This document shows, in pieces, positions 1 through 31,124 of a stretch of DNA of 31,124 bases. This DNA comes from a candidate division WOR-3 bacterium. GTDB lineage: Bacteria > Hydrothermota > Tepidihabitantia > B3-TA06. Positions within the stretch are counted from its first letter, which is position 1, and each line of letters starts with the position of its first letter. The stretch covers positions 1 through 31,124 of the forward strand of contig JAYELY010000358.1 in the NCBI GenBank assembly GCA_034717795.1, given 5' to 3'. The notes beneath the pieces were generated by a model. The model saw only the letters and a program-made list of their open reading frames with translations, was not told where the DNA came from and did not search any database. A program made the translations under genes and the position numbers.

Positions 1-18
1 CACGGAGGAATCGGGTAC

Positions 19-47
19 TTGACGCCCTATCAGAAATTGTCTATAAT
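19..47 (+). promoter_or_regulatory. sigma70-type promoter TTGACG-17-TATAAT
   Basis: TTGACG at 19-24 and TATAAT at 42-47 with a 17-bp spacer; no credible CDS directly downstream. Confidence 0.7.
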
Positions 48-191
48 CAGACAACCTAAACTAGACGACAGTCCCGCCGTTCGGGACGAAGGCCAACATG
101 AGACGCAGTTGGTTGCATAGTACATTTAATCCTAACAACTCAACTGTACCACCATGTGGGTGTACCATCACATCGCAGATTAAAATCCCCC

Positions 192-219
192 TTGACAAAT
201 TAATAATTATCTTTATACT
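192..219 (+). promoter_or_regulatory. sigma70-type promoter for the secreted propeller gene, TTGACA-16-TATACT
   Basis: TTGACA 192-197, AT-rich spacer, TATACT 214-219. Confidence 0.7.
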
Positions 220-390
220 GTATTACTCTTTCAGATGGAATGAGCAGTTTGGTGTGTCTCAAGCTCATGAGGAGCTGAGGACATAAAGCGACCTAAAGAA
301 AGGAGCAATGCTGAAAAAAGGAGGTGGGAGTTTTAGCGTAACTGATGGAGGAATCGAGCTAAAAAAACCTCAACCTCTAGGAGGAGGATA

Positions 391-1767
391 ATGAAAAAGC
401 ATGCATTGCTAGCAGCTCTTATCTTATGCCTTGGGATTGTTCAGCTATCCCCCGCAGCAACCTGGACCATAGATAAGATAACCGATAACACCGAGCAGGA
501 TATGTATCCCTTTGTCACCTCTGTTCCATCAGGTCTAACGGTAGTCTATACCCACAATGATGGAGATAATGAGGCCTTTGTTGCCGACAACTCCTCAGGC
601 CCCTGGGTTACCTCCAGGATTACCGATAACGCAATCAATGACATCGGACTGGATATCGCCTCAAGACCTGGCGAAGCTACTGCCCATATCGCTCTCTGGT
701 GGAATGATACTCCTGACGGGGAAATCTCCTATTGCAGCGGGACCCCGTCAAGCTGGAATACTGAGCGGGTCACCGATGATGCCGACAATGACGCCTGGCC
801 GTCAATCGAAGTCGATGCAAACGGATATGCCCACATGGTTTATCAAAAAGATACCGGCGGCGATTGGGAGATATTCTATTCCAACAACGTAACCGGTTCC
901 TGGGTATCCGAGCAGGTGACCGATAATGGTACGAATGACTGGTATCCCTGGCTGGCTCTCGACTCTGACGGCAACCCTCATATCGTCTACACCGACGGCA
1001 TGGCACTTTTTTACACTAAAAAGACAGCTGGCATATGGACGGCGCCAGAGTTTATAGCAGGCGGTTTCGGAGCCAATTCGCTCCCTTATCTCGTTTTGGA
1101 TAACGAAGACTACGCACACATCTGCTATGCAAAAAGTGACGGCAGCGACAATGAGATATACTACGCCAACAATGTAACCGGTTCCTGGCAGGAAAGCAAG
1201 GTTACAAGCAACGATTACTCCGATCTCTATCCTACGCTTTTCGTCGACCCCTATAAGAATGTCCACATAGCTTACATGGCTCTTGAGTCGAGCGATGCCG
1301 AAATCTTCTACGCGAATAATGTCGGTGGTGTATGGGATATCGGTCGGGTAACCGATAATAGTGTAGACGACTTTGCCATTCTCGGACGGTATTTTATCTC
1401 TGATGATCAAAGATTCGGTCATATCTTCTTCTGGAACAACTCAGATGGTGACAATGAAATCTATCGTGCCCGTAGCGATGGACCGCTCTTTGCCGGCGTA
1501 GAAGAAACCCCACCGGTTTCCTCTCTCACTCTGGAAATAGTCGGAAACCTTTCGGCTACCCCTACACTCAACTACAGCCTTCCCGCCGGTATGCAAGGTA
1601 GGCTAACCTTCTACTCGGTTGACGGCCGTGCGGTTGAAACATTCGCGCTGAACTCGTCGCAGTCCACATTTACATGGAATGCTAACAAGGTATCTGCAGG
1701 GGTCTACTTTGCAAGGCTTGTCGCAGGCAATGAATCGGTTACCGTAAAGGCTATCCTGGCGAGATAA
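391..1767 (+). CDS. Secreted beta-propeller repeat protein with T9SS/Por-type C-terminal sorting domain
   Basis: Signal peptide MKKHALLAALILCLG...; about 7 repeats of W-x3-(I/V)TD-N-x2-D-x2-P; C-terminal GVEE...YSLP...FYSVDGRAV...FTWN...SAGVYFARL...K tail; GGAGGAGG RBS. Confidence 0.8.
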   Translation: MKKHALLAALILCLGIVQLSPAATWTIDKITDNTEQDMYPFVTSVPSGLTVVYTHNDGDNEAFVADNSSGPWVTSRITDNAINDIGLDIASRPGEATAHIALWWNDTPDGEISYCSGTPSSWNTERVTDDADNDAWPSIEVDANGYAHMVYQKDTGGDWEIFYSNNVTGSWVSEQVTDNGTNDWYPWLALDSDGNPHIVYTDGMALFYTKKTAGIWTAPEFIAGGFGANSLPYLVLDNEDYAHICYAKSDGSDNEIYYANNVTGSWQESKVTSNDYSDLYPTLFVDPYKNVHIAYMALESSDAEIFYANNVGGVWDIGRVTDNSVDDFAILGRYFISDDQRFGHIFFWNNSDGDNEIYRARSDGPLFAGVEETPPVSSLTLEIVGNLSATPTLNYSLPAGMQGRLTFYSVDGRAVETFALNSSQSTFTWNANKVSAGVYFARLVAGNESVTVKAILAR

Positions 1768-1787
1768 GAAATCTTCAAGAATAACAA

Positions 1788-1812
1788 TAAGGGGTGCTAG
1801 CAGCACCCCTTA
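1788..1812 (-). terminator. Intrinsic terminator hairpin between convergent genes
   Basis: Perfect 11-bp inverted repeat taaggggtgct-agc-agcacccctta; U-rich tail (ttgttattctt) follows on the minus strand. Confidence 0.7.
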
Positions 1813-1839
1813 AATTCACTGAACGAATTCTATGTAGAT

Positions 1840-1893
1840 GTGTTACGGCGTGTTACGGTGAGTTACGGTGTGTTACGGTGTGTTACGGGTTAC
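1840..1893. repeat. Tandem 10-bp repeat (GTGTTACGGT consensus), 5 copies plus a partial copy
   Basis: tgttacggcg tgttacggtg agttacggtg tgttacggtg tgttacgggt tac; abuts the VOC stop codon. Confidence 0.9.
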
Positions 1894-2237
1894 TTCTCAG
1901 ACCACAGGCCGAGCTTGTTGCCGAAGACGTCGAGGAACTCGGCGTAGTAGCCCCACTCATCCGAGATCTTGGTTTTAGGGGTGACGGTTTTACCGCCTGC
2001 GACCTCGATCTCGGCAAGCTTGGCCTTGATGTCGTCCACTCCGATGTGAAGCAGAACGCCCTCGGTGGAGGGCTTTGCGGATTTGCTGAATCCGCCGGCC
2101 ACGCCTTCCTCCGCCGGAAACCACAGGGTGTAGTCCATACCGGAGTATTCTACCTTCCAGTTGAATAGCTTGGAGTAAAACTCCTTGGCTTTCTCGAGAT
2201 CTGGGGCAGGGATCTCGATGTGAACTATCTTGGACAT
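1890..2237 (-). CDS. VOC/glyoxalase-bleomycin resistance family protein
   Basis: KIVHIEIPAPDLEKAKEFYSKLFNW...GVLLHIGVDDI...GGK...YAEFLDVFGNKLGLW pattern; ATG 2237 after GGAGG. Confidence 0.85.
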   Translation of the reverse strand: MSKIVHIEIPAPDLEKAKEFYSKLFNWKVEYSGMDYTLWFPAEEGVAGGFSKSAKPSTEGVLLHIGVDDIKAKLAEIEVAGGKTVTPKTKISDEWGYYAEFLDVFGNKLGLWSEK

Positions 2238-2247
2238 CAATCCTCCT

Positions 2248-2526
2248 TTACGCTTTCCAGCGCTTCAGGTTTGAAAGTATCCCGCGGACCTCAGGCTTTG
2301 CCTGCTCAGCGGTCAGATCAGGCCTTTGGGTCCATTCTCCCCAGTTGGGAGCCAGGTATGCAACCATATCCTCCATGCTCATCTCAGGATTGGTGAACTG
2401 GCCCTTCTGGTAGCAGTGGGTGCAGTATTCCTTGCTCGCCGAGCCGTCCGCTTCGGTGCCGAAATCCTCCGGTTTCCCCATCGGCATAAAGCAGCTCTGG
2501 CATATCGCTCCTTCAGGCATCTGCAT
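2248..2526 (-). CDS. Putative zinc ribbon domain protein (Zn_ribbon_2/PF12674-like)
   Basis: CQSCFMPM...FGTEADGS...EYCTHCYQKGQFT...M motif; GGAGG RBS. Confidence 0.8.
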   Translation of the reverse strand: MQMPEGAICQSCFMPMGKPEDFGTEADGSASKEYCTHCYQKGQFTNPEMSMEDMVAYLAPNWGEWTQRPDLTAEQAKPEVRGILSNLKRWKA

Positions 2527-2573
2527 GATCTCCTCCTTTGGTTAGGATTTATCTGCTTAGAGCTTCGGCGATT

Positions 2574-2601
2574 ATTATGCGAAGATGCTGTGGTATGTCA
2601 A
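2574..2601 (-). promoter_or_regulatory. Promoter TTGACA-16-CATAAT for zinc ribbon 1 and VOC
   Basis: Minus strand: ttgaca 2601-2596, cataat 2579-2574. Confidence 0.5.
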
Positions 2602-2626
2602 GCTTATCTCTCGATCCGCTCTGAGT

Positions 2627-2902
2627 TCAAGTCCACATCTTTGTAGTTTGCCAGCGTCGCAGGCCGGAGATGAAGTAGTTGGCTTCAATCAACGCCTCAC
2701 GATAGGTCAGGTTCTTTTCTTTCATCCATAAAGGGACGATCCTGGAGATTATCTGCCAGCGTGTGAGTCTCGGCTCAGTAAAGCAACCATCTACGTAGCA
2801 CTTTCCGCAGAAATCATGATTTAAGGAACCATCCGCTTCTGTACCCCACCCTCCCGGATTATTTATGACTCCCCCACAGCTTTGACAATACTCTTTAAGC
2901 AT
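2627..2902 (-). CDS. Second zinc ribbon domain protein (Zn_ribbon_2-like paralogue)
   Basis: CQSCGG...WGTEADGS...DFCGKCYVDGCFTEP; start reassigned to ATG 2902 because GGAGGAGG lies just upstream. Confidence 0.75.
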   Translation of the reverse strand: MLKEYCQSCGGVINNPGGWGTEADGSLNHDFCGKCYVDGCFTEPRLTRWQIISRIVPLWMKEKNLTYREALIEANYFISGLRRWQTTKMWT

Positions 2903-2924
2903 TACGCCTCCTCCTGGCAGCCTT

Positions 2925-2952
2925 AGTATATACAAATCACCGGTGGTGTCAA
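2925..2952 (-). promoter_or_regulatory. Promoter TTGACA-16-TATACT for zinc ribbon 2
   Basis: Minus strand: ttgaca 2952-2947, tatact 2930-2925, then the RBS and ATG. Confidence 0.7.
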
Positions 2953-3137
2953 GTCTTTGAGTCTAGATATTTGTGGTCAGTGTATAACCCTTACGGATGG
3001 TTTTCCCCCTCCGCTTTCCAAGGTGTTGCGCTTCATTATTGAACTCACGGCATAGAAAAGAAGCCAAAGTCGTCAAGTTGACGCAGGCATCCCCCAAATA
3101 CCTTGACGCGGCCCTGATATTAAAGAGAATTGATAAA

Positions 3138-3653
3138 ATGAAGCCTGATGTGAACTTCACTCCAATAAGAGGGAGGTCGGTCGTGCTGCGCGCACGCGAT
3201 CCCATGCTCCTGCGTGAGTTTTACGCCAAGCGGTTTCAGGATGAGGTGTTACGATGGTCGGACGTCTGGCCTGCGAATCCCACATTCGAGGAGGTCAGGC
3301 TGCGGTTTGCCGAGCAGGAGCGCTCTTCCAACGAGTGGCGGTTGTGGATCCACACCCTTGCGGGCAGCCTGATAGGTGAGGTGAGCCTTACGGATATAGA
3401 CCGGGTGAAGCGTCGGGCGGAGTTCTCCATCGTGCTCTTTGATCCCGCCTACTGGGGTAGGGGATACGGCAGCGAGGCGGCCAGGCTGTTTCTCACCGAG
3501 GCCGCAAAGCGCCTCGATCTGGAGCTTTTCTATCTTTTCACCGCTGCGGCAAACAAGAGGGCGATAAGGGCGTTCGAGAAGCTCGGCTTCCGTATTACCG
3601 AACGGCTTAGACTCGAGGGGGAAGGTTTCGTGAAGATGGTGGCAGAGGCCTAG
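3138..3653 (+). CDS. GNAT family N-acetyltransferase (RimJ/RimL type)
   Basis: LIGEVSL...AEFSIVLFDPAYWGRGYGSEA...N.RAIRAFEKLGF; start moved to ATG 3138. Confidence 0.8.
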   Translation: MKPDVNFTPIRGRSVVLRARDPMLLREFYAKRFQDEVLRWSDVWPANPTFEEVRLRFAEQERSSNEWRLWIHTLAGSLIGEVSLTDIDRVKRRAEFSIVLFDPAYWGRGYGSEAARLFLTEAAKRLDLELFYLFTAAANKRAIRAFEKLGFRITERLRLEGEGFVKMVAEA

Positions 3654-3662
3654 ACTTTTCGC

Positions 3663-4946
3663 TCAAACCGATTCTTCAAGGTTTTCCTTGAGATAATCCT
3701 TTAATCTTTCCCACGAATCCCTGAGCTTTCCCTGATTGCACCATGCGGTGTTGTTGGAAAGCAGGGGATCGGTGTCATCGCCCAGTCCGCTTCTTGTAAA
3801 ATCCAGGGTGCCCGGCACCGGCGAGAACTCTGCTATATGCGGCTTAACACCTTCCGAAAGCGCAAAATCGAGGGTCCTTTTGACACTTTCCTCAGTCTGG
3901 CTCGGAAGACCGAAAAGGACGTAGGCTCCAAGCTCGTCACTAAAACCTGCATCCTTAAGAATCCTCGCCGCTTGCGTGAACGCATCCGGTGACACCTTGG
4001 CACCGGTGATTTGTAGAAGTCGCTCGTCTACCGTCTCAAGGCTCAGGTATAGAGAGTGGAATCCAGCTTCTTTCATTAATCTTGCCCTCTTGGGCGTTAT
4101 CTGGCTCACGTGCAGACCGTTCGGTGTATGAAGTTCCAGCCCTATTCCGATTATTCTCTTCATGATCTCGTCGAAATCCGGATGAAACAGCATCGCGTCG
4201 TCGTAAAAGGCGATTCTTCGTATCTTGAGATCGGCAAGGTACTTTAACTCCGCAGTGATATCCTCCAGATTGCGGGGGAGATAGCGTGATTCAAGCCTGT
4301 GCGAGGCGCAGTAGGTGCAGCGGAACGGACATCCTCTTGATATACTCATCACCGCGTAGTCGAGTTTCGAATAGAGCTCCCAGGCGGGGAAGGGCTGCTT
4401 ATCCGCCAGTTGCAGGCCGAGCGCTGACCCCAAGGATCCTCTTACTGCCTCAAGCGAGCCGGGAAGAACTAGGTCGGCCCCGGAGTTGGCACGGGCGTGC
4501 TCAGGCATCAAGGTTGCGTATGTCCCGCCGAGGATCACTGGAATACCGGGATAACGTTTTCTCAGCACCCGGATTGTTTCGGCTACCCCGGTGTACCAGT
4601 AGGTCATGGAAGAGGTTATGAGGATGGCATCTGCGTCCGGGAGATCGGAGAGCCTTTGCACAAGTGTCGAATAAGGCAGACCATATCTTCTGAACTTACG
4701 GGTAACGTATTCAAGTATCCGTGGTTTTTCTATCTCCTCTGCAAAGAACTTGCCCCTGCCCCACTCGTCGGTTTTGGTGCGCTTTTCAAGCCAGGGATGG
4801 TTGCGATCGGCAAGATCAAGAAGATATACCTCTGCCCCCGCATCCTGAAGTGCTCCTGCGACCCTCAGCAGCCCCAGCGGCTTGAGCCAGAAGTCAAACG
4901 CGGCAAAGTCGTGTATCCATGGATTAACCAGTAGTAATCGCTTCAC
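3663..4946 (-). CDS. B12-binding domain radical SAM protein
   Basis: LLVNPWIHDFAAFDFW.KPLGLL, ILGGTYATL, SRGCPFRCTYC (CxxxCxxC), FYDDA, TPNGL; likely GTG start at 4946 because the upstream DUF488 gene ends at 5005. Confidence 0.85.
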   Translation of the reverse strand: MKRLLLVNPWIHDFAAFDFWLKPLGLLRVAGALQDAGAEVYLLDLADRNHPWLEKRTKTDEWGRGKFFAEEIEKPRILEYVTRKFRRYGLPYSTLVQRLSDLPDADAILITSSMTYWYTGVAETIRVLRKRYPGIPVILGGTYATLMPEHARANSGADLVLPGSLEAVRGSLGSALGLQLADKQPFPAWELYSKLDYAVMSISRGCPFRCTYCASHRLESRYLPRNLEDITAELKYLADLKIRRIAFYDDAMLFHPDFDEIMKRIIGIGLELHTPNGLHVSQITPKRARLMKEAGFHSLYLSLETVDERLLQITGAKVSPDAFTQAARILKDAGFSDELGAYVLFGLPSQTEESVKRTLDFALSEGVKPHIAEFSPVPGTLDFTRSGLGDDTDPLLSNNTAWCNQGKLRDSWERLKDYLKENLEESV

Positions 4947-5004
4947 CCTTTGGCCTTCAAAATCAATCCCCTCTATATGATGTAACCTAAGATTTGTGAG
5001 GGAG

Positions 5005-5592
5005 TTAGGAAATCTTGTCCATCTTGGACCGGGAGGTTTTCTTCTTGAGGAGTGGGCGTTCTTTGCCGGGTTTTGAATATTTTGATCTGCCTCGTCTGTG
5101 GTCTTTTCGTTCTTTATCACCTCGGGAGCGTTTTCGCTTTGAGGGACGTTTACCGTAAACACCGGCTTTCTTCATCGTTGGTGTCCAGAGCTTCTCCAGT
5201 TCCAGGAGATGGAACACCTCGGCACCGTCCTTTGCCAGTTCGGCGGCGATCAAACGTCGGTTGCACCTTTCGGGTGTGCGTTCGGAGCACAGTATCAAAA
5301 GCCCCCGGGTACGCGCCAGGCTTTTAAGGAGGGCGGTCCCTCGTTCGTAGAGCGCTGGGTCCAGGTTATCCACTCTTCCGGTTTCTCGTTCAGATCCCAG
5401 TTCGTTGCCCAGGTATATGTACTCAACCTTGTCGTTTTTGCAGATATTCTGGATGTTTTCTCGCCTTAAATGTTTGAGTGGAGAGGCGGTAGAATGGCGG
5501 ATGTCTGCCAAGACCTGAATCTGATACTTGGAAAGGATCTTTACGATCTCCAGTTCGGATCGGTTTTCGGTCCCAAGGGTGTAGATACGCAC
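5005..5592 (-). CDS. DUF488 family protein with a basic C-terminal tail
   Basis: IYTLG...LADIR...EYIYLGNELG...ILCSE..P..CNRRLIA..L matches the DUF488 pattern. Confidence 0.7.
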   Translation of the reverse strand: MRIYTLGTENRSELEIVKILSKYQIQVLADIRHSTASPLKHLRRENIQNICKNDKVEYIYLGNELGSERETGRVDNLDPALYERGTALLKSLARTRGLLILCSERTPERCNRRLIAAELAKDGAEVFHLLELEKLWTPTMKKAGVYGKRPSKRKRSRGDKERKDHRRGRSKYSKPGKERPLLKKKTSRSKMDKIS

Positions 5593-5596
5593 TTGG

Positions 5597-6349
5597 TTAA
5601 CTTACCCCGCTTGGTGAATCCGGCGTTTGGGGTCCAGAAGAGGAGTCCAAATCGTCCCGTTTTGCTTGCAGCCATCCGGGAAGATCCGATCTTTCTTCTT
5701 CCTTGGGTTCGGGGGTAACAGGAGGCTCTGGTGGTGCAGGCTTCTCCTCTCCGGGTTCTTCCGGCTTCCCAAAGGAGGGCGGTGGGTAGGTTGGTGCTGA
5801 GAGGGGAGGTTGAGGGGCGGGTTTTTCAGGTGGAGGTTCCACAGGGGCTGCAGGAGTTTTCTTCATGCTTCCTCCTGCAATAGCTGCGTGAAGTTCCGCA
5901 AGCAAGGAGTTGATCTTGATCAGTGCTTCACCGGTCTTCTCATGTGCTTGAGTCTGACTTTCCAGGGCTTTGAGGATGGACTCCTGGTAGGACTTAAACG
6001 CATCGTTAAGATGCTGGATGCTGGTTGAGATAACCATTGAAAGCATCTCCGCCTTCTCGAATACGATCTGGTCCGAATCTTTCTTGATACGGTCGGGGAG
6101 CTCTTTGGATACAACCTCTATCAAACGCTGGGTCTCCGGACTTCCTGCAACGGCTTCACGCAGTTCTGAGCCAAGTCTGGTGGGAAGGGTGGATGAAAGA
6201 ATGCCTAAAAGTTGATCCAGCTTGTCGTTGATGGCAAGGATTGCACTTTCGGTTTCCCTGCTGCGTGCCGATGTTATTATCTTCTTGCCAGAGGAGTCGT
6301 AGCGCACCTCTCTTGGCTGCTGGACTGTCGGCTTTTCTTCCTGTTGCAT
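5597..6349 (-). CDS. Hypothetical protein, helical/coiled-coil core with a Pro/Glu-rich tail
   Basis: 250-aa ORF with a GGAGG RBS, tightly packed in the operon; family not recognised. Confidence 0.75.
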   Translation of the reverse strand: MQQEEKPTVQQPREVRYDSSGKKIITSARSRETESAILAINDKLDQLLGILSSTLPTRLGSELREAVAGSPETQRLIEVVSKELPDRIKKDSDQIVFEKAEMLSMVISTSIQHLNDAFKSYQESILKALESQTQAHEKTGEALIKINSLLAELHAAIAGGSMKKTPAAPVEPPPEKPAPQPPLSAPTYPPPSFGKPEEPGEEKPAPPEPPVTPEPKEEERSDLPGWLQAKRDDLDSSSGPQTPDSPSGVS

Positions 6350-6360
6350 ACAACTACCTC

Positions 6361-6840
6361 CTAGAATCGGCGGATCAGGGCCAGGATGGCCTTGAGCCGC
6401 TGGTCTGTTTCACGTAAACGTTGTGACAACTTCTTTGCCAGCCCCCACAGAATCCAGTAGGCGGCCGGATTATTATGATCAACTAACTTGTCAAATTCGT
6501 TCTTCTGGATAATCAAAAGCTCTGCGTCGGTGTGGCTGATGGCCGCCGCCGCACGCGGCGCATCGTCCAGAAGCGCCATCTCACCGAAGAAGTCGCCCTG
6601 ATACAGGATCGAGAGCGACTCCTCGCCCACCTCAGGGATAAGCGTAGAGATGCGGATCGAGCCCGAAAGGATGATGCAGAAGTAATCCCCGACGTCTCCT
6701 TCGTTGAAGATCATCTCCTCCGCGGAATATTCCTTGATCCGGCTCGATTTATAAAGAACCTCAAGCTCCTCTTTCTTTAAACGATCGAAGGGGAAATATT
6801 CCCGCAGATCGGTTATCTGAGTCTCATGCTCTTCGTTCAT
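6361..6840 (-). CDS. Cyclic nucleotide-binding domain protein (stand-alone, no HTH)
   Basis: IFNEGDVGDYFCIILSGSIRI...GDFFGEMALLDDAPRAAAA. Confidence 0.9.
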   Translation of the reverse strand: MNEEHETQITDLREYFPFDRLKKEELEVLYKSSRIKEYSAEEMIFNEGDVGDYFCIILSGSIRISTLIPEVGEESLSILYQGDFFGEMALLDDAPRAAAAISHTDAELLIIQKNEFDKLVDHNNPAAYWILWGLAKKLSQRLRETDQRLKAILALIRRF

Positions 6841-7166
6841 TTCGACTCCTCATTGAATTTCTCGGTCACCTCTACATACTTCAAGCGCAGCTGATGCAAC
6901 ATCTCCTTTAGGAACCTCTCCTCTTCTTCCTCCAGATTGCCCTTGGTTTTCTCATTCAAGAGCTCCAGAAGATCTATGGAGTACCGCGCAAGAACGAGAT
7001 TGGGCTTTCCGGTCTCACCTTCCTTATCCGAGATCCCCAGGTCCAGGGCCTGCAGCGCACCCGCAGCCACCGAGAGCACCAGCTCCAGAAAATGGGGCGG
7101 TTGATATTCCTTCTCCTGTTCTGCAGAGCTTTTCTGCTCTTCTTTATGTTCTTTCTCTTCGTTCAT
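6837..7166 (-). CDS. DUF1844 domain protein
   Basis: LARYSIDLLELLNEKTKGNLEEEEERFLKEMLHQLRLKYV signature. Confidence 0.85.
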   Translation of the reverse strand: MNEEKEHKEEQKSSAEQEKEYQPPHFLELVLSVAAGALQALDLGISDKEGETGKPNLVLARYSIDLLELLNEKTKGNLEEEEERFLKEMLHQLRLKYVEVTEKFNEESK

Positions 7167-8329
7167 AGGCCTGTGGTTGATCCAAGGAGCGTGCGTGCTC
7201 CAAGGATGCGTTTAGAGGTTTTATAGATACGTGGTACCCTTGGACTTATACGCGTGGTTATCTCGTAAGAAATGGTATCGGCCCAGCCCGCAACCTCGTC
7301 TGCCGAAAGCACCGCCTCACCGTCCCGACCGATCAACGTTACCTCGTCACCTATCTTTGCACCCGAAGCATTTGAGAAATCCAGCATCATAAGGTCCATG
7401 CATACCACGCCGATGATCGGGTAGCGTTTGCCCGCATAAAGCACCTTCCCTTTGTTTGACAGCGCCCGTGGGTAGCCGTCCCCGTAGCCCACCGATAGAG
7501 TAGCCACAAGGGTATCGTGCTCCAGAACATACGTTCTGCCGTAGCTTATGCTTGCGCCTTTGGGAAGACGCCGAAGGTTCACGATCCGAGTCCGAAGCGT
7601 CAGCACCGGCGCAAGGTCAAGGGAACCCTCCATTGTCTCAGGTTCGATTCCGTAAAGCGCAAGGCCAGGCCTTACAATGTCATAGCGAGCCTGAGGGTAG
7701 CGGAAGATCGCCGCAGAATTCGCCGAATGCAGCACAGGTACCTTAAACCCTTCGCTGCGCAGCCGCGCGATAAGTTGATCGAAGATCGAGATCTGTTTCT
7801 CTGTAAACTTCTTATCCGTCTCGGCTGCAGGGAAGTGGGTGAACACCCCTTCAAGTTTGAGCCCGGGTTTGTTGACCACGAGAGAGATAAGCGCGGGTGC
7901 CTCTTTCGGAGGAACCCCTGTGCGGCCCATGCCCGTATCCACCTCCACGTGGACGGCCAGGCTTTTACCCCTGCGGTTGGCCTCCTGGGCCAGTGCCTTG
8001 GCAAAACCCTTTTCAGTAACATTCGGAATCAGGTTGTAGTCGAAGATCATCGGTATCTCGCGGTAGGGGACAGGGGAGAGGATAAGTATGGGTCGCCTGA
8101 TCTGGCCGTTGGTTCTGAGGTCAATCGCCTCCTCGGTGCTGGCTACACCGAAGTACTCGGTGCCGAGGTTTTCAAGCACCCTTGCTACCTCGCGCCCCCC
8201 GTGACCGTACGCCTCGGCCTTTACCGCGGCAAGCACACGTGCCTCGCCCACCGTGGAGCGGATAAGACGGTAGTTATGCACGAGGGCGTCGATATCTATC
8301 TCGGCCCACACGCGTCCTCTCTGTGGCAT
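7163..8329 (-). CDS. alr: Alanine racemase
   Basis: AAVKAEAYGHG (PLP lysine), VHVEVDTGMGRTG, VRPGLALYG, SYG, GYGDGYPR, VCMD. Confidence 0.97.
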   Translation of the reverse strand: MPQRGRVWAEIDIDALVHNYRLIRSTVGEARVLAAVKAEAYGHGGREVARVLENLGTEYFGVASTEEAIDLRTNGQIRRPILILSPVPYREIPMIFDYNLIPNVTEKGFAKALAQEANRRGKSLAVHVEVDTGMGRTGVPPKEAPALISLVVNKPGLKLEGVFTHFPAAETDKKFTEKQISIFDQLIARLRSEGFKVPVLHSANSAAIFRYPQARYDIVRPGLALYGIEPETMEGSLDLAPVLTLRTRIVNLRRLPKGASISYGRTYVLEHDTLVATLSVGYGDGYPRALSNKGKVLYAGKRYPIIGVVCMDLMMLDFSNASGAKIGDEVTLIGRDGEAVLSADEVAGWADTISYEITTRISPRVPRIYKTSKRILGARTLLGSTTGL

Positions 8330-8334
8330 AATCT

Positions 8335-8362
8335 ATTGTATTCGACGTGTTAGACGTGTCAA
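8335..8362 (-). promoter_or_regulatory. alr operon promoter TTGACA-16-TACAAT, 5 nt before the ATG (probably leaderless)
   Basis: ttgaca 8362-8357, tacaat 8340-8335, ATG 8329; no SD. Confidence 0.75.
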
Positions 8363-8390
8363 GGGCTTTAATACTCAACGGACGGTGGTA

Positions 8391-8502
8391 TGGAGGGCGG
8401 ACTCTCAGTCCGCTAAGGGAGTTTGATTCTATCGAGGATGGAGGACGGACTCTTAGTCCGCCAAACGAGATCTTAGAGGCGGCTTGGAGAAGCCGCCCTC
8501 CA
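8391..8502. repeat. Left REP array: two direct REPs (8391-8413, 8439-8462) and one inverted REP (8476-8502)
   Basis: TGGAGG(G/A)CGGACT-ctc/ctt-AGTCCGC hairpins; the third copy reads tggagggcggcttctccaagccgcc on the minus strand. Confidence 0.9.
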
Positions 8503-8517
8503 TTCTTGGGTTAAGTG

Positions 8518-8545
8518 TTGACAAGTTAAACTTTTCTAATAACCT
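8518..8545 (+). promoter_or_regulatory. Probable RAYT promoter TTGACA-16-TAACCT
   Basis: ttgaca 8518-8523, taacct 8540-8545, ATG 8553; no SD. Confidence 0.5.
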
Positions 8546-9017
8546 ATGGATCATGGAAAGACCTTTAGCCAAGCCTGCCAGGGACAACTACCGCCGCAGG
8601 CTGCCGCAGCTGCAAAAAGAAGGTAAGACCTACTTCGTGACCTTCTCTACTTACAAGAGGTGGCGCATTCCTGAATCTTTGAGGGGATTGGTTCTCAAAC
8701 ACTGCCTTTACGATCATGGGCGGAAGATTTACCTGCACGGTGTAGTGGTGATGCCGGATCACGTCCATATGGTGTTTACTCCGCTTGCCGATGATGAGGG
8801 CGGCACGTATGGACTTGCCGAGATTATGCAGGGAATAAAAGGGGCTTGTGCCCGCAGTATCAACAAAGCTTTAGAACGCAAGGGAACGGTTTGGCAGGAG
8901 TCCTACTTCGACAGGATTCTGCGTTCTAATGAAGACGCCCAAAGCAAGGTTGAATATATCTGTAAGAATCCGGTCAGGAAAGGTCTCGTGGACAACGAAG
9001 ACGATCATCCGTGGACA

Positions 9018-9162
9018 TGGAGGGGCGGACTCTCAGTCCGCCAAGCAAGTTTGATGGGAGGACGAACTCCCAGTCCGCCAAACGAGTTTGATGGGAGGAC
9101 GAACTCCCAGTCCGCCAAACGAGTCCAAAAAAGAAAGGGCGGGCTAGAGAGCCCGCCCTCCA
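9018..9162. repeat. Right REP array: three tandem REP units at 37-bp period (9019, 9056, 9093) and one inverted REP (9136-9162)
   Basis: ggaggggcggactctcagtccgcc, then gggaggacgaactcccagtccgcc twice, joined by aa(g/a)c(a/g)agtttgat linkers; tggagggcgggctctctagcccgccct on the minus strand. Confidence 0.92.
9125..9162 (-). terminator. Intrinsic terminator of the por operon, formed by the inverted REP
   Basis: About 16 nt after the porB stop, the 10-bp stem agggcgggct-ctct-agcccgccct is followed by ttctttttt on the minus strand. Confidence 0.7.
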
Positions 9163-9177
9163 AGTATCGTCTTTTTA

Positions 9178-10086
9178 CTAATTTTCCTTCTGTTTTTCGA
9201 ACCACGGCTTGGAGCGCTCGGCCTGCTCTTTGAGCCGGGCGTAGCGCTCGTCAACCTGTTTGTCCATCTCGTCAACCTGTTCTTCAGTCAGATGACGGAA
9301 GCGACCCTGCGGTTTTATGTAGTCTACAAGTGGTTTTTTCTTTGGATCGATCGAAAGTTTGTAGTAGCGCCCTTCGTAGATTTCGTACAGGGGGAAGACG
9401 TGAGTCTGGACAGCCAGCCTTGCAAGCTTGATGGCGAGTTCAGGTGCGGTTCTCCAGCCGGGCGGGCAGGAGGCGAGGATGTGGATGAACTTCGCCCCTG
9501 GGGTTTCCTTGGCGATATTGAGCTTGCGGATGAAGTCTTCTGGATAGGCCACTGACGCCGACGCGGTGTAGGGGATGGAGTGTGCGGCCATGATAGCGAG
9601 CATGTCCTTCTTGCGCTCCTGCTTGAAGTGCCGCGGTGGGGTGGTGGACGTTACCGCGCCCCAGGGCGTGGCCGAGGAGCGCTGAACACCTGTGTTCATG
9701 TAGGCCTCGTTGTCGTAGCAGACGTAGATGACGTTGTCGTTGCGTTCCACCGTTCCGGAAAGGGCCTGGATGCCGATGTCGAAGGTTCCGCCGTCGCCTG
9801 CCCAGGCCACCACGTTGGTCTCGGTATCGCCGCGCATCGTCAGCCCGGCACGGATGCCAGACGCCACCGCCGCAGCGGTCTCGAACGCGGTATGGAACAG
9901 AGGAACGCCCACCGAGGAGTAGGGGAAGGGGCCGTCTATCACCGACCAGCAGCAGGCAGGAAGGGTGAGGATCGTCTTAGGACCGAGCGCCTTGAGCGCG
10001 TAGCGCATTGCAAGGGTCGCGCCGCAGCCCTGGCACGCCTTGTGCCCTGAGCACATTATCTCCTGTTCGGGTATGGTGTATCTCAT
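9178..10086 (-). CDS. porB: 2-oxoacid:ferredoxin oxidoreductase beta subunit (pyruvate/ketoisovalerate family, TPP-binding)
   Basis: GHKACQGCG, AGDGGTFDIG.QALSG, YDNEAYMNTGVQRS, ASCPPGW. Confidence 0.93.
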   Translation of the reverse strand: MRYTIPEQEIMCSGHKACQGCGATLAMRYALKALGPKTILTLPACCWSVIDGPFPYSSVGVPLFHTAFETAAAVASGIRAGLTMRGDTETNVVAWAGDGGTFDIGIQALSGTVERNDNVIYVCYDNEAYMNTGVQRSSATPWGAVTSTTPPRHFKQERKKDMLAIMAAHSIPYTASASVAYPEDFIRKLNIAKETPGAKFIHILASCPPGWRTAPELAIKLARLAVQTHVFPLYEIYEGRYYKLSIDPKKKPLVDYIKPQGRFRHLTEEQVDEMDKQVDERYARLKEQAERSKPWFEKQKEN

Positions 10087-11240
10087 CTCTTCACTCCTAT
10101 CCAGATGATGTCTTCGGTGGGATGATCTTCCTTGATGGTCTGTTCAATCATCCCCTTGACTACATCCATAGGAACGTCGCGTCCGCCAAGACCGGCGATG
10201 TAACCCCACATGGGCGGCGCTTTCTTCTCATTATAAAGAGCAGCCTTGGTCTCTGCATAAAACGCACCGGACATACCGAAGCTTATGTTGCGATCTACGA
10301 CCAGGACCTTCTTGCGACCGGCCAGGAGCTTTCTTAAAAGCTCTGATGGGAAGGGACGGAACACACGAATCCTTATAAGTCCTACCTTGTGACCCTCTTC
10401 ACGCATCGCATCGATTACCGGTCTTGCCGTTGACGCGATGGATGCAGAGGTGACGAGCACGGTATCCGCGTCGTCCAGCTTGTAGGTCTCCAGCATACCG
10501 TAGTGGCGTCCGAACATCTCACCGAACTCCTTGCCGGTCTCCTCAAACAGGGGGATGGCTTTCTGGATGTCGCGCTCGATCTTGTAGCGAAGCTCGTAGT
10601 ACCAGTCAGGTCCGGTGAGCCCGCCGAACGCGGCAGGTTTTTCGGTATCCAGCTTGTAGGCGTTTTCGAAGCGGGGCAGGTAGGCGTCCACCTTGTCCTG
10701 GTCTGGTACCTCGCAGTTCTCGTTGGTGTGAGAGAGCACGAAGCTGTCCAGAACCACCATCGCCGGGATATATATCTGCTCTGCAACCTTGTATGCCTGG
10801 ATTACCGAGTCCATTATCTCCTGGATGGAGGAGGTATAGATTTGAATCCAGCCGGTGTCGCGCTGGGCGATGGAGTCGGTCTGCTCGGTCCAGATGGTCC
10901 AGGGTGGAGCCATGGCGCGGTTGATGTTGCCCATCACGATTGGCAAGCGTGCGCCCGTAGCCCAGTGAAGCACCTCGTGCATGAGAGCAAGCCCCTGGGA
11001 GGAGGTGGCAGTAAATGTTCTCGCACCTGCGGCCGATGCACCCATGGATGCGGCCATTGCCGAGTGCTCGCTCTCCACCTTGATGAACTTCGCTTTCAGC
11101 GAGCCGTCCGCGCACATGTTTGATAAAAGCTCCACAACCTCGGTCTGAGGGGTGATGGGATAGGCCGCGATTACCTCGGCGCGCGAGAGCAACGCTCCCC
11201 AGGACAGGGCGTGGTTGCCCATGATTACCTTCTGCATCAT
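10083..11240 (-). CDS. porA: 2-oxoacid:ferredoxin oxidoreductase alpha subunit
   Basis: AYPITPQTE, VESEHSA, TFTATSSQGLALMHE, RVFRPFP, GLGGRD. Confidence 0.95.
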   Translation of the reverse strand: MMQKVIMGNHALSWGALLSRAEVIAAYPITPQTEVVELLSNMCADGSLKAKFIKVESEHSAMAASMGASAAGARTFTATSSQGLALMHEVLHWATGARLPIVMGNINRAMAPPWTIWTEQTDSIAQRDTGWIQIYTSSIQEIMDSVIQAYKVAEQIYIPAMVVLDSFVLSHTNENCEVPDQDKVDAYLPRFENAYKLDTEKPAAFGGLTGPDWYYELRYKIERDIQKAIPLFEETGKEFGEMFGRHYGMLETYKLDDADTVLVTSASIASTARPVIDAMREEGHKVGLIRIRVFRPFPSELLRKLLAGRKKVLVVDRNISFGMSGAFYAETKAALYNEKKAPPMWGYIAGLGGRDVPMDVVKGMIEQTIKEDHPTEDIIWIGVKR

Positions 11241-11521
11241 TCCTCCTTAACCATCTCGATGGCGTCCTTGGGGCATTCCACCGCACAGATGCCGCATCCC
11301 TTGCAGAAGGAGAGGTCAACCACAGGGTAGTCCTCGTCGTCCATCTCAATAGAAACGTCGGGACAGAACTTCCAGCAAATGCCGCACTTGTTGCACTTTT
11401 CGCGGTCGAGCACCGGCCTCAGGTTTCGCCAGGAGCCGGTCTTGTTGACCGTCATCCGTCCCAGCGACATCGCCATCAACGGCATGTCCGATTCTTTCTC
11501 CCATTTGATCTCTTCACTCAT
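11237..11521 (-). CDS. porD: 2-oxoacid:ferredoxin oxidoreductase delta subunit (2x[4Fe-4S])
   Basis: TGSWRNLRPV, CNKCGICWKFCP, CKGCGICAVECP. Confidence 0.95.
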   Translation of the reverse strand: MSEEIKWEKESDMPLMAMSLGRMTVNKTGSWRNLRPVLDREKCNKCGICWKFCPDVSIEMDDEDYPVVDLSFCKGCGICAVECPKDAIEMVKEE

Positions 11522-12081
11522 TATTTCTCCTCCGGGGCCTTGGCGACATCGTAGGCCTCCTGGGCCGCCTTGACGTTTTCGTCCTTCTTGACCGGCGAGA
11601 GCTCATGTACCGCCTCGCGCACCGCCTCGATTCCGACGAAGCCGGTGATCTTGGCAAACGCCCCCATGATAGCGCTGTTGACAATAGGCGCCGCCTTTGA
11701 TCCGATTCTGTGCTTGACTGCGATGGATGATGCGTCCACTGTCGCTACCTTGAATCCTTTGAACTGGGGGAAGTCGGAAGCCTTTTTTTCGGTGTTGATG
11801 ACGATCCAGCCACCGGGCTTAAGCCCTTCGGTGACGTCTATGGCGCCGATCAAGGTAGGCTCAAGCACCAACAGATGATCGGGCTCGTAGATCTTTGATC
11901 GAATGTAGATCGGTTTGGAGTCGATACGGGTGAATGCAACCACCGGCGCGCCCCGGCGCTCGACGCCGTACTCCGGAAAGGTCTGAACGTATCGTCCTTC
12001 CTTGGCCACGGCTACAGCCAGCACTTTTGAAGCAACCACCGTTCCCTGGCCGCCCCGGCCGTGGAAGCGTATCTCAAGCAT
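11521..12081 (-). CDS. porG: 2-oxoacid:ferredoxin oxidoreductase gamma subunit
   Basis: MLEIRFHGRGGQGTVVAS...FPEYGVERRGAPV; start moved to ATG 12081, after GGAGG. Confidence 0.93.
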   Translation of the reverse strand: MLEIRFHGRGGQGTVVASKVLAVAVAKEGRYVQTFPEYGVERRGAPVVAFTRIDSKPIYIRSKIYEPDHLLVLEPTLIGAIDVTEGLKPGGWIVINTEKKASDFPQFKGFKVATVDASSIAVKHRIGSKAAPIVNSAIMGAFAKITGFVGIEAVREAVHELSPVKKDENVKAAQEAYDVAKAPEEK

Positions 12082-12100
12082 CGATCCTCCTAATTTATGT

Positions 12101-12130
12101 GGCGGAAAGAATTCGGAGATTCTTTCCACC
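12101..12130 (-). promoter_or_regulatory. Hairpin in the por operon leader
   Basis: Minus strand ggtggaaagaat-ctccga-attctttccgcc: 12-bp stem including one G-U pair, about 10 nt upstream of the SD. Confidence 0.4.
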
Positions 12131-12265
12131 GGAGTTTGCAATCTTTTTAACTAAAATCCTCTTGCATTTCATTCACCTATCTACAGAGAGACTAAGTGTA
12201 GCCCGGATAGCTTGCCTTTTCTAATCCATATTAATCTGCGGTTCATTAATCATTACGACAGCCTT

Positions 12266-13252
12266 TTAGAACCTCAGTACCGAAGCGCCCCAGGTGAAGC
12301 CGCCGCCGAACGCCGCAAAAAGCAGGAGGTCGTCACGTTTGACTAAACCTTTAGAAATAGCATCGTGGAAGGCTACCGGGATCGTTCCCGCCGACATGTT
12401 GCCGTGCCAGCCGATGGTGATATGAGTTTTATCCAATGGCACCTTGGCCCGCCTGCAGGTTGCTTCGATTATCCTCGTATTGGCCTGGTGGGGAATGAAG
12501 AGATCTATCTCCTCCGGATCAATGCCGGCCTGCTCGATGGCGGCAACCGCGGCGTCCCCCATGGTCCGAACCGCGTACTTAAAGACCTCATTGCCCTTCA
12601 TCTGAATGGTGTGTAGTCTCTTGTCTACGGTTTCGTGGCTGGCAGGCATACGGGTTCCACCTGCAGGCTGAACCAGAAGTTCCCCTAATGAACCGTCGGC
12701 TCCTAAAATCGAAGAAAGAAACCCGCGATCCTCGTCCGTAGGAGCTATGATGACAACGCCTGCGCCGTCGCCCATGAGGATGCATGTGCCGCGATCTTCC
12801 CAGTCGGTGATCTTTGATAGGGCATCTGCGCCTGCAACAAGGATGGGCTTCGCGATTGAGGAGAGCATTGAAGAGCCTATCTCAAGCCCGTAAAGGAAGC
12901 CTGAGCAGGCCGCTGAGACGTCGAAGGCAGGGATGCCGGGAATATCCAACCCATTCTGCACCCAGCAGCCGGTGGAGGGGAACATGGTATCCGGTGAGAT
13001 GGTTCCCACTACGATCGCACCGAGCTCCGATGCGGCAAGCCCTGCGTTTTTCAATGCCTCCTTGGTAGCCTCGATTACCATATCGGATGTGGCTTCATCA
13101 TTACGGACGATGTGGCGCTTCTCAACACCTGTACGGGTCCTTATCCATTCATCCGAGGTGTCAACTATCTTTTCAAGATCGAAATTGGTCAGTACCTTCT
13201 CGGGCAAGTAAGAACCCGTCCCTATGATCTTGAATCTTCGGAAGAACTTCAT
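12266..13252 (-). CDS. fabH: Beta-ketoacyl-ACP synthase III
   Basis: TGSYLPEKVLTNFDLEK..DTSDEWIRTRTG, AACSGF (Cys), PHQAN (His), GNMSA (Asn), FGGGFTWG. Confidence 0.95.
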   Translation of the reverse strand: MKFFRRFKIIGTGSYLPEKVLTNFDLEKIVDTSDEWIRTRTGVEKRHIVRNDEATSDMVIEATKEALKNAGLAASELGAIVVGTISPDTMFPSTGCWVQNGLDIPGIPAFDVSAACSGFLYGLEIGSSMLSSIAKPILVAGADALSKITDWEDRGTCILMGDGAGVVIIAPTDEDRGFLSSILGADGSLGELLVQPAGGTRMPASHETVDKRLHTIQMKGNEVFKYAVRTMGDAAVAAIEQAGIDPEEIDLFIPHQANTRIIEATCRRAKVPLDKTHITIGWHGNMSAGTIPVAFHDAISKGLVKRDDLLLFAAFGGGFTWGASVLRF

Positions 13253-13258
13253 GACAGG

Positions 13259-14173
13259 TTATTCTCCTTTACCGGCCATTAGTGCCGCCAGTGCTATCGA
13301 GTAGAACTTTGAATCCTCGTTGTCGCCGCGGGAGGTTAATACGCATGGTACCTTTGCTCCGGTGACGATTGCCGACAGGTGTGCGCCGGCAAAATTGGTG
13401 GTCGCCTTGTAGAAGATGTTGCCCGCTTCGATGTCCGGGAAGATTAAGACGTCCGCGTCACCGGCTACTTCACTTTCCACTCCCTTGATGCGTTTGGACT
13501 CTTCTGACACCGCAAGGTCCATGGCCAGGGGGCCGTCAATGATACAGCCTTTGATCTGGCCGCGGCGGTTCATCTGGGTAAGGATTGCCGCATCCATGGT
13601 GGCGTCCATCTTGGGGTTGACCTTTTCTACAGCCGCAAGGATAGCCACCTTGGGACGCTCTATACCCAAGCGGTGGGCGATATCAACCGCGTAGCCTATC
13701 ATGGCGACCTTCTGCTTGAGATCAGGGGCTATAAGAACAGCTACGTCTGTGGCTACGAGAAGCTTGTGGTATGAAGGAACCTCGAGAACGGTAACGTGGG
13801 AAAGGGTTTTGCCCGGGGGGAGAAGTCCTTTTTCCTTATCCAGAATGGCGCGCATGTAGATGGCCGAATCCATAAACCCTTTCATAAGGAAGTCGGCTTC
13901 ACCAGAGTTCACAAGCTCCACCGCTTTGATAGCGGCGACCCTCTCGTCAGGGATATGAATTATCTTGAAGATTCCGGGGTCAATCTCATACTCCGAGGCC
14001 ACTTCCTTGATCTTTGTCTCATCACCGGTCAGGGTGGCGTCGATCATGCCCTCGGTAACGCCCCGGCCCACCGCCTCGATGGTATGCGGGTCTTCTCCCG
14101 CGGCCACGGCCACGCGCGTTCGGGGCAGATTTTTCACCTTCTCAACCAGTTCAGCTAGTTTCTTTACCGGCAT
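13259..14173 (-). CDS. ptb: Phosphate butyryltransferase (phosphate acyltransferase)
   Basis: LMKGFMDSA..MRAILDKEKGL, TDVAV.IAPDL.QK, PKVAILAAVEKVNPKM..T.DAA.L..MNRRGQIKGCIIDGPLA.D.A, PDIEAGN..YK. Confidence 0.92.
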   Translation of the reverse strand: MPVKKLAELVEKVKNLPRTRVAVAAGEDPHTIEAVGRGVTEGMIDATLTGDETKIKEVASEYEIDPGIFKIIHIPDERVAAIKAVELVNSGEADFLMKGFMDSAIYMRAILDKEKGLLPPGKTLSHVTVLEVPSYHKLLVATDVAVLIAPDLKQKVAMIGYAVDIAHRLGIERPKVAILAAVEKVNPKMDATMDAAILTQMNRRGQIKGCIIDGPLAMDLAVSEESKRIKGVESEVAGDADVLIFPDIEAGNIFYKATTNFAGAHLSAIVTGAKVPCVLTSRGDNEDSKFYSIALAALMAGKGE

Positions 14174-14201
14174 CAAGCCTCCTTGGATTCATTTTTTCTT
14201 T

Positions 14202-15272
14202 TTAATATTCCTGAGCAGCCTCTTCTTCCTTGAGAACCCGCAGCGCCCCTTCGACCAAAGCCTGCATTTCGTTTTCTCCCGGATACACCTTCAATGGCGC
14301 TATGAACCCCACGCGGTTGCGAACCAACTCAACGAAAAACTCGTCGTAGGCAAGCCCGCCGGTGAGCACTATGGCGTCCACCTTGCCCTCAAGCACCGCG
14401 GCGCGAGCACCTATCTCCTTCGAGCAGGTATATGCCACAACACCTAAGATCTCGGCGGCCTTCTCGTCCCCGGCCTTGACGCGCTCTTCCACATCCCGCA
14501 TGTCGTTGGTTCCCAGATAAGCTACCACGCCGCCCTTTCCGGCAAGGAGCTTCTTCATGTCCTGTTTGGTGTAGTTGCTGTCAAGCACAAAACACACCAG
14601 ATCCCAGGCGGGCAGCGAGCCTGCACGTTCAGGCGCTATCGGTCCGTCGCCGTTTAAGGCGTTGTTCACGTCCACCACTCGTCCCTTTTTGTGCGCGGCG
14701 ATGGAGATACCGCCTCCCAGATGGGCCACGATCAGGTTCACCTCTTCGTATTTCTTCCCCATCTCGGCGGCGGCTTTGCGCGCGGCTGCCTTGTGGTTCA
14801 GGGCATGGAAGATGCTTCTCCTTTTAATCTCCGGACGACCGGTATACCGGGCAAAGGTCTCCATCTCGTCCACCACCACCGGGTCCACGATGAACGCCGG
14901 GATGCCCAGCGGCTCCGCGATCGCGTTGGCTATGAGTCCGCCAAGGTTGGATGCGTGTTCGCCCTGAAGACCTGCGCGAAGATCTGTAAGCATTGCTTCG
15001 TTTACCCTGAAGGTTCCGCCAGGAATCGGGCGCATGAGTCCTCCTCTACCTACCACGGCCGAGAGCGAAGACTTCTCTATTTCCTTCTCTTCAAGGGTCT
15101 TGAGTATAACATCGCGGCGGAACTCGTACTGATCTATAATCTTTGCATACTTCGCAATCTGGTCCGCAGGGTGAGTGAGATTGACCGAGAAAATTTCCCT
15201 CTCACCCTCATAAACGGCTATCTTGGTTGAAGTGGAGCCGGGATTTACTGCGAGAACTCGAAACTCTGACAC
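14202..15272 (-). CDS. buk: Butyrate/branched-chain carboxylate kinase
   Basis: LAVNPGSTSTKIAVY, GRGGL, EHASNLGG, HALNHKA, IVAHLGGGIS, VYPGENEMQAL; GTG start after GGAGG. Confidence 0.96.
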   Translation of the reverse strand: MSEFRVLAVNPGSTSTKIAVYEGEREIFSVNLTHPADQIAKYAKIIDQYEFRRDVILKTLEEKEIEKSSLSAVVGRGGLMRPIPGGTFRVNEAMLTDLRAGLQGEHASNLGGLIANAIAEPLGIPAFIVDPVVVDEMETFARYTGRPEIKRRSIFHALNHKAAARKAAAEMGKKYEEVNLIVAHLGGGISIAAHKKGRVVDVNNALNGDGPIAPERAGSLPAWDLVCFVLDSNYTKQDMKKLLAGKGGVVAYLGTNDMRDVEERVKAGDEKAAEILGVVAYTCSKEIGARAAVLEGKVDAIVLTGGLAYDEFFVELVRNRVGFIAPLKVYPGENEMQALVEGALRVLKEEEAAQEY

Positions 15273-15289
15273 ATGTTCCTCCTTCGCTG

Positions 15290-15317
15290 AGGATACGGAT
15301 TAAACTCGGAATGTCAA
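15290..15317 (-). promoter_or_regulatory. buk operon promoter TTGACA-16-TATCCT
   Basis: ttgaca 15317-15312, tatcct 15295-15290, then GGAGG and GTG. Confidence 0.65.
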
Positions 15318-15358
15318 GTAAATATTGCCTCTTTCTTCTTTTTGTAAGATGCGTAAGA

Positions 15359-16483
15359 TCAAGACTTGACAAACTCCCCGATTTCAGCCAATACCCGTGA
15401 GGCCTCATCCGGGGTGTTGTAGAAGTGTGGGGAGAGCCGGATGGCACCTTTGCGCAGCGATACGATTATGCGGGCATCGCTCAGTTTCTCGAACAGCGCT
15501 TTTGAATCCTTGTCAGGGATACGGAAGGTGAGTATGCCTGAAGCGTGATCCTCGTTTTCGGGCGAAATAATCTCCGCATCCAGTTGCTTTAAACCTTGCA
15601 ACAGGAATCCGCGAGTCTGGAAGATTCTCTCGTTAATCTTTGCTATCCCTACCGAGTTCAGGATCTTCAGATTCTCCACGAACCCTACAAGAGGAACCCC
15701 AGGATAGGAGCCTGGCTCGAACCGGCCCGCTCCTTCCTTTAGAGGTGGAAGTGGATCGAAGATGTTGAACTCTTTCCAGGAAAGGCTCATCCATCCCTCG
15801 AATGCAGGTTTCAGCCGGGGCATGGTTTCGGCGTTCACATAAAGGATTCCCGCACCTACCGGACCTAAGAGCCACTTGGCGGATGCGGCGGCAAAGAAGT
15901 CCACGTGGACATTTGAAAGATCGAGTTCAAGCGCACCACAGCCTTGTATCCCATCCGCGACCAGGAAGATGCCTCTTTCCTTGCAGAAATCACCGATTCT
16001 TTTAAGGTCGATTCTATAGCCGGTAAAGAAGTCAACCCAGTCTATGGCTACGGCACGGGTGTGTTCGTCTATTGATTCCAGGATTCTGTCCTCGAGCGGT
16101 CTGTCGCCTTCAATCTCTATCTGACGCTTCTGGATCTGCGGCAGATTCCTGAACCACGGGACGATATTGGTGGGAAAGCCGTCCTTGATCAACACGATGT
16201 TATCCGTTTCCCGCCAGGGAATGGAGTAAAGTGCGATGAGCAGCCCGGTCGAGGTATTGGGGATGAAACCTATCTCTCTAGGCTCTGTTCCCAGAAGCTT
16301 GGCCGACTCGCCTCGAAAACTCTCAAGCTCGGCGCTCCAGAAGTTCCAGGACCTGTCGCCCGAAGCCAGCTCGTCTATGAGCGTTTTCATTCTCTCGCGT
16401 GCAGGCAGGGGTAGGGGGGAGCTGGATGCGTGGTTTAAGTAGATGATGTCTTCGGTGCGGGGAAAGAGTTGGGTGGCATCCAT
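15359..16483 (-). CDS. Class V PLP-dependent aminotransferase/cysteine desulfurase-like protein
   Basis: IYLNHASSSP, DGIQGCG, AAASAKWLLGPVGAG (PLP lysine), IRLSPHFYNT; start moved to ATG 16483. Confidence 0.88.
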   Translation of the reverse strand: MDATQLFPRTEDIIYLNHASSSPLPLPARERMKTLIDELASGDRSWNFWSAELESFRGESAKLLGTEPREIGFIPNTSTGLLIALYSIPWRETDNIVLIKDGFPTNIVPWFRNLPQIQKRQIEIEGDRPLEDRILESIDEHTRAVAIDWVDFFTGYRIDLKRIGDFCKERGIFLVADGIQGCGALELDLSNVHVDFFAAASAKWLLGPVGAGILYVNAETMPRLKPAFEGWMSLSWKEFNIFDPLPPLKEGAGRFEPGSYPGVPLVGFVENLKILNSVGIAKINERIFQTRGFLLQGLKQLDAEIISPENEDHASGILTFRIPDKDSKALFEKLSDARIIVSLRKGAIRLSPHFYNTPDEASRVLAEIGEFVKS

Positions 16484-16488
16484 ACACA

Positions 16489-16516
16489 ATCCTACACCTC
16501 TATGGGGTAGAGTCAA
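16489..16516 (-). promoter_or_regulatory. Promoter TTGACT-16-TAGGAT, 5 nt before the ATG (probably leaderless)
   Basis: ttgact 16516-16511, taggat 16494-16489, ATG 16483. Confidence 0.6.
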
Positions 16517-16529
16517 GTGACCAGTTATC

Positions 16530-16557
16530 TTGACAATTCCCGATTCCCGATTAAACT
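16530..16557 (+). promoter_or_regulatory. Promoter TTGACA-16-TAAACT at the head of the long plus-strand operon
   Basis: ttgaca 16530-16535, taaact 16552-16557, ATG 16566; no SD. Confidence 0.65.
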
Positions 16558-16565
16558 TCTCTGAT

Positions 16566-17330
16566 ATGAAAATCGCTCTGTTTGCGGACTATCATGGAGG
16601 AGATCGCGTATGGCCTCTTCTTGAGGAGGCACTGGAGGATCAACGTTTAGACCTGATCGTTTTTGCCGGTGATATCTTGGATTCAGCGGAACGCGAAGCC
16701 GAATGGCAAAAGGTTCGCTCAACCGGTAAAGCCCCGCGCAAGCCCAAGGCGGAATCGGAACAGGATGGCGTTATAGATGAACTGGTCTACCGCGAGTTCT
16801 TTATCAATCTTACGGGATTCGGGGTGCCGATTGTGTTCGTTCCGGGACACCTGGATGCTCCTACCGCCCGACTCAACGAAACGGTGAAGAGTTTTCCCAA
16901 CGCGCATAACGTTCAAACCGAGCCCTTCGAGATGGCGGGCTACACCTTTATTGGTTGGGGTGGAGCCGTTGGACCAGTTGATACGGATTACGAGTTCTAC
17001 TGTTCCAAGGAGCGCGCCTTTAAGAAGCGTTTGTCTTCCGGATTCGACCGCGATCCTGCTCGAACCATCTTACTTGTTCATACCCCTCCTATCTCAATGG
17101 TTGACCTTGATCCAGCTGTAAACGATCATGTGGGAGCGAAGGTAATAAACGAGGTGATAGAGAAGCATCAACCTGCGTTCTGTTTCTGCGGTCACGCTCA
17201 CGGTACGCCCGGACAGGATACCCTGGGTCCCACGGTTGTAGTTAATCCGGGTCCCATGTTCCGAGGCCGCTACGCCCTCATAAATACAGAACAGAATCGG
17301 GTGCTATTTCCTACCCCGCTTAAGGTGTGA
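16566..17330 (+). CDS. Icc-related metallophosphoesterase (COG2129-like)
   Basis: ADYHG, AGDILD, VPGHLDAP, VHTPP, CGHAH, VVVNPG motifs. Confidence 0.8.
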   Translation: MKIALFADYHGGDRVWPLLEEALEDQRLDLIVFAGDILDSAEREAEWQKVRSTGKAPRKPKAESEQDGVIDELVYREFFINLTGFGVPIVFVPGHLDAPTARLNETVKSFPNAHNVQTEPFEMAGYTFIGWGGAVGPVDTDYEFYCSKERAFKKRLSSGFDRDPARTILLVHTPPISMVDLDPAVNDHVGAKVINEVIEKHQPAFCFCGHAHGTPGQDTLGPTVVVNPGPMFRGRYALINTEQNRVLFPTPLKV

Positions 17331-17761
17331 ACGAATCAGCTTGGGAGGCGCTTGAACATACAAGCGACCTGGAGCTCCTTATCCGCGGAGCAAGCGAGGA
17401 GGAGCTTTTTGCCAACGCAGCAGAGGCGTTGCTTGCGCAGATAGTCGAACCGGAAGGCGTACGCTGCATCCAGGAGCGTTGCCTTCAGGTCAGTGCTGAG
17501 AGTCCGGCGGAGCGGTTCCTTGACTGGCTGCGTGAGCTGCTGCATTGGGTTATAACGCGAGGTTTTCTTGTGCATCATGCAGAGGGTGTGAGGCTTTCGG
17601 AGGAGGGAGATCGATACAGGTTGGAGGCGGTGGTCTGCGGCGAGATGCTCGATTTAGGACGCCACAACCTGTTGCATGAGGTTAAAACGGTGACCTACCA
17701 GGATTTTCTCTATGGGAAAGAGGGAGATCTCTGGCGGGCACGCGTAGTCTTTGACGTGTAG
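17327..17761 (+). CDS. Archease
   Basis: EALEHTSDLEL.IRGAS.EELFANAAEAL...FLDWLRELL...HEVKTVTY...ARVVFDV. Confidence 0.9.
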   Translation: MNESAWEALEHTSDLELLIRGASEEELFANAAEALLAQIVEPEGVRCIQERCLQVSAESPAERFLDWLRELLHWVITRGFLVHHAEGVRLSEEGDRYRLEAVVCGEMLDLGRHNLLHEVKTVTYQDFLYGKEGDLWRARVVFDV

Positions 17762-17769
17762 GAGGACGT

Positions 17770-18051
17770 ATGAAGAAGGTTATCTGTAAGGTTGTGGCAG
17801 GTCAGTGTAACGAGGGGTTGCACAAGGTCGGGGATGAGTATGTGGTCGGTAACTGTACGTCTGAAGGAATATGCACCTCGGCGTTTGCCTCTATTTTTCC
17901 TCTGATCCTTACCATTCAGACAGGCGGTAAGTTCTTTTGGGAGAAGGACAAACAGGTTACCCGTGCGGCCTGTCCGGACGATAACGGGATAATATTTGAG
18001 ATCCGGCCGCTTGACTACGAACCTCAAGAAAGGGGAACCGATCATGCGTAG
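17770..18051 (+). CDS. TIGR04076 family protein
   Basis: CNEGLHKVGDEY...GICTSAFASIFP.I...CPD...IIFEI pattern; GGAGG RBS. Confidence 0.7.
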   Translation: MKKVICKVVAGQCNEGLHKVGDEYVVGNCTSEGICTSAFASIFPLILTIQTGGKFFWEKDKQVTRAACPDDNGIIFEIRPLDYEPQERGTDHA

Positions 18052-18658
18052 ATTTCTACCAGCCGTACTGGTGGTGGTTTTGGCCTGCGGCTCTAAGCCG
18101 TCTGCAAGTGAGGCCGAATCGGTGAGCCTTCCTGAGTCTCGCTTAAAGGTTCTTTTTGTGATCGCCCACCAGGGATTTCGAGACGAGGAACTTGCCGCCC
18201 CCAGAAAGATTCTGGAAGAAGGTGGATTTGCCGGCGTAATAGCCTCAACCGATACCACGGTTGCCACCGGGATGCTGGGCGCGAAGGTTGAACCGGATCT
18301 TTTAATCTCGCAGGCCAATTCCGAGGATTACGTTGCGCTGGTGATCGTGGGCGGGATCGGTGCCAAAAACCTCTGGGGCGACACGACCCTTGCTCGTCTG
18401 GCACGCGAGTTCAGAGATCAGGATAAGGTTCTCGGGGCTATCTGTCTTGCGCCCGTGGTATTTGGTAGAGCGGGTTTGCTTAAGGACGTAGATGCGACCT
18501 GCTTTTCCTCCGTCGCTTCCGAACTGAAGGCCGGAGGAGCCAACTACCTGACAGAAGATGTGGTATGTTCAGGAAAGATCGTTACCGCCTCCGGCCCTCG
18601 TGCTGCCGAGGCTTTCGGGCACAAACTGCTGTCCTTGCTCAAGAAGGAAGAGGAGTGA
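18044..18658 (+). CDS. DJ-1/PfpI family protein, probable lipoprotein
   Basis: Signal MRRFLPAVLVVVLAC (lipobox); IAHQGFRDEEL, VIVGGIGA, GAICLAP (Cys), IVTASGP. Confidence 0.85.
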   Translation: MRRFLPAVLVVVLACGSKPSASEAESVSLPESRLKVLFVIAHQGFRDEELAAPRKILEEGGFAGVIASTDTTVATGMLGAKVEPDLLISQANSEDYVALVIVGGIGAKNLWGDTTLARLAREFRDQDKVLGAICLAPVVFGRAGLLKDVDATCFSSVASELKAGGANYLTEDVVCSGKIVTASGPRAAEAFGHKLLSLLKKEEE

Positions 18659-19098
18659 GGGCGGTAGTTCAGCGCGTAAGCCGGGCAGCGGTCAGGGTAG
18701 ATGGAAACCAAAAGGCTTCGATCTCGAAAGGCCTTCTGGTCCTGCTCGGGGTCCAGAAAGGTGACAGCAAGGAAAAGATCGTCCGCTTTGCCGAGCGTCT
18801 TCCGCGCTACCGGTTCTTTACCGATGCCGACGGCAAGATGAACCTCTCTCTTTTGGATATCTCTGGAAGCGTTCTGGTTGTTTCCCAGTTTACCCTTGCC
18901 GCAAATCTTGCAAAGGGTCTGCGACCCTCTTTCGATCCGGCCATGTGTCCTGATGAAGCAAAGGAGCTTGTCTCGCTTTTTGCAGATACCTTGCGTTCTT
19001 CAGGCGTCAACGTAGAGGAAGGTATTTTTGGTGCGCATATGGAGGTTGAACTGGTCAACGACGGCCCTGTAACGTTCGTATTCGAAGGAGCCCTGTGA
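18655..19098 (+). CDS. dtd: D-aminoacyl-tRNA deacylase
   Basis: (M)RAVVQRV, VVSQFTL, GLRPSF, GIFGAHMEVELVNDGPVT; GTG start at 18655. Confidence 0.95.
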   Translation: MRAVVQRVSRAAVRVDGNQKASISKGLLVLLGVQKGDSKEKIVRFAERLPRYRFFTDADGKMNLSLLDISGSVLVVSQFTLAANLAKGLRPSFDPAMCPDEAKELVSLFADTLRSSGVNVEEGIFGAHMEVELVNDGPVTFVFEGAL

Positions 19099-19976
19099 TG
19101 GTCACCAGTATGACAGGACAAGGAAGGGCCGTTGTTCTTATCAAACCTGAAGGCCTGCGTCTGACCGTGGAGGCGCATTCGCTCAACCACCGCTATCTTG
19201 AGGTAAGCGTTAAGCTGCCTGATCAGCTGGCGGGTTACGAGGAAAAGATCAAACAGGTGATAAAGCAGAGCGTAAACCGCGGTTCGGTGAGCGTCGTCAT
19301 CCACATTGAAGAATCCAACGGCAAGCGTCTGGTTCTTGCCCAGGAAGTTCTTGACGATTTCCTGCATCTTCTAAAGGAATTGCGAAAGCGGGTGCCTGTA
19401 CCCGTATCCGAAGAAATAACCCCTGAGCTGCTCTTCCGAATCCCCGGTCTTATCAAGGAAGAGCCTCGTGATGTGGAGACGGCCAAGCTCTGGAAATACA
19501 CGAAGCGCTTGGTTGATCGTGCTATTAAGGATCTGGTAAGGATGCGCCGCGCCGAAGGAAGGAACCTTGAGAAGGATCTAAGAGGACGCCTTAAAGTCAT
19601 CAACAGCAATTTGAGTGCTGTTAAGCGCAGGATTCCAGGCCGAATAAAAAAGAAGCACACCAAGCTTCTGGAGCTTTTAGAAGAGATGAAGATCGAGCCA
19701 GACAGAAACCGGTTGTTGCAGGAAGTTCTTTACTTCTCGGAGCGATTCGATATCCACGAGGAGTGCGTGAGGCTTTCCAATCACATCAAACTTTTCAGGG
19801 AAACACTGGGCGAGCCTAAATCCAACGGACGCCGGCTTAATTTCACCACTCAGGAGATGCTTAAGGAAACCAACACCATCGGCGCCAAATCCAACGACAC
19901 CGAGATCACCCATTTCGTTATAGCTATGAAAGAAGAGGTGGAAAAGATTCGCGAACAAGTCCAGAATGTTGAATAG
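19095..19976 (+). CDS. yicC: YicC/YloC family endoribonuclease
   Basis: SMTGQG, SLNHRYLE, DIHEECVRL..H, GRRLNFTTQEMLKETNTIGAKS, EKIREQVQNVE; start may be ATG 19098. Confidence 0.93.
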   Translation: MMVTSMTGQGRAVVLIKPEGLRLTVEAHSLNHRYLEVSVKLPDQLAGYEEKIKQVIKQSVNRGSVSVVIHIEESNGKRLVLAQEVLDDFLHLLKELRKRVPVPVSEEITPELLFRIPGLIKEEPRDVETAKLWKYTKRLVDRAIKDLVRMRRAEGRNLEKDLRGRLKVINSNLSAVKRRIPGRIKKKHTKLLELLEEMKIEPDRNRLLQEVLYFSERFDIHEECVRLSNHIKLFRETLGEPKSNGRRLNFTTQEMLKETNTIGAKSNDTEITHFVIAMKEEVEKIREQVQNVE

Positions 19977-20571
19977 AGACCCATTTTTGTTTATACTCTC
20001 GGCTCCTTCAGGTGCGGGGAAAACAACCCTGTGTCGCTCGCTTGTGCGGTGCGATGACAAGGTTCGCTACTCGGTTTCGGCAACCACGCGGCCGAGGCGC
20101 GGCAAGGAAGTAGACGGCAAGGCCTACCATTTCGTAAGCGAAGAGGGGTTCGACCGTCTTATCAAAGAGGATGACCTGCTTGAATGGGAGGAGGTTTACG
20201 GTTATCGCTACGGTACTCCTAAGGCCCAGGTCGAGGAACTGCTCTCGCAAGGGTTTGACGTGGTGCTGGATACGGACATTAAGGGAGCGCTCCATCTCAA
20301 GAGGCTTTACCCTGAGAGCGTGACCGTCTTTTTGCTGCCGCCCAGCCTTTCCGAGTTGCGCCGCAGGCTCACCGCGAGGGGGCGGGACGATCGCGAGACG
20401 ATCGAGGCGCGCCTTGCGCGGGCCGAAGCCGAGATCGAGCGGGCAGGGGAGTTCGATTACGCGGTGGTGAACGATTCGCTTTCTGCAAGCCTGCGGTCGC
20501 TTCGGGCTATCCTTGACGCGGAACGCGCTCGCATTGCGCGAGCGAAAAAGATTAAACTGACGGAGGATTGA
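19966..20571 (+). CDS. gmk: Guanylate kinase
   Basis: SAPSGAGKTT, SVSATTRPRR..EVDGKAYHFV, EWEEVYG..YGTP. Confidence 0.97.
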   Translation: MLNRDPFLFILSAPSGAGKTTLCRSLVRCDDKVRYSVSATTRPRRGKEVDGKAYHFVSEEGFDRLIKEDDLLEWEEVYGYRYGTPKAQVEELLSQGFDVVLDTDIKGALHLKRLYPESVTVFLLPPSLSELRRRLTARGRDDRETIEARLARAEAEIERAGEFDYAVVNDSLSASLRSLRAILDAERARIARAKKIKLTED

Positions 20572-20762
20572 TGCAAGAAATCTCTCTTGAGAAGATCTGG
20601 AAACGTTATGAAAATAAGTATCGCTTCCTGGCGATGGCCTCAAGGGAAACACGACGCCTGATCGAGGAGGTGGCAGAGGGACGAATTGATGCGGTAGAAA
20701 ACCCCTATAGCTTGGGGCTGGCACGCACCCTGCGTGGAGAGGCTGAAGAGAAGAAAGAATGA
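20571..20762 (+). CDS. rpoZ: RNA polymerase omega subunit
   Basis: Small ORF between gmk and coaBC (conserved context); NKYRFLAMASRETRRL. Confidence 0.7.
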   Translation: MQEISLEKIWKRYENKYRFLAMASRETRRLIEEVAEGRIDAVENPYSLGLARTLRGEAEEKKE

Positions 20763-21940
20763 ACGAAAGAGTTCTTCTTGGAGTAACCGGGTCAATAGCC
20801 GCGTACAAAGCCCCCTTGGTGCTGCGGGCCTTGAGAGGGAGGAGTTTCCGGGTCCCGGTGGTACTCACAGAAGCGGCACAGCGCTTCATCGGCAGGGTTA
20901 CGTTCGAAGCTCTTACCGACGAAGGGGTTTACGATAATCTGTGGGCGCGGCGAGAGGCGCTTACACATATCTCACTCCTTGAAGGCACCCGTCTTGTGCT
21001 CCTAGCCCCTGCAACCGCCGATATCATTGCAAAGGCGACACATGGTTTGGCCGACGATCTGCTTTCGAGCCTTATTCTGGCAGCAGACCCGAAGCTCCTG
21101 CTCTTTGCGCCTGCAATGAACACCGGCATGTGGCGGAATCCGGCTACCCAGGAGAATATAGCTACACTCAAGGGGCGCGGTGCAGGATTTGTGGAACCCG
21201 GCGAGGGCGAACTTGCCTGCGGGATGGTCGGTAAAGGAAGATTGGCCGAGATCGAGGAGATAGTGCTTGCCGCGGAGAGGTTGATTCGGGCGCATCCGGT
21301 GCTCAGAGGCAAACGGGTGGTGGTTACCGCGGGTCGCACAGAGGAGGAGCTGGATCCGGTTCGAGTTATCACCAATCGCTCCTCGGGCAGGATGGGAGTC
21401 CAGATAGCTCAGGCTTTCGCCCGTGTGGGAGCCGATGTGACGCTCCTCGCAGGCGAGATGAACGTTCCACTGCCCTGTGGGGTCCGGATCGTCAGGGTGA
21501 GGTCGGCGGCCCAGATGCTTGAACAGCTTACATCCCTTATGCCCTCTACAGACGTATTGCTCATGGCGGCAGCGGTCGGAGACTACGCACCGAAGGAGAG
21601 CGCCGATTACAAGCTGAAGGAGACAGAGCTTACCCTATCCCTTATAAGAACACCTGACATTCTGTCCGCATTCGCAGATTCATCAACCGTTCGTATCGGT
21701 TTCTCGGTCGAGACCGGTGAAGACTGGCGGGCAGCAGCGGTTGAAAAACTCTCCTCCAAGAGACTTGATGCTATAGTGGCCAACCCGGCTGAGGCCATAG
21801 GTAGTGAAAAAACCCAGGCTGTGATTATCTATGCTGACGGCAAAAGAGTTGAGGTTCCACGCACGAGCAAGGAAGAGCTGGCGGAAAGGCTGGTTGAGGT
21901 GGTAGCCGATCTTTTAGAAAAGAGGAAGAGCCGTGATTGA
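20759..21940 (+). CDS. coaBC: Bifunctional phosphopantothenoylcysteine decarboxylase/synthetase
   Basis: LGVTGSIAAYK, APATAD.IAK, APAMNTGMW, GELACG..GKGRL, VTAGRTEE.LDPVRVITNRSSGRMG, MAAAVGDY. Confidence 0.97.
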   Translation: MNERVLLGVTGSIAAYKAPLVLRALRGRSFRVPVVLTEAAQRFIGRVTFEALTDEGVYDNLWARREALTHISLLEGTRLVLLAPATADIIAKATHGLADDLLSSLILAADPKLLLFAPAMNTGMWRNPATQENIATLKGRGAGFVEPGEGELACGMVGKGRLAEIEEIVLAAERLIRAHPVLRGKRVVVTAGRTEEELDPVRVITNRSSGRMGVQIAQAFARVGADVTLLAGEMNVPLPCGVRIVRVRSAAQMLEQLTSLMPSTDVLLMAAAVGDYAPKESADYKLKETELTLSLIRTPDILSAFADSSTVRIGFSVETGEDWRAAAVEKLSSKRLDAIVANPAEAIGSEKTQAVIIYADGKRVEVPRTSKEELAERLVEVVADLLEKRKSRD

Positions 21941-23342
21941 TCCCTCCCTTGGTGAGACTCTGCGCGTTCCGCCCCACGCAGCGGAGGCTGAGGCGGCGGT
22001 TTTGGCAGCGATGCTTATCTCCCAGGAGGCCATGTACAAGGCGTTCGGGATCCTTCGCTCCGAGTGTTTCTACGACCGCAAGAACCGGCTTATAGCCGAG
22101 GCGGTGCAGGGGCTCTTCGAACGCAACGAGACTGCCGATCTCGTAACCGTAAGCGAGGAACTCAAGCGGCAAAAGAAGCTTTCCGATGCTGGGGGGCTGG
22201 AGTATCTTTCCTCCCTTGCCGAGAACGTGGTGGCGCCTGCGCATGTCGAGGAGCACGCCCGCATAGTGTATGAGAAGTGGGTTCAGCGCCGACTTATAGG
22301 TATTGCCACCCGGATCGTTCAGGACGCATATGACTCCAGACAACCTGTGGACGAGATGCTGGACAAGGCCGAGAATCGAATCTTCGAGATCAAGGAATCC
22401 AAGCTGCGCGGCGGGTTCGTGGCGCTCAAGGATCTTTTAGTTCCAGCCATGCGCGCTATCGACCGGGCCAAGCAGGAGGGACGCCACGTAACCGGTATCC
22501 CTACAGGATTCGTTGACCTTGACAGCATGACCTCCGGTTTGCAACGTGGCGAGCTTGTGGTTATCGCCGGACGTCCTTCTATGGGCAAATCTTCGCTCGC
22601 CCTCAACATAGCGGTGGAAGCGGCCAAGCGTGAAGGGACAAAGGTTGGTCTATTTAGCCTTGAGATGACCACCGAGATGGTGGTGGAGCGAATCATCTGC
22701 TCGGAGGCGGAGGTCGGTCTTTCCAAGTTGCGTTCAGGTAGATTGAGCATGGAGGATTACGCCAGACTCTCCAACGTGATGGGGGTGCTTAACGAGCTTC
22801 CTGTATACATAGACGACACGCCTTCGCTTTCCATCCTGGAACTCAAGGCCAAGGCCCGCAGGCTTCACGCCGAAGGCGAGCTGGGGATGGTGATTGTAGA
22901 TTACATGCAGCTTATGGATGCTTCAGCCGGTTTTGCAGGTCAGCGCAACCGGCAACAGGAGATAACCGAGATCAGTAGATCTCTCAAGGCCATGGCCAAG
23001 GAGATCAACGCGCCGGTGGTGGCGCTGTCCCAGCTTTCACGTCGGCCTGAGATGCGCGAGAGCAAGAAACCGCAGCTCGCCGATCTCAGAGAATCGGGAG
23101 CGATTGAGCAGGATGCGGATCTCGTGCTGCTCATACATAGACCTGGGTTCTACAATCCTAAATTGGAGGAAGGGCATCCAGGCAGTCCTGCGAAGATAAT
23201 TATCGCAAAGCAACGAAACGGTCCCACTGGCGAGTTGGATCTTGTTTTCCGCAAACCGATCATGCGTTTCGAAAGTTACGTCGCTCGCGTGGAAGAGGAG
23301 CTGGGCGAAGAGATAGACAGAGTGACAGAGGAGGACCTCTAG
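21933..23342 (+). CDS. dnaB: Replicative DNA helicase
   Basis: VPPHAAEAE, GIPTGF.DLD.MTSGLQ, GRPSMGKS, VDYMQL, LSQLSR, LADLRESGAIEQDAD, KQRNGPTG. Confidence 0.98.
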   Translation: MIDPSLGETLRVPPHAAEAEAAVLAAMLISQEAMYKAFGILRSECFYDRKNRLIAEAVQGLFERNETADLVTVSEELKRQKKLSDAGGLEYLSSLAENVVAPAHVEEHARIVYEKWVQRRLIGIATRIVQDAYDSRQPVDEMLDKAENRIFEIKESKLRGGFVALKDLLVPAMRAIDRAKQEGRHVTGIPTGFVDLDSMTSGLQRGELVVIAGRPSMGKSSLALNIAVEAAKREGTKVGLFSLEMTTEMVVERIICSEAEVGLSKLRSGRLSMEDYARLSNVMGVLNELPVYIDDTPSLSILELKAKARRLHAEGELGMVIVDYMQLMDASAGFAGQRNRQQEITEISRSLKAMAKEINAPVVALSQLSRRPEMRESKKPQLADLRESGAIEQDADLVLLIHRPGFYNPKLEEGHPGSPAKIIIAKQRNGPTGELDLVFRKPIMRFESYVARVEEELGEEIDRVTEEDL

Positions 23343-24073
23343 TGGTCCGTCAGCTTGGTCGGTATGTGCTTTTTACCCTGCGCGCCTTCGGTGGGATGGG
23401 CTACGTTCTTCGTCGGCCCGAACTTGTACTTAAGCAGGTTTACACCCTTGGTCTTCTTTCCCTGCCGGTAATCTCCTTCGCCTCGATATTCCTAGGGATG
23501 GTCACAGCACTTATGGTAGCGTATCAGTTAGAAGCCGGGCTACCCAAATTTTACGTAGGCGCTACCGGCGGTCGCAGCATCCTTATAGAGATTGCACCAT
23601 TGGTGATCTCGCTCTTGGTGGTGGCCAGGGTTGGTTCGAACATCACCGCCCGTATCGGCACCATGAAGGTTACCGAGCAGATAGACGCTTTGGAGACTAT
23701 GGGTATCAACTCGGTTCATTATCTCGCCTTGCCAATAATACTTGCCAGTATTGTCGTGGTGCCTGCACTGGTGATCTATAGCGATTTCATATCGCTTGTC
23801 GCAGCCGCGGTCTCGGCCAAGGTGATCGTCAACGTTCCAACATCGCAATACATATTTGGTCTTAAACGATACGCGACTCTCAACGACGTGCTTGGGGGTT
23901 TGCTTAAGACCCCTTTCTTCGGACTCGCCATGGGTTCTATTTCGGTCTACTACGGATTCCAGACAGAGCTTGGCGCGGAAGGTGTTGGTAAATCCGTTAC
24001 CGCTTCCGTTGTCACCTCCGCAGCCTTGATTATGATACTTGATTTCATAGTCGCGTTCTGGATGTTCAGATGA
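23342..24073 (+). CDS. mlaE: MlaE family ABC transporter permease
   Basis: EIAPLV..L.V.ARVGS.ITA.IGTMKVTEQIDALETMG, GAEGVGKSVT.SVV. Confidence 0.93.
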   Translation: MVRQLGRYVLFTLRAFGGMGYVLRRPELVLKQVYTLGLLSLPVISFASIFLGMVTALMVAYQLEAGLPKFYVGATGGRSILIEIAPLVISLLVVARVGSNITARIGTMKVTEQIDALETMGINSVHYLALPIILASIVVVPALVIYSDFISLVAAAVSAKVIVNVPTSQYIFGLKRYATLNDVLGGLLKTPFFGLAMGSISVYYGFQTELGAEGVGKSVTASVVTSAALIMILDFIVAFWMFR

Positions 24074-24777
24074 TAAAGGTCTCCGGGCTATCCAAGTGTT
24101 TCTCGCAGCAGAAGGTGCTTGAGGGCATCGATTTTGAGGCGCAAGACGGTCGAAGGGTGTTTATACTGGGCAAGTCCGGATCGGGCAAGACCGTCTTCCT
24201 CAAGTGCATACTCGGGTTGCTTGTTCCTGATACCGGGAAGATCTTCATAGACGAAGTGGACATAACCCGCCTTATGGTAAAACCTCGCTTCAAAAGGAAG
24301 CTTACCCGTATACGCCAGAAGATAGGCTATGTTTTTCAGGGTTCGGCGCTTCTGGATTCCCTTTCAGTGGCCAACAATATCGCTTTAGCCCTTGATAGTA
24401 AAAAGCTTCCTTGGGAGGAACAGAATCGGATCATTGACGAGAAGCTTGATCTGGTTGGGCTTGATGGAGATGTGCGTAGGAAGTATCCGGCGCAGCTTTC
24501 AGGTGGAATGAAGAAACTTGTGGCCATCGCGCGTGCTATCGCGGCCGAGCCGCACTACATCTTTTACGACGAGCCAACCACAGGCCTTGATCCTGCGATG
24601 ATCGCACGCATAACAAAACTCATTATTGAACTCAGCGAAAAGCTGGAGGTGACATCCCTTATCGTCACTCACGATATGGGACTTGCCAGGCGCGCCGGAC
24701 AGGATATTTACTTTCTAAAGAACTATACTTTGAGCCGTCCGCGCCGTATCACGCGATTGGAGGAACTTTATGAATAA
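24070..24777 (+). CDS. mlaF: MlaF family ABC transporter ATP-binding protein
   Basis: GKSGSGKT, FQGSALLDSL, YPAQLSGGMKK, YDEPTTGLDP, VTHD. Confidence 0.92.
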   Translation: MIKVSGLSKCFSQQKVLEGIDFEAQDGRRVFILGKSGSGKTVFLKCILGLLVPDTGKIFIDEVDITRLMVKPRFKRKLTRIRQKIGYVFQGSALLDSLSVANNIALALDSKKLPWEEQNRIIDEKLDLVGLDGDVRRKYPAQLSGGMKKLVAIARAIAAEPHYIFYDEPTTGLDPAMIARITKLIIELSEKLEVTSLIVTHDMGLARRAGQDIYFLKNYTLSRPRRITRLEELYE

Positions 24778-25546
24778 TGAACGCCGTCGAGAGATAGCGG
24801 CAGGACTCTTTCTTTTCTTCGGGCTCTTAATCCTGCTCTTCGGTGTCAGCTGGCTTAAGGATTACTGGTCGTTGCGCAAAACCTACGAGGTAAAGGTGCG
24901 CCTCAAGGATGTAGGTGGACTGCGCATGAGCGATCCGGTGGACGTGGCCGGAGTCGTAAAGGGAAAGGTGACGGATGTAGAGATCGGCAAAAAGGATATA
25001 ATGCTTACCCTGAACATCGAAGAAGACATCGATATCCCAATAGACTCCCGCATTACCATGCGTACCCGTTCGCTCTTTACTGGAGAAAAGTATATTAAGG
25101 TGGATTTAGGTGAATCCGACGTCATGGCCAGGGACACGAACATAGTGTTCAAAGGGATGTATATAGACGATTTCTCTCTGGAGCACCTGCAACGCACGCT
25201 AATTCGGATAGAATCCCTGCTTTCCGAGCTGGAGATAGAGGGCATTCAGACGGCTGTTGAAGAGGGGATTACTGATCTGTTTGATGAGGCTAAACGTGGT
25301 ATCAAACCTGTGGTCGAGCGTGGTGAGGTGATGGGCGAAGCTATAGACGATCTGGCCTCTGCTGCCGAAAGTCTTGATTCTATCCTTACGAGGCTCCAGC
25401 GCGGCGAAGGATCTTTGGGAAGGTTGATGGAAGATGATACGGTGTATGTGAACCTCAAAGAGGCCTCAGAGGAACTCAAGATTCTAATCAAGGACATCCG
25501 GGAGAACCCTGAGCGTTACATAAACGTAGAAGTAAAGGTATTTTGA
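24770..25546 (+). CDS. mlaD: MlaD/MCE family substrate-binding protein
   Basis: N-terminal TM helix, GGL...DPV.VAGV.KG.V, GEKYI, GSLGRL, DIRENP.RY. Confidence 0.9.
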   Translation: MNNERRREIAAGLFLFFGLLILLFGVSWLKDYWSLRKTYEVKVRLKDVGGLRMSDPVDVAGVVKGKVTDVEIGKKDIMLTLNIEEDIDIPIDSRITMRTRSLFTGEKYIKVDLGESDVMARDTNIVFKGMYIDDFSLEHLQRTLIRIESLLSELEIEGIQTAVEEGITDLFDEAKRGIKPVVERGEVMGEAIDDLASAAESLDSILTRLQRGEGSLGRLMEDDTVYVNLKEASEELKILIKDIRENPERYINVEVKVF

Positions 25547-26892
25547 GCAAACGCGAATCGATCTTTATCTGCCAGAACTGCGGACATGAAAGCCCTCGCT
25601 GGCTCGGGCACTGCCCTTCCTGCGGCGAGTGGAACACCTTTGCCGAGGAACGCGCGGTAACAAAGCGAAGCGCTGGCAAGCCAGCCAAGTCCGCAGCTCA
25701 ACCTGTACTGCTGGATGATGTTGAGCTTGAGGCAAGGCCGCGCATCCCTACCTCGCATCCTGAGCTTGACAGGGTCCTGGGTGGAGGCTTTGTTCCAGGG
25801 TCGGTTGTACTCCTGGGTGGAGATCCAGGGATAGGAAAATCGACACTCTCCATGCAGCTTGCATCGAGCTTAGCCTTACATGGATCTATTCTCTACGTAT
25901 CGGGCGAGGAGTCGCTTACCCAGCTCAAACTGCGTGCCCGGCGTCTGGGGATCGGCACAAACAACCTGTATCTTTTGGCAGAGACTGAAGCCGAGGCGAT
26001 TGAGGAAAGAACTCAAGAGCTTAAACCCGGCTTCCTTGTAGTTGATTCCATTCAGGCCATGACTACGGCTGCTCTTGCTGGGGCCGCAGGAAGCGTTGGT
26101 CAGGTGCGTGAGAGTGCGGCACGCTTCCAGAGGTTGGCTAAATCAGAAGGCGTCACCACCCTTATCATAGGCCACGTCACCAAGTTCGGCACCCTGGCAG
26201 GACCCAGAACCCTGGAACACATCGTAGACACGGTACTCTACTTCGAGGGGGATAGGTTTCAGCAGTATCGCATCCTGAGGGCCGTGAAGAACCGTTTCGG
26301 CTCAACCAACGAGATAGGACTGTTTGAGATGACTGCCAAGGGCCTGGCGGATATCGAAAATCCATCGTTTATCTTCCTTTCCGACCAGGAAGAGCGCGCC
26401 CCGGGTTCTGCTGTGACCGTTGTCATGGAAGGGACAAGGCCTCTTTTGGTCGAGGTCCAGGGGCTTACAGCTCCCACACCCTTCCCGTCGCCACAAAGGG
26501 TCACGACCGGCTTCCCGCGCCAGCGATTTGCCATGCTTCTCGCAGTCCTTGCCAGAAGAGGAGGCATCTCCGCTCTTTCTCTTGACACCTACCTGAATGT
26601 TGTAGGCGGTATCTTTATAGAAGAACCCTCCTGCGACCTCGCGGTCCTGTTAGCTGTAGCCTCTTCACTAAAGGATCGCAAACTACCGAACGATCTCGTC
26701 TGCTTCGGTGAGGTGGGTCTTGGTGGAGAGGTGCGAGCAGCGGCCCAGGCAGGGCTGCGTCTCAAGGAGGCGGCGCGCCTGGGATTTACCACCGCTCTGA
26801 TTCCGAAACGCAACTCAGGCGACTTTAAGGGTATCAAGACTATCGGGGTAAGATCGATTCGCGAAGCCCTAGAATACCTTGGAAATTCGTGA
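25543..26892 (+). CDS. radA: DNA repair protein RadA/Sms
   Basis: CQNCG...WLGHCPSCGEWN, GDPGIGKST, KNRFG, GEVGLGGEVR. Confidence 0.98.
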   Translation: MSKRESIFICQNCGHESPRWLGHCPSCGEWNTFAEERAVTKRSAGKPAKSAAQPVLLDDVELEARPRIPTSHPELDRVLGGGFVPGSVVLLGGDPGIGKSTLSMQLASSLALHGSILYVSGEESLTQLKLRARRLGIGTNNLYLLAETEAEAIEERTQELKPGFLVVDSIQAMTTAALAGAAGSVGQVRESAARFQRLAKSEGVTTLIIGHVTKFGTLAGPRTLEHIVDTVLYFEGDRFQQYRILRAVKNRFGSTNEIGLFEMTAKGLADIENPSFIFLSDQEERAPGSAVTVVMEGTRPLLVEVQGLTAPTPFPSPQRVTTGFPRQRFAMLLAVLARRGGISALSLDTYLNVVGGIFIEEPSCDLAVLLAVASSLKDRKLPNDLVCFGEVGLGGEVRAAAQAGLRLKEAARLGFTTALIPKRNSGDFKGIKTIGVRSIREALEYLGNS

Positions 26893-26902
26893 AGGAGGAT
26901 TG

Positions 26903-27445
26903 ATGTTTGCAAGGAAAGAAAAATACGTGATTGAACGAGACGCACTGGTGGATGGACGTGTGCTTTCTCTGTTCGAGATGCAGCTTTTAAGGGGAAAGGT
27001 TTATCTTTCCCCCGAAGATGATGAGACCGCCTCGAGTATCGAGCGGCTGCGGAAATGCCCTGATGTAAAGATCGAGTTTCTACCCGGTCTTGATTCGAGT
27101 GAGAAGACGCTTTTCCTCGTCCGCTCCAAGAAGGCGGTGCTCCTCAAACTTTCCAAGGAACTCAACGCGGAGAAGCTTCGCAGGGAAGGGATGCGGGTGG
27201 TTGACATAGACGCACTATTCGAGCGTTTCGTGCCCCACTTCAAACCAGGAGACGAAACTGTGGTGCGTATAGTCAAGCGAGGTAAGGAAGCGGACGAGGG
27301 GGTTGGTTACTTCTCCAACGGGATAAAGGTTGTTGTTGAGGAGGGCGCAGAGCACATCAACCGCTACCTGGAGGTTGTTATCAAGGGGGTAGTGAATACG
27401 CCTGCCGGACGAATGGTGTTCGCCCGGCCCAAATACCGAACTTAA
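26903..27445 (+). CDS. Truncated, degenerate PIN/TRAM (YacL-like) protein lacking the N-terminal membrane domain
   Basis: C-terminal PGDE..V.IVKRGKEADEGVGY...G.KVVVE.G....FA TRAM motif; located after radA; PIN motif altered (ERDALVDGRV). Confidence 0.75.
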   Translation: MFARKEKYVIERDALVDGRVLSLFEMQLLRGKVYLSPEDDETASSIERLRKCPDVKIEFLPGLDSSEKTLFLVRSKKAVLLKLSKELNAEKLRREGMRVVDIDALFERFVPHFKPGDETVVRIVKRGKEADEGVGYFSNGIKVVVEEGAEHINRYLEVVIKGVVNTPAGRMVFARPKYRT

Positions 27446-27456
27446 GTCTTAAAAAC

Positions 27457-27481
27457 TGGCCGGGGTCACAGACCCCGGCCA
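27457..27481. terminator. Probable bidirectional intrinsic terminator
   Basis: tggccggggtc-aca-gaccccggcca (11-bp stem); tctcttttt follows on plus, gttttt follows on minus; lies between convergent genes. Confidence 0.8.
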
Positions 27482-27522
27482 ATCTCTTTTTCCCCGCGCC
27501 CCAAAGACATGGATGGGGAAGC

Positions 27523-27765
27523 CTACTTTATCTGGCTTGCCAGTTTTGACTTAAGTCTTGAGGCTTTATTGCGGTGAATTACGCCTTCGCGCACGGTCTT
27601 GTCGATCACGGCCTGCACCGCAGGATAAAGCTTTGTCTTATCCTTCTTGGTCGCTGCAGTGAACTTAGCGATCTCAGTCTTCAGACGAGACTTACGTGCA
27701 CGGTTGACCGCTCGTCTTTTGGCGTTCTGCCGCACGTTTTTCAATACGCTTTTCGTAACAGGCAT
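27523..27765 (-). CDS. rpsT: 30S ribosomal protein S20
   Basis: KS..K..RQN.KRR..NR..KSRLKT..., IDK....GVIHRNKASRLKSKL. Confidence 0.95.
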   Translation of the reverse strand: MPVTKSVLKNVRQNAKRRAVNRARKSRLKTEIAKFTAATKKDKTKLYPAVQAVIDKTVREGVIHRNKASRLKSKLASQIK

Positions 27766-27790
27766 TCTTCTCCTTTAAAGTTAGGCTATA

Positions 27791-27819
27791 ATTCTACTGA
27801 AGAAAGAGGGGTTTGTCAA
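27791..27819 (-). promoter_or_regulatory. rpsT promoter TTGACA-17-TAGAAT
   Basis: ttgaca 27819-27814 (overlaps the metG stop), tagaat 27796-27791. Confidence 0.75.
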
Positions 27820-29366
27820 TCCTCTAAGGATGCCTCGATCCGGGGGAAGAGTGCATCACCCTTGGTAACCTTCGTACCGTCCTTCAGCCTTCCCCACTTT
27901 ACCAGCTCCTTGTAGGGGATGGTATTATCCAGAGCATCAAGCCCCAGCTTGGCTCTCAACTTCTTGCAGGTCTCGGGCATGAACGGGGTAAGGAACACCG
28001 AAAGCATCCTTAAACTCTCCAGCAAGGCGTAAAGCACCCCGGTCAGCTCCTCGGTCTTCGTCTCTTTATTGAGCGTCCACGGTGCGGACTCCTCCACGAA
28101 CGCATTTGAAGCTGTAACAAGCTCCCAGATCTTCAATATTGCCTTGCGGAACTTGAAACCCTCCATCAGCTTTGGCAGCTCCTCGGCAATCTCGGCTGCC
28201 ACATCCCGAAGCTTACCTTCATACCCTTTCACCTTCTTTACGATTCCGTCCTGATACTGTTCGGTCATACCAAGGATTCTCGACACCAGATTGCCGAAAT
28301 CGTTGGCCAGATCCGAGTTTATCCGCTCCACCAGGAGCTCCCCACTGAAAGAAGAGTCCAGCCCGAAGCTCATCTCCCTTAAAAGGAAGTAGCGGAACGC
28401 CTCGAACCCGTATTTACGCTTCATATCCAAGGGTCTCACCACGTTACCCAGCGACTTCGACATCTTCGCCTCGTCCACCTGCCAGTAGCCGTGTACCCGC
28501 AGTCCCTTGTAAGGCCCTGCGCCCATCGAGCGGAGCATGGTGGGCCAGTACACCGCGTGAGGAATCAGGATGTCCTTGGCAATCAGGTGATAGGATACCG
28601 GCCAGTAGCGCTTGAAATCCTCTCCGTCAGGATAACCGATCGCGGTAAGGTAATTGATCAATGCATCGAACCACACATAGGTCACATAGTTCTCATCGAA
28701 CGGCAGCGGGATGCCCCAGGACAGCCGTTCCTTTGGTCTTGATATGCACAGATCACCCAGCGGCTCTTGAAGAAACGAAAGAACCTTGTTGCGGTGGCGC
28801 TCCGGCTCGATGAAGGAAGGGTTCTCCTTGATGTGTTTGATAAGCCAGTCCTGATATTTACTCATCTTGAAGAAGTAATTCTTCTCCGAGCGGTACTCTA
28901 AAGGCGTCTGATGATCAGGGCAGCGGCCGTCCACCGTCTCCTTCTCCGTATAAAATCTCTCGCAGCCTACGCAGTAGTAGCCGCCGTATTCTCCGAAGTA
29001 GATGTCGCCCTTATCGTATACCTTCTGCAGGATGTCCTGCACCACCTTTACGTGATCGGCGTCAGTAGTCCGGATGAACCGGTTGTAGGTGAAGCCCAGC
29101 TCTTCAAAAGTAGAGCGGAACATCCCGGCGATGCGGTCAACGTATTCTTTTGTCTGGACGCCTTCAGCTTTGGCCGCCTGCATTATTTTGTCGCCGTGCT
29201 CGTCGGTGCCGGTCAAAAAGTAGACGTCACAGCCGTACAAACGCCAGAACCGGGCCAGGGTGTCGGCCAGAATGGTGGTATACGTATGGCCGATGTGCGG
29301 CTCGGCGTTAACGTAGTAGATAGGCGTGGTTATGTAATAAGGCTCTTTCTGCAAGGGTTTCTTCAT
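27816..29366 (-). CDS. metG: Methionine--tRNA ligase (short form, no C-terminal tRNA-binding domain)
   Basis: YITTPIYYVN..PHIGH, TGTDEHG, CVGCE...CPDH knuckle, YVWFDALINY, KMSKS. Confidence 0.97.
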   Translation of the reverse strand: MKKPLQKEPYYITTPIYYVNAEPHIGHTYTTILADTLARFWRLYGCDVYFLTGTDEHGDKIMQAAKAEGVQTKEYVDRIAGMFRSTFEELGFTYNRFIRTTDADHVKVVQDILQKVYDKGDIYFGEYGGYYCVGCERFYTEKETVDGRCPDHQTPLEYRSEKNYFFKMSKYQDWLIKHIKENPSFIEPERHRNKVLSFLQEPLGDLCISRPKERLSWGIPLPFDENYVTYVWFDALINYLTAIGYPDGEDFKRYWPVSYHLIAKDILIPHAVYWPTMLRSMGAGPYKGLRVHGYWQVDEAKMSKSLGNVVRPLDMKRKYGFEAFRYFLLREMSFGLDSSFSGELLVERINSDLANDFGNLVSRILGMTEQYQDGIVKKVKGYEGKLRDVAAEIAEELPKLMEGFKFRKAILKIWELVTASNAFVEESAPWTLNKETKTEELTGVLYALLESLRMLSVFLTPFMPETCKKLRAKLGLDALDNTIPYKELVKWGRLKDGTKVTKGDALFPRIEASLED

Positions 29367-29371
29367 CCTTA

Positions 29372-29682
29372 AGTTTACGCAGATTGGGGCTTAAGGCAAG
29401 CCTTGGGACCCATCTTTCCCTTCATATTTGAACCCAACACGTCACCAGATGCCTCCCAAAAAACTCCCCAAAAGCTGGCCAAAAATTACCCAAAAGTTGG
29501 ACAACCTTACAAAAATAAGCTGGTCGAAAGATGGACAAAAGGGGGACAAAAGCAGGACACGCCAAAGAGATTATGCTGGTCAAAAACTGGTCGGAAGTTA
29601 CCCGAAAGCTGGACACGAGGAATGTATGCCGGGTTGGACGTAAAGGTGACGGGGCAAGCACTTCTTTATTGTCATTGCGAGG
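29372..29682. repeat. 311-bp direct repeat, copy 1 (contains the metG promoter TTGCCT-16-TAAACT on the minus strand and the 11-bp array)
   Basis: Matches 30644-30954 except 5 substitutions and two 11-bp indels by manual alignment; offset 1272 bp at both ends. Confidence 0.95.
29453..29619. repeat. Hierarchical 11-bp unit array, copy 1 (13 units in blocks of 5+4+4, separated by 12-bp spacers)
   Basis: Units start at 29453, 29464, 29475, 29486, 29497 | 29520, 29531, 29542, 29553 | 29576, 29587, 29598, 29609; consensus about CTGG(A/T/C)CAAAAG. Confidence 0.85.
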
Positions 29683-29793
29683 ACGGCAGACCGATGGGAT
29701 GCAGGACGAAGCAATCTCATACCTCTGAGTGAGAGCAATGAGATCGCCACCCTTCCCCGTTTCCTTTGGAGGCGGACGGTCGGTCGCAATGAC
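29671..29793. repeat. GTCATTGCGA...TCGCAATGAC palindromic (REP/RPE-like) element
   Basis: Perfect 10-bp terminal inverted repeat (29671-29680 / 29784-29793) and an inner gcaatctcat / atgagatcgc pair (29711-29720 / 29738-29747). Confidence 0.8.
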
Positions 29794-29839
29794 GGAGTGG
29801 GAGAGGTAAACCACATTATGTTTCAGGATGGGGTTGATT

Positions 29840-29890
29840 TGGAGTGCAACAACCGTGTTGTTGCTGCAATGACGTAGTCATTGCACTCCA
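29840..29890. other. 51-nt near-perfect three-way-junction (Y-shaped) palindrome
   Basis: tggag + t + [gcaacaac-cgt-gttgttgc] + [tgcaatgac-gta-gtcattgca] + ctcca. Confidence 0.75.
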
Positions 29891-29998
29891 TAGGCAATAC
29901 ACCGCTCAAACACTACAACAATCCCAAAAGGAGTTGAATGACCAAAGTTTACAGCCATTGTGTTGGAGCAAGCCTGGATTATTCTTGGGATAGCGGTG

Positions 29999-30340
29999 TT
30001 AAATCCGTTTCAGCATCTGTGTAATCAGGGGCTTCGTTTGAGGCAAATTCCTGGTTACTATCTCCCAGATAATACTTACGTCAATTCCAAAGTATTCGTG
30101 GATTACAATATTACGTAAGCCGATCATCCTTTTCCAAGGAATGTCAGGATACCCTTCTCTCACCTCTGGTGGTATGCCCTTTGAAGCTTCGCCGATAACT
30201 TCCAGGTTTCTTAGGACTGCATCTATTGCCATGTCGTTATCCTTGAAGACCTCGAAGGTCAGACCATGGGTGTAGCGTTCAACCTTGTCGATAGCTTCGG
30301 CTATCTCCTCGACAAGGATCTTGCAAGACCTTCCTTTCAC
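29999..30340 (-). CDS. hepT: HepT-like HEPN ribonuclease toxin (DUF86)
   Basis: DAVLRNLEVIGEA, PDIPWKRMIGLRNIVIHEYFGID (RX4HXY); GTGA overlap with the antitoxin. Confidence 0.9.
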   Translation of the reverse strand: MKGRSCKILVEEIAEAIDKVERYTHGLTFEVFKDNDMAIDAVLRNLEVIGEASKGIPPEVREGYPDIPWKRMIGLRNIVIHEYFGIDVSIIWEIVTRNLPQTKPLITQMLKRI

Positions 30341-30627
30341 GCGTAGCTTACCTCTTTCAGGATATTTCCCCTTAGCGAAGCTCGCAAGGCTTTAACCGTG
30401 ACGAGGTCCACATTCTGGCCCAGAATCTCTTCGAGGAACTCCTTCAGGTCAACAAACTCCCAGCCGATAGGTTGATTGAGTTCTACCAGTATATCCACGT
30501 CACTTGCCTGGGATTCCTCACCCTTGGCGTATGAGCCAAAAACCCCAATCTGGTTTACCTTGAACTTTTCCCTGAGAAGGGGTTTATGCTTCCTTAACGT
30601 CGCCTTTATCTCTTCGAGGGTTTTCAT
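30337..30627 (-). CDS. mntA: MntA-like minimal nucleotidyltransferase antitoxin
   Basis: IGVFGSYAKGEESQASDVDILV (GSX10DXD), VDLVT. Confidence 0.9.
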   Translation of the reverse strand: MKTLEEIKATLRKHKPLLREKFKVNQIGVFGSYAKGEESQASDVDILVELNQPIGWEFVDLKEFLEEILGQNVDLVTVKALRASLRGNILKEVSYA

Positions 30628-30643
30628 AACTTCACCTATGCTG

Positions 30644-30954
30644 AGTTTACGCAGATTGGGGCTTAAGGCAAGCCTTGGGACGCATCTTTCCCTTCATATT
30701 TGAACCCAACACGTCACCAGATGCCTCCCCAAAAGCTGGCCAAAAATTACCCAAAAGTTGGACAACCTTACAAAAATAAGCTGGTCAGAAGCTGGTCGAA
30801 AGATGGACAAAAGGGGGACAAAAGTAGGACATGCCAAAGAAATTATGCTGGTCAAAAACTGGTCAGAAGTTACCCGAAAGCTGGACACGAGGAATGTATG
30901 CCGGGTTGGACGTAAAGGTGACGGGGCAAGCACTTCTTTATTGTCATTGCGAGG
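30644..30954. repeat. 311-bp direct repeat, copy 2 (its promoter points into mntA-hepT; array at 30725-30891 in blocks of 4+5+4)
   Basis: Near-identical to 29372-29682; units start at 30725, 30736, 30747, 30758 | 30781, 30792, 30803, 30814, 30825 | 30848, 30859, 30870, 30881. Confidence 0.95.
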
Positions 30955-31051
30955 GTGTCGGAGACACCCGAAGCTCCGGAGGACGACGCTTGCGGAGTTC
31001 CGGAGGGCGAACGAAGGGAGCAATTTCATACGCCTGAGAGAATGCGATGAC
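30943..31051. repeat. Second, divergent GTCATTGCGA-family palindromic element with internal hairpins and a degenerate right arm
   Basis: gtcattgcga start; gggtgtc-gga-gacaccc and ctccgga...tccggag hairpins; gcaatttcat; ends in aatgcgatgac. Confidence 0.6.
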
Positions 31052-31053
31052 AT

Positions 31054-31124
31054 CCCTCACCCCATCCCTCTCCCGAAGGGAGAGGGGGTAATTCTCCTCG
31101 CCCTCTGGGAGAGGAGTTAGAGGT
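31054..31124. repeat. Pair of CCCTCACCCC..CCCTCTCCC-GGGAGAGGG-type REP hairpins (cut by the window end)
   Basis: ccctctccc-gaa-gggagaggg (31066-31086) and ctcctcgccc-tct-gggagaggag (31094-31116). Confidence 0.7.

Follow-up and report, generated by a model that had tools for sequence, protein, structure and literature searches.

A MntA/HepT toxin-antitoxin cassette between two copies of the metG control region in a candidate division WOR-3 bacterium

The question raised by this locus is how a toxin-antitoxin (TA) pair in a candidate division WOR-3 bacterium came to lie between two nearly identical direct repeats, one directly in front of the essential gene metG and the other directly in front of the TA pair, and what those repeats are. 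The window, by which we mean the whole analyzed stretch of 31,124 nucleotides, is the entire contig C358 of a 369-contig, 2.16-Mb metagenome-assembled genome (MAG), and it ends 170 bp past the second repeat copy. The continuation beyond the window is a separate contig of the same assembly, C252. A repeat finder placed the direct repeats at 29372-29682 and 30644-30954, confirming a start-to-start spacing of 1,272 bp, and a global alignment of the two copies, each 311 bp long, gave exactly the five substitutions and two whole-unit 11-bp indels that an earlier note on this DNA had reported. The limits of identity were also found where that note had placed them. The left edge coincides with a minus-strand TAAACT, at 29372-29377 in copy 1 and 30644-30649 in copy 2, and the right edge falls inside a palindrome, just past GTCATTGCGAGG. 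The observation was correct and the structure is real: a TA pair lies between two near-identical copies of the metG control region. The features of this part of the window are the following.

27816-29366, minus strand: metG, methionyl-tRNA synthetase, 516 amino acids (PF09334 at 2e-102), following copy 1
29372-29682, minus strand: copy 1 of the 311-bp repeat (the metG control region), immediately before metG (repeat finder and alignment)
29372-29399, minus strand: promoter-like site of copy 1, with TTGCCT at 29394-29399, a 16-nt spacer, and TAAACT at 29372-29377
29453-29619, plus strand: array of copy 1, made of units CTGGWCAAAAG and CTMCCCAAAAG in three blocks (repeat search)
29671-29770, no strand assigned: REP-like element with a short interior, at the distal end of copy 1
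29834-29975, plus strand: decayed hicB-like remnant, with an operator-like palindrome (inverted repeat I2), a promoter remnant, and the first ~12 codons, convergent on hepT
29999-30340, minus strand: hepT, HEPN RNase toxin (PF01934 at 1.3e-31), with the RX4HXY motif as RNIVIHEY at residues 76-83
30337-30627, minus strand: mntA, nucleotidyltransferase antitoxin (PF01909 at 1.2e-16), with the GSX10DXD motif as GSYAKGEESQASDVD at residues 31-45
30644-30954, minus strand: copy 2 of the 311-bp repeat, immediately before mntA (repeat finder and alignment)
30644-30671, minus strand: promoter-like site of copy 2, TTGCCT-16-TAAACT, followed by a 16-nt leader (30628-30643) with AGGTGA before the mntA ATG
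30725-30891, plus strand: array of copy 2, with block 1 one unit shorter and block 2 one unit longer than in copy 1
30943-31047, no strand assigned: the REP-like element called "REP B," bordering copy 2 distally and present again at C252:612-715
31044-31124, no strand assigned: REP-like element N; its final 71 nt match C252:235-305 exactly, and there N instead directly adjoins a short mntA promoter

In type VII TA systems, HepT is toxic and is neutralized by MntA-dependent AMPylation. The two genes in the window are adjacent on the minus strand and overlap by 4 nt. Type VII HepT/MntA (HEPN/MNT) pairs, exemplified by SO_3166/SO_3165 of Shewanella oneidensis, carry an RX4HXY motif in the toxin and a GSX10DXD motif in the antitoxin, and their toxin is neutralized through covalent modification (PMC7641770). 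The pair described here resembles them in its adjacent PF01909 and PF01934 genes, with the antitoxin gene first and overlapping the toxin gene, and in carrying both motifs. It differs in setting only: the cassette is promoterless, stands behind a copy of the metG promoter, and is confined to one locus in the contigs read. The MntA and HepT proteins themselves show nothing unusual. Because the toxin is neutralized by covalent modification, the earlier idea that the TA pair penalizes its own loss is less obvious for a type VII pair.

The cassette consists of a 16-nt leader, the two genes, and a 32-nt tail, and has no promoter of its own. Within the 1,272-bp unit we found no convincing open reading frame (ORF) beyond the TA pair, and no recombinase. 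An identical 113-amino-acid HepT occurs on at least 15 public contigs; an exact sequence look-up with MntA returned no record. In the nine HepT contigs for which the DNA was read, the cassette sits at this same locus every time (9/9), with metG adjacent in eight. Its left junction, in every allele where it is readable, is TAAACT-(T/C)A-N-CATAGGTGAAGTT-ATG. In a related genome, G001, an intact hicB-like gene lies upstream of mntA, and the remnant beside hepT matches its 5' region at 84 to 95% identity.

Judged by their homologs, both 311-bp repeats represent the control region that natively lies upstream of metG. Orthologs of metG were present in all of the family members searched (10/10). Four genomes of the same genus (G001, G002, G004, and G005) have a homolog of the 311-mer directly upstream of metG, with 94 to 97% substitution identity to copy 1. 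A rearranged version precedes metG in G003, and in other genera of the family the promoter hexamers alone are conserved there (TTGCCT or TTGATA, 16 to 17 nt, and TAAACT in G006 to G009). Full-length copies number two in the genome of the window and one or two in each of G001 to G005, all of them linked to metG. At the level of substitutions, copy 2 is 98.3% identical to copy 1 and 98.4% identical to the single copy of G001. The control region contains a sigma70-like promoter, a box akin to the dispersed ACTCGTCAC motif, and a lineage-specific 11-bp A-tract unit arranged in three blocks.

The earlier note had copy 1 driving metG and copy 2 driving mntA-hepT. The placement holds, as a promoter-like TTGCCT-16-TAAACT stands directly before each gene; that these sites are active is what we would predict from their sequence and position. 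A consensus promoter scan made no call for TTGCCT-16-TAAACT, which scored 8/12, below its threshold. The metG ATG lies only 5 nt past the -10 TAAACT, and the metG mRNA is predicted to be probably leaderless, a reading supported by TTGACA-type/TAAACT promoters elsewhere in this genome that likewise have an ATG 6 to 7 nt downstream. A terminator scan found no terminator-like site between hepT and copy 1, so read-through from hepT towards metG is possible. In this layout, copy 2 would give mntA-hepT the promoter of metG, and copy 1 would keep the essential metG independently transcribed.

The non-array flanks of the 311-mer are 97 to 100% identical across species whose metG genes are ~78% identical, and this holds for the TA-free G004 as well. 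Exchange alone offers no obvious explanation for such conservation, and the flanks may be under strong functional constraint. A structured RNA or riboswitch leader, such as a T-box, was considered and rejected: an Rfam search of positions 27000-31124 at E ≤ 1 gave no match inside the repeats and two chance-level matches outside them, and both strands fold worse than shuffled sequences (z of +2.45 and +2.75). A coding reading was rejected too. Long ORFs through the repeat shift frame between the copies at the 11-bp indels, and in relatives the lengths of the repeat differ by non-multiples of 3. The absence of an Rfam match, the poor folding, and the reading frames that are not kept point to constraint at the DNA level, or to recent exchange. 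A noncoding region of this uncultured phylum is far more conserved than the essential gene adjoining it.

The core of the 311-mer belongs to a family of 11-bp arrays, of which this genome has about 35, and the whole-unit indels between the copies are thus attributable to slippage in a repeat family. A 322-bp version of the control region is kept in G001 and in the allele L105. Relative to it, each window copy has lost a different single unit, so that the equal 311-bp length of the two copies is a coincidence of independent one-unit losses. A pattern spanning three units of the core matched, within the GTDB species collection, MAGs of Candidatus Stahlbacteria (WOR-3) only. A two-unit pattern occurs 5 to 70 times per genome in two genera (6/6 and 2/2 genomes) and was not detected in another 53 genomes of that class; the same pattern reversed, as a control, had no occurrence in any genome. 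Among the papers on Stahlbacteria that were listed, no title or abstract deals with repeats.

These dispersed arrays bear on one explanation raised earlier, that the 311-mer is a dispersed promoter-carrying element. Such a mobile element, MITE- or Correia-like and with the REP palindrome as its end, would have landed by chance upstream of both genes. The array core is indeed dispersed, at about 35 sites per genome and often beside promoters, and GTCATTGCGAGG is a dispersed REP-like motif with 34 occurrences in the genome against 0.26 expected. However, BLAST searches of the genome and its relatives found the 311-mer at full length only at metG in every genome searched, and the ~20 further matches in the genome of the window cover the array part alone (query positions ~87 to 247); over all genomes, matches away from metG stay within positions ~83 to 268. 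In addition, the repeat finder detected no terminal inverted repeats matching the ends of the 311-mer, and the unique flanks are orthologous in TA-free relatives. We consider an element of this kind extremely improbable.

Nor does the palindrome set the boundary of an element, as had been suggested. Both copies of the 311-mer end in members of one REP-like family, and the interiors of these two members are different, so the boundary is a REP insertion point and not an element end. As in REP/BIME repeats, the palindromes are short and vary in their interiors; they stand at the distal edge of each copy and in many intergenic regions. Unlike in REP/BIME repeats, they bound the duplicated segment here and are not themselves the duplicated unit.

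The locus exists in at least four forms: empty, with the TA pair upstream of the control region, with the TA pair between the control region and metG, and with the TA pair bracketed. The empty form is represented by G004, where a single control region precedes metG and the next conserved gene is ~105 bp away; a DNA search found the TA pair nowhere in that genome. Neither REP B nor N follows the repeat there. An empty-site relative of the type the earlier note had asked for thus exists, with a single copy and no TA pair, and, being without the flanking REP elements, it is probably not an exact excision product. The G005 contig breaks at the repeat edge. In the G001 form, one 311-type copy lies downstream of the TA pair, and a short promoter (TTGATT-16-TAAACT) and element N lie upstream of mntA. 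Contig C252, from the same assembly as the window, also carries a junction of the G001 type near its start. Element N plus the short promoter match the region upstream of metG in G003 at 77 of 92 aligned positions, and on that basis the G001 form also has mntA behind a diverged metG-type promoter.

The form with the TA pair between the control region and metG was found in L105, L108, L109, and L112, where metG starts 27 to 73 nt past hepT. L111, a contig that starts 6 nt into the repeat, probably has the same form as L105. In alleles of the L105 type, metG is preceded by a promoter core of ~20 nt together with a fortuitous TTGCTT from the cassette tail. They retain 6 nt of the hicB-like remnant, on which basis we read them as deletion derivatives. 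The bracketed form occurs in the window, in G002 (SOJW01000059), and in L106 (JAUUXQ010000001, a single 138-kb contig); in G002 and L106, copy 1 has been cut short, relative to L113, by a deletion at a 9-nt microhomology. Versions with other cargo at the locus, also asked after earlier, are present in relatives, with a 320-amino-acid gene in L113 and the intact hicB-like gene in G001. Depending on the allele, the duplicated segment measures ~20 bp, ~110 bp (with diverged sequence), or 311 bp (with 98% identity). Wherever the junction is readable, mntA follows directly behind a metG-type -10, and metG keeps a second copy of the promoter. Together these alleles form a documented natural series with empty, one-sided, minimal-duplicate, and fully bracketed members.

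With these alleles at hand, the possibility can be weighed that the bracket in the window is an assembly artifact, in which variants from different strains were joined chimerically in a short-read metagenome assembly and one real copy was thereby doubled. The setting lends itself to this, as the MAG is in 369 contigs, the contig ends 170 bp past copy 2, and the C252 branch, with its exact 127-nt overlap, shows that variants were co-assembled at this very spot. However, the two copies differ at seven places and are hence resolvable at k=127, both unique junctions lie within one contig, and the two-copy layout recurs in two independent assemblies, in G002 (contig C48, where one copy is complete and another partial) and on the 138-kb contig of L106. 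The recurrence on SOJW01000059 and JAUUXQ010000001 upholds the earlier argument against a simple assembly duplication. A doubled single copy is very improbable, and misassembly and the dispersed promoter element are both essentially excluded.

The overlap with C252 reveals a second junction upstream of mntA. The first 127 nt of C252 equal window positions 30441-30567 exactly, after which come two SNPs, the mntA start, the short promoter, and N. The assembly of the window contains both the bracketed junction and the G001-type junction, which could reflect strain polymorphism or two TA copies; a search of the bin found no second hepT contig. A tandem duplication of the whole TA unit was rejected, as the window continues with REP B and then N, not with the hepT 3' spacer, and the bin holds no second hepT contig.

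The cassette is more uniform than its surroundings. Among 11 sequences, the 677-nt cassette has 13 variable sites and at least 98.7% identity, versus 78 to 90% identity across lineages for the adjoining metG, which indicates that the cassette spreads between species. In this respect the earlier proposal of a mobile cassette is supported. Between the window and L105, the segment of REP B, control region, and TA pair is 97.4% identical, versus 81.9% for the adjacent metG. The first gene on the far side (C252:~987-1874) is 96% identical to its counterparts in G001 and G002, versus 78 to 80% further on. The drop in identity on both sides argues that homologous recombination has transferred a block of ~3 kb, with the cassette inside it, among lineages. 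A comparison of SNP patterns at the 13 variable sites, between the window and the one-sided alleles, leaves the order of the alleles unrooted.

How, then, did the bracket arise? We think it probable that a TA islet at the metG promoter underwent homologous and illegitimate recombination as well as gene conversion, and that these produced the bracket. The cassette and its flanks would be exchanged among related species by homologous recombination. Duplicates of the control region would be created, homogenized by gene conversion, or deleted through the shared promoter core, the REP elements, and microhomologies, and array units would be gained or lost by slippage. No dedicated recombinase would take part, and selection would presumably keep a full promoter at metG. 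The breakpoints lie in the ~20 nt around the -10 that both promoters have in common, in REP-like elements, and in microhomologies. Both copies in the window have one array haplotype and both copies in G002 have another, and this sharing within genomes fits gene conversion or recent duplication. We infer the recombination mechanism, as we do promoter activity, from the anatomy, alleles, identities, and distribution observed.

An alternative is the Campbell-type vehicle of the earlier note, in which a circle carrying one copy of the control region, mntA-hepT, and the 3' spacer enters a resident control region of metG through one homologous crossover, generating the direct repeats, and leaves through the reverse event, so that the cassette travels in this way. 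Direct repeats do flank the insert in the window, G002, and L106, and in G001 the cassette has direct repeats of a different target on its two sides, a truncated and an intact hicB-like 5' region, as is classically expected when a 5' gene fragment undergoes a single crossover. The TA-free, single-copy G004 and the near identity of the cassette across species also speak for such a vehicle, which does not require a recombinase. As in known Campbell insertions and repeat-flanked islets, target repeats bracket the insert, a deletion through one crossover would leave just one copy, and there is no transposase. Several observations do not fit, however. The five substitutions between the window copies are scattered and the array haplotype is the same, so that the copies do not form a mosaic in which resident and incoming sequence alternate. 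Among the alleles the repeat ranges from ~20 to 311 bp, and the one-sided 311 alleles (G001; L105, L108, L109, and L112) would need further events, as would the N/REP B/copy 2 junction versus the N/short promoter junction. The cassette also appears to be locus-bound, since the exact HepT was found at the metG locus only in the nine contigs read. What stands of the earlier proposal is the bracketing repeats, the empty relative, and the mobility of the cassette; the one-sided alleles, the lack of a mosaic, and the missing REP flanks of G004 speak against the remainder. We regard a Campbell-type vehicle as unlikely.

Homologous recombination and gene conversion within the islet, the reading we favor, would also account for an arrangement that the earlier note could not assign to any described class of element. 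It is not a new kind of mobile element but a recurring form of a recombination-prone locus. The locus shows a TA cassette that lodges exactly at the promoter of an essential gene and appears to spread by homologous recombination alone, with the promoter duplicated each time.

The arrays suggest one further reading. A-tracts that recur at about one helical turn bend DNA, and the A-tracts of these arrays are spaced at about that interval. The metG control region with its arrays might be a protein-bound or strongly curved module of two Stahlbacteria genera, with which the promoterless MntA/HepT cassette hitchhikes between species in the Campbell manner, so that loss of the cassette risks metG expression. 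We find this doubtful and offer it tentatively. If it were true, the cassette would spread without a recombinase of its own by carrying, or recombining with, a copy of the control region of an essential gene.

By analogy of form only, the closest counterpart of the arrays is parC of plasmid R1, an intrinsically curved site in which two sets of five 11-bp iterons, bound by ParR, flank a promoter (PMC2241845). Here, too, 11-bp direct repeats stand in blocks of 3 to 5 units beside a promoter, with A-tracts phased at about one helical turn. Unlike parC, the arrays are chromosomal, occur at ~35 loci in each genome, and precede unrelated genes or follow the ends of genes. No parC-type adaptor or motor partner (ParR- or ParM-like) was identified, and the neighbors of the arrays are unrelated, with no functional theme among them (for example, DUF3467, a DUF2089 helix-turn-helix protein, TPR, and an ECF sigma factor). 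Within this uncultured phylum, the family of dispersed, phased 11-bp arrays was found in two genera only. The arrays usually have, on one side, a conserved box with two ACTCGTCA motifs and, on the other, further short repeats, and they often adjoin promoters. On the side of the box, crude ORF calls put the nearest gene with its start towards the array in 20 cases and with its end in 14.

In the metG control region, the flanks outside the 11-bp arrays (window 29372-29452 and 29609-29670) are 97 to 100% identical between species in comparisons with four same-genus genomes (G001, G002, G004, and G005), whereas the metG coding sequence is ~78% identical between those same species. The flanks are not coding and have no stable RNA fold. 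A PEMT/ICMT-family gene adjoins the mntA-hepT toxin-antitoxin (TA) islet in the window's own genome, G000 (contig C252, ~987-1874), and is 96% identical to its counterparts in G001 and G002; over the next 2 kb past this gene, identity with those genomes falls to 78 to 80%. Such a pattern resembles a tract of inter-species recombination, with the TA cassette inside it.

The contig carrying the PEMT/ICMT-family gene meets the window at mntA (C252:1-305 against window 30441-31124). The start of C252 overlaps the window exactly over 127 nt inside mntA, but beyond the overlap its mntA promoter is another one, TTGATT-16-TAAACT, and is joined to the REP-like element N; the window end reaches 71 nt into N. 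This is an assembly branch.

Other material lies at the hepT side of the cassette. A hicB-like antitoxin gene remnant 3' of hepT consists of a palindromic operator, a decayed promoter, and ~12 codons. In G001 (L107:3412-3586 and the gene beyond), the same remnant and an intact hicB-like gene lie across the TA cassette from each other as direct repeats. The L113 allele, a DRR463593 contig, has an extra gene of 320 amino acids at 664-1626, with hepT on one side of it and the metG control region on the other. Its product has no Pfam family on record and carries hydrophobic segments at its C-terminal end; the last ~55 codons are all that G002 and the public locus L106 retain.

The control-region copies contain arrays of the 11-bp unit CTGGWCAAAAG, a pattern found in two genera only; a reversed control pattern gave 0 matches. 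The arrays often include a conserved central 22-nt spacer, TGGACACCAGACCGGGCAAAG, and often end, on the far side, in an inverted T-tract version. Most G000 arrays are adjoined by a conserved box of two ACTCGTCA motifs, 21 nt apart, and several boxes have, within 20 to 110 nt beyond them, a TTGACA-17-TATAAT promoter and a gene start. Each genome has ~35 intergenic arrays of the 11-bp unit.

Window 29453-29619 and 30725-30891: arrays
G000 C8:3680-3779, C112:635-744, and C362:5460-5558: arrays outside the window, examples
Window 29425-29452, G000 C176:2024-2060, and G000 C250 upstream of 10009: box side of arrays, examples
Window 29834-29975: hicB-like remnant
G000 C67:679-760, C106:3489-3560, and C201:2124-2260: other short repeats, examples

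These other short repeats include abundant heptamer runs of the AATCTGCGTAATCTGCGGAT type, often just upstream of -35 boxes; the metG promoter spacer resembles these heptamer runs. CAGATTG/AAGATTG runs, ACAGCTC runs, and GGGGTCCCCG...GGGG hairpins are likewise abundant genome-wide.

Follow-up and report, generated by a model that had tools for sequence, protein, structure and literature searches.

Dispersed intergenic repeats of several kinds have been described in bacteria, and their functions are mostly unsettled. Cyanobacterial STRR repeats are heptamers, and the pho box unit joins a conserved 7-mer to an A/T-rich 4-mer (CTGTCAT+AAAA). PHO boxes consist of direct repeats of an 11-nt unit to which PhoP/PhoB binds (PMC2275107), and the TAACTGA repeats of Beggiatoaceae, Cyanobacteria, and Bacteroidetes are heptamers lying just upstream of start codons, for which translational control has been proposed (PMC4679880). 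The plasmid site parC (159 bp) is built from 11-bp iterons, is strongly curved, and takes up one ParR dimer per iteron (PMC2241845). Bacterial A-tract clusters of ~100 bp, phased near 11 bp, have been read as a signature of DNA that is looped or under negative supercoiling (Tolstorukov et al. 2005, cited in PMC4761138; PMC4132750). Here, we describe a family of intergenic arrays that offers unusually clean material on such dispersed repeats. Our starting point was a stretch of 31,124 nucleotides from a candidate division WOR-3 bacterium (hereafter the window; contig JAYELY010000358.1), in which two arrays lie beside metG and a toxin-antitoxin pair (mntA-hepT). The features of this locus, in window coordinates, are as follows.

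29372..29682, plus strand: 311-bp direct repeat, copy 1, holding the metG promoter (on the minus strand), a degenerate box, the array, and a distal conserved block.
29372..29399, minus strand: putative sigma70-type metG promoter, read from the sequence, with −35 TTGCCT (29399-29394), a 16-bp spacer, and −10 TAAACT (29377-29372).
About 29424..29452, plus strand: degenerate copy (atatttgaacccaacaCGTCACcagatg) of a box whose consensus elsewhere, before arrays, is CGTCAGGTTTgagtgcAACTCGTCRC.
29453..29619, plus strand: array copy 1, with block 1 at 29453-29507 (five units), block 2 at 29520-29563 (four), and block 3 at 29576-29619 (four).
29508-29519 and 29564-29575: linkers of array copy 1, 12 nt each.
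29620..29682, plus strand: conserved block at the distal end of the 311-bp repeat, which runs 12 nt into GTCATTGCGAGG.
29683..29998, strand not assigned: further repeat modules in mosaic order, filling the stretch from the array block to the hepT stop, with cattgcgag/ctcgcaatg pairs and a 25-nt inverted repeat at 29840-29890.
30644..30954, plus strand: 311-bp direct repeat, copy 2, upstream of mntA-hepT (on the minus strand).
30725..30891, plus strand: array copy 2, 13 units, with blocks at 30725-30768 (four), 30781-30835 (five), and 30848-30891 (four) and linkers between them.

Array copy 1 consists of 13 head-to-tail 11-bp units in three blocks (five, four, and four) separated by the two linkers, and copy 2 differs from it by two whole-unit indels, block 1 being one unit shorter and block 2 one unit longer. 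The preliminary description of this DNA had already reported two 13-unit arrays with a compensating loss and gain of a unit, which reading of the sequence confirmed in every detail, and the same two 11-nt indels were found in contigs of a cold-seep metatranscriptome (run X1) that is the probable source sample. It had also noted a recurrence of blocks at 56 bp and a position ~55 bp upstream of the −35, and had named an 11-bp autocorrelation peak above shuffled sequence as a check; each of these held when measured. Base-match autocorrelation at lag 11 was 0.526 in copy 1 and 0.535 in copy 2 versus 0.28 in dinucleotide shuffles (z 6.8 and 7.3; none of 1000 shuffles as high), the signal recurred at lag 22 (z ~4.8), lag 56 was the top long lag (0.595), and 54 bp separate the array start from the proposed metG −35. 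Tandem Repeats Finder called periods 11 and 22 at the array. The 56-bp super-period is confined to the arrays of the metG/mntA locus; arrays at other loci have 3–7 units per block and linkers of 22 or 23 nt. Block-final units of copy 1 take the form NNGGACA (TTGGACA, CAGGACA, and CTGGACA; NTGGACA genome-wide), and just 8 of the 13 units carry A4 or longer.

Phased A-tracts and parC-like iterons, the comparison class chosen at the outset, proved to be the right one. Like plasmid R1 parC, the array is made of head-to-tail 11-bp direct repeats in blocks of about five, ~160 bp in total, beside a promoter (PMC2241845). Unlike parC, which is one site on a plasmid, at the promoter of its own parMR operon, such arrays occur at ~40 chromosomal loci beside unrelated genes; their units are heterogeneous and carry an A-tract, and ParR/ParM were not detected (PF10784 and PF06406 unmatched in five family genomes, with control genomes equally silent). 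The PHO box offers a second likeness, an 11-nt unit of a 7-mer plus an A/T-rich 4-mer (here CTGGWCA+AAAG) repeated in phase. In contrast to PHO boxes, the arrays do not overlap a −35, and an OmpR/PhoB-type reader was rejected since Trans_reg_C (PF00486) was found in 0 of 11 family genomes against 10 of 14 controls. As with A-tract clusters and the ~11-bp periodicity of bacterial chromosomes (PMC4132750), same-strand AAA pairs of the window's own assembly (G000) are periodic near 11 bp outside the arrays as well, with peaks near 12, 22, 33, 45, and 56 and an amplitude of about ±5%. Those clusters are statistical and lack a defined unit. The arrays, by contrast, are discrete: each has its leader and terminal unit, the core outside the A-tract is conserved, and their range stops sharply at the family level.

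The metG array is one member of a dispersed, family-specific class of non-coding intergenic arrays. A DNA search of the 2.16-Mb assembly found over 20 more positions with the array part, and a phased-CAAAAG scan of the same MAG found 52 runs in 41 loci versus 2 runs in a shuffled genome. Many array loci are found no more than a few hundred bases from a contig end; the arrays therefore probably break the assembly there and account for many of the places where contigs of these MAGs stop. Among 185,579 species genomes (one genome per species), the exact three-unit pattern occurred in MAGs of Candidatus Stahlbacteria (WOR-3) only; a relaxed pattern (four CAAAAG at 11-bp spacing) was present in every genome searched of the window's family (f1; 11 of 11) and in none of the 261 other genomes of the phylum, and the reversed motif, run as a control, gave zero matches. 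Such a boundary is a ready phylogenetic profile for finding an array-reading protein, if there is one. A literature search with the unit sequence returned chance primer matches only and no description of the repeat, the Stahlbacteria papers searched do not mention repeats, and a search for a general account of phased intergenic arrays gave nothing useful. The TAACTGA and STRR repeats are likewise short head-to-tail units at many intergenic loci with a lineage-restricted range, and differ in being heptamers, where the units here match the helical turn and have no fixed position relative to genes. The arrays belong with these known kinds of dispersed intergenic repeats (REP/BIME, TAACTGA, STRR, and A-tract clusters) and are set apart by the strict one-helical-turn unit and the sharp family boundary.

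Array loci are polar, running from an A6-7G leader through [N5-CAAAAG]n to a terminal NTGGACA, sometimes with a second block after a 22- or 23-nt linker. The unit consensus is N-T-G-G-W-C-A-A-A-A-G, with CTACCC and CTCCCC as minor core types; in a logo of 231 units position 1 is free, position 5 is A or T (some C), and T2, G3, G4, C6, A7-10, and G11 are conserved. The leader adjoins either the conserved box, 12 of whose 16 genome matches lead directly into an A-rich leader and array, or a REP-like hairpin of the form GGGGTCCCC-stem-loop-stem-GGGGT. On the 3′ side, many arrays are followed by a T-tract module (GGGGCGATTTTGGGGTATTTTTGAGG) that is also phased near 11 bp, together with short tandem repeats and hairpins, and the arrays are therefore one module within mosaic intergenic repeat regions. 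Other tandem modules in the same mosaics (contigs C9, C28, C168, C254, C256, and others of G000) are (AGATTGNA)n, (TGCAAAAT/GTCAAAAT)n, and (CAGCTGACGG)n, often 3′ of a GCGACTTCGTCGC hairpin.

This setting recalls the REP/BIME mosaics of Enterobacteria and the NIMEs, which also have tens of intergenic copies, short motifs in mosaic order, and strain-variable presence; the arrays, moreover, stand beside hairpin REPs. The REP/BIME unit is an imperfect palindrome recognised by RAYT, in contrast to the array units, which are direct repeats without a hairpin and in strict one-turn phase. The main rival to the reading preferred below, possible if on balance doubtful, is that the arrays are functionless or selfish mosaic DNA, i.e., REP/BIME-like accessory modules that persist because they do no harm between genes; recombination, gene conversion, or a REP-associated enzyme would spread them and keep them homogeneous. 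Arrays that start right after REP-like hairpins whose stem variants are compensatory, the other short tandem modules around them, and the frequency of arrays at contig ends all agree with such an origin, as does the history of the box in one species. In G006 (genus g2), a species-specific box variant (CAGGTTTAACG..CGCGTCAAAAATGTGGATAACTAAG) plus three units occurs in 21 copies, 17 of them exact to an 18-nt probe, and neither the congener G009 nor genus g1 has the variant; this looks like a recent proliferation.

The pattern of change within the units speaks against functionless DNA. C-A4-G and the 11-bp phase are invariant across the four genera of the family, while the box, which drifts faster than the units, and the core have changed: the core is NTGGWC in g1 and g2, CTAGTC or TTGATC in g4, and CGGGAC, CATGAC, or CAGGAC in g3. 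Array positions are stable between species, with at least 10 loci at matching positions in G000 and its sister species G001, where the flanking genes are 82–93% identical in DNA. Among 49 aligned orthologous unit pairs, the differences at positions 1–11 number 22, 8, 7, 10, 17, 3, 0, 0, 0, 2, and 8, so that orthologues are nearly random with respect to each other at positions 1 and 5 and unchanged at A7-A9; the aligned arrays also differ by 16 whole-unit indels. Such a clean split of the unit into an invariant C-A4-G, free positions 1 and 5, and a lineage-specific core is part of what makes the family informative. An identical core is shared by 13% of neighbouring unit pairs versus 8% of random pairs (p 0.025), and because neighbours are barely more alike than random units, unit conservation is evidently not due to recent slippage. 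Family-wide gene conversion could, however, mimic purifying selection.

The DnaA box of the G006 variant bears on a further rival, in which the arrays would be replication or partition sites, either DnaA-box clusters or chromosomal centromere-like arrays. Beyond the parC-like 11-bp iteron geometry, this reading can point to the box variant itself (G006 loci L109, L113, L115, L117, and L119), which could form a hairpin and whose 21 copies contain a perfect DnaA-box 9-mer, TGTGGATAA. The number of copies bearing the 9-mer is close to the chance expectation for the whole genome, consensus TTATCCACA DnaA boxes were seen only in this variant, with none adjoining arrays in G000, G001, G002, or G009, and the variant is missing from the relatives named above. 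The units themselves are a poor match to a DnaA box, the ParR/ParM search (in which controls were silent) found neither protein, and ~40 loci per genome are far above the need of a centromere or an origin; we regard a role of this kind as highly improbable.

The history of the metG locus itself carries evidence for more than one reading. The array upstream of metG is found in six of six genomes of the genus, with differing unit counts. In genus g1 the metG −10 is kept in six of six genomes and the −35 in five, the exception being G003, where the hexamer is GTTGCC, or TTGCCT with a 15-bp spacer; a consensus promoter scan gave no call for this putative promoter. The metG ATG stands 5 nt past the putative −10, and the TAAACT-taagg-ATG spacing (window 29364-29377, minus strand) recurs in five genus-g1 genomes, G002 having a GGAGG leader instead. 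The short distance from −10 to start codon suggests a leaderless or near-leaderless metG mRNA in these five genomes.

Between G000 and G001, identity is 98% over the promoter and box, 96% over the array, 100% over the distal block (also 100% in G005), and 100% over hepT, so that copy 1 of the 311-bp repeat is 96–100% identical, while the metG coding sequence is only 78% identical (58% at third codon positions). This break falls sharply at the metG start (window 29367-30340 against L068 of G001), which suggests that the MntA/HepT toxin-antitoxin module and its flanking repeats were recently exchanged horizontally, rather than that selection alone preserved them. A 150-nt contig of run X1 joins window 29354 to 29967, that is, the first bases of metG to the hepT 3′ end, via 41 other letters; because of this junction, one co-occurring strain evidently lacks the whole 612-bp promoter/array/mosaic block between hepT and metG (29355-29966 replaced by 41 nt). 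Both the exchange and the presence or absence of the block between strains again agree with functionless accessory modules.

The same strain counts against a promoter-linked element, in which the arrays, as UP-like phased A-tracts or as an activator array, would boost the adjacent promoter, here that of metG and of mntA. Some observations agree with it: in ~60% of loci a divergent gene starts on the side of the array's 5′ end and box, good promoters of TTGACA-16-TAGAAT type lie 5–35 bp past the box where a divergent gene follows at several loci, including those of a tRNA and two ECF sigma genes, and whole-unit indels preserve helical phase. The placement of arrays counts against it. The 45 array-bearing gaps of G000 and G001 comprise 29 tandem, 10 convergent, and 6 divergent cases, which is near random, as also expected of functionless DNA. 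The gene at the array 5′ end runs in the opposite direction in 36 cases and in the same direction in 25, with no departure from chance, and array orientation showed no bias with respect to GC skew or to gene majority and direction. Some arrays sit after stop codons, at L072 the promoter adjoins the opposite array end, and the distance from box to promoter is variable. At metG, moreover, the array covers about −80 to −250, past the known reach of the alpha-CTD. We accordingly consider a promoter-linked function quite unlikely, and the claim in the preliminary description that the element serves the metG promoter is not supported, given the ~41 loci, including convergent gaps that need no promoter, the occurrence of both orientations to the nearest promoter, and the strain that does without the block.

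Nor do the neighbouring genes point to a common function. By a simple codon-usage gene caller the arrays are intergenic, two weak in-ORF matches being one false positive and one doubtful ORF, and the flanking genes (flavodoxin, ECF sigmas, a ClpB/ClpC-type Clp ATPase, OmpA, aldehyde dehydrogenase, tRNA, HU, and others) share no function. An OmpA-like protein is the one gene family flanking arrays in at least three genera, with too few loci from g3 and g4 for this comparison.

Turning to the level at which the arrays might act, a coding role is excluded, as 11-bp indels between copies and species break any frame; the argument that the constraint lies at the DNA level and not in a protein is sound in this respect. 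Structured RNA was also excluded: for either strand, nearly every shuffle folds better (z +2.4 and +1.7), and Rfam 15 had no match in the window at gathering score, a relaxed E-value search yielding only chance-level miRNA matches (E ~0.5). The weaker alternative put forward with the array, a GGA-motif RNA sponge for CsrA, was dropped, since sister-genus units (CTAGTC, TTGATC, and CATGAC) are without GGA, the array is poor in structure, and CsrA (PF02599; positive controls detected) and Hfq (PF17209) were each found in 0 of 5 family genomes. A broader form of the idea, in which transcription of the array would give an A-rich, unstructured landing site (a sponge or a UTR module) for an RNA-binding protein, fits the unusual lack of predicted structure on both strands and the presence of arrays in contigs of the X1 metatranscriptome, at word depth 10–15 versus 4–9 for metG, a comparison that DNA carry-over may affect and that multi-copy repeats inflate. 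One X1 contig also crosses the metG promoter, as DNA carry-over would allow, the arrays follow no orientation rule relative to transcription, and the box shows no convincing −35/−10 on either strand by eye and was not called by a consensus promoter scan. With GGA not conserved, CsrA and Hfq not found, and no Rfam match, action as RNA seems very unlikely. Because the arrays are independent of orientation, the data favour an effect exerted on double-stranded DNA, or no effect.

The preliminary description had anticipated a curved or protein-wrapped element. The A-tracts are indeed phased, with coherence peaking at 11.0–11.2 bp/turn and reaching 0.83 at 11.2 bp/turn, but simple planar curvature is not predicted because coherence is just 0.35 at 10.5 bp/turn. 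The phasing instead predicts a superhelical, not planar, path for relaxed array DNA, and underwound or protein-wrapped DNA would hold all units on one face. These considerations shape the reading that we tentatively prefer, with slightly less than an even chance of being right, namely that the arrays serve an architectural protein, either as docking sites lined up on one face or as superhelically curved DNA. In such a mechanism, the polar organisation and the exact 11-bp spacing would put the short A-tract and conserved core of each unit on nearly the same helical face, and the array would be an architectural element acting on double-stranded DNA, its superhelically curved stretch offering successive docking sites to a DNA-binding protein that would be abundant in the cell. 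About one protomer or dimer might bind per turn, as ParR coats parC, with protein binding, wrapping, and a nucleoid role all following from this analogy. The array would then be no dedicated metG activator; its upstream position at this locus would be incidental, and any effect on the promoter secondary.

Several observations weigh against an architectural role. The search for a reader protein has so far been negative, the near-random intergenic placement is as with functionless DNA, the arrays lie inside REP-like mosaics, one strain lives without the block, and the G006 copies look like proliferation. A histone-fold reader was rejected, as PF00808 was found in 0 of 41 relatives with archaeal controls positive, and so was HU/IHF as a family-specific reader, since these proteins are present but their paralogues are not restricted to the family. 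Likenesses of the unit to consensus sites of sigma-54, IHF, Fis, gyrase, and DnaA are all partial, and none holds in sister genera. A bolder extension of the architectural reading, which we think unlikely, is a sequence-directed chromatin-like system in this one Stahlbacteria family: a family-specific protein would polymerise with one subunit per helical turn on ~40 or more arrays, read C-A4-G via the minor groove together with a co-evolving genus-specific 5-nt core, and set nucleoid loops or domain boundaries.

For annotation, the arrays call for a warning against spurious ORFs. Open frames of 109–130 codons cross them in the window at 29403-29732 (plus strand), 29422-29814 (minus), and 30694-31053 (minus), and because 11-bp indels between copies and species break them, these frames are repeat artefacts and not genes to annotate. 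Outside the family, many viral and metagenomic contigs (L186, L187, L196, L209, L211, L218, and others) carry homogeneous 11-bp tandem repeats ending in CAAAAG, e.g., GGCGGTCAAAAG in eight or more copies; their units are near-identical within an array, unlike those of Stahlbacteria arrays, and they may be phage or plasmid iterons; in core sequence they are unrelated to the Stahlbacteria arrays. Lastly, an array lies upstream of a second HU gene in five of six genus-g1 genomes and in no other genus. This second HU/IHF-like gene (G000 contig C138:560-841; orthologues L084 and L168-L176) has, in all four family genera, a strongly conserved promoter (TTGACA-17-TATAAT) and a conserved ~150-nt 5′ leader (gtggtgatagataagtttcgc...), which may be a cis-regulatory leader RNA.
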